A stretch of 64,000 nt of DNA from Vitrella brassicaformis CCMP3155 (GCA_001179505.1 CDMY01000344.1:47655-111654), one strand, 5' to 3'; numbered from the stretch's first letter, positions 1 through 64,000 are shown. A program made the numbers and translations. The notes: generated by a model from the sequence alone, not told the origin.

Positions 1-3000
1 GGACTTACCGTTTTTGCCTTCTCCACCCAGACGTCCACTTCGTCTCTCTGACAGCCGTCGGCCGACGTGTCATCCCCGCCACCACCACCAGCAATACCCT
101 AGGGACACGCGACAGACAGACACGCAGTGATTGCAATTGACCCAACGACACGACACACCCACAGTCCATCCGTCCATCCATGATCGCGTACGTCAGTGCC
201 GAGTGCGGGTGAGGTCTGCGACCTCCTGGGCGGCTGCTTGAGCGCCACGAGGCTGCTGGAGGATGTGCTGGCACCGAGGGGCTCCCTCCTGCTGTCGTAG
301 ACGGGGGGCGTGGGGGACCGGCGCAGACGCTCGCTCTTGTGGTGCTGGGCTGATACAGACGACGAGTGGCCGCCAGCACTGGTGCTCGCGCGACGCATCT
401 TCAGAGTCAGCGGACGATTCCTGACAGACACCAGAGACAGGACAGCCACGTTGCGCATCTCTGTACGTCTGTCTGTGCGAGTGTGGAGGATTGATGACCT
501 TGACGGCGGGCTGACTAGTGTGTCTGGGTTGTGTGTGGTGTGCTCGTCGGGGGAGGAGTGCGTGTCGCTGTGCGCCAGGGGGTCGTCGTGGATCGTCAAC
601 GACTGCATAGCAGACACACACATACACACATACACACATGCACACAGACGTCTTCTGTGTGCTGTGGTGTGCTGTGCTGTGGTATGCATGATGCTGTACG
701 TACGATGTCTCGTGGGCTGTTCCCGCCTTTGTTTCTCATCCTGGGTGTGGAGGCGAAGTGATACCGCTGAGTGGAGGCGAAGATCTGCTGGTGGAATATG
801 CGCTCCTGCACACACAACACAAAGCACAAGACAGACAGACACACCACACCACACGTGTGTAAATGTCGTCTGCGTGTGGACGGACGGCTGGGCGCAGTGA
901 TGTGATGTACCATTGAGGATGCGTTCTTGCTCATCTGTTGGTTGGCGTCGATGTCGAGAAGCCCGTCAGAATGGCGCAGCGTCTTGATGCACTCCTCCAT
1001 CAGAGACTAGAGAAACACACAGACACACAAAGATAGACGGATGAGTGTGGTGTGGTGTGTGACGTGTCTGTCTGGCTGCGTTGTGTGTACGTGTGTTTCT
1101 TCCAGTCTGTTCCTGGTGTGCTGCATGAGTGACGACGAGCTCCGCTTCACTCCCTCAGCCATCATACGCAACACGTTCTTACTCGCAGTCTGCACACACA
1201 CACATTATATACACACACACACACACACACACAGGCAGATATATGGGTTATATATCTGTGTGCATCTTTGATGGCTGCAGTGAGTGCAGGTGGGTCAGTC
1301 AGGTTCCTTCCCTCACTTCCAGCCCGTGTATGACGTTCTCCAGGACGGTGCTCCTGCCTTTGCTCGTCTCCGACTCATCGCTCCTGCGTTGCGGTGTGTG
1401 TGCAGACAGACAGACCAATGCGTCCACGACACGCACGCACACCCGTATTGTGTGTGTGTNNNNNNNNNNNNNNNNNNNNNNNNNNNNNNNNNNNNNNNNN
1501 NNNNNNNNNNNNNNNNNNNNNNNNNNNNNNNNNNNNNNNNNNNNNNNNNNNNNNNNNNNNNNNNNNNNNNNNNNNNNNNNNNNNNNNNNNNNNNNNNNNN
1601 NNNNNNNNNNNNNNNNNNNNNNNNNNNNNNNNNNNNNNNNNNNNNNNNNNNNNNNNNNNNNNNNNNNNNNNNNNNNNNNNNNNNNNNNNNNNNNNNNNNN
1701 NNNNNNNNNNNNNNNNNNNNNNNNNNNNNNNNNNNNNNNNNNNNNNNNNNNNNNNNNNNCCCCCCGATACGCTTACTTGTCGTGTAGCTGTGCCTCCAGC
1801 TGCCGAATGCGCCACGACTTCTTAATCAGCTCAACGAACTCCTGCACATACATACACACACACACACACGTGTGTGTGTGGTGCGCGGCCGTCTGTGAGG
1901 GAATGGGTGGGCTGGTGTCTGTCTTTGGTGCACTTCACCCACCTTCCTCCTGAAAGTTTCGATCATTCGTTGTGCGATGAGTGCCACGAACAGCGTCACG
2001 AAGAACATCAGCAGATTCTTCCAACCTAAGCGACCGATCGTGCAGTGAGTGCACCGACAGACAGACAGACAGACAGACAGACAGAAAGGAAGCTTGACCC
2101 ATCCCATCCAGGGGTGCAGGTCAGGAGGCAGGCAGGCAGTCGTGGGAGGGAGGAGGCCCATCACGTACCGTTTTCCCACCCCGTGGGGTCCCTCTCTGTC
2201 TTTTCTGGCGATCCGTATAGAAAGGTCATGAGGCCGTGCAGAAAGAGCGTCACCACAAACACCACTACCGCACACACCTGGTGGACGCACACCACACACA
2301 CACACGCAGACAAACAGACACACATGTCAGTCGCTTAGCTTACATGCGTGTGGCTGTGTCCGTCATTATGTGGTTGTGTGTCATCCCATCCATCGTGTTT
2401 CTTACGAATCTGACGGGTACGAAGAAGAGCCCTACGCTGAAGAGCGCCTTGAGGGCCAGCAGCTGCTGCGCCTCAGTGATGCCTGACAGAACACAGACAC
2501 ATGACATGACATGCAGGAAGGGACACACACACACACGTGCAGTGCAACATCCTCCAATTGATTGATTGATGCTTTGGCATCCACCCATCACCTAGCTACC
2601 TTTGTTGTATTCGTGCGGCCGGCCAAGCATGGCCGCCAGGCGGAACTGATTGCACACAATCAACGCTGATGCATACGTCCACACACACACACACGCACAC
2701 ACACGCACAGAGAGAAAGAGAGAGAGGGAGACGAACATGAGATGGATGGATGGATGGTCAGTATGCCCCTCATGCCCCCGCCTCCCCTCCCCAGTGCAGT
2801 GCCATGTCAGTGGTTGAGTGGGTGTCTGTCGTAGGTACCGGCGATTTCGATAGCGAGGAGTGCAGTGAGTATGTATTCCAGGTAGGGCCACGTCCGCCTC
2901 GAGCACGGCAACAGGATTATTATCACACCAAAGCCAAAGCCCAACAACGGACCAATCAGACGCAGCGCCTACACTCACACATACACACAGACATCCATCC

Positions 3001-4166
3001 ATCCATCAGCGGCTATATGTTGTGTGTGTGTACCTTAGTTACCTGCACTGTGTCGGCTCCCTCGAGGATGACCCGCAGGTCGTAGTCGACGGCCACGACG
3101 CCCGCAAACACAAAGAGGGCAATGGCGCCCAGCCGCTGACACCGGGTGGCGATCAGACTCTCATTGTATTTCAAATACTCGCGCTCTGCAGACGTGACGT
3201 GACGTGACACCACCCCACAGCACAGACACACAAACATAGAGAGGAACGCACACAGACAGACATACTTTCCACTCCTCTCTCTCCTCTGTCTACTTGCTGA
3301 CCAAGTGCTGGGTCTCTGAACCGCAGTGTCCATCTCTGCCTCGAGAAGTCGCAGTCAGGTACATGCACCTTCGGGGGCGTCCGGGACCGATACGGACGCC
3401 GCTTCCTGCAGAACGCATCCTTGCTGTCCTTGCTGCTGTCCCTGCGATTGCTGTCCTTGTTGGCCGCGGCTGACTGGTGTGTTGGTGTCGGCGTCGAGGC
3501 ACTTGTGGTGGCCGCTGCTGTGGGTGTAGGGAGGGAGGAGGGGGGAGGGGAGGATGATCTCCTGGCGGCTGCATTGGCGTTGGCCGGGGTGATATCGGGA
3601 GCCTGGTGGTTGTCGGGCATGACAGACAGGCAGTCAACGGTGGATGGGTGGGTGGATGGATGGATCAGAAAAAGAGCTGCAGAAAGGGAGAGGGAAGGGG
3701 AATGCGGCTTTACATCTCTGGGTGTGCACTGCATTGCAGCGGTGTCGCTGTGCGCACCTGCCCGAAAGCTGAGGTCTTCCCGCAGCGCAGTCAGTGTCCC
3801 TGCAACATTCAAGCCAAAGAGACAACCACATCATACTCACTCATCTGTCAGTCACAGTATTATTTCGTCTGGCTATCCACTCGAGTCACATGTGTGTGCC
3901 TCGCTCCCTCTCCCGCCAGCCAGTCTGCTCTCCCACACCCACCCTTGCCCTGTGTGCGCGATAAGGAGAGGCACGCACTGCCTTACTGCCTCTCCGTCTC
4001 CCTTATCGCGGACACTCACCTCAGCAAGGGCCCTGTGAGTCGCGCACACCAGATCTGCACCTGCCTCCTTCATCAGACGTACACAGACCGACCATTGCCA
4101 GGCGGATCTTGCTGAGGGTGACGAGAGCAGATCTTGCTCCGCAGCTTCATCTGGCACGCTCGCCAT
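1..4166 (-). CDS. 5' part of a multi-exon polytopic membrane protein, probably an alveolate-type TM cyclic-nucleotide phosphodiesterase (or cyclase); runs off the left edge
   Basis: Spliceable exons give a low-complexity N-terminus (MPDNHQAP...), then hydrophobic exons (RLGAIALFVFAGVVAVDY; ALRLIGPLLGFGFGVIIILLPC..WPYLEYILTALLAIEIAG; LLALKALFSVGLFFVPVRF; WKNLLMFFVTLFVALIAQRMIETFRRK), then a coiled segment (EFVELIKKSWRIRQLEAQL; STVLENVIHGLE; LMEECIKTLRHSDGLLDI). TM block + E..R..F + helical linker resembles apicomplexan PDE N-termini. No catalytic domain lies in the window, and the start codon is uncertain. Confidence 0.45.
1460..1759. other. Assembly gap (300 N)
   Basis: Run of n bounded by a (GT)n repeat and a poly-C run; lies inside a predicted intron. 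Confidence 0.99.
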
Positions 4167-4266
4167 CACGATCTGACAAACGTCTGACAAATATCGCGTT
4201 CCTCACACATGGCAATGTCAAGCTCGCGTGAGCTCGCGCAGATCTGACCCACAGTAAGTCTTCCCA

Positions 4267-6871
4267 ATGCTCCGCTCTGCGGCCGTCGCGCGACGGTCTC
4301 TCCCGTCGCTCATCGTGAAGCCGCCAGCCTTTTCTCGCTGTCAGAGGGCCCGCACATCAACAGCACCAACGCTCTCAGCACCACCAGCTCCACAGCCCTC
4401 CGCCTATCAGCCTGTGGTCGATCTGAAGCTGTCGGATGAGTTGCAGAGGGGGCTGCACGACGTGATGGGCATCGCTCGGCTGACCGCAGTGCAGCAGATG
4501 ACATTCAGGCCAGCGAGCGAATGGAGCGATGTGCTGATACGGGCGCCGTCAGGCAGCGGCAAGACGGTGGCCTTTCTGTTACCTGTGCTGCACAAGGTAG
4601 GGTAGGTGCCTGTGCCTTTCTCATCAGTCAGTAGACAGACATTGTTTATTCTCTGCCTTGTATGGTGTGTGAGCTTTCTTTTCCGTCAGCTGCACTCGGT
4701 GCTTGCTTCCGGCAGCAACAGCACCAGCGGCATTTCGTGTCTGATCATCTCTCCCACTCGCGAGCTGGCCATGCAGACGCACAGCACGTGTGAGCGGCTG
4801 CTGCAGTACCACAGGTCCATGACCTGCGGCTTGATGGTTTCCGGCGGCCCCATCGACGACGACCTCAGGCGAATCCGGGAAGACCGACCCACTGTCCTGG
4901 TAGGGTAGGCTGCCTACGCACACGAGCAGACAGAGAGTCAGTCCATCGTGTCAGCCATTTGTGTATTGATTGCCCTGCCGTCGACTTCTGATGCGATGCA
5001 GATAGTGACTCCCGGGAGGCTGGTGGACCACATGAAGCGGACCGATCACTTCCTCCCCGCCCTCAAGCGGTCTCTGCGAGTGCTGATTGTCGACGAGGCG
5101 GCGCACCTGCTGGACCTGCCGTGCATCAAGGCCCTCCTGGCAATTATCAACCGGCTGCCCGAGGACCGGCAGACTCTGCTCTTCACCAGCACTGTGGACG
5201 AGGGCGTGCGGCGGATGGCACAGCGGATGCTGAGGACCAACTTTGAGTACTTGGACTGCACGGCCGTACTCAGGAATCATGATATTATGTGGATGGAGCA
5301 AAGACAGAGAGGTGATGTTATCGATGATACTGCGGCCGGCGACGTGCCCGAGCTCGCCCCCTCTGTCACGCGCCTGTCGTCCCACGTGCCTGTGGAGACC
5401 ATCCCCACTCCCACCAATCCGTCCCTCTCTCAGCACTTCCTCCACTACCCCTCAGAGCGCTTCTTCCTGGTGCTTTACAACCTTATCGAGAGGGAGCGGC
5501 AAGCAGCCCCCGAAACATACAAGCTGGTGGTGTTCTTCCCCACTGTGCGGTTTCTCCAGTTCGCCTACGTCTTGCTCAAACACCTTGTCTACCGGGGGCA
5601 GCCGGATGTGGGCATGATGGCGCTCCACAGGCACCTCACCGTGGCTCGGAGAAGGGCCGCTTGGGATCGGTTCGCGGGTGCCAGTAGGGGCGTACTGTTT
5701 GCGAGCGATTTGGCGGGCATGGGGCTGGACCTCCCGAATGTCACGCTCGTCGTGCAGGTGAGGTGCGAATCACGTGCATTGCATGGTGGAGGGACACGGA
5801 TCCACCCTGTGATCTGTTTGTCTGCGTCAGATTGGGCATCCCCCCACTGCTGACCAGTATATCAACCGTGTTGGACGAACAGCCAGGTGAGTGAGGACAG
5901 CACCGATGCAACCAACGTCAATATAATGAATGTCTCAGTGACTGTGTGCCGCTGCTGTGCTGTGCTCACACCACACAGAATGGGTGATTCCGGTCGCGCC
6001 CTGCTGCTCCTGAATGAGCTCGAAAGCCACTCGCTGACGCCGCTCCTTCGAGCCCACGTGCCCATCCGGCCGGCACCCTCCTCTCTCAAGGAATCCCTCC
6101 TGCTGCCCTCCCCACTGCTCGACCGGCTCTTCGCGCCATCACCGATCGACTTCCAGCCCAACCTGAGCCAAGACAGGACGCCCATGCTGCAAATCGGTGG
6201 ATCGCCCTCCGTCCTTCCTGCACTGGTGTCTGACGATCGGTTGCTGACGAGTGGCGACGCTGGTGTGGATGGGCATGGGGAGCACCAGGGTCAGGTGGCG
6301 GATTGTGTCAGAGGGGATCATCGGCATTGGTACAGCGTGCCGCATCTGTATGCCTCTGGGGCTCTGGCCTATCGGTCGCTGGTCGGGTACTACGCCAAAA
6401 TGTGGGACACACTCAGGATCGAGAGGTCCGGATTTGACGTGAACCAAGAGAGGCAACAGTGTGCTTTTGCGTTCCCTTCGCAAACCGAGGTTTGGTCACA
6501 TCCATCACATGTGGCATTCCGTGTGTGTGTGTGTGCAGCAAGTCCGTGCCCGCTGTGATTAACAAGGTGTTCGAGTCAGCTGGCTTACGCAAGCCACCAG
6601 TCGTCACCAAACAGTTCGCCGCCACCAACCAACTCATCGACGCACCAGGTATGACGACCCACTCACACACACACGCACCCACACACATGTTACGTGTAAG
6701 TGACATACATTCGTGTATACGGACGGCGCTGTTGCCGCAGGTCTGCACTATGACTACCACGCGACTCGGAAGACGGCCCTGATCGCTGCTCTGCCGGGCT
6801 ATGCGGGACACGCCTCGAGGCTGAGGCAGGTGACACACAGACAACGGGCGGCGATGAATAACGGCGTCTGA
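4267..6871 (+). CDS. DEAD-box RNA helicase, Mss116-like, probably mitochondrion-targeted, with degenerate motifs
   Basis: Q motif LTAVQ, motif I APSGSGKT, Ia SPTRELAMQ, Ib TPGRLVDH, II DEAA, III TST, IV LVVFFPT, V SDLAGMGLDLPNV, VI YINRVGRTAR (exon 5831-5886), then GDSGRALLLL and a Mss116-type C-terminal extension (AYRSLVGYY...GLRKPPVV). N-terminus MLRSAAVARRSLPSL is Arg/Ser-rich with no acidic residues. Confidence 0.88.
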
Positions 6872-7197
6872 AATTTTGTCCATCTCTCCTGCTGAGACCG
6901 AACCCTAAGACCGAACCCTGCTGGAGAAACCCTGCGTCTGAAGTTTCGAATCGAAGCCGAGCGCTCAACAGATTCATCACGACAGCCTGAAGGTGAGTGG
7001 GACACTCTCATCTCATGTGGCTGACGAGGTGGCGAAATGATTCATGCACGCCAACCGCCCCACCTCAATACCGAAACACCCAAGCAGTGATCTGCGACGC
7101 CAGCTGATCATCAAAAGACGCAGGTCTGCAAGCATCCAACCGAGAGTCATCCACACGTGGCCGCCAAGGGTCTCGTCCGTTCGTGTGTGTCGCAGGT

Positions 7198-8865
7198 ATG
7201 TCAGCCTGGCTGCAGCTAGATGGCGTCGACACCTCGTTTGATGAGGGCACCAGCGATGCCATTCGGGAGCTTGCCATGGGTGTCATCCACCGCACACTCA
7301 CCGACACAGGCCAAGTGAGGCAGCTCATCCGGCAGGGGGCAAACCCGAGTGTCGAGCCCTCACTGCAGCACCGCCATGACGCCACACCTCGGCTGTTGAT
7401 GTTGAAGAAGGCCTATCCGCTGCTCAGTCTGTCCATCGACGACATGACCGACTCCACCATCCCGTCCATCTGGGCAAAGGACCAAGACAACGGGCGACTT
7501 CCCGTCAGGCTGCCCCGCTGGCCGTCTCCTCAGCTCCAAGATGCCGTCATGACCGCACTGATCGACAGCTGGGCTGACATCAACGCGGAAGGCGCCGACG
7601 AGGACGGAAGACCCATCCGTGTCGCCGTTGCGGCGGCCAACCTGCCGGCAGTCGGTCTCCTGCAACGGGGCGTCCAGCTGCACGGATTCCTGGTGATGCG
7701 CCTGCCGGAGGACAGTATGTGTCCGCCTACCCCCGAGGGTGAGCGGCAATTGATGGCCATCTACCGCCGGCTCATTCAGTACGACAGCACCTTGGCAGCC
7801 GAACGCGATGAACTGGGCAACACATTGGTGCATTCGGCAGCCAGCAGAATGTCCAGAGGTCGCTTCTCCCAGGCCTTCAATAGCCAGTACATCGACCTGC
7901 TTGTGGACAACGGAGCTGACATCAGGGCGGCCAACAATACTGGCGGCTACACGGCATTGCACTGGGCGGCGCATCGGGGCTCTTACGTTTTCGCGGGGCT
8001 GTGTCGCAAGCTCTCACCTGACGACATCAACAGAGGGACAGACACCAACTGGACGCCCCTCGTCATCGCTGCCATTCGTCTCCGTATGTCCATTCGGACG
8101 CTGGGCGATAACGAGACGGCAGAAGAGCGCAAGGAAGACATCCGCACAACGGAAATTCCCAATCTCAAGACCGTCATCCGCACCCTTCTGAGAGCCGGCG
8201 GCCGCACGCCCACAAGGCGCAGTGAGCGACGTGAGCGCAGTCTCGTGCTGGCCGAGTATGCCACGGTGCTGAATGGTCTGTGTGATGTGACCATGTCGGC
8301 CATCAACGCCGCCCTCGCCCCCCAGCGCGACCACTCGATGCTGCTCGCCCGTCTACTGCCCCTCGCACCCCACAACGACGGCAGAGACCCCGCCCCCTCC
8401 CCCCTCTCATTCGGACCACACGAGGCAGAGGCCATCGGCTGGAAGATCGGCGCCTTCCTGCACGAGCCATTCGCTGCAGCAGCGGCCATCGACGAGTACC
8501 TCATCGGCGAGTCGACGCTGAGGCGCCGCGTCAAGGCGGCCATGGCGCACTTCGTCAAGTCGGCCGCCACACGGACATCCAGCAACAGGGAGGTCATCGG
8601 CGACATGGCCAACATGGGCGGCGTCATGGTGCGAGTGCCGCTGCAGTGCTTCGCCGTTCGGGGTCAGCAGGGTGGGCAGCATCGGCTGCTAGGTTTGCGT
8701 GAGGTGGTCCACAAGGCCCGGCTGGACGAGGCGGCCAGCCATGGTGTGACGGGTGTGGTCAAGGGCTTCAACGCCCACCTGGCTGACGACTGCGTGTTCG
8801 AATGGCGGCAGCTGGGTTACATCGACGAGACCACACGGCTGTTCGTGGCGCTGGGCATCGAGTGA
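7198..8865 (+). CDS. Single-coding-exon ankyrin-repeat protein of a lineage-expanded family (copy 1)
   Basis: Uninterrupted ~555-aa ORF after the acceptor cgcag|gt ATG. ANK motifs: ELGNTLVHSAA, GGYTALHWAAHRG, NWTPLVIAA. The C-terminal domain (PLSFGPHEAEAIGWKIGAFLHEP...FEWRQLGYIDE) is shared with 24304-26019. Confidence 0.85.
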   Translation: MSAWLQLDGVDTSFDEGTSDAIRELAMGVIHRTLTDTGQVRQLIRQGANPSVEPSLQHRHDATPRLLMLKKAYPLLSLSIDDMTDSTIPSIWAKDQDNGRLPVRLPRWPSPQLQDAVMTALIDSWADINAEGADEDGRPIRVAVAAANLPAVGLLQRGVQLHGFLVMRLPEDSMCPPTPEGERQLMAIYRRLIQYDSTLAAERDELGNTLVHSAASRMSRGRFSQAFNSQYIDLLVDNGADIRAANNTGGYTALHWAAHRGSYVFAGLCRKLSPDDINRGTDTNWTPLVIAAIRLRMSIRTLGDNETAEERKEDIRTTEIPNLKTVIRTLLRAGGRTPTRRSERRERSLVLAEYATVLNGLCDVTMSAINAALAPQRDHSMLLARLLPLAPHNDGRDPAPSPLSFGPHEAEAIGWKIGAFLHEPFAAAAAIDEYLIGESTLRRRVKAAMAHFVKSAATRTSSNREVIGDMANMGGVMVRVPLQCFAVRGQQGGQHRLLGLREVVHKARLDEAASHGVTGVVKGFNAHLADDCVFEWRQLGYIDETTRLFVALGIE

Positions 8866-9951
8866 CTGTGGGATGGGGGAAGGGAGTAGGCGGAAGTCGA
8901 CCTGTCTGGCCCAGTTTTGGTGGGTCGTGTGTGGTGCATGTTGATGTATGAGATTCGATCGAGGTACGTGTTTGCATGGCATGAAGTGAGGGACTGCCCT
9001 TGCATTCCATTAACGCAAGTTGGAGTCAACCCAGCCAGCCACACGCCAGAGACATACACCACCTCTCATCACGTGAACGGCCGTACATGGGAAACAGAGA
9101 CTGGGGTGAGTGGGAGCGTTAGTCAGTCAGAGCCACAGGATGCAAACAATGACCGGCTATGTACACTGGATGGGATGGATGGACGGACGGGTATATTGAC
9201 GGAGTCAAAAGTTGGTGGTTGTGTACACCGATTGGGCGCGACGAGAATGAGTAGTCGCCAGAAGAGGCGCTCACGCAGCCCTTCTCCCAAAGAGACAGAC
9301 AGACAGACAGAAATCCTTGAATCAAGAGCTTCCTCTTTCTCTCTCTGCAGCCTGTTACAATGCCGACGCGTCTGCTGAGACAGCCGACTGCACCGATGGG
9401 CCGCCAGGTCATTTTGCAACTTGACGGCCTGAAAGTGCAGATGGCCATCCAAGCAGATTCACATCGAAGCACTGAAGACAGGCCTGAGGATACCATCGCC
9501 AGATCTGAAGTAAGGACCTTCTCTAACTTTCCCTCGTGTGACGCTCGACCAACCCACCATCGCTGTGCGCACCCCACATCGATTGTTCCCCGGGTGCGGG
9601 GCAACAATCGTTGTTCAGCAGGCGCACGCGACCGCGGCTTGGACAAACACCACGTAGAGGGAAGAACCGACCAGTCAAGACACCACCATTGGACTAAGTG
9701 ACAAGAGCACATGCATCCCGCCCGCCCGGCCCGTCTGTCACGGGCGACCCCATCCCACCCTCATGAAGCCGAGCACCCCTTTGCAAAACAAGAACCACAG
9801 TCACACATTGAAAATACGGGCATGCGGCATCGCATGCCACACACACACATACACACAGTTACACACAACACACCAGATGGAGACACCACACGAGACGAAA
9901 AGACGAGATAAATGCCCACCCCTCCCCTCCCCCCCTCCCTCCCTCCCGGTT

Positions 9952-11514
9952 TCACACATATGCTTGGCCGTTGGCCTGTTGCTGCTGTTGTGTGCTCGAC
10001 GTAACCGTCACCACAGTCGCGCCATCCAAGTCGGGTCCGGGCGTCTCCACACCCTCCTTGCCGTCGGCCTTGGACGCCTCAGCCGCCTCCTTCTCCGTGA
10101 TCTCACGCAGAGCCTTGCGGGCAAACCTGACCGATTGACCAACAGAGGAAAGGACACGTGAGAGAACGGACCTCTTTTCGACGTGGCGCACCCACCATGT
10201 GACGATGAATACGGCAATGAAGGTGGCGACCAGCCCGACGGCCAGGAACACCCACTGAGACCAGTGGCCAGAGCCCTCCGCCTTGCCGCTGCACGCGCCT
10301 GCGAAGGCGGGGATGGCACCGATGTACACATAGAGAGCTGTGCCCGGTATAATGCCGAGGGTGCCTGGCAGACGTGGGCAGGAAGTAGGAAACAGGAATG
10401 TGTGGATTCCACGCTTTTTGTTGCCTTCTGCAGATCCGTGGTGTGCTCACCGATGGCGTAGTCTCTGTACCGAGTCCGTGTGCCGCCCATCTGATGGATG
10501 GTGAGATACGCACACACGCATTTATTGTCGTCACGACAGGGGGATGCGACACCATATACTCACTGACTTACAATGTAGTTGAACGCCGAGAATGGCACCA
10601 CGGGGGACAGCCGCAGCAGGATATTGAGCTTCAACCCCTGGTGAATCGATCGATGGACAAACGAAACAGCACCAAGACAGCATGTGCAAGCGCACGTATC
10701 CCTCCCCCTCCCCCTCCCCCTCTCCCTCTCCTTGCCAAGCACCTGTGTTTCGAAGACCTTGTCGATGGCCCGCATGACTTTGAATTTGTCCGTGAGGCCC
10801 TGCACCCAGCTCTTGAAGAGGAATCGGCCGCAGAAGAAGGCCAGCTGCGCCCCCACAAACGCACCCACAAGCACAGCGCCGATGCCGGCAGCCATCCCTG
10901 GACCATTCCCGAACGCACATACAAAGGTAAAGCCGGCGCCTGCACACATCCGGTACCCACATCTTATGGCGATTTCATCTCGTGGTGCATGCCTTCGAGT
11001 GGCTGGCTGGCTGGCTGGCTGGCTGACCGACCTAGTGTGAGTATGGATCCGGGAATGAAAGCCACTGTGCAGACCATGTAGACGGCCATGTAGGCCAGTA
11101 TGCCCGTTGCAGGATTGTCCTGAACCTGCCGAAGCAGCCGCAGCCAGCCAACCGACCAGTACACACAGACAGAATGAACTCGCGATCCTCGTCTCTCTTG
11201 CCTTTCTGCAGCGTGTGTTTCCCTGCCCCCGTCGCTCGATGACTTACCCATTCCTTGAATATGTCCAGCCCCTCGGCAACTCTCTGGCCTGTCGTCGAGT
11301 CGATGATAATGTACACAATGATAGCAATGATCACCAAAAACACCAGCAGCTTCTTCCAGCTCTGTGCCAACCATCCGCCCCACGTGCGCCGCGGCTTGAC
11401 CGGTGCATCGGCAGACACGGCACCGGGCGATGGGGTGCCGCCGGGAGCTGCGTCACAGGCTGTGGACAGCTGAGAGTCGTCTTGGTTTGCTGGGATGGGC
11501 TGGCCGGAAGTCAT
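9952..11514 (-). CDS. SNARE-associated Golgi protein, TVP38/TMEM64 (DedA/VTT family)
   Basis: Spliced exons give YMVCTVAFIPGSILTLGAGF, AQLAFFCGRFLFKSWV, GLKLNILLRLSPVVPFSAFNY and LSMYIG, which are hallmark DedA/VTT motifs. Confidence 0.92.
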
Positions 11515-11754
11515 GACGGATGAACTGCTGGAGGGCGATTGAATGAGGCTGGTCGATGGGCCGAGCTGTCACGCACGCGAGATGAGCCGACGTTGAAGGC
11601 TTTGCTGTTGCTTGCTGTGGGGAAGATGCACTTGTTGAGGTGGCAGATCTGGTGTTGCTGGTGAAGATCTAACAGCTGGATCTTCTTGTTGCTTGTGAAG
11701 GAGCTAGGAGGGAAGGCCGAGAGAAAGAAAAGGGAGAGGAGCGCGGGAAGGAGC

Positions 11755-11831
11755 AGGGTTTCTAACCCTACACCCCGTCCTGTGCAGGAGTAACCCTAAC
11801 CCTGCATGCAAGTAACCCTAACCCTGCATGC
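11755..11831. promoter_or_regulatory. Telo-box-like (TAACCCTAACCC) plus TGCATGC tandem element in a divergent promoter
   Basis: AGGGTT-TCT-AACCCT inverted repeat at 11755-11769, then the 22-mer AGTAACCCTAACCCTGCATGCA twice (11789-11810, 11811-11831). Lies between the head-to-head starts at 11514 (-) and 12004 (+). Confidence 0.5.
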
Positions 11832-12003
11832 GGGGGCCGTGGGCGGTGTTCCCCGAGTCTCAGAATCTGAGATGTGTTTCGGCCCCTGAGGTTCTTCCAC
11901 ACACCTTGCAGAGGCTCAGTAGTCGCTGAAACCTGACTTGAGACGCCCCGAGAACAGCGCCAGATCTATGCGTCGCTATTGACATCCCGTTGCAAGGACG
12001 AAG

Positions 12004-15000
12004 ATGCAGCCTAGTGCCCGCCTCCTCCTCGGTGCCCTGCTGTCTGCTGTCACCCTCACGAGTGCCGGGGCAGCTCACGGTAAGCAATCACTACCAAACA
12101 CGCTTACACGTGCCATATGGGCATTGCAGATCTGAAGGCACCCCTCCAGCCGTTTCTCTCTCACCAGAGGAGCGCATATGGCCACCTGCATAAGGATAAT
12201 GTCACCTCAGCTGAGCGACCTTCAGGCGGAATCGTTCGTCGTGTGGATGAGATGGATAAGCCGGGAGGTGACAGCAGAGAGTATCGCACTATAACGCTCA
12301 AGAACCAATTGGAGGCGGTGCTTGCGTCGGATATGAATGAGGAGTTCGGCACTATGGCACTGCGCGTCAAAGCCGGAAGGTGCGCCTGCGAGAGAGGGGA
12401 GACATAGATGTCTCATACATGTGTGTGGTGCCTGTGCGTGTCTGTCTTTGTCTTTTTCTATCTTTATCTGTGCGCACAGTTTCCAGGTAGGCGCTGGGCC
12501 TTTGTCTCCTCGAATATGCTCGTGTCTCTTCCTTCTCGCCGGCAGGACCCCGATGAGCTGCCCGGCCTGGCCCATCTGCTGGAGTGAGTGAGTCGGCGCA
12601 ACCTGCACACAATGCACATCTCTTGGTTGCTCCTTGACGTCGATGGGTGGGTGCATTGGCTGCCACAGGCACCTTGTGCATCACCTGTCGGTCCCGACCG
12701 ATAAGCACCCCTACTCGGTGTACAAGCATTTGAGTATCATCGGTGGAGACAACGACGCGTTCACAGTGGCAGGTCAGTCCATTGCGTGGTCGGCAGATAG
12801 GGAGGCTCCTTCGTATCAAGGTGGTGATTGCCACTGATTGCACCGCGCCAGATTGTTGCGCGTGTGTGCAGAGGGCACTTTCTTTCAGTTTCAAGTGCCG
12901 AAGAAACACATGCAGGACGCGCTCAAGAGGTACATACAGACATGCAGGCAGGCAGGCATCGGCCCATCTGTGTGTGTAATGTCTCACCACTTTCTCTGTG
13001 TATGTAGATTTGCCGATATGTTTATCATGAAGGAACACGTCTTCACTGACGAGACCATCAAGTCGGAGATCACTGCCGTCAACAACGACTTCAATGCCTT
13101 TCTACAGAATGAGAAGTGGCGCGTCCCACATATGACGAAAGTAGCCGCTAACCACCAACATCCCCATTCTCGTTTCGACCCTGGCAATAGGGCATCACTC
13201 GACAAGGGGATTAGCAAGGTGACGGCGCGAGCAGGCATATGTAGCTCAGCATTCATTGCCATGTGCATGTTTGGCACAGGTGCGCAAGGCGTTGGTAGGT
13301 TTCTTCAATCAGTTCTACTCCGCTAATGCCATCAAACTGTCTCTAATTGGACCCTTCCCACTAGATAAGCTGCAGAAATGGGTCGTGCAGGTAGCAAGCG
13401 AATCGAACACGTGACTGTCGAGACACTTCAGGTGTCCCTACTGACTTCTCCACTTATCTGCATTCAGTACTTTTCGCCGATCCCCAACCGACAGATTCCA
13501 CTGACCCACTCTTATCCAGTCACGCCTTATGAATTCGGCACTTTGGGCATCCGCTATGACGTGGTCCCTGCCCTCAAGGACGTCAACAGAATGCTGCTGT
13601 ACTTCCCGTACACTCCCGAAGGGATTGTTGTGCCGGGCGCGCCGCCACGGAACTTCAAGTGGGCGAGAATCGATAGAGAGAAAGGGGACTTTCATCACTG
13701 TGTGTCCCTTTTGTTTGGTCATGCATGTCAGGGAGAGCAAGCCGGAGCAGTACATACTGTCCCTTATCAACTACCGCGGTCCCGGCTCGCTGTCAAGGGT
13801 CTTGATTGAGAGGGGGTGGGCCACTCGGTTGGAGGCCAAGCTCACGGAAGAATCAGGCGACCTGTGTGAAGCATCGGACGACCTCGCCGCATTCAAGTCA
13901 GACAGACAGACAGTCTCTAACTTTGTCCACCAAAGTTAGAGACACCAAAACCTTACGTCTCTGCGTCTTGTGTGATGTAGGATTGAGATTCGCTTGACGA
14001 GGAACTTCTGTGAAGCATCAGGGGAGCGGGCCGTTGATTCGGAGCTCGAGTTGTTCTTCCACTTCCTCCATCTCATGCGCCGAGAGGGGTCCGACCTGGA
14101 GCGCTTCACCACGCTGGCGAACGAGAAGAGAGCTCAGTGGGATGAAGCCCCGGGAGACGATGCAGAGGCAAGTTCACGGCACAACGGACATGTGTAGGCG
14201 TCGATGGGTCTACATCATATCTGTGTGGGACGCGAGCAGAAGATTGTCGAGAGCCTTTTCCACTTTCCCCCGCCACGCACAATGAGCGGCCCCTCCCTTT
14301 TGGACAAGTGGAGCCCTGAAGACATCAGCTTCATGCTGGACAGGGTTCTCACGCCAGACAACATCATCGCCATCGTAGCATCAAAGACCCTGTTCAGCGA
14401 GAAATCGAGGACACAGAAGGTCTGCCATCACACTTAAAGGACCTTGCCTCCTTTGACTGGGCCGCTGTTCGTCTTTCCACAGCAATGGAAGACCGAGCAG
14501 TGGTACAAGATCGTCTACAGGGGTACAAATATCAGCTCCGAGCTCAAAGCCAGATGGCGCAGCCCTCCGGCCGTCGACAAGAGGCTGAAGCTGCCCGGTC
14601 CAAACCCGTTCACGGCAGGGGAGATGGTGAAGATAAAGGGCAAGGGCGAGGGAGACACCTCCCCCAAAAGATCGCTGTACAAGCTGACGCATAGATTCGT
14701 CGAGCTAATCGTTCAGCGGTCTTACTACGTATGCATACGGAGCAAGCCAGCCCCTGCCGCCCCCTTTCGCATTGCTGCACATGTGTGATGCAGGACGTCA
14801 GTGGGGCTGTTCTCGTCGTCCTCACGCTGCCTGAGCTGGGAAGCGGCAGCCGAGAGCAGTTCATGGTCGACCTGTACATCAAGCTCATCACGGACCGAAT
14901 GGATGAGACCACATACATGGCCAGTAAGACAGGTACGAATCGACAGATCGATGGATCGGTGGAGACATGCTGATTGGCTTGCTTGCGAGAGTGCGGTGCA

Positions 15001-16894
15001 GGCATTGACTCATCCATAGAGTTCGACATGGTCGAGAACCACATCCTTATCAAGTTCTCGCGGATTGCCGGGCAGAACATTCAGCGGCTGCTTCAGTCTT
15101 ACCTCGAGACGATGAAACGCATCTGGGAGGAATACGGCAGCACCAGGCTGAGCACCGAGCTGCAGGAGAGGTTTGAATATGTGCGTCTCAACACTCTCGA
15201 GAAGAAACTGAACAAGCAACGGTCCGCCTTGGCGCAGAAACTTGCACAGTAAGTGAGCCTCCAGCGCCATTTCTGCTATCGATTGTCTGCTTCTTCCTCT
15301 CCGTCCGTGCAGCAAATCGATGGACGAGGTCTTGTCAGGGTATTCCTTCAGTCGGCATGTGGAGTTCCTTCTCTCCGAGGCAACGCCCACCGCCATAGCT
15401 GACCTCGTCGGATCGGTTCTCGCCAGGATCGACATAACCGTCTTCGCATCAGGCAACTGGAATGACAAGGAGGCCAAGCGGATGGCGCAGCTTGTCTCGG
15501 ATGTCCTGGGAAGTGACGCACTGGAGGCCGACGAGAAGCCCACGAGACAGAGCATCCAGATTCCGCTCGGTCAGAGGGGCGTCGTGGTATCCCGACAAGG
15601 CGTCAGCAGGGCATCAGGCTTCGAGATTTTCTTGCAAGTAGGCCAGGGGGACGGGCTGGCTGATCGATCGGTGTGTGTCTCGTCTTTGTCTGTCTTTGTC
15701 TTTCCTGCGACACAGGTGGGACACTTCCCCGGCAAAGCAGACACCACAATGGCGAAAAACGTCCTGCTGCAACAGTTGACGGAGCTCGTAACCAGGCTGG
15801 CCTTCATGTAAGCGACACCCGCCACGCCACAGGTCCACGTCCGACTTGCCCCACAGGTCAGCGTTCGAGATGCTGCGGTTGGAGCAGAATTTGTGCTATC
15901 ACATCCTGGCTAGTTCTTGTGACAACTATGGCGTGCGGGGCGTCAGCCTGTACCTGCAGTCGACCGATCACGGCCCGGCAGATGTCGAGCAGCACGTCGA
16001 GACATGGCTGGGCAGATTCAGGCATGTGCAGACACACACACACTGTGTGTTTGTACAGTCCGTGTGTGTGGGTGCAGGAGGGAGCTGAAGGATATGAGTC
16101 CGCAGGCCTTCAAGGACTACCTTGAGGGATACACCACAAACGCGCGGCAGCTCGAGACACTGTAAGTCAGCCCGCCAATGGATGTCTCTCTCCCTCCCTC
16201 CGTCCACATATCTGTGTGAGTGCGTGTGTGCAGCATGTCTGCTGAGGTCATCTCACGTGCCTTCCTCTTCAATCGCGATGAGGAGGCCATGAATGCCCTC
16301 CAAAAAATCACAAAGGCACGCACACGACACAGAAAGAAAGAACCAGCCTGCCATCCAGCTGGTCCACTCTCATTTGGTGTCTCAGAGCATGGTTCTTGAG
16401 TTTGTGGACAAGTACATGGCTTTTGACGCGCCACACCGGCGAAAGGCTGTCTCATTTATCTGGGGGACACATCTGCAAAAGGAGCACCAGCAGTTTGTCG
16501 AAAATCAGAGGAACCAGGGCTTCACCGTCCTACAAAGCTCCGACGAGGCATGCATCCCACCAACACCAGCACACAAATGCATCGCCGTGGCTGTCTGTCT
16601 CTGTGTCCCTGTCTCTGTGTGCCCATGCAGGTTGAAGCCTTTCGCGCTGGTTTGGAACGTTGGCCCCCTCGCCCCTCTGCGCATCCCGAGTGGACAGCAC
16701 AGACACAGACACTCAGGAAGGGGGGGCAGGCACAGACAGCCACGAAGAGAGGCACAAGAAGGTCAGCTGGAGAGGGCGAGACGGCCGCCAAGGTCAAGAG
16801 AGAAGAGCCGGCAGAGACACCCGGTGGCCGCCGAACCGCACGGGGTAGAAGAACACAGCCCAGCAGGTCGATCTCACGGATGGAAGTTACCTGA
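12004..16894 (+). CDS. Secreted insulinase-family (M16A) metalloprotease, ~20 exons
   Basis: Signal peptide MQPSARLLLGALLSAVTLTSAGA. DPDELPGLAHLLE|HL gives HXXEH across intron 12584-12668. Also GGDNDAFT, SEITAVNND, HPHSRFDPGNRASL, FYSANAIKL, YILSLINYRGPGSL, FEMLRLEQNLCY. Confidence 0.93.
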
Positions 16895-18734
16895 GCTACC
16901 AACCGGGTGACTTTGTTGTTCTGATGCTGGAGAGATGTGTTGTGTTGTGTTGTGTTGTGCTGTGTGTGACAAATGAATGGGTCGGATGGGAGCGCGACGG
17001 TGTAAATGTGGGTCGTTGCATTTGGCGGCTTTCAGTAAGCAAGCTATGCGTTTCGTCCATCTGTCTTCATTGACATTCGAGTGAGACCACCAGGACAATG
17101 AATGAAGGAGCACCGCCCGTGTCTTATGCAACGCATTCACGCAGTGCGTAGCCTGTCTGTCTGTCTGTCTCTCTCTCTCTCTTGCCCACTCAGCACGACC
17201 ACATCTGTGCCTTTCTCACTTCCCACATACCCTTTGTGCCTGCCCTTGGGAACCATCAAGGAAAAGATGAAGGCATGGAATTCGACAGGGATCATAGCTG
17301 TGCAGCCATCCCAGCCAAATCACACACCCTCACGATCTCGAATGACAGCCATTCAGGGATCAAGAATATGAGACAGAATCTCATTTGGGAGGACGGATGC
17401 AGCCCACACCCCTCTCCCTCTCCCTCTCTCTCTTACGAGACGGAATCAACAAAACTGACAGACAGGCCAAAATCGCATATATCCCCTCTCACGGCAGCCA
17501 GCCACCCACCCACAAGGTCTGTCAATCTAGGTATCTGTACAATCAAGACACGAACAAGGAAGGAGCGCTATGGTGGGACCCGTCGCCACCTGTCACTCAC
17601 TCTCTGTCGGACCAGACACTTGGTTAAAACAGGAATGCCCATAACCAGCGAAAGGACGCTTCCCTGCCCGCCCCCTGACCCACCCGGCCACCGACCCACC
17701 CTCCCTCTCTCTCATTGTCTCTCGCACACACATAAGTCAGTCAGTGATGGGCAAGCCAGTGAATTCCGGTCCCATCCATCATCAGGTCTCACACATGTTT
17801 TAGTCCTGATGTATGTGTGAATGAATGAAGGTAAGTGCCCTCGCCTGTCTGCCGTGCTGTACAGGAAGGAAAAGGCAGGCGAGATGACAAGTCGAAAGGC
17901 GGCCGACAGAGCGGCAGGCAGACAGGCAGGCAGGCAGGTAGGTGTATATGAGCGAGCATCTTAAATATGAAGACAAGGAAACAGACAGACAGACAGACCG
18001 ACAGACAGACGGACGGACAGAACAGGCGCAACACAGGCAGGCAGGCAGGCATAGAGAGGACACCCCCCCCCCCGTCTGTGAATGAATGGCGTCGTACTGG
18101 TGGCCTGCCGACACCCTCCCGTTACCCTGGCTAAATACCATTCCCATCCATCCATTCACCCCCTCCGCCGGAGACATGACCATGACCATGACCATGACGC
18201 ACGCACAGCCCTGTCATCTCCTGGCCGGGCGGTAGTGTAGGGTGAGCGACTCTCCGCCCTGACGGAGAATTGCTCGCCCTTCACCCCACAGCAGCAAGGA
18301 GACGACAGTCCACTGGCGACGTCTCACATATGCAGCAAGTAAGTAACACGGCTCTGTGTTCTTTTGCTGACAAGAATCTGTCCGTGTGTGTGTGTGTGTG
18401 TGTGCAACTGCCTTGCCTATGCAGCCCAGCGCATGGCAAGTGCCGACTCCGGGCGAGAGGAACCGAGCATTTGCCATGCACTCAGCCGCTTCAGCAAGAC
18501 AGTCACGCACTGACAGACAGCAGGATCCTGCCGCTTTCCATATGTTGGCGAGGACCACACGCACTCACGAATACGATAGAGACGACGATGCAGTAAGCCC
18601 CCCCTCCGCAGGACTACGAAAAAGACGACCAGGGAGCTCGTCACTGCTATCTCACTCGGCGACACAAATTTATACGCACCGAGGCAAAGCAAACCAACGG
18701 AAAAACAAGCTCTACGCTCGTATAGTGCTAGCCA

Positions 18735-20600
18735 CTATCGCCCCCTAGACGTCGACATGAGCTCCATGATCCGGCTCCTCAGACCCCTTTCCTCCCCATC
18801 TGTCGGGTCGCTTTCACCCTTACCCTCAGCCTCACCCTCGTCATCATTCTCATAGCTCGGCACCCACAGAAATGGGGCCAACGACGTGAGGTACTCACGG
18901 AGGGCCGCATCCGTCTCCTCACCACTCACAGTCGATCCCTCCCTCCTCTCTGCAGATGGTGCGGACACATCCTGATTGCTGCTGCTCTCGGCATTCTCAG
19001 CTGGAGCCGATCCCCCCAGCTCGCTGAGGATGCACGCAGCAATGATCAGCGCGCCGCCGAGGAAATTGCTCTGCCCCAGGCTCTCGCCCAGCAGGAGCAC
19101 CGAGAGCATGGCGGCAAAAAGCGGCTCAGACGAGATGATGACTGACGCGTCGGTGGGCTTGACCTTGGAGAAGGCTTGTGTCTGGAGGATGATCGACAGG
19201 GAGGTGGTGATGAGGCCGGTGTAGGCGATGGACGTCAGGAGGGGGGGCTGCTGCCACAGGGGGGCGAGGGAGGCCAGCATGGTGTCGAGGCCGCCCGACT
19301 GAACTGCTGCCCAGATGAGCGAGCAGAGCCCCACGACGGCCACTTGGGCGGCTGAGATGGCTACAGCGCTGCCCTTGAAGTTGCGCGACACTTTGCCCAA
19401 CCGGATATACGACAAACCGAAAAACACCTGACGCCCACAAAACACAGAACACACATCCATCCGCATCAAGGGTCGTGTGAGCGGTAGTGTGTGTGTGTGT
19501 GTGTGTGGGTGTGGGTGTGGTGTTGACCGGTTGGGCGAGTGCGAAGAGGTCTCCTTCTACAGGGGCCCGAGCGCCGCGCAGCTCTAGGACGCCCACACCA
19601 GCAACCGCCAATAGGGCGGCGCCTAGAGCTGACCTGTCCAGATGCCTCTTCAGCACGCTACTCACCAAGACGACAAACACTACCTGACGGGCAAGGCAAA
19701 CACGAAACACAGAGAGAGATCCAATGCACAATTAATGTCACGCCCGCTCTTGCCCGCCCCACGCATGTGTCCCCGCTCACCTGCAATGAGCATATGAATG
19801 CAGCCTTGTTAGCTGTTGTGGTCGCCAGGGCCAGGGCCTGGCCGATGTAGCCCAATGCGATGTATAGACCACACTCGGCCCCTCCCAGTAATGCGCCAAT
19901 CGGTGCACCCAGGAGAAAAGGGGACAAAGCGAGCGCCTGAAGCGACACACAAGCACCTCCATCTGTTGGATGTAACATTGTTCTCAGCTCCCGCTCCTCG
20001 CCCGCCCACCGCAATAGAGAAACGCCCTGCCGCGTACACACTTGGCTCTACCGCCGCCACCTCCTCTCCCCCTCCCAATGCAAGCTTGATGACGGGAAAA
20101 TTGCTCGCCCAGAGGAACGTCATGACGACCAGCACGCCTTTCCACAGGAGACCCTCAATTGGCACGCCGAACAGCTCCGTTTGTGGCGGCTGCTGTGTGG
20201 GGAGTGGGGCAAACGATGCCTCGAGCTGTGGATCCCTCCTCCTGCCGCTGGTCGTGGGAGGCAGTGACGATGACACGAGGGAATCGACGAGCTCCAGGGG
20301 GTTGGGGATGGCGTCCGTGCGCAGGAGTGGCACACCAGAAGCCTGCAGAAGGAACACATGCGCGTGCCAACACACGTGGCGACCAGAAGATGATAAGATC
20401 TGCCTTTATTTCCTTCGCCTCACGTCTTGCCGAGTCGCCTTTTCGACGCTGCTGTCCATGTCCTGCCTCATCTGTGTCCGAGTCGGCGTCGCCAGCCGCC
20501 TCGTTGCCAGGGCAGGCACACCCACGAACGCGCTGCCGGCTGCAGATGAGGCTCTGGTGAGGGCAATGGTGGCGCCCTGAAGCACGAGAGCAGTCAGCAT
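18735..20600 (-). CDS. EamA/DMT-family transporter with a bipartite (signal + transit) plastid-targeting leader
   Basis: MLTALVLQGATIALTRASSAAGSAFVGVPALATRRLATPTR leader. FLWASNFPVIK, YAAGRFSIA, TTANKAAFICSLQ, EGDLFAL, SIILQTQAFSKVKPTDASVIISSEPLFAA form two EamA repeats. Confidence 0.9.
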
Positions 20601-20798
20601 CACGGGGGAGAGAGAGAGACGGAACGGGAAAGACTGCGAGCTCGGCCATATTAGCTCGCTCTTCGTGAGTCTCCGGTTTTCCTGGTTCTGCTGGCCCCTT
20701 CTCATCTTTCATCGGCTTCCTTCAGCATAAAACGGGAAAAGCGGCGAGTTCTCGTCACAAAATCCATCGGCCGGCCATCCTGTCAGTCATCCTGCGCC

Positions 20799-21762
20799 AT
20801 GATGCTGAATGCACCGAATCCCGAGGACGAGGCCTACCTGCCACTCTCCTACGGCACCATTCGCACGTAGACATCAACACAGAAGCGGCCCTTAATGGCT
20901 GCAAATGGCCATTGCACTGGTCTCTGCTCTCCTGTGTCCTCTGTGTGTGCGATCCAGGTACAATCCCAAGGTCGGCCGCCATCCTTTCTGGCTCACAAAC
21001 GGCCCGTGACACGGCTGCAGGCATTGCATCGGCTCTGTGGGTGGTTTGTTGTGGTTGTGCAGGAGGGCAAGGGGCTGGGGCTGATTGAGTGCGATGACGG
21101 GAGCGAGCCCCTCTCCTTCAGGGAGGAGCATTTCCTCCAGCCGGCGGCGTATGCGCAGTCCGACGATGGCGACGAAACCACACTTAGAGCTCGGCCCGTC
21201 GTGGAGATCGGCATGAGGGTGAGACCTTGAGGGATGTGCGCATCGCATCCAGCCGTGCAAAGGAACGGAACGGAATGGCTCATCACATTCGCCCTGTGTG
21301 TGTGTGTGCGTGCAGGTAGAGTTTCTGATAGAGATGGACACATGTGGGCGCCGTGTGGCCAAGAGCGTCACCCTCCCCCGGCGCAAGTTGGTCAACAGCA
21401 CCATCACACCCGTCGGGCCCGCAGAGGACCACCAGAACCACAGCCATGGCCACCACACCCATCGCAAATGGACCAAGAACTACAACCACGTGCAAGATCA
21501 CACCGGCCCGGCCGGCAGCAGCAGCAACGGCGGCAGCAATGGCAAGGATGCCCCCAATGGCATGGCCAACAACCACATTAACGGCGGGAGCAAGATGCAG
21601 ATGATGCACGAATACGGCGGTGTTGATGGGGGGCACTCGTACTACCATGGCCGTGGGGGCGGCCACGGGCGGCGGGGGAGGGGTGCCTATTGGAAGGGGG
21701 GGAGGGGGCGGGGGGTCTTTCGCGAGGTGACGGACAGAGGACGGGAGGCACTCAAGCAGTGA
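20799..21762 (+). CDS. Cold-shock-domain (OB-fold) protein with His/Asn-rich linker and RGG tail; four exons including a 13-nt micro-exon
   Basis: Exons 20799-20866, 20958-20970, 21063-~21219 and ~21317-21762 splice in frame to GTIRTYNPKEGKGLGLIECDDGSEPLSF...IGMRVEFLIEMDTCGRRVAKSVTLP, which aligns with the CspA pattern. The tail is GRGGGHGRRGRGAYWKGGRGRG. Confidence 0.72.
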
Positions 21763-22607
21763 GTGAGTGAGGGGATAGCTAACTCAGAGAGGGAGGATGG
21801 AGGGTGGGGTGGTTGGTGTACAGCAGATGGACGGACGCGTACATGCCCGTGTGCACGGCTGTGTGTGTGTGTCTGTGTGTGTGTGTGTGGCTTTGTTTGT
21901 GGGTGGCTCTGATGTGACCGACAGTATGGGCGATGCGCGCATGTATGACTGAATGACGGGACAAGGCTCCGTTGATGGATGGATGGATGGATGGGTTGAC
22001 AAGCTGAGTCGAATCCAATCCACTTGACCCGGCCCTTGCCATCGTCACTGTACAGTTCTCACACTCAAATCAAGCAGCTCAATTCAGCAGATAAGTAGCC
22101 ATGGTACGGCGTGGTGAGTCGGCTCGGTCCTACCTCCCTCCCAGCGTGTGTACCGCACCGGCCACTGTTGCCAACGCAGCCAAGTCCCGCTGCATCCACA
22201 CAGTGCCCAAGGCTTCACACACGCAGGGGGGGAGGGGATGGGACAGCCACCCAACCACACAGAACTCTGAAAGGCCAGCAGTATCGACAATATGGCTGGG
22301 AGCGTACCGCACACATCGGATCTGTCTGACCTACACATCTCGCCCCGCTGCTCACACACTCCCTCGTGGCACCCTTCCTGGTGCTGCCGCACAAATGACG
22401 TGCTTCCGCAAACACGCCAGCGCGTCGACACCGAGAAGGGCGACACAAGCAAGTGTGTGTGCGCATGTGCCGCAAACAAAGAAACAAAGAAAAGGGCGAG
22501 CAGACCATCCTCTACATGTCAATCCATCCATCCATCCATCTAGCTCTTCCGGCTATCTCTCGATCGAAACCCTCGTCAGTAAGTCAGCTTTGCATTCCCC
22601 CTCTCTC

Positions 22608-23889
22608 TCACTGGCTGGCCTCCTCACTCTCCTCATCTTTGTCCTCATCGTCATGATCGCCATCACCAGAACCACCAGCGGCGGCTGCCCCACCGTCCTT
22701 GCCGCCATCCTCCTCGTCCGCCCCACCCCCGTCACCCATCTCCTCTTCCTCTTCCTCCCCACAATCGTCAACGTCCATCTCGTCGTCATCGTCACCGGCC
22801 GACTCGTCGCCGCCGCCATCACCCGCGTCATCCTCCTCGTTGCCATCCTCCTCCTCCTCGTCCTCGTCGGCGAGGCCGGTGAAGGCGGGGAATGCGAGTG
22901 CCGTGACGGCCCGGAGCGTGCAGGCGGGAAGGGTGTGGCGGGAGGCGTTGGCCCCGTGGCAGACGGAGAAGAACGCCGCGATCTGCACGCAGGGAGTGTG
23001 GTGCGCGTGGGGGGCAGGCAGGTATGGTGTGTCACCTACCTGTCGTCTGACACGCTTCGGCAACGCCGCGAAGTGAGCCGGCGTGAAGTTCTCCGGCAGC
23101 ACATCTGACCACACAACACACGAACGGTAGACGATACAGACACCACCGTGCCCACATGCTTGGTCTGGCGTCTTACCAGGCACCGGCTTGTCGCAGTGAA
23201 AGCCGATAGAGCTGACACCCACACACAGCACAACAACGCATCCAGGCACATGCACACTCAGCCGTGGCCCCTCTCTCTACCTGAGTGCCCCCCTTACTCG
23301 ATGGATTCGCCGCTTCGACCTATCACGTGTCGTGGCACCACTCCCTCACCTCCATCACACTCGAAACTCCACTCATGCCGCTCGCCTCCATAGGGCCAGA
23401 GTGCATTCCACCCGATGCCGTTGGGGCGGTTGGTGGTGATCCGCAGGACCTTGGCGCATCGGTTGCCGGCCCCGCCAGGGCCGGGAGGGATGGTGTTGCT
23501 GCTGCCTTGGACGTAACTGATGTACTCCCCTGGCTGGAGGGTGAGGGTCTCCGACGAGTGAAGGTGCATGTGCAGCGTGCCGGGCCCTTCGAAGCCGTGC
23601 GTGAGAGTCACACGCTCGCCATCAACCACAGACACGTACGTTGATGAGATCTGCAAACACAAGGAGAAGTGGGCAGAAGGAGGAGAAGAAGACCTGATCT
23701 GCCCTGTCGCAGTGGCTTCCGTGGGTGCGTGTGTATGTGTGTGTGTACCCGTGCTAAGGCATGCGTCCATGGGGTCACTCGGATGGCCGAGAGGCGCCAC
23801 TCATTCACCTCGCGGTCCGCATGACGCTGAATGAGGGTGGCGCGGTCATCGAATGCACCACCACCACTCCCTCCAAAGGTGAATGTCAT
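22608..23889 (-). CDS. Jacalin-like (beta-prism) lectin-domain protein with a short helical module and long acidic tail
   Basis: MTFTFGGSGGGAFDD start, LTLQPGEYISYVQGS, VLRITTNR..PYGG, VIGRSGESIE match the jacalin pattern. Followed by FTPAHFAALPKRVRRQ|IAAFFSV..LPACTLRAV and an ~80-aa D/E/G tail. Confidence 0.7.
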
Positions 23890-24303
23890 ATGACCGTCGC
23901 TGTAGCTACGAAACGTCATTTTTTGTTTTGTGCAGAGATCTTCTGCGCGCTCAGCCGAGGGAGAAAGATCGCAGACACCGATTTGAATTCATCGCAGGAG
24001 GTCTTTCTCCCTCGCAGGCTGTTCACTGTGACTGCCCTGATCACACAATGCTGAAGATCTGCCGGTCTGAGCCCTCCAAAGATCATTCATGAATCTCATA
24101 CCGGTGCGGCTGAATGGATGCGTGTGGGCTTTCTGTTGTGTTGCTGGATGATACAATGCTTCTGGCGCCTCCGGCCCTTATTCCAAGCATTCATCAAAAT
24201 GTCAGTCATAGCTGTCATACACGTACAGCCAGCCATCACATAGCAACATACACAGATGGCGTCCCCCTCCCCCCGGTCTCCCTTACGCCACCCCACCACT
24301 CAC

Positions 24304-26019
24304 TCAGTCGATGCCCAGCGCCACGAACAGCCGTGTGGTCTCGTCGATGTAACCCAGCTGCCGCCATTCGAACACGCAGTCGTCATCGCCGACGTGAGCG
24401 TTGAAGCCCTTGACCACACCCGTCACACCATGGCTGGCCGCCTCGTCCAGCCGGGCTTTGTGGACGACCTCACGCACACCCAGCAGCCGATGCTGCCCAC
24501 CCTGCTGACCCCGAACGGCGAAGCACTGCAGCGGCACTCGCACCATGACGCCGCCCACATTGGCCATGTCGCCGATGACCTCCCTGTTGCTGGATGTCCG
24601 TGTGGCGGCCGACTTGACGAAGTGCGCCACGGCCGCCTTGACGCGGCGCCTCAGCGTCGAGTCGCTGATGAGGTACTCGTCGATGGCCGCTGCTGCAGCG
24701 GGCGGCTCGTACAGGAAGGCGCCGATCTTCCAGCCGATGGCCTCTGCCTCGTGTGGTCCGAATGAGAGGGGGGAGGGGGCGGGGTCTCTGCCGTCGTGGT
24801 GGGGGGCGAGGGGCAGCAGACGGGCGAGCAGCATCGAGTGGTCGCGCTGGGGGGCGAGGGCGGTGTTGATGGCCGACATGGTCACATCAGACAGACCATT
24901 CAGCACCGTGGCATACTCGGCCAGCACCAGCTGGCGCTCACGTCGCTGCACGTGGCTGGCTGCTCGCATGCGCATTATGGACGGGCCGGCGCCGACTCTC
25001 AGGATGGTGCGGATGATGGTCTGAAGATTGGGAATGTCCCGTGTGCGGATGTCCTCCTTGATGTCTTCTGCCGTGCCGTCGTCATCCACGCGCCGATTGT
25101 AATGATCGAGCCGACCGGCAGCGATGGCGAGAGGGGTGCTGGTGGGGACACTGGTCGTCCCCCTGTTGATGTCGTCAGCTGGCAGATGGCCACATAGCCA
25201 CTCAGTGACGCGAAGAGATTCGTGAATCACAGCTTCGTGCAACGGCGTGTCGCCAAAACCGCTTGTTGAATTGATTGTGGCGTTGTTTTCCAGCAGTAGG
25301 TCCATGTACTGGTAGATAAAGCACTGAGAGAAGCGACCTCTGTCTCTGGTGGCTGCCCAGTGCGCCAAGCCGAAGCCGCCAGGACCTCGTTCAGTCGCCA
25401 GTGTGCTGTCGAGCTGGATGAGCCGGCGGTAGATGGCCATCAGCAATCTCTCACACTCGGGGGTAGGCCGACACATACTGTGGTCCTCCGGCAGCCGCAT
25501 CACCAGGAATCCGCGAAGCTGGACGCCCCGTTGCAACAGAAGCCTCACTGCCGGCCTGTTGGCCGCCGCAACCGCGACACGGATGGGTCTTGACTCCCTG
25601 TTGGCGAATCGGGCATTGACGTCGGCCCCGCCGTCGATCAGTGCGGTCATGACGGCATCTTGGAGCTGAGGAGATGGCCAGCGGGGCAGCCTGACGGGAA
25701 GCCGCCCATTGTCTTGTTCCTCTGCCCAGATGGACGGGATGGTGGACTCGGTCATGTCGTCAATGACAAGAGATAGCAGCGGATAAACCCCAGCCATTGC
25801 CTCTTTGTCTTCACCATCACCGCCGTCCTCCATGTCGTCCGCCCGGTGCCGCAGTGAGGGCTCGACACTCGGGTTCGCCCCCTGCTGGATGAGCTGCGTC
25901 ACTTGGTCTGCATCGGTGAGTGTGCGGCGGATCACACCGGTAGCAAGCTCCCGAGTGGAATCGCTGGTGCCCTCATCGAACTGGGTGTCGACGCCATCTA
26001 GTTGCAGCCACGCTGACAT
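24304..26019 (-). CDS. Single-coding-exon ankyrin-repeat protein (copy 2, inverted paralog of 7198-8865)
   Basis: Uninterrupted ORF with the same acceptor/ATG context. GDTPLHEAV and TSTPLAIAA ANK motifs. The C-terminal ~200 aa are nearly identical to copy 1. A possible upstream exon lies at ~26100-26260. Confidence 0.85.
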   Translation of the reverse strand: MSAWLQLDGVDTQFDEGTSDSTRELATGVIRRTLTDADQVTQLIQQGANPSVEPSLRHRADDMEDGGDGEDKEAMAGVYPLLSLVIDDMTESTIPSIWAEEQDNGRLPVRLPRWPSPQLQDAVMTALIDGGADVNARFANRESRPIRVAVAAANRPAVRLLLQRGVQLRGFLVMRLPEDHSMCRPTPECERLLMAIYRRLIQLDSTLATERGPGGFGLAHWAATRDRGRFSQCFIYQYMDLLLENNATINSTSGFGDTPLHEAVIHESLRVTEWLCGHLPADDINRGTTSVPTSTPLAIAAGRLDHYNRRVDDDGTAEDIKEDIRTRDIPNLQTIIRTILRVGAGPSIMRMRAASHVQRRERQLVLAEYATVLNGLSDVTMSAINTALAPQRDHSMLLARLLPLAPHHDGRDPAPSPLSFGPHEAEAIGWKIGAFLYEPPAAAAAIDEYLISDSTLRRRVKAAVAHFVKSAATRTSSNREVIGDMANVGGVMVRVPLQCFAVRGQQGGQHRLLGVREVVHKARLDEAASHGVTGVVKGFNAHVGDDDCVFEWRQLGYIDETTRLFVALGID

Positions 26020-26646
26020 ACCTGCGACACACACAAGCAGGCACACAGGCACGGATGAGCCCTCAGCACTGAGTCAGCAGCCACATGGGAATGATCTTGC
26101 TTTGATGTTGGCCGTACCTGCGTCGGCAAATGTGCTCTTTGACGATGAGGTGGCCTCAGAGACCACGGCGTCGTCGCACACACCGTCGTCGCACACACCT
26201 GCAGAAGACACAGCACGATGAACTGTTGACTCGTTTTGCCGCCGCCTGAAGGACATGATTGTCCGCTTGCCTCCCAATTTCTTGCTTCTCACTTCACTTC
26301 CAGGCACAATTCTCCGATGTGTCAGGAGATGTGTCAGGGGGTAGGCACACTTCTTCGGTTCTGCTCTCCCGCAACGGCAGCAGTTTCATGGAGCACCCTA
26401 GGCGGCCGGAAAACCTGCGAGCTGGTGCCTCGGAAGAGGTTCACCAGTGTGTACCCTTGTCTAGAGCATTCGGTTGATTGACAAGAGGGAGGGAGATGCT
26501 CGTTGTTTGGTCCTCGTCCTTCGTTTCATTTACAATTTGCCGCGATTTGGCCAGGATCATCTTCGCGTTCATCCTCGCGGCGGCGTCATCATTTGTCGCC
26601 CATCACACCACCACCCACATCATCTTCGCATTTGTCGTCATCATCG

Positions 26647-29365
26647 ATGGATTCAGGGGAGGTTGAGCATCGCATGACGGCCCGTCAGGCCGCCCTCGCA
26701 GCTGCAGGTGCGGGTGAGAAGCGCAAGCCAGCGATGGATGTGGACGTGAGCAGTGACGGTGAGGACCTCCTGGAGAGGGGCCGCCGCAAAGCCAAAGCCG
26801 ACAGAAAGAGCCAGCAGGTGGACAAGAAAGGCAAGGCGGCTGCCGGCAAGGCCAAACCCAAGAAGGAGGGCGGCAGATCTAAGGCTCAAGCGACAGAGGA
26901 GGACCGTCAGATGGAGGTACGCTCAGATCATGCGATGGGAAGGGGTGATGTGATGTGACTGATTGAATGTCAGGTCAAGTCTCCTCTGGAGGAGTTGCCT
27001 GAGGCCCTGTGGATGGGCGAGGGTTTGGGCGCCTTGGTCGGTTTCGTGTCGTGCATGGAGTCGCTGTCGAGCGTCAACAGCTACTTCCGCTCCCTCACCC
27101 AGCAGGCCATCATGCACCCCATACTCGACCTCGACGCATCGCCCACCATGAACATCGCTAAGAAGTGGACAGGTCAGCAAGGAAGGAGGGAGAGGAGGGA
27201 ATGGCTGGATGGATACCTTTGTCATGTTCATGTGTGTGTGGTGTCCTGATGCAGGTCGTCGTTTGTCTGAGTGTGTGAGCATCGTCATCAACCACCGGCC
27301 CACCCCTTCGTTGGTGTATCTGCTGGAGAGCCTCTCGGCCAAGGTTGAGAGTGTGGATCTGCAGTGCCCCTAGGAGCCACCCACCGACAAAAAGGGCAAC
27401 GACCTTCCCGACTACCGCGCACTGGCGGCCTTCGAGCGCGACAATCGCAAGAGGAAGGGCAACTTCAGCCGCATCAGGCTGCCACACAAGAAGGTGACGA
27501 GGGAAGGGGAGAGGTGGACAAAGCACGGACAAAGACGTCCCCCACACACGCTGTATATTCCATCTATTGATCAATCAGGGGCCGATCGTGTTTGAGCATT
27601 TGGAGTCGGCGAGCATTCGCAGTGTGTGGGTCAAGATCGCAGAGGACCGTGAGTACCAGCTGCCGGCCCTCAAGAACCTCGGTTTGGTCAACCTCGACAC
27701 GCGTGCGCCCCGCCAGTGGATCCGAGAAGGAGGCATCAAGTCGCTGCATCTCATATCTGACGAGGTGGGCGACTGAGGGAGGGAGGGAGGGAGGGAGGGA
27801 GGGAGAAAGGGAGGGAGGGGGGACCCATTCATGTGGTCGCAGATCCATGTCCTGTGTGTATTGCAGGACGATCCCAGCTGCTCCCTTGAGGTGCGGCTCG
27901 ACCAAGTGGCGGATTTCCTCAAGGACACACCCTCAGGTATATAAGCAAGCAGAGGACCGATGCTGATGGCCCACCCCATCCATCTCTCTGTGTTTGTATG
28001 TGTGTGATGGATGTAGCCAAGAGCCTGACGTCGTTGACCGGTCGCGTGTCGTTCCACAAGCAGAGCCAGTCCGAGTTGGTGGCCGAACTGCACGGACTGT
28101 TCGTGTACACCGACGAGGACAGCAAGGTGCCCGATGACGCGTTCATGGACCACATCGCGACGATGATGGGACCGCTGGATGAGATCGAGATGGGACTCGC
28201 CGAAGTGCAGACATCGCAATACATCCAGGTGGGTGGCTGCTGACAAGCTTGGTGGGTGGGTGGGTGCGTGCGTGGCTGTTGGACCCGCTGATGGAGGAAC
28301 TTACCCACCACTGACTCACTCGTGTCTCCATGCATCTTCCGTTCAATCAGAAGCTGCATCGTTTCCGCTCCTAGCTCCTGAGTGCTGACGCGGTCGAGAC
28401 GTACTATCACAACCTGCCCCCAACACCCCGAAGCCCCGCTTGGCGGCACAACCGACGCCGCGAGGCCAACAAGACCTCCACGGACCTCCACCTCCACATG
28501 CCCTTCACCGGCAATGGGGAGGTCCTGGCCGACTGCCTCGACACGGTGCAAGTGTGCTGTCGACAGGCCAACCAGGTCACCCTCGACGCACGCAGCGGCC
28601 CAGGCCACGTCGACCCCATCCCCGGCCTCGACTCACTCCTCAGGTGCGAGTCGGCAACCGAGCTCACCATCACGGCGGGCGGCGTTGGCGAGCAGCTCCC
28701 CTCCTACGTGCTCGACGAGCCCTCGTCGGTCTTCCCGATCGTCTCGTCTGTGGTCGTGTCGCAGCAGGGGCGGGGCGAGGACTTCTATGAGTGTGGGGCG
28801 GGGGAATGTGCTGCGTGCTCTCTCTCCCTCTTTGCATGAGGTGCGCTTCGAGCTGACCGCCCGTCATGAGCCTGCGGCCACGTGCACCCTGGTGCCTGAT
28901 GGCCTGGGCTTCATGTCGAGCGAAGGCAAGGAGCTGGCCGTGCAGCTGAGGTGGGAGTTTTGCCCGAACTCGCCAGGTCATTCCTTCGAGTGGGATTTGT
29001 GTGGGGACAGCGAGGCAGGCAAGGCTCTGATGGAGAGCGGGCGTGTGTCGTGTCTTGATGTGCACATCGCTGGCGGGCTCATTGCATCCGACGCCCGACG
29101 AATGTACACGTCGTTTGCTGAGTGTGTGGTGGAGGCCTTTTCCAGCTTCCCTGTCATCAAGTGTGTGGTGCTGTCTGCTGAGAGAAAGCCCCTCTACGCG
29201 CGCACCTTTGCCCTGGTGGATGTGCTGAGGAAGGCAGGCAAGAAGAGGGTGCGGGTGACAGAGAGGACAGATGGCACTGTGGTGCTGCGGCCAAGCCAGG
29301 CGAGGAGGAAGGCCAAGAGAGAGGAGGGCAATATTGTCGTCAAGAAAGAGGAAAAGGAGGGGTAA
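26647..29365 (+). pseudogene. F-box-like lineage-specific gene with in-frame TAG codons (pseudogene, or gene with atypical splicing)
   Basis: Lys-rich N-terminus, then SPLEELPEALW...ESLSSVNSYFRSL (F-box-like). Well-formed exons, but in-frame TAGs at 27371-27373 and 28372-28374. No phase-compatible GT-AG join was found near 28790-28840. Confidence 0.5.
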
Positions 29366-29689
29366 AGACATAGACAAACACAAAGACGACTGCATGTTAA
29401 CACGTTCATGAGCCGCAGACGTATGGGTGCTTTTGCTCGTTGTCTGTCCACGCGAGATGTATGCCACCGCATGTTGTGTGCAAGTATGCATGCCTCGAGC
29501 CTTCCACTGAAAGGAACATTCATTCTAGCTACGCAGCGAACAGTCAAACAAAGTGTCATGCGTGCATGCAGCCGTTTAACAGACGCACGACTAGTATCTT
29601 TGACCAGGAGGAGAGTCACTTGCCAACACATGTGCAGCACACACATTGTCTGTCGAGGCCATCATACACGAAGCGTAAATCATGTCTCT

Positions 29690-32600
29690 GTCGAATATAA
29701 AATGTAGGCAACGATTTCAATGTGTCTCGCCATTCGCTTGAAGTAGGCCAGCTCAGAGTCATCCTGTCGCACAGAGGCAAGACACCGAGAGAAGAGAAGA
29801 GAAGAATGAATGCCGTCATGGATGGATGGACGGGTGTGTGTGTGTCGGTGCTCGTCGCGTCACCTGGTCAGTATCGGTACGTTTGTGGTGGTCTTGGCTC
29901 GAGTCGGAGAAGGGGATGCGCACCTGAGGCCCATCGAGGGTTGTCGGCTAGCCTTCGATGGGCGACACACGCTCCTGCTGCAAACACACAGATAAGACAA
30001 GAAGGAATGGATGGATGTGGAGTGGCTGGGCTTCTCGTGGGTAGGGGCAGCAGCGTAGGTGGTGAAGGTTCCGCAAATATAAATTGTAGGCAGCAATGTC
30101 CTGAGGCAGCAGACAGGCACACAGCCACTTTGTCTCGCCTGTGCAGGGCCTACTTTCGCTCTGCTCACCGCATTCTCCTCTTGCACAAATGAAAACCGTA
30201 GACCACATCGGCGAAGCCACAGCCACACGACTTCTTCGATGCTGCACATCACATCACATCACATTGCACCATCTACGTATGTACCACCTATCTCTCCGCG
30301 TCTGTATATGTGTGGTTGTGTGGGCGCCCAGCGTACCGGGCTGTTCGGTGGACGGTGCTGGTGCTGCTCTTGCGAACACAACAGGGCGTGGTATGGCTGA
30401 AAGAAATTGTGCAAGACAGACACGGGGAGAGACGTACCCTCACAAAGCAAGACGCAGCACATGTTTTGTCGAACGCACCGGTATTTGTGTGGATAAGGTT
30501 GGGCGGCAACGGTGTTCTGACCGCCCACACAGGCCGTGTAGCTGCACAGTCGAACAAAGAGGCAGGCAATCGGTGAGCGCGTTGTCCATCCATCCGTGTG
30601 TTTGTTCTACCAATACTGGCGAGGTATGTCGGATATGTGAACGTCGGCTTGGTCGGATACATGGTCGCCCCCATACCGAATGCTGACACCACACACACAC
30701 ACACACACTCACATAGCTCACTCATGCCACTGCCTGTCTGTATCGCCCACGCACCTATCGTAGGGTTGTGGTGCATATGCAGTGATGTGTTGTGTGATCT
30801 CGTACTCATAGTGCGCCGCTTGGCGGGCGGTAGTTGTGGTGTGGTAGTTGTGGTGGCGGGTGGTAGTTGTGGGCAGGAGGGCGTGGCACGGCTCCACGCA
30901 CTGAGAGAGAGACAACCAGTAAGTGCGTTGTCTGTCCAGCCGTATGTTTGTCCTACCTACCGCTACTCGGCATGATGGGTGAGGCGCTGCAACATACGCT
31001 GACGCGACACACACATGCAGCTCATCCCATCAATACCTTCCTGTCTTTGCTGTCCACTGCCTGTTTGTATCACTCACCCACCCACCCACCAATCCTGGAG
31101 TAAATCGCCGGCGTGCAGTGCACCGTCCTGCAAGGCCACACACACATACCCAAATACAGGGAAATGGCCTGCACATGTGTTCCAGGCTCACTGACATGCG
31201 ATGGGAATCCTGCTGCTGGTACATGTACTGACCAACCACTGCACACACGCAGTAACAGCACGAGATGGATGGAAAGAGAGGACACAGCTCATCTACCTGG
31301 TGCCGAGCTTCCAACGGCACCTCGCTTGATGACAGGCTGAGCGGCAGGCTGCTGCGAGAGCCCGCCACTCGTCGGGGGTGAACGAAGACTGACAGAAGGT
31401 AGAATGCTCAGTCACCAGACAAGTAGCCGTAGCCTCTCACCCTTCAGCTCTTGCTCTAGCGCTACAATGCGACTGTCGCGGTCTTGCAGAAGCGCCTCCT
31501 TGTCTCGCAGTTCCGCATCACGTTCCTGAAGGCACATGCAGGCAAGCACACAGACCGACAGACATCTAGGAAAGGCACACAGGTACGCAGGCCGATCGAT
31601 ATCCACACCAACAATCATGGCCTCATGTGGGCCGTGTCTTCTCTCTTCCCTCTTCCCTTTTCCCCCTCCCCCCATCCATGCATCCATCCCTCCTCCCCCC
31701 CCACTTGTGTGTCCAGCCCCCCCTTCTCATGTCTTGCCGAAGATAAAGCTCGAGATGGCCTCGACGCACCCGCAGCCGCACGACTTGTTGGTGGCTGCGC
31801 ATCGTGCGACACCACACCACATAGCACACGTGCCGTCGCTTTGTGTGTGTGTGTGGTTGTGTGATAGCATACGTGTGCGTGGCTTGGCCAGGGATGGTTG
31901 TTGTGGCGGGGTCCTGTGGGCGGGCCGTGGCATGGCTGCGTGGAGGGCTGTAGAGTACAGAGAGAGAGACGAGCAATCAGGAAGTGCGTCCACGTGTATG
32001 TCGAACGCACCGCTACTGGCGACGAGCGTGGGAGTGTGTGTCTTGGTCGGCCACACAGCGGGTGCAGCTGTACAGCCCAACACAACACAGGTGCATCCCA
32101 GTGGTGCCTTCCTACACCCACTTACCACAATATCGATAGACCGTCGGCTGCCGATAGCCATAGACGGGCGCGTGGATCATGAAGTGGGGGTAGGCCTGCG
32201 TGTGGTTCTTGTTGACGAGACGACGGATGGCGGGCTCCCACCTCGCTGCCTGGCCCGCTGCTGCTGGCTGTGTATTCGCTGGCAGCGGGTGCTCGGGCAT
32301 GAACGCACACGATCTGCATCCATTCGCATACGCAAACACACACACACACACAGAGAGATAGGGAAATGTGTGTGTGTGTTTTCTGCAGTGTAGCGGCGTA
32401 CGTTTGGGTCTGGTTGCGGGCTTCTGATACACATGAGAGAAAGAAGAAAGAAGAATGCACACACACATACACTCATGGCACTCATACTGAGTCACCAAAC
32501 AAGTAGTGTGTGTGTGTGGCCGTGGCCCCTCACCCTTGAGCTCTGCCTCGAGTGCTGCGATACGGTTGTCCCGCTCCTGCAGCAGCGCCTCCTTGTCACG

Positions 32601-33170
32601 AAGCTTGGCATCGCGGTCCTGAAGCCACAAGCGACAAGCACGCAGACCTCTTTTTGTCTGATTAAAGTGTCCTGCATCCATCCCACTCTTGCTCTGCTCA
32701 CGTCGATCGTCTTCTGCAGGGCCTCAACGGTGCGCTCTAGGTCCTCCTTCTGCCGTCTCAGGGCTCGATAGTCCTATACAGCAAGAAGCACCTTGTAATT
32801 CTCCTCCATTTCCAGGTAGGCCTCCTGCATGGCATCTCACCTCTTTTTGCTTTAGGAGTGTCTCGACGCTCCTATACAGATAAACACACATACACACAAA
32901 GGCGCCGCATCCAGGGTGATCGGCCACTCCTTGTCAGGCGTCAACTCACGACGGTCGTCCTGTTGCACACACACACAGAGAAGAGAAGAGGCGAAGGAAT
33001 GAATCAATGAATGTGTGTCGGTGCCCCTCGCTCACCTGATCGGTCCGCTCATGGTGCACCTCACGGTGGGCTCGGCTCGGCTCAGCAATTCAGTAGCCGG
33101 GGGGACCCCTCTCAGCAATTCAGTACGTCCACGTGAGTGTTGGGTCGTTCACCTGGTCAGTGTGGTAAGG
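29690..33170 (-). pseudogene. Degenerate paralog(s) of the coiled-coil exon-cassette family, internally duplicated
   Basis: Minus-strand exons DYRALRRQKEDLERTVEALQKTID and QDRDAKLRDKEALLQERDNRIAALEAELKG (~32530-32780), with a second copy QERDAELRDKEALLQDRDSRIVALEQELKG (~31440-31530). 30200-30760 is the reverse complement of ~36960-37510. The donor caggtgagcgaggggcaccgacacacat and acceptor gtgcaacag|gacgaccgt match 36051-36133. Confidence 0.6.
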
Positions 33171-33558
33171 ACCCCTCATTGCTGCCGCTCCAGCTGTCCT
33201 CCCCAGAACAACAGCAGCAGCAGCAGCAGTAACAGCAACAACCAACAATAACAGTGACAACAAAAAAGACGGATAGCCAAATAGAGCTGCAGAAATCGCT
33301 CAAATGGTCCCGTCTCTCCTTTCTCGACGGTCGAGGCGCCGTGTAACTGACCCCTGCCCTACCACAGGAGTGTTGAGGTTTGCGTTTCCATAGAATTGCA
33401 TCGCATTCCGTCCTATTGGGAGCTCTAGATACCCATAGTCATGGATAGGGAGCACGAGCGGGGGAGGAGAGGGGTAAGGCATGAGAAGCCAGAGGGCGCG
33501 CGGGGTGGGCAGGCTTCGCCTGAGGTGAGGAAAGGGGCAAGGCACGTGGGGTGGGCAT

Positions 33559-33969
33559 TTCTCTCTTCATCTCTCCTTTCTGTCTTGCCTGTGTTCAATA
33601 GGCTGAGGGAGGGTGGCCATCCTCGCTCGATGGGCCGCCAGTTTATGTTCGCGGGCAGGAGCCGACTCGAGACCAGCACCAAGGGCAGACAGACCAGGTG
33701 AGCGAGGGGCACCAACACCCATCCATCTATCCATGCATTCCTCTCTTCATCTCTCCTTTCTGTCTTGCCTGTGTTCAATAGGCTGAGGGAGGGTGGCCAT
33801 CCTCGCTCGATGGGCCGCCAGTTTATGTTCGCGGGCAGGAGCCGACTCGAGACCAGCACCAAGGGCAGACAGACCAGGTGAGCGAGGGGCACCAACACCC
33901 ATCCATCCATCCATCTATCCATGCATTTCTCTCTTCATCTCTCCTTTCTGTCTTGCCTGTGTTCAATAG
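33559..33969 (+). repeat. Tandem exon-intron repeat, left array (2 units, ~180-bp period)
   Basis: Polypyrimidine acceptor ...gtgttcaatag, 96-nt exon (33602-33697; 33782-33877), donor cag|gtgagc, (CATC)n intron. Confidence 0.9.
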
Positions 33970-35150
33970 GCTGCTGTCAAGAAGCGTCGTGAGGAGCGTG
34001 ATAAGGAGGAGGCCAGGGAGAAGGAGCAGGAGAACTACGCCGAGTGGGCCAAGAAGGAGGAGCAGTTCCACCTCGAGCAGGATGCGGTCAGACATCCGCA
34101 TACACCAGGGGAGGGAGAAACCCATCGACATGATCGCAAAGGCACTCAGAATCATGGAAGGTAGGTACATGACACACCCCCACAATCGCAAAACAGACCC
34201 TCCTCTCTCTCTCCCCATCACACATCATTGCTTTCGCTCTCTTGCCCCTGGTCGATGTGTGTGTGTGTGTGCAGGTCAGATGTTTGACGACATGTCGTTG
34301 CTGGAGCTGACGCCGCCCCAGATGTTCGAGGGCATGTCCGTTGACGAGCTCGACGAGATGCTCGACGACATCCACACACACGTCCTCAGCGACACACAGC
34401 ACAGGTCCTTCTGGAAGAACCTGCTCATCGTCGCCAAGGACGCACTCGACCAGGCCAGGCGCAAGAGCAACGAAGGCATGGGTGTGGGTGTGGTGAGGCG
34501 GGACGCCACGTCGGGCATTCCCCAGAGCGTCAAGGCCGAGATCGACGCCTTTCTGGCGGGCCAGTCGGCTGAACAAGTCGACGAAATGGAGAAAGAGGTG
34601 AATCTGATGACCCCTCACCCATCCACGGCCAACACACACATGGGTGTGTGTGTGTGGCCACTTATGCATGTCAGGTGAATCGCAAGTTGGATCACGGCGG
34701 CGAGGCGGTGGACTCTGCCTACTGGGAGGCCATCCAGACGCAGCTGCCCCTCTTCAGGGCCAAGGCGGACGTCCTCCGCCAGTACTCAAAGGCAATCGCA
34801 CGGGCCAGGGAGGTCAAGGACCAGCAGCTCGACCAGCACCACAGAGACACCGCACTCAAAATGGACCTCGCTGGTACAAACACACACCACAACCAGTGAG
34901 TGACATCTGTCGATCTGCTGGGATCCGTCTCTGTGTGTGTCAGGTTTGTTGAACATCCCCGATTCTAAGGCCGGCTCAGGAGGAGCGTCAGGTGACGACA
35001 AGACGCCACAGCAGAAGGACACCCGCCGGCCTGAGGACTTCATCGGCACGGGCGTCAACCCCAACTACGACGGGCGACACTCGCCTGAGCTCGAGCCATA
35101 CGACAAGGACGACGCACCCCCACCCCTCCCCGCACCAGCCCCGGATGCCG
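33970..35150 (+). pseudogene. Captured, frameshifted internal fragment of Cactin (Cactin_mid region), introns retained
   Basis: VKKRREER...EWAKKEEQFHLEQ / RMRSDIRIHQGREKPIDMIAK, LDDIHTH...SFWKNL, SGIPQSVKAEIDAFL, VDSAYWE..LFRAKA and GRHSPEL match the Cactin middle domain. There is a frameshift at 34080/34081. The Cactin N- and C-terminal domains are absent. Confidence 0.8.
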
Positions 35151-35179
35151 CCCCTGCTGCTGCTGCTGCTGCATCTGCC

Positions 35180-36052
35180 ACTGTTGAGGGAGGGTGGTCA
35201 ACGTCCCTGGATGCCCCTCCAGTCCGTGTCCATTTCACGCATGACCAAGTCCGTGACGTGCACCACCAAGGGCAGACAGTCCAGGTGAGCGAGGGGCACC
35301 AACACCCATCCATCCATCCATCCATCTATCCATGCATTTCTCTCTTCATCTCTCCTTTCTGTCTTGCCTGTGTTCAATAGGCTGAGGGAGGGTGGCCATC
35401 CTCGCTCGATGGGCCGCCAGTTTATGTTCGCGGGCAGGAGCCGACTCGAGACCAGCACCAAGGGCAGACAGACCAGGTGAGCAAGGGGCACCAACACCCA
35501 TCCATCCATCCATCCGTCCATCTATCCATGCATTTCTCTCTTCATCTCTCCTTTCTGTCTTGCCTGTGTTCAATAGGCTGAGGGAGGGTGGCCATCCTCG
35601 CTCGATGGGCCGCCAGTTTATGTTCGCGGGCAGGAGCCGACTCGAGACCAGCACCAAGGGCAGACAGACCAGGTGAGCGAGGGGCACCAACACCCATCCA
35701 TCCATCCATCTATCCATGCATTTCTCTCTTCATCTCTCCTTTCTGTCTTGCCTGTGTTCAATAGGCTGAGGGAGGGTGGCCATCCTCGCTCGATGGGCCG
35801 CCAGTTTATGTTCGCGGGCGGGCAGGAGCCGACTCGAGACCAGCACCAAGGGCAGACAGACCAGGTGAGCGAGGGGCACCAACACCCATCCATCCATCCA
35901 TCCATCTATCCATGCATTTCTCTCTTCATCTCTCCTTTCTGTCTTGCCTGTGTTCAATAAGCTGAGGGAGGGTGGCCATCCTCGCTCGATGGGCCGCCAG
36001 TTTATGTTCGCGGGCAGGAGCCGACTACCAGCACCAAGGGCAGACAGACCAG
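35180..36052 (+). repeat. Tandem exon-intron repeat, right array (1 diverged + 4 recent units)
   Basis: A diverged unit (EGGWSTSLDAPPVRV...HQGQTVQ) ends at ~35285. Exons 35381-35476 and 35577-35672 are 96 nt. 35765-35864 is 100 nt (+4 frameshift). ~35961-36052 has its acceptor mutated to caataa and an internal deletion. Confidence 0.9.
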
Positions 36053-36123
36053 GTGAGCGAGGGGCACCGACACACATCCATCCATGCATTCCTTCTTGTC
36101 TTCTCTCTATGTGTGTGCAACAG

Positions 36124-37400
36124 GACGACCGTCCACCTCCCATTGGCTTGGACATCGGCTATTGGAAGCGCAGGTCGCAGGGCATGCAGGACGCTTTCGT
36201 GGAAATGGAGGCCGAGTACAAGGCGTTAAACACGAAGTTCAAGCGCCACGCCGATCAAACCAGAAAGGTCAGCCAGCTGCGCCCAGCCGGCCGTCTGTGC
36301 TCTCTATGGATTTGTGTGTGCGTTGTTCATGTGTGTAGGAGCGTCGGGCACTGCAGCAGGACAAGAATGACCTAGAGCGAACCGTCGACAGACTCAAGAA
36401 GGAGATAGAGGTGGGCAGAGCCACGAAGGGATGGGTGCAGGGCACACGTGTTTGCCTGCATGTGGCTTCAGGAGCGTGACGCCAAGCTGTCCGACAAGGA
36501 GGCGCTGCTGCAGGAAGGTGACCGTCATATCGCAGCGCTCCAGAAGGAGCTTAAGGGTGAGGCGCCACGGCCACACACACGCGTCCACGTCACTTATTTC
36601 GTGAGTTAGCATGAGTGCCATGAGCCTATGTGTGTGTCCATTCTCCCTTCTCCCTTCAGAGCTTCGGCATTCCACCCAGTCGGTCGAAAATGGCACGTAA
36701 GTAACCTCTGTCGGTCCCAATGGACAATTCGTTTACGTGTTTGGATATCGGTGTGTCCCCATCAGTCGGCAGGCGTCAGGCGGCAAGGCGCCCACAATTG
36801 CAGTGCCACGTAAGCGTATCTTGTGCCTCTTGCTTCATGTGAGCTTTATTCGTGTGGGTGCCTGGTTTTGTGTCGTGCAGCTGCAACGTCTCATCACCTC
36901 GCTGGTCCCAAACAGACACAGATGCACTACACATACGCCGGTCCACCGACACTCAATCCAATCGGTTCGTGGGTGATACAAACAGGCAGTGGCATGAACT
37001 GTATGTGCGTGTGTGTTGTGTCAGGATATGGTATGGCGGCAGCTGTCATGGTGCCGACATATTCGCCAACCAAGCCAACGTACATCGCCAGACCCGGTAG
37101 GTAGGACAAAATACGGATGGACGGACAAAGCGCTCACCGACTTGCCTGCCCCTGTTTCGACTGAGCAGCTGCACCGCCTGTGTGGGCAGTCAAGACACAA
37201 CCGTATTTCACATCTAGCGGTAGGTACATTCGACGACAAGACATGTGCTGCATCTCGTCTTGCTTTGTGAGTGTTCGTTTCTCTGTCTGGATATGCTGCA
37301 CAAACGCCTTCAGCCATGCCACGATCTGCCGCTTTGACAACAGTGGCACGAGCACCGCCCGCCAAGCGACCGAGTACGCGATCACAGAATCACATATATA
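36124..37400 (+). CDS. Coiled-coil exon cassettes forming the 3' part of the chimeric repeat/Cactin locus
   Basis: GT-AG-bounded exons DDRPPPIGLDIGYWKRRSQGMQDAFVEMEAEYKALNTKFKRHADQTRK | ERRALQQDKNDLERTVDRLKKEIE | ERDAKLSDKEALLQEGDRHIAALQKELK | ELRHSTQSVENG, followed by small exons. The frame is uncertain after ~37160. Confidence 0.5.
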
Positions 37401-37948
37401 CACACGCACACGAAGAGACGGCACATGTGCTATGTGGTGTGGTATCTGTGATGTGGTGTGATGTGCAGCATCGAAGAAGTCATGCTGCTGCGGCTTCATC
37501 GATCTGATCTTCGGCAAGAAATAGAGGACAAGAACAGGTGCAGGGTGGAGAGAAGGGAGGGTGGACACGCCAGCGGGCGCCCGAGGGTGGATGGCTGTAT
37601 GGTTTTCCATGTTTTGGAGGGAGGAGGGTGCATGCATGGCATGGCATGGCATGGATGGGGGAGAAGACACGGCCCACATGAGGCCATGATTATGGTCTGC
37701 GTACCTCTGGTGGCTTGCCTTCCCCCAATGTCCGTCGGTCTGTCTGTCTGTCTCGCGACTGCCATACGAGAGGGAAGTGGCTATTGGCTGGTTGTATGGT
37801 GTACTATTCGGCAGCGGTGAAAGGCGGGGCACCTGAGGGTGGATGGGCTGGAGCCAGGAACACAAACAAACAAACAAACAGGCAGACAGACAGACATACG
37901 GTCTTTGAAGCAAAGAAGGAATCACCGCACCTGCTTGTGTGTGTGTTT

Positions 37949-38372
37949 TTTTTTCCTCACATGAGTGGGTGCAAATGGATTGGCTGGTCCCGGCTGCATT
38001 CTGTCTGCCGGTGTGCGTGTGTGCGTGTGAATTGCATGTTATGTCTGAGCCTGGTGTATCCCTGCCACCATACTGGGTATATTCTTCCCCCTCTCTGCTG
38101 CTGCTGCCCTTATGTCTGCCTGCCTGCGCGTGCATTGATGACTCACACACACACACACACACACACACATATCATATTGACGGTATGCCGGGCCTGCTGT
38201 ATTGTGGGTGTTTTTTCCTCGCATGAGTGGGTGCACATGTATTGGCTATTGCTGCATTCTCTGGGTGTGCGTGTGAATTGTATGGTATGTTTGAGCAGAC
38301 ATGGCCTGGTGCATCCCTGCCCGCATGTCGCCGGGCACTTTCTCTGCCTGCCTGCATTGATGACACAGCACA
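37949..38372. repeat. Diverged tandem duplication (~260-bp period)
   Basis: ttttttcctc(a/g)catgagtgggtgca...gtgtgaattg...gcattgatgac occurs at ~37950-38145 and ~38212-38372. Confidence 0.7.
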
Positions 38373-39199
38373 TCCACACGTGTGGCTGCCATGCCTTTCA
38401 CCTTTACGCACACACATACACACAGATCGCTCTGTCTCTCGTGTCGCCTTCTGCTGCTATGGTGCTGTGGTGCCTGAGGTCGATTTCTCATCGCTGTGTG
38501 CTGCTGGTATGCCTCGTGATGTGGTGCGCTTGTCGCGACTGCCATCACACACAGAGGGACAGAGAGACCGAGAGAGATCGCGAGAGCTGGCAGCTGCACT
38601 CACTATCAGCTGGCTGGTTGTACGCGTGGACACATACACACACACACATCTCTGTCGACACATCTCACCGACGGGGTTTTTGAAGTGGGCGAGGGGGACG
38701 CAGAAAAGCGCACAGAGACAGGGAGAGGGGAAAGGGCAGAAGTGTGCGCGGTGAGTTAGGGATGACATGTACATGTCTGTCTTGGACTTTTGAAGTCGAA
38801 TCTACTCACGCCCAGTATCCTGGCAAGGCAAGAAGCGCCTTCTTCCATTACCCACGAGCAACTGCGCGGCGCACTCAACGCCCAGTCTGAATAGAAGCCT
38901 GCGCCCACACACATCCAAGACACATCCAGCGACACTGTGCAGCTGTATGATTGTCCCCCCGCGGCTTTTTGCTGACCCATCTTTAGAGCGACGAATTAAG
39001 GCCTGAAGAGCGATCGATGGCACCAGTCTCCTTCAGGCCTTAACAACCGTCTGGATGCAATGCAGCGCCAGCACAAGCCCTCGGCTCGACAACACAAAGA
39101 ATGAGGTGCCAGATGTGGTGCCAGATAACGAAGAAATGAAGTATGTAATACAAAGTGCTGGGCACTTAGTGCATGTCTCATGCAGCACATGAGAGCTCA

Positions 39200-40740
39200 C
39201 GTGTCGGCAAACATAAAATGTAGGCAACAATATTCAGACAGGCAGACAGGGGCAGGCATATACATTGTCTCGCCTGCTTTCCGCATTCTCCTCTCTACAC
39301 ACCCCAGCCCATCGTGTGGTGACACTGTGTGTGTCTGATGGCTTGCCCTTCATCCATTCGTCAGTCAGGCAGTCAGGCATCACATTGAACCGGTGTTACA
39401 TTCCCTCCCGTGTGCAGGCAGTATGTCGAACACACGGTCTCTGCACACGTTCATTCAGCCCATGTGTGTATGATGGTGTGTGTGTATTGCTAGGCACAGA
39501 CGCATCATCTGCAGCAATGCCATTAATGTTCACACGAGCGGCCTTCCTGCCACGGCACAAAAGGAGTCAGCAGCTATCAGCAGCGCAACCGGTGAAATGT
39601 GCAACCGATCGCTTGTGTGCCGTAGGAGAAGGTCACTCGCACAGACACAAACCAGCACATCGGAATCCAATCGTCCTATTGATATCTCTCTCTCTTCCTG
39701 TTACTTCAAACAGCCCCAGCACCTTCTTTCGAGTGCGAAAACATCCATCCACTCACCCCATCCACAGCTGTGTGACAAAAGAAGGGCACCTTCGACCCAC
39801 GCGACATTCCGGCGTGACGTGCAATCCCCTGGGTCTGTTCTCGCATGCGCCTCGTGCCTGCTGGCGCACAGCCGACCCGATCCCATTTGATGGTTCGGTT
39901 GGCCGTCAACAGCACGATGCGCTAAAAGCAAGGACAGACAGTAGGGGAGACGCAGGCACCAAGGTAGGCAGACCAATCGACATCATTCCATTCACGTGGG
40001 CCGTCGTCTTCTCTTTTCCCCACCACCACCCACCCACCCGGCCAACCCACAATCACCCTCCTCTCACCTCATCTCAGGCATCAGCGACGCAGCAGATGGT
40101 GTGTGTGTCAGCGTCAGTGTGTGGCACACAGGCATCTGCTGGCGCCGCATCCAGGGACGTCGGCCAATTGGTCGACACAGGCATCCTGTTGCACACACAC
40201 AGAGAGAAAACAAGAAGGAATGGATAGATGGATGGATGGGTGTCGGTGCTCCTCGCTCACCGGTTTGTACGTCGGTGCTGTTCTCGGCTCGGCTATCGCG
40301 CGAGCGGGATGCGCACGGGGGACTCATGCAGTCTATTGAACACAGGCAAGACAGAGAGAAGAAGTGAAGAGAGGAGATGACCTTCTGTACAGCCCTCCGC
40401 CTTCTCATGCCTTACCCCTTTCCTCCCCTTCACAGGACGAGGGGTGTCGAGAACTCCCGCGAGAGGGCGAACACGTCTTCCATCTTCCATCACCTGCGCT
40501 GTTGGATTCTGCTGCCACTGAGTCGGGTTGGTCGACCGCTCCTGTCTGGAGTGGCAGGAAATGGGTAGGCATGTGGTGGAGGGGTGGACGGCATGCGCAG
40601 AGGAAGAAAAACGTTCGTTCGAGAAGAAGAATACGGGGAAAGACGCGCGGAAAAAACGAGACGCTGCGGGCGGCATTGCCGTCTCCGAGACAGCGATTTC
40701 TCGCCGGGTATATCTGCTCGCACGTAGCACCTTCATTTAG
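39200..40740 (-). pseudogene. Third, inverted, diverged paralog of the exon-cassette family
   Basis: 40150-40430 is the reverse complement of the 33470-33720 and 36050-36125 modules (GVRHEK..LLSVLPVFNRL; caatag acceptor; gtgagcgaggagcacc donor). The 3' signature ATAAAATGTAGGCAAC is shared by ~29697 and ~39213. Confidence 0.55.
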
Positions 40741-41103
40741 CTACTTATGCGTGATGGAGGGCACCATAAGATCCTGCGCTCAGCCTGTCATAAGCATTGT
40801 GCGTTGAATCCACATGTGCGTGTCTCAATTGGTCTATTTTGTCTGTTTTGTGTTTCGATCAGTGAGGATTTTCTCACACACCAGAGTCACCACCACAATG
40901 GTACGGCAATGGCGGTGAGAAAAGGGGCACGTCATTGCGAAAAGGGAGCAGTCAAGGCGGATACGTGAGGGATGGCGCATATCAGTGAGGAAAACAGCAC
41001 TCACTTGACGCGACGGCAGCCCTCTCTTCTGTATGACCCCACAGGCATACAAAGGGGCGTGTGACGACACTGTCAGTCAGCTATCGATCTTCTCTGTACA
41101 AGG

Positions 41104-42599
41104 TCACTTTCCCTCGGCCAGACTCTCCTCAATGCGATCAACCATTTGCTTTGCCAGCCCCCCAAATCGACTCAACACACGTCGCACACTTGGGGCAGTC
41201 ACAGGGTAGCACGAGTCAAAACCAGACGCACCCTGCACTGCCTCCTCTGTCGTGTAGAGAGCCACTCGACCGTCAGACAAGTGCAGGTGCGCCGCGTTGG
41301 ACTCACCCTGCCGGTGCCCACACAACACGACCACATGCTGCTCTGCACCATCTCCCCCCACCTCGTCCCGCCACTCGCCCACCACACACCCATCCACCGT
41401 GCTGCTCGTGAAAAGCGAGCGATAGTCGTCATCGCGCGCACCCACATGTACGTCACAGACATAGCGAGGGGAGGTAGGGAGGATCGTGCGAATGGCAGCA
41501 GACGAGTAGGAAGAGACAATGTGCATGACGTCATCAGGCAGACTCTCGCCATTGTACTCCATCTCATCCCAGTCCACGTACCTGTCCCAGCGGCGGATCA
41601 CAGGGTCGCTCTTCTCATAGTGCAGTCGGAAGCGGTGCTTCGGGGGCAGCTGGTCCTCGCGCACGATGCAGAAGCGGCTGTGACCCATCTCGTACACCAC
41701 CTCGTTGCGGAATGCCCGCGGCACACGCCACCCCAAGCCCCAAGGGTCCGGGTTCAGATCCAGGCTGCAGCCGATGATGTAGTAGCCGACTGTCCGATGG
41801 ATGGCCAGGGTGAGGGGGAGGTGGCGGACGGTGCGGCTCGACAGCTGCACCCGAAGGAAGGACGCCTTGGTGGGCAGCTTGGAGCTGATCCAATTGGGTG
41901 TGATGATGACGGGAAGGGTCTGAGCTGGCTGGGGGGCTGAGGTCTCATTGGGGCTGAGGTCACCGAAGAGGGCATCGAAGAAGTCTCGAGGCAACTCCAG
42001 GTGATCGACAGCTACACCTGCCCGCCTGATCAGCTCCTCCTCATTCACATCATCCGTATCTGATCGACAACATACGGATGATGCACTGTGCCCTTTCCCC
42101 ATCGCCCTCTCCCCATTGGTGGCTCATGTATCGCACCTTGTGCATTGCGATCAATCATGCCGTGGTTGTCCGCCAAGCGAAGCAGCTGTCCCATCTTGGC
42201 CCACTCACCCTCCCCCTGCTCCACCACATACGCCACCTTGCCGAAATACTCAAAGCGCGTCAGACTCCCGCCACCGCCATCCCCCTGTGTGCCATACTGC
42301 CGGTCCACATCGACCGTGCCCACCAGCTCATGCTGCTGCAGATTGTTGTCGATGCGGCGCTCCAGGAACGTCTCGTTGACGACTCCCGTGCCATAGTTCT
42401 TGCTGGTGCGCCGCGCCAGGCATACGGCGTCCTCCACAGACAGGAATGGGAGGAAGACATCCCGGTAGACGTCAATGGGAACGGCGGTAGGTGCGTTGGA
42501 AGAGAGGGCGGTGCGCTTGCCGGTCGAGCAGGGGAGGCTGGACACGGCAGTGGTAAGGTCGTTGAGGGCGGTGGACAGCTCCGACACCTTGGTCGTCAT
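41104..42599 (-). CDS. Lineage-specific hypothetical protein with an N-terminal F-box-like motif; two coding exons
   Basis: AVPIDVYRDVFLPFLSVEDAVCLARRTSKNY resembles an F-box. Intron cgcaag|gtgcga...gatcag joins ORF 42045-42806 to ORF 41104-42102. C-terminus HVVVLCGHRQGE...YPVTAPSVRRVL. Confidence 0.7.
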
Positions 42600-43645
42600 G
42601 GCTGCCCACATGCTCGAGCCACAAGGCAGCTGACACACCAGAAGACAAGACACACAGGCAAGAGATGCATCAGTGAGCGGCGGAGCGGCTCTCGGTCCCG
42701 CCGTACATGTGGCGCAGTGGTGCACTTGAAAAGCTGCTCTGAGATGGCCATTTGAGTATCGAAGCAAGAGAGCTAAAGGCGAAGCAAAGAGACGAAGCTG
42801 CGTCATCGCTAGGTGCGGGTGCTGCCTTCACTCGATCGCTTCAGGCACCTGTGTCTGGAATGACTGGATGACCTCAAGCTGCTCCTGAAACTCACCACTG
42901 TACACCTGCCGAGCCGACAAGCAAACAATCACACAAGCACAAAAGCCAAATGACGACAGTCACCCCATTCCAGGGACGTTCCTGCTTCAATCACCGAGAG
43001 CTCGGAGCGATGCGATTTCTCATCATTAGGCTTAGACAATGCACTGCTGCCCTTGCCTGCAGCTGGCTGGCCCGCCACACGATGCTGCTTCGATGGGTCA
43101 GCGGCACTCGACATCTAACAACACACAAACACACACGCACACACACACGCACACACACACACAGTATCGATGAATGACTAAAGCGACAGGCGACTGCATC
43201 GCGCAGTGCTACCTGTGGCTTGTGTGAAGACTTGACAAACAGCTTTCGACGCTTCTTCACGTCCGCAAGGTCCTCCATCTGGTCCACAACACCATCCCAT
43301 GAATGAGAATCGATGAATTCAACTTCCTTTTGTCATTTCACACCTTCAGGCGCTGATATTGATGCAGGGAGAGCCCGGTCTGCCAAATCGCCCCTTTTTG
43401 CTAGCTTTGCGAGCTTAGAAGAGAGAAGTAGATCTCCCGGGCTGTGCGCCTTCCCCTGCCATCAGAGCCCACCGTAGCAAGCGGCGTTGATAAGGGGCGA
43501 AAACCGCGGCGGATCTGTGATTCTGTGACACCGTCTTCATCAGTTGGCTTTTTCACGCTCCTGCTGACTGCGATACGGCTATTGTGGATGCTGCCATGAC
43601 GGCAGATTGATTGCCTCTGCGGCAAGGGCGTGATCTGCATCTGAC

Positions 43646-45353
43646 ATGGCTACGAGCATCTGGCGGACGCCCGAATTCATCGACTACTATGCCGTCGACT
43701 TCTTCGGCATTCCCTCGTCCGCCGAGGGCGAAGGCGTCACGCCCTCGGCCGCCATCACCGGTCAGAAATGAGAAAAGAAAAGAACAACGGCAGCGCTCTC
43801 ATGAATCATCTCGTCTGTCTGTCTGTCAGGTGCGCTATCCTTCGGTCTTCGCATCGTGGACAAGCTCATCGCGGAGGGCCCGCAGAACACCTGGCTGCGG
43901 GAGGCCCTTGTGGCCGTCAAGTTCGCCCTCCTCCAGTGCGACGCCAACCTGGCGAAGGGCATCCCCCGCAAATACGACCCCGCCGCCATCCACAGCTTCC
44001 TCATCGATGTCGGATCGCGAGTGCGGGGCCTCGCCGCTGGCGAGTCGGTCATCCTCCCGGGCGGCGTGGCGCTCGACCTGCAGTCCAAGCCCCACTGGCT
44101 GCTGTTCATCGTCTCGAGGCCCCGTGACCGGCCCAACTACTCCTTTGCGGTGGTGAACCCTGGCGGGCTCGGTTCGGAGAACCATGCGGTGCGGCTGCTG
44201 CCGTCGCCGCCACTGGGGATCATTCAGCGGGACACACTGCTGGTGCTGGAGGGCGTGAGGGGTGAGAGGGTGGCGCACAGCTCCTTCTGGCTGCTGGTCT
44301 ACAGGCTCCTCTACAAGCCTCACGCCACCAACTTCCGCACCCTCTACAACGTCCTGCTGCCCTACCTCAATGGCAAGCCGCTGCTCTACAACTGGTTCGA
44401 CCCGCCAGATGGCAGCTGCCTTGACTCGGCCGACAGCGGGCCCGGAATGCGCGGCGCGGGGGGGCTGTGGCGGAACGAGTTCAAGGGGACGAGCACGCTC
44501 AACAGCATGGCGTCGCCGGTGGATTGCGTCATGGGGTGTGTGCTGTACTTGCTGAGGGGCCAGGGGCTGACGAGGGCCGAGGCGGCCAGCGTGGAGGTGC
44601 TTCTACACTGGGCCGTCTGCAAGGCCGTCGAGCAGGACGTCGATGCCAGTATGAAGACCAAATTCCACCGGTCCGACAAGCTACTCACAGATCTCGCCTG
44701 TCGGTAAGGGACAGCTAACAACACACATACACAAGGAGCGGACGGACCCTATCTATCCCTGTGTGTGTGTTCTGCTCTGTGTGTGTTCAGTCGGCTGGCC
44801 CAGGTGGCGTCTGACCGTGCTCTCGCTCAGGGCGAGGAGCCCAGCCGGCCGCCACCACAAGTGCACCGCCTATGGCTCACCCCCCAGCACTACCTCTCCG
44901 TCCGGCAGCTCATCGACGCCATACACACAAAGGTCAGGAGCCGGCTGCCCGCATCCCAGAACGGATACGGAGAGGGCAACTGCGCCCTCAGCCCTGCCAT
45001 CGCCGACCCCAAGTGCTCCTTTGCCGCCACGGCCACCCGGTTCCCCCTGTTTGGGAGGTTTCGGAGGGATGCGAGCGTGGAGGGCCTGGCGGGTGAGGCG
45101 CGTTCGGTGCCCTTGGTGCTGCCTGTGGAGCTGTCTGGTGTGAGTGACCGGGTGCGGAGTGTGGGCGAGGTGGGTGTGGGTCTGCGGCGGGTGGTGGAGT
45201 GCTGCACCCTGCTGGCGAACCAGAGCCAGTCGCTCAAACACACCTATTGCTGGAGATACCAGCTCATCCTGCACTTCTTTGTCCACGTGAGTGGACCACG
45301 GGAGTGGCGGGGGGAGGGAGGGAGGGAGGGAGAGATGGAAGGAGTCTTGGATC

Positions 45354-45386
<33 letters not shown>

Positions 45387-48300
45387 CTGTCATGGCTAGG
45401 TTGTGCCCCTGCCCCTGCCGCACGGCCATCCCGATCGCGCCACCAAGTGCATCTGGGCCACGTCGACACTCAGACGAGAAACACAGATCGATCTCATGAG
45501 GTAGTGCAACAAAACATGCACACCCACGGCTGGCTGGATGAATGCATCTCTCTCTCTCTCTCTCTCCGTCTTTCCAGGTTACTGCACCAGGTCTCCCGCC
45601 ATTTCCTCGCAGCCGTGTTCTCCCTCCGCAACACCCGTGGCCTGGACGCTTCGCGCATCACGGTGATGGCAGCAATCTGCTGCCTGGCCGACGCCATCTG
45701 CCGCACGCCGGCCTCCGACACGCCCAGCGCCTTCTCGCTGCACTACAGCGGCCGGGCCGAGGGGCCCGTCAAGGCCTTTGGCTTCGATATCACCTACTTT
45801 GCTGACGAGAGTGAATTCTTCCTGCTTGTCGACCCCGCCCTGAGTCTTGTGAGGTGCCAGGTAGGTCATCTAGATCTAGAGAGAGGGGGGGCGATGGCGT
45901 GTGTGATGGCCTGCCTTGCACTGGTCTGTACAGGTGTTGGATTACTTCACTGCGATATGTGACCGTTTGTCTGGTGACCATGTGGCGTATCGGTTCGAGA
46001 ACAACCTGGACCTCGGGCAGGGCGACCAAACGCTGCTCGAACAGGTCTGTCAGGTCGGCGGGTGGGGCCCCACACCGGGCAGGTGTGTGTGGATGAGTGT
46101 GTGGTTCTTTCTGCTTTGTGTGTNNNNNNNNNNNNNNNNNNNNNNNNNNNNNNNNNNNNNNNNNNNNNNNNNNNNNNNNNNNNNNNNNNNNNNNNNNNNN
46201 NNNNNNNNNNNNNNNNNNNNNNNNNNNNNNNNNNNNNNNNNNNNNNNNNNNNNNNNNNNNNNNNNNNNNNNNNNNNNNNNNNNNNNNNNNNNNNNNNNNN
46301 NNNNNNNNNNNNNNNNNNNNNNNNNNNNNNNNNNNNNNNNNNNNNNNNNNNNNNNNNNNNNNNNNNNNNNNNNNNNNNNNNNNNNNNNNNNNNNNNNNNN
46401 NNNNNNNNNNNNNNNNNNNNNNNGGGGGGGGGGGGGGGGGGGTGCACAGATATGTCTGCAAATGGGGTTCAATCGGCACCCCCAGCTGTTGCCCCTCTAC
46501 TTCTCGGGCGAACAACCAGAGGTAACCTTGGACGCAAACACACACACACCCCGGCAAATCAGTCGACGCACGTGCGTGTGTCCCTCCCTCCCTGCAGCTG
46601 ATGGATCTCTACCCCGACATGCTCTACCTCCGCGACCTCGTCTTCATGTTCAAAGTAACACAACACAACACAACACACACATCACGCAACTCACACGTCA
46701 TTCGCGCATCCCTGCGTGTCTCTCTGCCCCAGGCGCTGATGAATCCCTCCGGCGAGACCCTCCCCGAGCTCAAGCGATGGTCAGTGGCCGACGCGTCGCT
46801 CAACTGGGCCTACAACCACGCCAAGAAGACCTTCGTGGTGCGGGGGTTCGGCAAGGCCCTCGAGTGCGCCGAGTTCGTCAAGGACGACTACTACGACAAA
46901 AAAAAGAAGAAGGGCATGTTCGGCCGACTGGGGGCTTGGTTCGGCATGAAGGGCCGGGCCAGGGCGCCGCCCAGTGCGGCTGACCCAAGCAACCTCGTCC
47001 AGGGCACCAGGATCGACACTGAAGGTCGGTGAAGGGACAGGACAGGCAGAGAGGCATGGATGCGTGTGTGCGTGCGTGCGTGCGTGCGTGTGTGTGTGGT
47101 CAGATGACGTGTTGCATCTGAAGCAGCTGCCTGACTTTGAGGGGAGGCTGGGCGCGCAGGACGCGGAGCTTTTGCTGCAGTATCTCACGGCACCCTACAT
47201 CAGGTAGGTACCTACACACACGTGCATCTTGACACACATTGATGGATGGAAACACGGCCTCCTCTGTGTGTCTGCGCGTTGTGTCAGGATCCCCCTGGTG
47301 CTTCAGTTCTTCGCCGACGAGTCCAAGATCGACGCCCTCTTCTCCAAAGAGCTGCAGCAGGTCCTCAGCGCCACCCTGTTCGAGCCATCCATCTGGCAAA
47401 AGTCGTCACACAAGCCACTCCCCGGCCTCGTCCCCGCACCATCACGCGACTTCCTCGCCACCCCGCTCGGCCTGCTCTACAACGAACTCACCCACTCGCC
47501 GCGCACCGTCCTCTACGCCCTCGAGGAGCTGCTCGACATCGCCATGGACAAGGACACCGGGCGCTACACGACCCCCGCTGCGTCGATTCTGCTGTTCATC
47601 GTGCGGCTGGCCGTGCAGGTGGAGGGGTACGTGCTGTTCATCCTGCGGCACAACAAGTTCTGGGACACCCATGGCAGGGACGGGCCGTCGCCGACAGCCT
47701 CCGAGACGGACACAGGGCAGATGGCCGGGGTGGGGTGGGCGGCGAGGGTTCGGGGGCTCACCACATCCACAGACATCCTGAGCCTCCTCTCGACCGCCCA
47801 GCGGCGGGTGAGGGCACGGCTGACCGGCCCAGTGGTGCGGCTGCTGGAGGACTGGGCGGCCAAGGCCGCCCACCACTCCGACCTGCACATGGCGTGTGTG
47901 CTGTACGCCCACCTGGCCTACATCTACAAGGACACGGCAGCCGAGGAGCTCGACGCGGCGGCTGTGTCGGCGCTGCTGGTCAGCCAGGTGTTCGTCTTCA
48001 CCCACCACAACTTCAAGGCGGAGGTGAGGAGGGGCGCCGGGCTGCCGGGCTACTCGCCCCCCTCCCTCCCGGAGCAGCCCAACGCCGGAGCGGCCGCCGA
48101 GGCGGCCGCCAATCCCCAGGAGAAGACTGCAGCCGACGCCAAGGAAGACAAGGAGGCGCAGGGCGGCGACAGCCTCGGGGTGCCCGACATAGAGATGTTC
48201 TCCATCCTTCAGGCCCATCGCGTCAAGCTCCTCAGGTGGCTGCGGGCGCACCCCGAGGAGGGAGACAGGGCGATGGAGGCGGTGGTGCGGACAGTCACCT

Positions 48301-51300
48301 TCACCGGCTCGCGAGGGGTGCAGCGGGGGGCCGCAAGTGAAGGCATGTTGGCCAGGCACTGGCACGTGCCCGACGGCTACTGCTCGGAGGGGAGGTTCAT
48401 CCCCGACAGCGAGCTGGGCGAGAGCGGTGGGAGCAAGGGCTCCGATACCCTTGGCAAGAGCAGCAAAGCCGTGGCGACGTACGAGGCGTGGTTGCGTGAG
48501 GTGACGACTCAGGCGGGCGACACGGAGATCAATTTGCAGCTGGGGGAGTTTTCGCTCAAGAAGAACCCCATGGAGCTACTGGGCGAGTGGGTCAACGACT
48601 TCGATGACTTCGTGGCCCTCTTTGGGGAGGTCTCCGACACGGTGTCCTTCCAGTCGGCCGTCGTGCAAGTGACGACAAACCGGTAAGCAGCGAGTCTGCG
48701 TCTGGTCAACTGGGATGGAAACACGGCGTTGATTCGTTGCCATGTGTCGTGTGGTGCTGCAGGTATTGGTGTCGCCTGGTCGGTCGCCGGCACGACCTGC
48801 AGCGGTGGGAGCCCGACACCAGGCTGCTCACCTTCAGCTTCAAGCGGCGATACAGCCCCACGGGACTTCGGCCCGACGAGAGCTGGCTGCCGCCACTGCT
48901 GGACCCCTTCCTCGCCTTCTACTTCCCCAACCTGCCCATCTACGTCGCCGACTCGCCCGCGCCAGACTGCATCCGCCTCATGTGTGTGGTGCCCACCGTG
49001 GGCAGCGCGCCGCAGAGCTCTCCCTCGAGCGCCCCGCCACCGCCCGACACGGTCAAGGAGATCATCTGTGTGCGGGAGCCGCCGTCCATCCAGGTCTTCA
49101 ACTTCCGCGAGCACGGCCGACGGATCTATCGCGTGTTGGTCTACACGTCCGACGTGGCGCACTGTCTGCACGACTGTGCCAACAAGTTCCCGGACCCCAG
49201 TGAGGTCGGGAGCAAGGTGGCGCTGGCCAGCGGGGTGCCTGGCTTGGGGGCGGCCGCCATGGGGGCGTCTTTGGTGATATCGAGGAACCTCGCCAAGAGG
49301 GTCGGCGTGCAGACATTCATCCCGCCGGTCTACCTCAAGGTGGGAAACCGCGATGGTCCGTCAACGGTGTGTTGTGCACATACATGTTAATTGTGTGAGT
49401 GTGGTGTCTGTCAGGGTTTGATCCCCACGGCCCTTCTGGAGGAGTATGAGTTCTGGCAGAACGAGGACGACTCATTCACGGGCATTCAGCGCATCGACAA
49501 ACGCGAGAAGACCAAGACGCCGTCCGAGCTCAAGATCACCATCCACGCAAGCGGCGCACCCGAGCCATCCACCAACACCATCGGCCCCTCAGAAGCCACC
49601 GCCACTATCCAGCGATATGCCGTCAAGCTGGGCCCCTCCGGCCCATCGTCCATTGCACACGTCACCCAGATGGGCAGCGCCAGCACTGCCACTTCTGGCT
49701 GGGCCAGGAGTGCATTCGCCAACTCTCGCAGAGGGTCGGGTGACCTCAGCGCGCCTGACGCCGTCATCGGCCAGCGCGACCCGAGCGAGCCGACGTGGAC
49801 ATTGCTGAATCTGCAGTATGTGTCGGGTGACAGCCCGCTGCAGAAGCTGGTGAGCACGCTGAAGCGGCTGGACAACCTCAGCCACACGCTGGTGTGGAGC
49901 ATGAGCAAGGAGGGCGAGATCGACGGGCAGGCCGACGACATCCACACCATCGACCTCATCGAGTTGCCACGTGTCGGGCTCACCTTCCGCCCCCCGCCCT
50001 TAAAGGGCACCGCCGAGAAGGCCAAGCAGCGGCCATTCTACTGCGAGCAGCACACGGGGCTCTACATCAGCGGCCGCAACATACACGGGTCCCCCCTGAC
50101 CGCTAAGCTCCTCAAGGGCCTGCCAAACGCCATTCTGCTCGAGAATGACGACAACGACCTCTTCATTCTCGCGTCTGCGTGCTGCCGGCCGGTCCGGCTC
50201 GGCAGGGCGGCCCAGGGTGGCGGCAATGAGGGCCCTGGGCGGCAGGTGAGGGCGCTGGAGTCAGATTTCCTCATCGACTTCTCTGATCGCACGTGGTCGG
50301 CGAGTCTGGACGATGCGCGGCACTACCTCTACGCCATCCACTCGAGCCGCTCCTTCCTTTTTATCCCGACGGTTGCGTCCGCGCTGCACCTGCTGCTGAT
50401 GCGGTTCCTCGATCGCAACTATGAGGAGGTGGTCAAGCTGGCCGAGTCGGCGTGCTTCACCGACGCCCCGCCCACCAAGGAGGAGAAGCAGCTGTGGCAG
50501 CAGATCAACATGATCGGGCCAGACTCGGACCCACACCCAGACGCACACGCGTGTCGCCTCAAGATCCTGCTCGTGGCCGCTCGGCAGGGAGTGAACGTCA
50601 CCGGAGGTCAGCCTGACCACCAAAAGGCGGACGGCTTCGGTCTCACCTGGTCGCTCGCTCGGGAGCTCAAGGCGTATGTGTCCCGCTACCAATACGTGTC
50701 GGCCGCTTGCCGGCTGGCGGCGGCGGAAGAGCTGGAGCTGCTGCGTCTGTGCCCTCATGGTGACGCCACCGAGCTGACGAATCGCATTGCCCTGCTCAAG
50801 GCGGTCACGACGACCGGCGGCCGTGGGGACAACAACTCTATCGCACTGGTGGCGCCGACGCACCCCAGATATGACGACTATGACATGGTCGATGATCGCA
50901 CTTGCATGGAGAGGGAGGCCGGGGGCGTGGCGGGCAGCCTGTGGGAGTCCTTCAGCAACCTCGTGGGCACCTTGCAGTACAAGCGGCCGACCGACGAGGA
51001 GCTCTCGGGCGCGGCGGCTGTGGCCTTTGTGGAGAGGTGGCTGGAGCGTGGGGTGAGGATGGGCGACTGGCTGTACCTCTATGAGCTGCTGTGCGGGGTG
51101 CTGCCGCTCAAGCTGGTGCCGGGAGAGGAGACCTGGCCGTGGGGGGCCATACTCATTCGGATGCTCCCGCCGGGGACCTTCAAGACGCGCAGCAGACTCA
51201 TGTCCATTCTCAGGATGCTGGCCATCAATCCGAGTGTCGGACCACAGCTGCCGAGGTTCGAAGACGACCGCAAAAGTGAGCATGGCACAGCTCAGCACAG

Positions 51301-54300
51301 CGCATCACAGCACACGTCGATCTCTGTGTGTCGTTCGTGTGGTGCTATTGCAGGCAAGCTCCCTCTGGGGATCATGTTCAAGGGGTCCGAGCCCTTCCAG
51401 CGTCTGATGAAGCAGCTGCAGGCGTCCCTCAACGACATCGCCCGCTCCGACGCCATCGACTGGCCCCACCCCCCCACCACGGCCATCCCCTTTGTGCTCA
51501 ACTTCAGGATGACCGTGCCCCCGCTCGACCACCCCCACAGCCGCTGCTGGCTCAGCCCACGAGTCGACGACTACCGCTGTGGCGCCAGGACGCTCATGCC
51601 CGTTAGCGGGCCCGTCACTGCCACCCAGCAGCAGCAACAGCAGCAGCAGGGGACCAACCGGCCGCCAGACCACCCGATTCAGCTGAGCTCGGCCGACGTG
51701 TGGGCCTTCGGCAACATCCCCCTGGAGCCCATCGGGCTGAACACCTTCATCACGTCGACGAGCCGCCTGACCAGGGGCCTCCCGAGTGTGTCGAGTGAGG
51801 TGCCTTTGCGGGTGTCGCAGCACCCCTCGGCCAAGAGTGTCATGGGCGAGGCCACACTCAGGAGACTTCAGCACGAGACGCGGGCGTATGCGGAGCAGAT
51901 GAACAACGCCGCCAAGCCGGAGCTGTTGGGCTTCGCCGACAGCGACCTCACCACCGCCACACGAGACGTCGCCCACGCCCGCTCCCTTGCGCAGAAAGTG
52001 GCCACTCTGCGCGAGAACCTGCACAAGATCTTTGCGCGAGACGGGCGGTTCATCGAGGGCGGCATTCGGCTGGCACTCAACCTGGCCAACTCCACCGACC
52101 TGCCAGCCCAGGCGCCGGCCAGTGTGTCGAATCCCTTTGCCCCCCCACCGCCGCCACCACCGCCACCCACGTGAGCACCGGAACACCATCCAGACATCCC
52201 TTCTCGTGTGCATGGCGCTTGCTGTGGTGCTTGCTGTGTGTGTGTGTGTGTGTGTGTGTTGGTATAGTGAGCAGATGAAGCAGCGGCAGTGGGCGTACGA
52301 CCTGGGCAAGCTGTGTGAGCGCGAGCCGGTGCTGTCATTTGATTTCCTGGTGACCCTCCTCATGTCCAGCACCGCCGCCGCCGACCTGCAGCGACTCAAC
52401 CCCTTCCTCAGGGACCACTCCATCCAGGACCTCTTCTCGCTCGTCGCCGGCGTCATGCTCGCCGTCAACAGAAGGGCACAGGTCTCCCGGTGCCTCACTG
52501 ACGCCAAGGACCTTATCCATCTGCTCGTCGACCAACGGCCAGGAGCTCGCACAACCGGGTCGTCCGAGGCGCTCGGCAGCCAGCAATCGGCTGAGAAGCC
52601 GGTGTCCTCTGCGCGTGTGCACGCGCTCAAGATGAAGGCGGCGAGCCTTGCTGAGAATCTGGGGTCGAAGCGGCACTACACCAAGCAGGGCGAGGGGGGT
52701 GTGGTGTACGATCCCCGATTTCTGGTGTTCGAGTTCGCCTACAACATCCTGCTGCGGGAGAGCCAGGTGGTGCTTATCCAGAAGTTCATGACGGCCGTCA
52801 AGGAGGGCCGCAGTCTCTGCCACCAAATGATCATGGGCGCCGGCAAGACAACCGTCGTCGCGCCGCTGCTCGCCCTCCTCCTGGGCGATGGACAGACGTT
52901 CGTCGGGCAGGTGGTGCCGCAGGAGCTGCTCGAGTTCACGAGGGCGGTGCTGCGCGAGCGGTTCTCTGCCGTGATTCGGAAGAGCGTCTACACGTTCCGG
53001 TTCACGCGCTACATGGAGGCGACGCCGGATCTCTACCTGAAGCTGCTGCAGGCCAAGGAGACCAGGTCGGTGGTGCTGGCCAGCCCTACGTCCATCAAGT
53101 CGCTCCTGCTCAAATTTGTCGGTATGTGCACTCTACGGACCAACACAAGATGGCAGAGCAAAAGGCCGTTTGTGTGCATTGCTTATCTCGTGGTTGGTGT
53201 GTTGTGTTGTGGGGTGTGTGTGCAGAGCTGCTGCACATGCTGGACAAGGGGACGAGCCGCGCGAGGTCGCGATGGATCGCTCATGCGGCCCTGGCGGCTG
53301 CGGCGGGGCGCAAGCGAGTCAGCAGGGCGCTCAAAAGGTTGTTCGGACGCAAATCAGGTCAGCCTCTATCAGATCAGCGGCAAGTTGAACCACGAGCTGT
53401 ATGTGTGTGCAGGTCTACAGGTGGCCGAGGAGGCCCTGCAGGGCGGGGCGACAGTGGTGCCCCTCGACGACGTCGGGCAGCTGACCGTCCGGAAGGAGAT
53501 GGACCTCTGCCTGCGGATCCTCCAGCTCTTCCAGAGCGGCGTGCTGCTCATCGACGAGGTCGACCTCATCCTACACCCACTCAGGAGCGAGCTGCACTGG
53601 CCCGTCGGTGCCAAGCAGCCCCTGGATTTCACCCGACCCATAGCGACTGAGAAGGGCAAAGACCCAGGGGGCGGTGGTAGTGCTGGTGGGCCTGAGACAG
53701 AGGAGGGTCTGAGGTGGCAGCTGCCGTGGCACCTGCTGGACGCTGTATTCTACTACCAGACGGGCAGCATGAGCGTGCCATTCACCGACTCGCGAGAGGC
53801 CAAGACCATCCTCGACAAGATCAGGGAGGTGCTGAGGGAAGGGGTCAGGACCAACGCCTTCCAGTCCACCCCGCACCTGGTGCTGCTCAATCTCGCCTTC
53901 TACCATGCCAACCTGAAGCCGCTGCTCGCCCGGTGGGTTTTCCTTTTCCTGCGTGCGCGTCGCTTCCACGGGATGAGCGACGACAAGGCCCTCACATACA
54001 TCACTTTGCCGAGCGATGTGGGGCCGGTGACGGTGGGCGGCGGGAATGCTGGCGGGGGCGGGGTCGGGGGCAACATGCTCTACAACGAGATCTTTGACGG
54101 GGTGGACCGGCTCACCGACGTCAACATCAAGATGCTCAACCTGGCCAGGGAGTGGCTCAACGCCTTCGCACCACACGTCATGCAGAAGGTCAATCGTGTC
54201 AGGTGAGCCATCCACCGAGTGAGTCGGTCAGCCAGCCAGGACTCTCCCTTGTGGGCTGGGCGTGGCGTGCATTCATGCATGCAGCTTCGGTGTGATGACC

Positions 54301-57300
54301 CCAGAGGAGCTGGCCAAGCAGATGCGGCTCAACCCCGTGATGCCCCGAACGCGGCACCTGCTGGCCGTGCCCTTCGTCGGCAAGGACGCCCCCTCGCTGG
54401 CGAGTGAGTTCTCACACCCAGACGTGGTCATCGGGCTCACCATCCTGGCATACCGATACCAGGGCATGCGCGTTGCCGACTTCAAACAGGTGGGTAGGTG
54501 GGTACACCACACACAGACGGACGGACAGGCAAACCGCCCTGGGAAATCCATCTGCGCGTCTGAGTGTGTGTCGTTCAGGTGATGATGGAGCAGATGGACC
54601 GCATGGACGCCGAGTACGGCCCATTCGCGCAGCGGTCTGCGTGTCAGGAGTTCGTCACATGGGTGGAGGCCTCGGGCGGCAGGGTGCGTGGCGTGAAGCG
54701 GCGGCGGATTCACCGTGACTACTGGGGCGACTGGGAGCGCACCAAGGGCTCCCAGATGTCGCTAGTCGAGGAGATCCGATCGCCCTCTCCCCTTCCTGCC
54801 GTCATGGGGACGGCTGGGGGTGTGGGAGTGGGTGGTTCTGCCGACGTTAACACCATGGACGAAGAGGAGGAGGAAGACGCCTACCTCTTTCTGAGGATAT
54901 GGCCACTGGAGCTGGTGGACCTGTACGACCACGACCAGGAGAGGGTGCTCTTCAAGCTGCTGTGGCGGCAGCCATTAGTCATTCAGGTGCACCTCTTTCG
55001 GTGGGTCTTCCCCATCACACTCGAGCACACGGCCGTCCAGCTGTCCGCGTCAGGGCAGGAGCTCGGCGGCCAGCTGCTCTTCCCCATTCGGCTGGGCTTC
55101 AGTGGCACACCGTCGGAGCTGCTGCCTCTGGAGCTGGGCCAGTGCCACTACGAGGCCGGCACCGACGGCAAGATGCTCTACTTCCTCACATCCATGGAGG
55201 TCATGTCCATGGAGCTGCTCGACCAGGGGTGGACAGTCACCTCAATCCTCGACCGCATCGCCCTCGCTGACCCGCCCTTCCACGCCCTCATCGACACGGG
55301 GGCCCACATCACGGGGCTGACCAATCTCGAGGTGGCGCATTACTTGCTGGACAAGGGGCTGCGGGGGTTTGAGGGGGTGGTCTTCTTGGACCGGGAGGAT
55401 CGACAGATGGTGCTCGTGCGGGAGGGGTGGCGCGTCATGCGCCTGGCGCAGTGCGGCATCAGCGCAGCCAGGAGATTCACCTTCTACGACCAAGTGTAAG
55501 CACACCTGCACAGCACACACTCAGTCAGAGACAAGACTCCTTTTGAGTGTATGTGATGTGGCGGCCTCGCCTGTTGTCAGTCACACGACAGGGCAGGACA
55601 TCAAGCAGGCCATCTCTGCCTGTGCGGTGCTCACCGTCGGTAAAGACATGGTCTTCCGCGACTACGCCCAGGGCGCCTTCCGAATGCGCGGCATCGGCAA
55701 CGGGCAAACCATCCGCCTTTTCATCCCGCCAGAGGTGGCCGACCTCATCCGATACACAACCAAGAAGGCCGGCGCCCCCTCCTCCGTCTTCGAGCGGCTC
55801 CTCAGCCGTGCGGACGCCTCTGCAGCACCACCAGCCACAGCCATGCCCTCGCTCCTGTCCTCCGACACACTCGGGGGCAGCGGCGAGCTGGGCACCGCCT
55901 TGCGAGAGGTGTGTGGCTGGCTGGTGGTGCGGGGCATCGAGTCCGAGCAGCTGCAGTATCGGCTGCTGAGCGCACAGAACCTCTCCAACGTCTGGAGGAA
56001 GCGCGCCTTCAGCCACCTGATCTACGCGCACTCGCAGGTCGGCTCCAACGAGTGCCCGCCCATCGTGCGGCAGTCGGTGGAGCTCTGGCGTGACCAGCTC
56101 CACTACGCCGTGCCCAACATGGTCCCCGTCATCCAGACGCAGTCGCAGAAGCTTCGCGAGAGCGCCAACGAGCACCAGGCCCTCTTGTCAGAGCAGAAGG
56201 ACCAGGAGCTGGTGCATCGGATTCTGCAGAGTGCGGCTGACCGTGAGGCGCGGGAGCGGCAGGCTGTCAAGGGCGGGGCGGGGGCGGGTGGTGGGGGGCT
56301 GATTGGTCTGACTGGCAGTGAGGAGCGGGAGTTCCTGGAGGCGGAGATTGAGCAGGAGCAGGAGCAAGAACAGGAGGAGGAGCAGGTCAGTCAAGTCAGG
56401 ATGACATAAGCCGTCTATTCTTGGCTGGCTTGTGTTGGTGTCTTAATTGTGTCAACTCTTTCTCTGTCTGGTGCATGTCTGTGTCTGTCTTTGTGTGGTG
56501 TGGCGTTCAGGAGATGGAGCAAGACCAGGAGCGTGAGCAGGTGGGTAAGACATGATGGATGGATCAGTCACATCACCTACACATCACCCTACCCCGTGTG
56601 ATGTGACCAGTCTGTATCGCTGTCTCCGTGCTGTCTGTGTGCCTGGTTCGATTCAGGAGCAGGAGAAGGAAGAGGAGAAGATGCCCGAGCCAGAAGAGGC
56701 AGCCAAACTCAAATACTCCAGACAGGTCAGCTAGACAGACCGTTACACACATACGCCACGCAGCCACACCTCTGTGTGTGATGTGATGTTGTCTTCTCCC
56801 TTCACACACCACACCACACATACAGGACGAGGCGCCTTTGCCGTGGCCGATTGAGTCCCTCAAGGACGCACCATCCAAGCAGCAGCAGGCATTCTACCCT
56901 CTCTCTGAATTCGCCGTGCTCAAGGTCACAACACACCGCCACATCGCACCACAATCCCTCACTCACGCTCACACACTTTCCCTCCCTCCCTCCTTGCTGT
57001 GGTGTGCTGCGCATGATTGCAGAAGATGATAGCGCGTCCGCGGCCGATAGCCTTCCCCGAGTACCTGTACCTGAGCAACAACCACTACAAGGCGGGCTGG
57101 TCATGGAACACCTTCAGGCGCCTCAAGAACGTCATTGTCGTCATGGAGTGGATACCCGACTGGTCAGACCTCAACCTACGCGGAAAGGCCAAAAACACTG
57201 TAAGTGAGTCGGCAGCACACCACACCACACCACAGCACAGCACAGCACACCCAACAACCATACACATGGATGGATGGAAGGTCTGTCACATGATCACATG

Positions 57301-60300
57301 ATGGATGGTGTCGCCTCGTGATGGCATGGCAGAGCGCCCCCCCTCCCGGCCTGTCGCCCGAGCAGACGCAGCGTCTCAAGAAGGCGTTCGACCTTTTCGA
57401 CACCAACAAGCGGGGCACCATCTCCCTCGCAGCCTTCCGCGAGCTGCTCCGCGCCATTGACGCCGACGCGACCGACACGGACGACCCCACCGCCACCCAC
57501 ATGCTGCACAAACTGGTGGAGAGGCACAAGGGGCCGCGGCCGCCGGGCCCATCCAGTGGTGCGATGAAGCTCAAGGGCATCCTCAACCCCGCCCCAGCAG
57601 TGCCGTCACCGCGGCTGATCGGATCACCGCAGCCAGGCCAGGGTCTCCCCACCACCACCCCCGCACATGACCCCATGGACCTGCTGGGCGGCTTCACGGC
57701 ACCCCCACCCGTATCTGCACTCCCACCTACGGCAGCCATGGCGACGTCGCCACCTCCTGCTGCTGGTGGGGGTGGTGAGAATCGGCCGGTGTCGCGGTCG
57801 CCCTCCCCGCCTGGCGATGGGTGGGGGCTGGATGCACTGGATGACCTCCTGGGCGGGCCCAGCCCCACGACCAACGGGCCGATGGCGCCATCCCCCACCT
57901 CCCCTCCCCCTCTGGTGTCATCACCGCCATCCGCCGCCCCTGTCCCCGCCCCCACTCCCGCCCCCCTGACCAACGGCCCGGCCATGGCGTCCCGCTTTGA
58001 TGCTCTCAGCAACCTGGGGGCAGTGGACGTCGGCCACTCGGCCAAGGACAAAGACAAAGACAGGGATTCTCGGGAGAGGGAGAGGGAGAGGGAGAGGGAG
58101 GGCGTTTTGACCGAGGCTGACCTGCGGATCGAGCTGTCGTTTGAGGAGGTGCGGGAGGCGCTGGGCGAGGAGTCGCTGTACGCCATCCAGAGGGGCAGGT
58201 TCTTCGTCGTCCTCGCACTCGACGAGGCCGAGACCGTCAGGGCCGCCATGCACGTCAGACAGGTGGGTGACACGACACTCAGAAAGAACGGTGGGATCAA
58301 GGGCATGTCTCCCTCCGCCCTGTTGTGTCAGGCTCAGCGCGGCCCGTCGGTTGTTCCCGGTGCCCACTCAGCGATTGCTCTCCGCAACCTGTCCTCCCGC
58401 TTCGCTCCCCTCGACGCCTCACCACCCTTCTTCGACACTGCCGATGGCAACGGAGCCCTCGGGGCGCCATCGCTGTCCAGGGGGCTGAGGGCGGCATCCT
58501 ACCAGCAGGAGAGCGCCCACAGCTGCTGTCGCTTCCTCAACAGCGAGCTGCACTACTCTGACCGGCAGGTGGCGCTGTTAGTGCGGGCCCTGCAGCCCAA
58601 TTCGTGTGACGAGAGACAGGTCGGTCCGTGGGATCGGTGGGCGTTGGTTCGCTCGTGTGTCATCTATGTGTCTATGCCGTGCGTCTTTTCCTTACACAGG
58701 AGTATTTCTTTGACGTGCGAAAGTGCCGTCGACGACGTCAGATACCCTGGCAGGGCACCCCTATAGCGAGGCTCTTCACCACGCCCGACGACTACGCCCT
58801 CCTGCAGTTCAGGGCAGTCGCCACCAAAGTGCGATCGGCATGCGTCAAACGGTCAGTCAGTCGTCACAATACACACAACACAACACAACACACCAGGTGA
58901 GGTGCATGGACATTGATTCATTCGGTCTGTGTGTTGTGATGTGATCGGTCGCCTCCACTGCAGTGGGTTGTCGCTGGTAGATGCCTTCCGTGCATTCGAC
59001 CGGGACCGTGACGGCATCCTCAAGCCGGCAGAGGTCTACGCCGGCCTTAAGTGGCTCGGTGTGGACATCGCACCTAACGAAATGCAGGTAGGTCTGTCCC
59101 TTCAGCTGCCTCTCCCTCCCTCCCTCCCTCCTTGACCCACACACACCATGACCATCTATCCCCTCTCCCTGGCGTGTCTGTCTCGGTGTCAGGACATCCT
59201 CCGTCACATCGACATGGACGGCAACGGCATCGTGACGGAGCACGACTTCACGGTAGCCCTCGCAGACCCATTCAAGCAGACCCAGCAGGGCGCCGCTGGC
59301 CGTGCCGCGGCCGTCAGCGGGCGGGACAAGCTGTCGGGTGCCGAGGACAGTGACGAGGACGAAGGGTTTGGCGCATTCCCCACAGAGGGGCTGCCCTCCA
59401 TACCATCAGGTCAACCACACACAAGCACCATCACAGACGGACCACCCATCATTACCATCCTTGTCTGTCTGTTCGCCTGGTGTGCAGAGAGTGACCTGAG
59501 CCGCTACACGTCCGAGTGGAACCGTGCTGGCGGGTCGGGGCCCAACCTGATGGCGCCCGCCCTCCTCCGCCGCCTCAAGGTCAAGCTGCAGCCCCACACG
59601 CAGTTCCAACTGATCTGGGCGACGGAGCCATCCCAGGCCGTCCACCAGATGCCGGTGTCCATCTGGGCGCCCGACGGGCTGGAGGGGAAGCGGTCTACGC
59701 TGCGGAGGAACAGGGTGCGGATCTGTTTGGGGCACTATGTCATCGAGGGGTATGACATGCAGACCGTCGCCAATGCGGCTGCAGGGGCTGGGAGCCAAGG
59801 AGTGGCGCGGGTGAGGGAGGGAGGGAGAGAGGGAGGGAGAGAGGCGGATACAGATGGATGGCTGACACTCCTCTCGTGTGTGATTGTTTGTGTATATGTC
59901 TGTATAATTGTGTGTGTGTATGTGTGTGTGTGTGTGTGTGTGTTTGTTGTCCACCCACTCCCCAGGATCCTGTGGGTCCGATGGTGTTTGAGTTCACGGA
60001 CACGGGTGTGTCTGGGCTGGCCGAGAGCCCCATCCTCAAGCCACTAGTCGACACACTCCTGCCCCTGCCCGTCAGGTTCAGACAGGTATGTCGGTATCCA
60101 TCCTCACACACATGCTGCGCTGCAGGGCAGGGCAGGGCAGGGCCACCACACCAATCCTGTCAAGCAATGCAATCATGCCATGCCCTCCTCTGCCTCTCCT
60201 GCCTGCCTTGTGTCCATCAATGTCTGTCAGGTTGGCACGGATGCGTCTGGGCGCGCCCCCCTGCACCTGTGGTCGCCCGTGCCGCCCACCAATGACTACG

Positions 60301-60737
60301 TCGCCCTCGGCCTCATCGCCACCACGGGCGACTCCACCCCTCCCCCCCTCACCGCCATCCGCTGCATCCCACGCAAGTGGACCGCACCCTCGCCCGTGCC
60401 GCCCAGGAAACTCGCAGACCTCCACACATCAGGCGGCGGCAAGGTCACGTCGACGGCCAAGGGCGCCCTCTCCATCTGGGCCGTCACCTCCATGCAGCTG
60501 CTCGCGGCGGTGCCTGGCGGCTCGCTGCCACGGGAGAGGGGCGGGGAGGCCTTCGTGGAGCTCAAGTACAATAAGTTCGGCATCGAGCCGGACCGGCTGG
60601 GCTTCCGGGTATCGGGGGACTTGTTGTCTGGGGGCGATGAGCAGCGGGGCGACGGCGACAAGGAGATCCCCAGGATAATGAAGAGGGGCGCGAGCAAGGC
60701 CGGTTCCACTATGTCGGGCATACTGGGGCTCAAGTGA
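43646..60737 (+). CDS. Giant (~4,500 aa, ~30 exons) DUF3638/DUF3645 SF2-like P-loop NTPase with EF-hands and C-terminal Vps62/DUF946-like repeats
   Basis: Continuous spliceable exons from ATG 43646 (MATSIWRTPEF) to TGA 60737. QMIMGAGKTTV (52824-52856), LLIDEVDLILHPLRSEL (~53553), LAVPFVGKDAPSLASEFSHPDV (DUF3645, ~54358), LGFSGTPS (~55095), ALIDTGAHITG, FYDQ|..HTTGQDIKQ, EQEQEQEQEEE, EF pair DRDRDGILKPAE/DMDGNGIVTEHD (~58998-59250), LWSPVPPTNDYVALGLIA..AIRCIP (~60270-60370). Confidence 0.88.
46124..46423. other. Assembly gap (300 N) inside an intron of the giant gene
   Basis: Run of n flanked by GT-rich sequence and poly-G. Confidence 0.99.
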
Positions 60738-60975
60738 TGGATCGATGGATGGATGGACGGCACTAGCTGCGGGGTGCCCTGTAGAGTCTATCTGAGCCGC
60801 GTGTGTCTGTGTGTGTCTTTTGTGTGAAGGCGATGGGACCGATGTGTGTGTGTGTGTGTGTGTAAAGCTATCGTCTATATAATACCATTAATACCATTAA
60901 TACCAGTCGTATGTCTGTCTGTATGTGTAGTACGCGTAGTATATGCCCACCTGCATGCCTCAAAATGTGTGTGTG

Positions 60976-61512
60976 CATGGCCTCCAAATTTGGGAGGTGC
61001 ATTGCATTTCATGCCAGCACAGTCCAGGAGCAATTCATGCGTGTGCAATGCCATGCCTGCACATGTGTGCCGTTTTGTCCGACTCACTCACTCGTGTAAG
61101 TACGTCTGGGTGTCTGCCTCAACATATGAATATCGCAGGAGGTCGATCCTCGCCGGCCTGCCCAGGATGTCGGCCGCTAACGGCGTTGCGTCCGGCCAAG
61201 TTGCGGAGGAGGAAAGGAGGGCAGATCCGACAATCAGCCTCGCGCTTGCCTACATGTACACAATGTGCGTGCGTGCATCATGATGGCCTCCAAATTTGGG
61301 AGGTGCATTGCAATGCAGCACAGTCCAGGAGCAATTCATGCGTGTGCAATGGCATGCCTGCACATGTGTGCCGTTTTGTCCGACTCACTCGTGTACATGG
61401 GTGTCCCTGCTCAACATGACTAATATCGCAGCTGCGCGCGGGGTCGATCCTCGCCGGCCTGCCCAGGATGTCGCGGCCGCTAACGGCATTGCGTACGGCC
61501 AAGTTGTTGGGG
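60976..61512. repeat. Tandem duplication, 306-bp period, each unit starting with a near-palindrome
   Basis: ATGGCCTCCAAATTTGGGAGGTGCATTGCA...cacagtccaggagcaattcatgcgtgtgcaatg...gtcgatcctcgccggcctgcccaggatgtc at 60977 and 61283. Confidence 0.85.
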
Positions 61513-61569
61513 AGCAAACAAGGGCAGATCAAGCAAATAAGGGCAAATCAGATCCGTCAGAGACGAACG

Positions 61570-62154
61570 ATGACGGCTCCGCGCTTGTCGGTGGCTTTGC
61601 TTCTCCTGTGCGCGCAGTCGGTGAAGTGCTTCCCCTTCCAGCCTGGCAGCTGCCGAGGCCCAGGATCACCCCGAGCACCTCACCCAGACTTCGAGGGCAC
61701 CACACTCGGCGGCAGAGATACATTGGACGACAGCGATTACCGAGTTGACATCGGCCTGGACCCAAACACGGGCACGCCGACAGTCAAGGCAAGCCAACGG
61801 GGAGAAAAGGTTGTCTGTTTGTGTACGTGTGTGTGTGGTGTGGGTGTGCAGATCCAGACGGTCAACGACGCCACGTACCGCGGCATCCTCGTGCGTGCCG
61901 ACGACGGTGTCTTCGCTGGCCTCACCGACGATCTGCAGCGCCTCACATGCCCACCCGGGTTCGACAGTGACGAGCAGCCCTCCCCATCGACCGAGGCGAC
62001 GAACTCCGTCGGCCACAACTCGCGAACCGACAAGACGGGCCACGTGCTGACGCTGGAGGGCCTGACCCAGGGAGAGGTGGAAGTGAGGGTGTGGCTGCTG
62101 CAGCAGTTCAGTGGTCCGTGGTTTCAATTCGCTGGCACGATTGACGTGCCGTAG
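61570..62154 (+). CDS. Secreted stand-alone Reeler-domain protein
   Basis: Signal peptide MTAPRLSVALLLLCAQSVKC, then FPFQPGSC..PH, YRGILVRA, LQRLTC, SVGHNSRTDK, GEVEVRVWLLQQ..W, matching the Reeler pattern. One short in-frame intron ends at 61851. Confidence 0.7.
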   Translation: MTAPRLSVALLLLCAQSVKCFPFQPGSCRGPGSPRAPHPDFEGTTLGGRDTLDDSDYRVDIGLDPNTGTPTVKASQRGEKVVCLCTCVCGVGVQIQTVNDATYRGILVRADDGVFAGLTDDLQRLTCPPGFDSDEQPSPSTEATNSVGHNSRTDKTGHVLTLEGLTQGEVEVRVWLLQQFSGPWFQFAGTIDVP

Positions 62155-62815
62155 TGTGGATGACGGTGCTGAGGGCAGGGACACGTTGAGCAGAGAGACC
62201 TTTGCCAATGGCGCAGGGCAGATGGAGTGCTGTACTGTGACATGCCGTGGCTCTGAATTCGTGGATCCGTCTGCCTGTTCATATCTCATGATCTGTACAG
62301 TGATTTGTATATTTGTTGATCTGTATTTGTCTGGACAGACAAGACAGATGGGGAGTTTTTGACTGGACATGACATGACATGTGTGCGCTGCAGTGCATTA
62401 GACGCATGTGTGTGTGTGTGTGTGTATGGTATGATATGATTGACGCGTGTGCGTTGTGCTTGTGTGTGGGGCATAGTACGATGTGTGTGATCTACCAGCT
62501 GGGACACAGAAGGAACCAAAGCAATGGTGATTTATCAGTCAATCAACAATGTCATTGGCTGACACGTACGAGTAAGTCATTAATGCATTCACCGCAACCT
62601 CACTGCCGGCCAGCCCAAAACTGAGGCAGGCAGTCAGGCAGGCAGTCCAATTCAATCCCGTCCCGTCAGTCACTCATGTACAACGAACGGATGTCCTCAC
62701 TCATCGATTGATTGCCTCCCATCCCATCACCACTCACTGTACAAATAGGCCTCTCTCGCCATGACATGCCGCATCGCATCGCATCACAGGTGCGCACCAC
62801 ACGAGAAGCTACTTA

Positions 62816-63746
62816 CTACGTCTGCGGGACCTGATTATTGATGCCATCGACATCGGGAACGCTCATCTGCCCAGGAGCGACACCTGACCAACAAACACAC
62901 CACATACACAGCCAGCCGGGTATGGTATTGCTTGTGTCCGGCGCTCCCTCGCTCCCCTGCTCACTGTGTGCGACTCGTCCGCTTCGTCCGTAGAGCATCC
63001 ACATGAGGAAGAACATGAAGACGACGAACCCCGCCATGTACCACATGTGACGACCACTCTGCACACGGAGGATCCAGACAGAGAAAGACACTCGCTCGTT
63101 GCTTGGATGCCCTCTTGGCTCTCGTGTGCCCGTGTGTGTGCGCGTCAGGCGTGCTCACCTTACTCTTGACCATTTCGCCCAGCTTCTTCATTGTGGTGCC
63201 CATCATGGCACCGACCTTGTCGAAACTACCGGACTGCAGTCGACAGACACACACAGGTCGCAAGCACAACACTATTGAATGCTGCTCCCCTGGCTGACGC
63301 CTGCATCCAGGTGTTTCCTTACCAGGCCATCGAGGATGGTGTTTGACTCTCTCACTTGATCCTTGATAGCATGACCCAACTGAAGCAGCAGCAGCAGCAG
63401 CAGCAGCAAGAGAGAGAGAGAAACCAACAGAACAGAGTCCAAGGCTGTTTGCTTGCGTGTATGTGTGTGTGCGCGCGTGTGTTTGGGCACCTCTTTGAGT
63501 GTGGAGACTTTGCCCTCCAGGTCTTCGATGTATCTGTCATTCTCCTGCTCCATCATGGCCTCGGAGTGGTGCGCATACCTCTCCTGCTCCTGGTCGCGCC
63601 GCTTCGAGTAATTCGAAAACAGAGCGGCGCGCTGGTCGACCTCGAACCTGCACACAACCACACACCAAAGCAGCGTTCAGAAGAAACCGACAGGCGCCGT
63701 GTGGGAGTGGTTGTCCCTCCCTCCCTCTCTGTTACCTGTTCGCCAT
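62816..63746 (-). CDS. BET1: BET1/Sft1-like Qc-SNARE
   Basis: MANR|FEVDQRAALF...EAMMEQENDRYIEDLEGKVSTLKE|LGHAIKDQVRESNTILDGL|SGSFDKVGAMMGTTMKKLGEMVKSK|SGRHMWYMAGFVVFMFFLMW: Qc SNARE helix with END motif and a C-terminal TM anchor. Confidence 0.85.
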
Positions 63747-63942
63747 CCTCTGCTTGAAGACGTTTCTATCGGTCATACAGCAGTGCTCATCAATAGCTCA
63801 CGCTCCGCAGCACAAAGCAAGAATATCACACCTTCCCTGTTGGCCCACGTCAGATTCAAGCTCGCAAATGAAAGCAGCGATGAATATCCTCCTGTTTGCT
63901 GCATCTGCCCTCTGCGTGCTGCGTGTTGCGTGTTGCGTGTCC

Positions 63943-63959
63943 GGGTTGCATGTTAGGGT
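63943..63959 (-). promoter_or_regulatory. Composite ACCCTAA + CATGCA motif upstream of BET1
   Basis: GGGTTGCATGTTAGGGT (reverse complement ACCCTAACATGCAACCC), ~200 bp upstream of ATG 63746. Confidence 0.35.
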
Positions 63960-64000
63960 GCGTGTTTTCATGTTGGACAGACCGACAGGGGACTTGGCCG

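Follow-up and report, generated by a model that had tools for sequence, protein, structure and literature searches.

The described proteins closest to the one considered here resemble it part by part. AnkH (6mca) and AnkD/LegA15 (7ew8, 7kj6, 7xql) are Legionella effectors of ~460 residues with ankyrin repeats; the triad of AnkH is H243-D258-C324, within the motifs rGHa, D/NRg and GNCSWANV, and protease activity was not detected for AnkH in vitro (PMC6712400). LegA15 has been reported as a GTPase, and the activity of these effectors, the closest structural relatives of the head described below, is disputed. SF2 helicase-like motors and the DEAD motor of SecA are built, as is the Vitrella module, from two RecA-like lobes. 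Vps62 domains (PF06101) occur, for example, in plant VPS13M1/M2, and for those of plant VPS13 published AlphaFold predictions give a beta-tripod; the Vps62 name, attributed to a spurious alignment, is no indication of vacuolar sorting (PMC7613979). At the level of the whole protein, Chromera velia A0A0G4IG68 (5,238 aa), a Toxoplasma gondii 'EF hand domain-containing protein' (~4,365 aa) and Babesia bovis BBOV_IV000220 (4,381 aa) belong to the same family as the Vitrella protein: head, long conserved region, DUF3638, DUF3645, second lobe, EF-hands and Vps62-type tail follow in the same order, and both termini align, with identity of only 25-70% by segment.

In the stretch of DNA of the chromerid alga Vitrella brassicaformis that we analysed (64,000 nt, the window), a single spliced gene occupies 43646-60737 on the + strand, in agreement with the one ~17-kb gene proposed in the earlier note, every named motif of which was located in this gene at mapped coordinates. 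The exon model comprises 28 GT-AG exons (CDS 13,503 nt, ~4,500 aa) with consistent phases and zero in-frame stops; it is computational, with heuristic exon borders downstream of ~56385, several of the C-terminal ones uncertain, and an exon 19 without homology support. Its outer and N-terminal features are as follows.

43646..60737, + strand: whole gene (28-exon model, collinear relatives)
43646..43760, + strand: exon 1 with start codon, ATG at 43646 (P0170 and P0029/P0165 alignment)
44791-45286, 45400-45500, 45578-45860 and 45934-46053, + strand: exons 3-6, conserved N-terminal region (tblastn from many relatives, phases checked)
46124..46423, no strand: assembly gap (Ns) within intron 6 (46054-46449), flanking exons both phase 0
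46450..46521, + strand: exon 7, a 72-nt mini-exon just 3' of the gap (P0170 and P0192 alignment)
60735-60737, + strand: stop codon (exon model)

Full-length relatives from Chromera (5,238 aa), Babesia (~4,400 aa) and Cryptosporidium (~5,230 aa) aligned collinearly from start to stop (tblastn with queries P0170, P0029, P0003, P0165 and P0190), so that the collinearity taken to define the family extends over the full length, N-terminal domain included. Chromera P0170, for example, is covered from residue 9 (at 43658) through its final residue, 5238 (at 60734), and the alignment of Babesia P0029/P0165 likewise puts residue 4 at 43658. Because the exons on either side are phase 0 and the Chromera orthologue is contiguous across it, the assembly gap is placed within an intron: P0170 residues 756-803, 801-826 and 825-943 flank it with zero residues lost, and exon 7 is 61% identical both to P0170 residues 801-826 and to P0192 residues 750-777.

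Exon 2 encodes the head, for which the following positions were mapped.

43830..44703, + strand: exon 2, AnkH/LegA15-type cysteine-protease-like head (AF2 model, VIA, hhalign)
44093-44095, + strand: codon of His88 (residue mapping by alignment)
44156-44158, + strand: codon of Asn109 (residue mapping by alignment)
44183-44185, + strand: codon of His118, in a conserved 'YH' motif (residue mapping by alignment)
44513-44515, + strand: codon of Ser228, nucleophile position (profile alignment)

Structure prediction gave an AnkH/LegA15-type cysteine-protease-like fold. In VIA structure comparison the AF2 model (pLDDT 78, pTM 0.76) matched AnkH 6mca at Z 14.4 (217 aligned residues, rmsd 3.7), AnkD (7ew8) at Z 13.8 and LegA15 at Z 13.6, with 217-222 residues aligned across these proteins; the solved structures listed above share the fold over ~220 residues at Z 12.6-14.4, and the next unrelated chain scored Z 6.2. 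Profile-profile comparison supports homology between the head and the AnkH/AnkD/LegA15 domain: hhalign matched the family N-domain to the AnkH family at 91% (P 9.4e-7), pairing GGHAIM with the catalytic GHA and V.NTG with K.DRG. His88 and Asn109 thereby match the GHA and DRG motifs of AnkH, in line with a domain type whose catalytic His opens one strand and whose Asp/Asn closes the next. HMMER comparison of the head with AnkH/LegA15-type effectors gave zero sequence-level matches. The effectors share the order of catalytic positions and have similar motifs (GH(A), N/D-x-G, G-N/T-C), but where they have a nucleophilic Cys (GNC motif, N-terminus of the next helix) profile alignment gives Ser228, in a low-confidence loop region of the model, and other alignments give Ser221 or Thr222 and in no case Cys. 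The order is thus His-Asn-Cys in the family and His-Asn-Ser in the window; Cys is present in 14 of the 96 family members, 13 of which have the full His-Asn-Cys, and the alveolate orthologues likewise have none at this position. His88 is kept in Vitrella but absent in Toxoplasma, Cryptosporidium and Babesia. In the giants, unlike in the effectors, an inserted segment ('YH...FW') separates the Asn motif from the Cys motif, and the Vitrella domain heads a 4,500-residue ATPase. By modelled fold and triad order, the head is an AnkH/LegA15-type, clan-CE-like domain; with Ser where the Cys would stand, it is unlikely to be a thiol protease, although that Ser could still be catalytic. In papain-like (clan CA) peptidases, Cys precedes His and the oxyanion Gln lies upstream of Cys. 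A papain-type head was rejected because in the family Cys comes last, after His and Asn, the order of clan CE and AnkH; what stands of the earlier papain-like assignment is the cysteine-protease-like fold, with Ser in the place of Cys.

The motor module is encoded by exons 14-18.

52272-53121 and 53326-54202, + strand: exons 14-15, first RecA-like lobe, DUF3638 (Pfam PF12340)
52833-52850, + strand: Walker A, MGAGKT (sequence motif)
53547-53564, + strand: Walker B, LIDEVD (sequence motif)
54285..54489, + strand: exon 16, DUF3645 (Pfam PF12359), motif AVPFVGKDAPS at 54364-54396
54579-55495 and 55581-56385, + strand: exons 17-18, second RecA-like lobe (motif conservation, homologue model)
55095-55109, + strand: GFSGT (sequence motif)
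55287-55304, + strand: LIDTGA (sequence motif)
55482-55493 and 55582-55605, + strand: FYDQ / HTTGQDIK, intron-split (sequence motif)
55657-55692, + strand: motif VI-like RDYAQGAFRMRG, with QGAFRMRG (sequence motif)
56350-56373, + strand: acidic EQ repeat (sequence motif)

Both Pfam families score above cut-off, DUF3638 with 79.8 bits against 31 (E 2.4e-22, window positions 51903-54203) and, downstream of it, DUF3645 with 61.4 bits against 25 (E 5.1e-17, 54223-54579). The motif set is complete (a Gln ~20 residues upstream, then MGAGKT, DEVD, GFSGT, TGxD and QGxxRMRG), and the ATPase motifs, including Walker A and Walker B, are invariant in 45 giant relatives. Likeness to SF2/SecA motors lies in the GxGKT Walker A, the DExD Walker B and the SGT motif III-like, TGxD motif V-like and QxxxRxR motif VI-like elements; unlike those motors, the giants' module has large helical insertions, including DUF3645, between the lobes. 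A module model of the homologue L003, of moderate confidence (pLDDT 69, pTM 0.45) and with the window's exons included in its alignment, returned SF2/SecA two-RecA motors as all of its best 50 structural matches (Z 10.1-12.4, both lobes, over residues ~19-865); the best of them lie less than 1 Z apart and separate neither the SF2 subgroup nor a protein from a nucleic-acid substrate. As L003 is 41-58% identical to the window's exons, the same motor fold is inferred for them. From motifs and modelled fold, DUF3638/DUF3645 is a two-lobed SF2-type NTPase, which bears out the SF2-like NTPase of the earlier note.

Downstream of the motor, a linker leads to the EF-hands and the tail.

56657-56725, 56826-56924, 57023-57199, 57333-57604, 58010-58619 and 58700-58806, + strand: exons 19-24, linker with low-complexity stretches (heuristic borders)
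57399-57434, + strand: first EF-hand loop DTNKRGTISLAA, degenerate (Pfam EF-hand_6)
58964..59250, + strand: EF-hand pair, intron-split (Pfam EF-hand_6, EF-hand_8, EF-hand_1)
58998-59033, + strand: second EF-hand loop DRDRDGILKPAE, canonical by sequence
59211-59246, + strand: third EF-hand loop DMDGNGIVTEHD, canonical by sequence
59535..60737, + strand: Vps62-type (predicted beta-tripod) tail, exons 26-28 (alignment to orthologues' Vps62 regions)
59655-59678, 60261-60311 and 60468-60485, + strand: tail repeat motifs (sequence motif)
59655-59678 and 60261-60371, + strand: W.P..YVALG..IRC units (sequence motif)

Pfam recognises three EF-hands, where a canonical pair had been proposed; that pair corresponds to the second and third, whose loops DRDRDGILKPAE and DMDGNGIVTEHD combine a Pfam match with a 12-residue pattern in which positions 1, 3 and 5 supply acidic or polar ligands, position 6 is Gly and position 12 is Glu or Asp. 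The first (EF-hand_6, 26.1 bits against a cut-off of 25) has Arg at position 5 and Ala at position 12, where Glu is needed, and its loop DTNKRGTISLAA is probably Ca2+-blind. In the tail, tblastn aligned 60204-60599 with Babesia bovis P0165 residues 4258-4368 and 60261-60539 with P0190 residues 4455-4537, ranges that overlap Pfam Vps62 matches in those proteins (30.4 and 31.3 bits against 22.1). The tail repeats the W.P..Y..LG unit but differs from Pfam Vps62 domains in that the window's own tail exons gave zero matches to PF06101 even at E<=10; its beta-tripod is assigned by analogy. The Vps62-like tail is supported by its repeats and by the orthologues, which pass the Pfam threshold, but not by a Pfam score for the window exons. 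The membrane-trafficking association once drawn from it is weak, since its sole basis was the Pfam name, itself called an alignment error (PMC7613979).

A family search gave 2,697 cluster representatives (E<=0.001), and ~120 giants are matched by an N-domain HMM. The architecture is shared by Chromera, Toxoplasma, Cryptosporidium, Babesia and Theileria and by many protists known from metagenomes, and the Vitrella gene is a typical member of a catalogued, widespread eukaryotic family of uncharacterised giant proteins. The earlier description of an uncharacterised system is apt as to function (none is described for any DUF3638/DUF3645 family member in the searchable literature); the architecture itself is not unusual. 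In paralogues elsewhere the tail is swapped for UBA, RanBP-type zinc finger, WWE, MIB/HERC2, AZUL or thioredoxin domains, often ubiquitin-system domains, of which the Vitrella protein carries none.

We therefore read the locus, with a probability of about 0.6, as one intron-rich gene for a ~4,500-residue DUF3638/DUF3645 protein in which a Cys-less head, an SF2-type motor, EF-hands and a beta-tripod tail form a Ca2+-responsive ATP machine. The product would be a cytosolic member of this eukaryote-wide family whose motor uses the hydrolysis of ATP to remodel a macromolecular substrate, or to translocate it, while the giant scaffold holds that substrate; the head would serve for recognition and not as a protease, the EF-hand pair would confer Ca2+ responsiveness, and the tail may dock the machine to a protein or membrane ligand. 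The swapped tail domains of the paralogues, with the full His-Asn-Cys triad of a minority, suggest that the ancestral job was probably in ubiquitin or ubiquitin-like (Ubl) signalling; this link, drawn from paralogue domains only, is the least certain step.

The same motor could instead belong to an SF2 helicase or translocase that depends on nucleic acid. One example would be a protein that senses or remodels RNA, like those of the RIG-I/Dicer or DEAD-box kind, with the other domains regulatory. LGP2 and MDA5 are the best Foldseek matches of the L003 motor model (E ~1.5e-3), DEAD-box, DinG, Hel308, SNF2 and RIG-I-like helicases reach Z 10-12 in VIA and the Gln upstream of Walker A is Q-motif-like; protein-translocating SecA motors nevertheless score equally or slightly higher (VIA, Z 12.4 and 12.2), profile searches against PDB sequences gave no significant match to any solved helicase, and a nucleic-acid-binding domain is absent from the window and from the 120 relatives listed, so we regard this as unlikely. 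Rather less probable still is an active deubiquitinase or Ubl protease whose head cleaves Ub/Ubl conjugates while the motor feeds it substrates. Relatives bear the UniProt name 'ubiquitinyl hydrolase 1', but that name is automatic and a supporting paper is absent from the searchable literature; the clan-CE-like fold is distantly similar to the NEDD8 protease Den1 (Z 2.7 over 146 residues) and to RavZ (Z ~4), but its nearest solved relatives are without demonstrated protease activity; and the full triad in 13 of 96 members and the UBA, AZUL, WWE and MIB/HERC2 domains of paralogues are set against the Ser of the window and the Cys-less alveolate orthologues.

That at least two genes in the span, or the parts of a chimera due to the assembly gap, were joined by eye is very improbable. 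The gap at 46124-46423 and the uncertain C-terminal borders would leave room for it, and a search for a transcript or annotated product of the Vitrella gene found none; however, an identical order of parts recurs in single proteins from at least six lineages, some with intronless genes, the Chromera orthologue crosses the gap without loss and reaches both termini, and a stop-free, phase-consistent splice chain exists. Extending the reading of a Ca2+-responsive ATP machine, we tentatively raise a broader idea that we hold to be possible but doubtful: the DUF3638/DUF3645 giants may be unrecognised ATP-driven machines of the ubiquitin/Ubl system, their His-Asn-Cys N-domain the eukaryotic counterpart, and possibly by host-to-bacterium transfer the source, of the Legionellales AnkH/AnkD/LegA15 domain, with the chromerid and apicomplexan head a Cys-less sensor and the EF-hands providing Ca2+ gating.

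Between head and motor lie ~2,300 conserved residues without a recognisable fold.

46598-47024, 47104-47203, 47288-48682 and 48763-49339, + strand: exons 8-11, without known domain (conserved across the family)
49415-51275 and 51354-52123, + strand: exons 12-13, conserved middle (family conservation)

A Pfam search of exons 8-11 (46598..49339) gave zero matches, Pfam and PDB sequence searches of exons 12-13 (49415..52123) were both empty, and the relatives' counterpart of exons 12-13 also has no Pfam domain. For exons 12-13, a language-model comparison gave a weak lead to propeller-plus-solenoid proteins (score 0.84).

The gene at 43646-60737 is a typical orthologue in a catalogued yet uncharacterised family of giant proteins (DUF3638/DUF3645; PF12340/PF12359), and its domain map is well supported. 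New here is that the family's head is homologous to the AnkH/LegA15 effector domain, and that its triad, as read from the alignments, appears degenerate in this gene's lineage. An earlier note, made from the DNA alone, had described a giant multidomain gene of ~4,500 aa; the observation is confirmed, its interpretation in part, and the size agrees with our model, in which 28 exons keep consistent phases and contain no in-frame stop (13,503 coding bases, ~4,500 residues).

43646-60737, forward strand: entire gene
43830-44703, forward strand: exon 2, the head
46124-46423: assembly gap (Ns), within an intron
52272-56385, forward strand: exons 14-18, the motor

The window's DNA is eukaryotic, GC-rich and intron-containing, and coding potential across the gene changes frame many times. 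The model was built by a splice-graph search allowing only GT-AG introns, followed by a homology-weighted rerun and a check of ambiguous junctions by hand; the homology-weighted version (4,795 aa) ran through in-frame introns and was corrected at this last step. Every search and every fold took single exons or intronless homologues as input, alignments with homologues drew on sub-ranges of loci without introns, and adding up the coordinates gave the coding length. Exon borders beyond ~56385 are the least certain part of the model, and no homology support was found for exon 19. Intronic (TG)n/(CA)n microsatellites (approximately 45340-45380, 52230-52265 and 59890-59950) read as 'CVCVCV' in open frames, inflating spurious ORFs in GC-rich DNA.

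That the span is one gene, as the earlier note proposed, is borne out by this stop-free, phase-consistent exon chain and by full-length relatives collinear with all of it. The Chromera velia relative (P0170; 5,238 aa) has its residue 9 aligned at 43658 and its final residue at 60734, the alignments of the Babesia duncani and B. bovis relatives begin with residue 4, also at 43658, and relatives from Cryptosporidium, Toxoplasma, Entosiphon and metagenomic protists follow the same pattern. Several collinear relatives are encoded by intronless genes, so the domain architecture is not an annotation artefact. Across the assembly gap, no P0170 residues are lost (residues 756-803 at 45910-46050, 801-826 at 46450-46521, a 72-nt exon, and 825-943 at 46595-47023), and the flanking exons are both phase 0, so the unknown length of the gap cannot alter the frame. 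Directly adjoining it is a run of ~19 G (46424-46442), probably a hard-to-sequence stretch that broke the assembly.

Neither a transcript nor an annotated product of the gene itself was found among 264 relatives or in a search with exon 12: the relatives reached 79% identity at best, across a short segment, with none above 85%, and exon 12 gave 29 relatives of the middle region, at 40% identity or less. The closest relatives came from Chromera and Vitrella. A Vitrella protein (P0171; 4,331 aa) was considered as the product and rejected as a paralogue (26-60% identity); a second DUF3638 locus, on another contig of the same genome (G000:C257:89377-89622), perhaps corresponds to it.

Sequence and profile searches of the head against PDB sequences returned nothing significant, and a word search with the N-domain alignment did not find short fragments. 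We folded exon 2 (290 aa) with 13 homologous segments in support; the predicted head model (pLDDT 78, pTM 0.76) matched the AnkH/LegA15 group well ahead of any other chain.

Structural matches of the predicted head model
AnkH 6mca: Z 14.4, 217 residues aligned, rmsd 3.7
AnkD 7ew8: Z 13.8, 221 residues aligned
LegA15 7kj6: Z 13.6, 222 residues aligned
LegA15 7xql: Z 12.6, 226 residues aligned
Next unrelated chain: Z 6.2, 110 residues aligned
RavZ: Z about 4, 163-178 residues aligned
NEDD8 protease Den1: Z 2.7, 146 residues aligned

The same relationship was recovered by profile-profile comparison with AnkH-family genes, gathered by the GNCSWANV pattern from Legionellales and Coxiellaceae genomes: the giants' N-domain matched the AnkH family over 124 columns (91% probability, P 9.4e-7; P 1.1e-4 for an N-domain alignment that included the gene studied here), with GGHAIM of the giants on GHAITF and V.NTG on K.DRG. 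AnkH-type genes, which carry an invariant GH...GNCSWANV signature, abound in genomes and metagenome-assembled genomes of these groups (at least 120 loci matched the pattern, L012-L131, at least 86 of them with full-length ORFs of ~465-580 aa); the few matches from unrelated phyla may be chance.

In AnkH, this region has been described as a clan-CE-type cysteine-protease-like domain with the triad H243-D258-C324 and the motifs rGHa, D/NRg and GNCSWANV, and protease activity was not detected in vitro (PMC6712400); LegA15 has been reported as an atypical GTPase using the same Cys (PMC9757750). Some giants carry W-R-T-P-Q-R-A-G-T/N-C-Y-F downstream, and 14 of 96 family members have Cys at the nucleophile column, with His and Asn also present in 13 of those 14; His occupies the triad column in just 29 of the 96 overall. 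Paralogues with the Cys include P0221 and P0059. As related sequences share states, the co-occurrence of Cys with His and Asn supports a triad without proving it. The head studied here resembles AnkH in fold and in the positions of its His and Asn motifs, but has Ser where AnkH has Cys (His88-Asn109-Ser228), and alternative alignments place Ser221 or Thr222 at the nucleophile position. No alignment gives this head a Cys there. It is thus a homologue of an enzyme-like domain, in this protein most likely without catalytic activity or, at the most, a serine variant.

The motor exons matched DUF3638 (79.8 bits) and DUF3645 (61.4 bits) in Pfam, and the gene carries all six motifs that are invariant or nearly so in 45 aligned giants (QMIMGxGKTTV, DExD..LHPL.SEL, GFSGTPS, LIDTGA, FYDQ.H.TG.D and RD..QG..RMRG). 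Sequence and HMM searches of the motor lobes against PDB sequences gave nothing significant, so we folded instead the 946-residue module of an intronless homologue (L003), with the five exons of our gene as alignment rows. The best 50 matches of the predicted model (pLDDT 69) in an exhaustive structural search were all two-RecA motors spanning both lobes (Z 10.1-12.4), including SecA, DinG, DEAD-box, Hel308, SNF2 and RIG-I-like proteins; the top Foldseek matches were LGP2 and MDA5. Together, the intact motifs and the homologue model support an SF2-type motor, at a level above subgroup and substrate class, and thus the SF2-like part of the earlier interpretation stands.

The link that the note made to membrane trafficking is weak, as it drew on the name Vps62, which has been traced to a spurious alignment (PMC7613979) and so is no evidence for trafficking; in plant VPS13M1/M2, the domains that Pfam names 'Vps62' are beta-tripods according to published AlphaFold models (PMC7613979). 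The gene's last exons align to regions of a Babesia bovis relative (P0165) and a metagenomic relative (P0190) scoring above Pfam's threshold for Vps62, and Pfam found no Vps62 match in those exons themselves. The canonical EF-hand pair that had been noted is present, split by an intron, and is preceded by an additional EF-hand with a degenerate loop (Arg at position 5, Ala at position 12) that is probably Ca2+-blind, judging by these residues. Some 2,300 conserved residues separate the head from the motor; Pfam gave no match for the N-terminal and middle exons, a PDB sequence search of the middle region nothing significant, and a language-model search weak leads to propeller-plus-solenoid proteins (Med16, Nup133 and HPS6; score 0.84).

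With the DUF3638 exon as query, phmmer returned 2,697 cluster representatives, and many of them are 3,000-7,000 residues long. The family occurs in most sampled eukaryotic supergroups, with the parasites Toxoplasma, Cryptosporidium, Babesia and Theileria among its carriers, and its proteins rank with the largest in their genomes. No published function was found in the literature, and a 2025 paper calls the mechanism undefined; the UniProt name 'ubiquitinyl hydrolase 1' on relatives is automatic. Paralogues repeatedly bear UBA, UBA_7, AZUL, RanBP-type zinc finger, WWE, MIB/HERC2 and thioredoxin domains. The idea of a viral-tegument-like DUB was dropped, the VTD paper making no mention of ATPase/P-loop giants or of the DUF names. 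As the best reading, we infer that the product would be an ATP-driven, Ca2+-responsive remodelling machine, probably derived from an enzyme of the ubiquitin or ubiquitin-like system, whose head would now recognise substrates instead of cleaving them.

For a large family without published function, these results offer three features open to experiment: the SF2-type motor, which is intact; the head, with its homology to a domain of Legionella effectors whose own activity is disputed (protease or GTPase); and the tails, which are interchangeable and often ubiquitin-related. The AnkH/LegA15 link could show what the effectors mimic in protist hosts, and could equally inform the role of the giant host proteins. 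One 3,315-aa family member (P0226) is labelled as from an Anaerolineaceae metagenome-assembled genome, and probably derives from a eukaryotic contig that was sorted into a bacterial bin. At two metagenomic homologue loci (L005:12885-13188 and L010:1-325), the giant gene is overlapped at its ends by small adjacent ORFs, of which one encodes a RanBP-type zinc finger and another Thioredoxin_8; they may be pieces of the same giant protein severed by gene calling.
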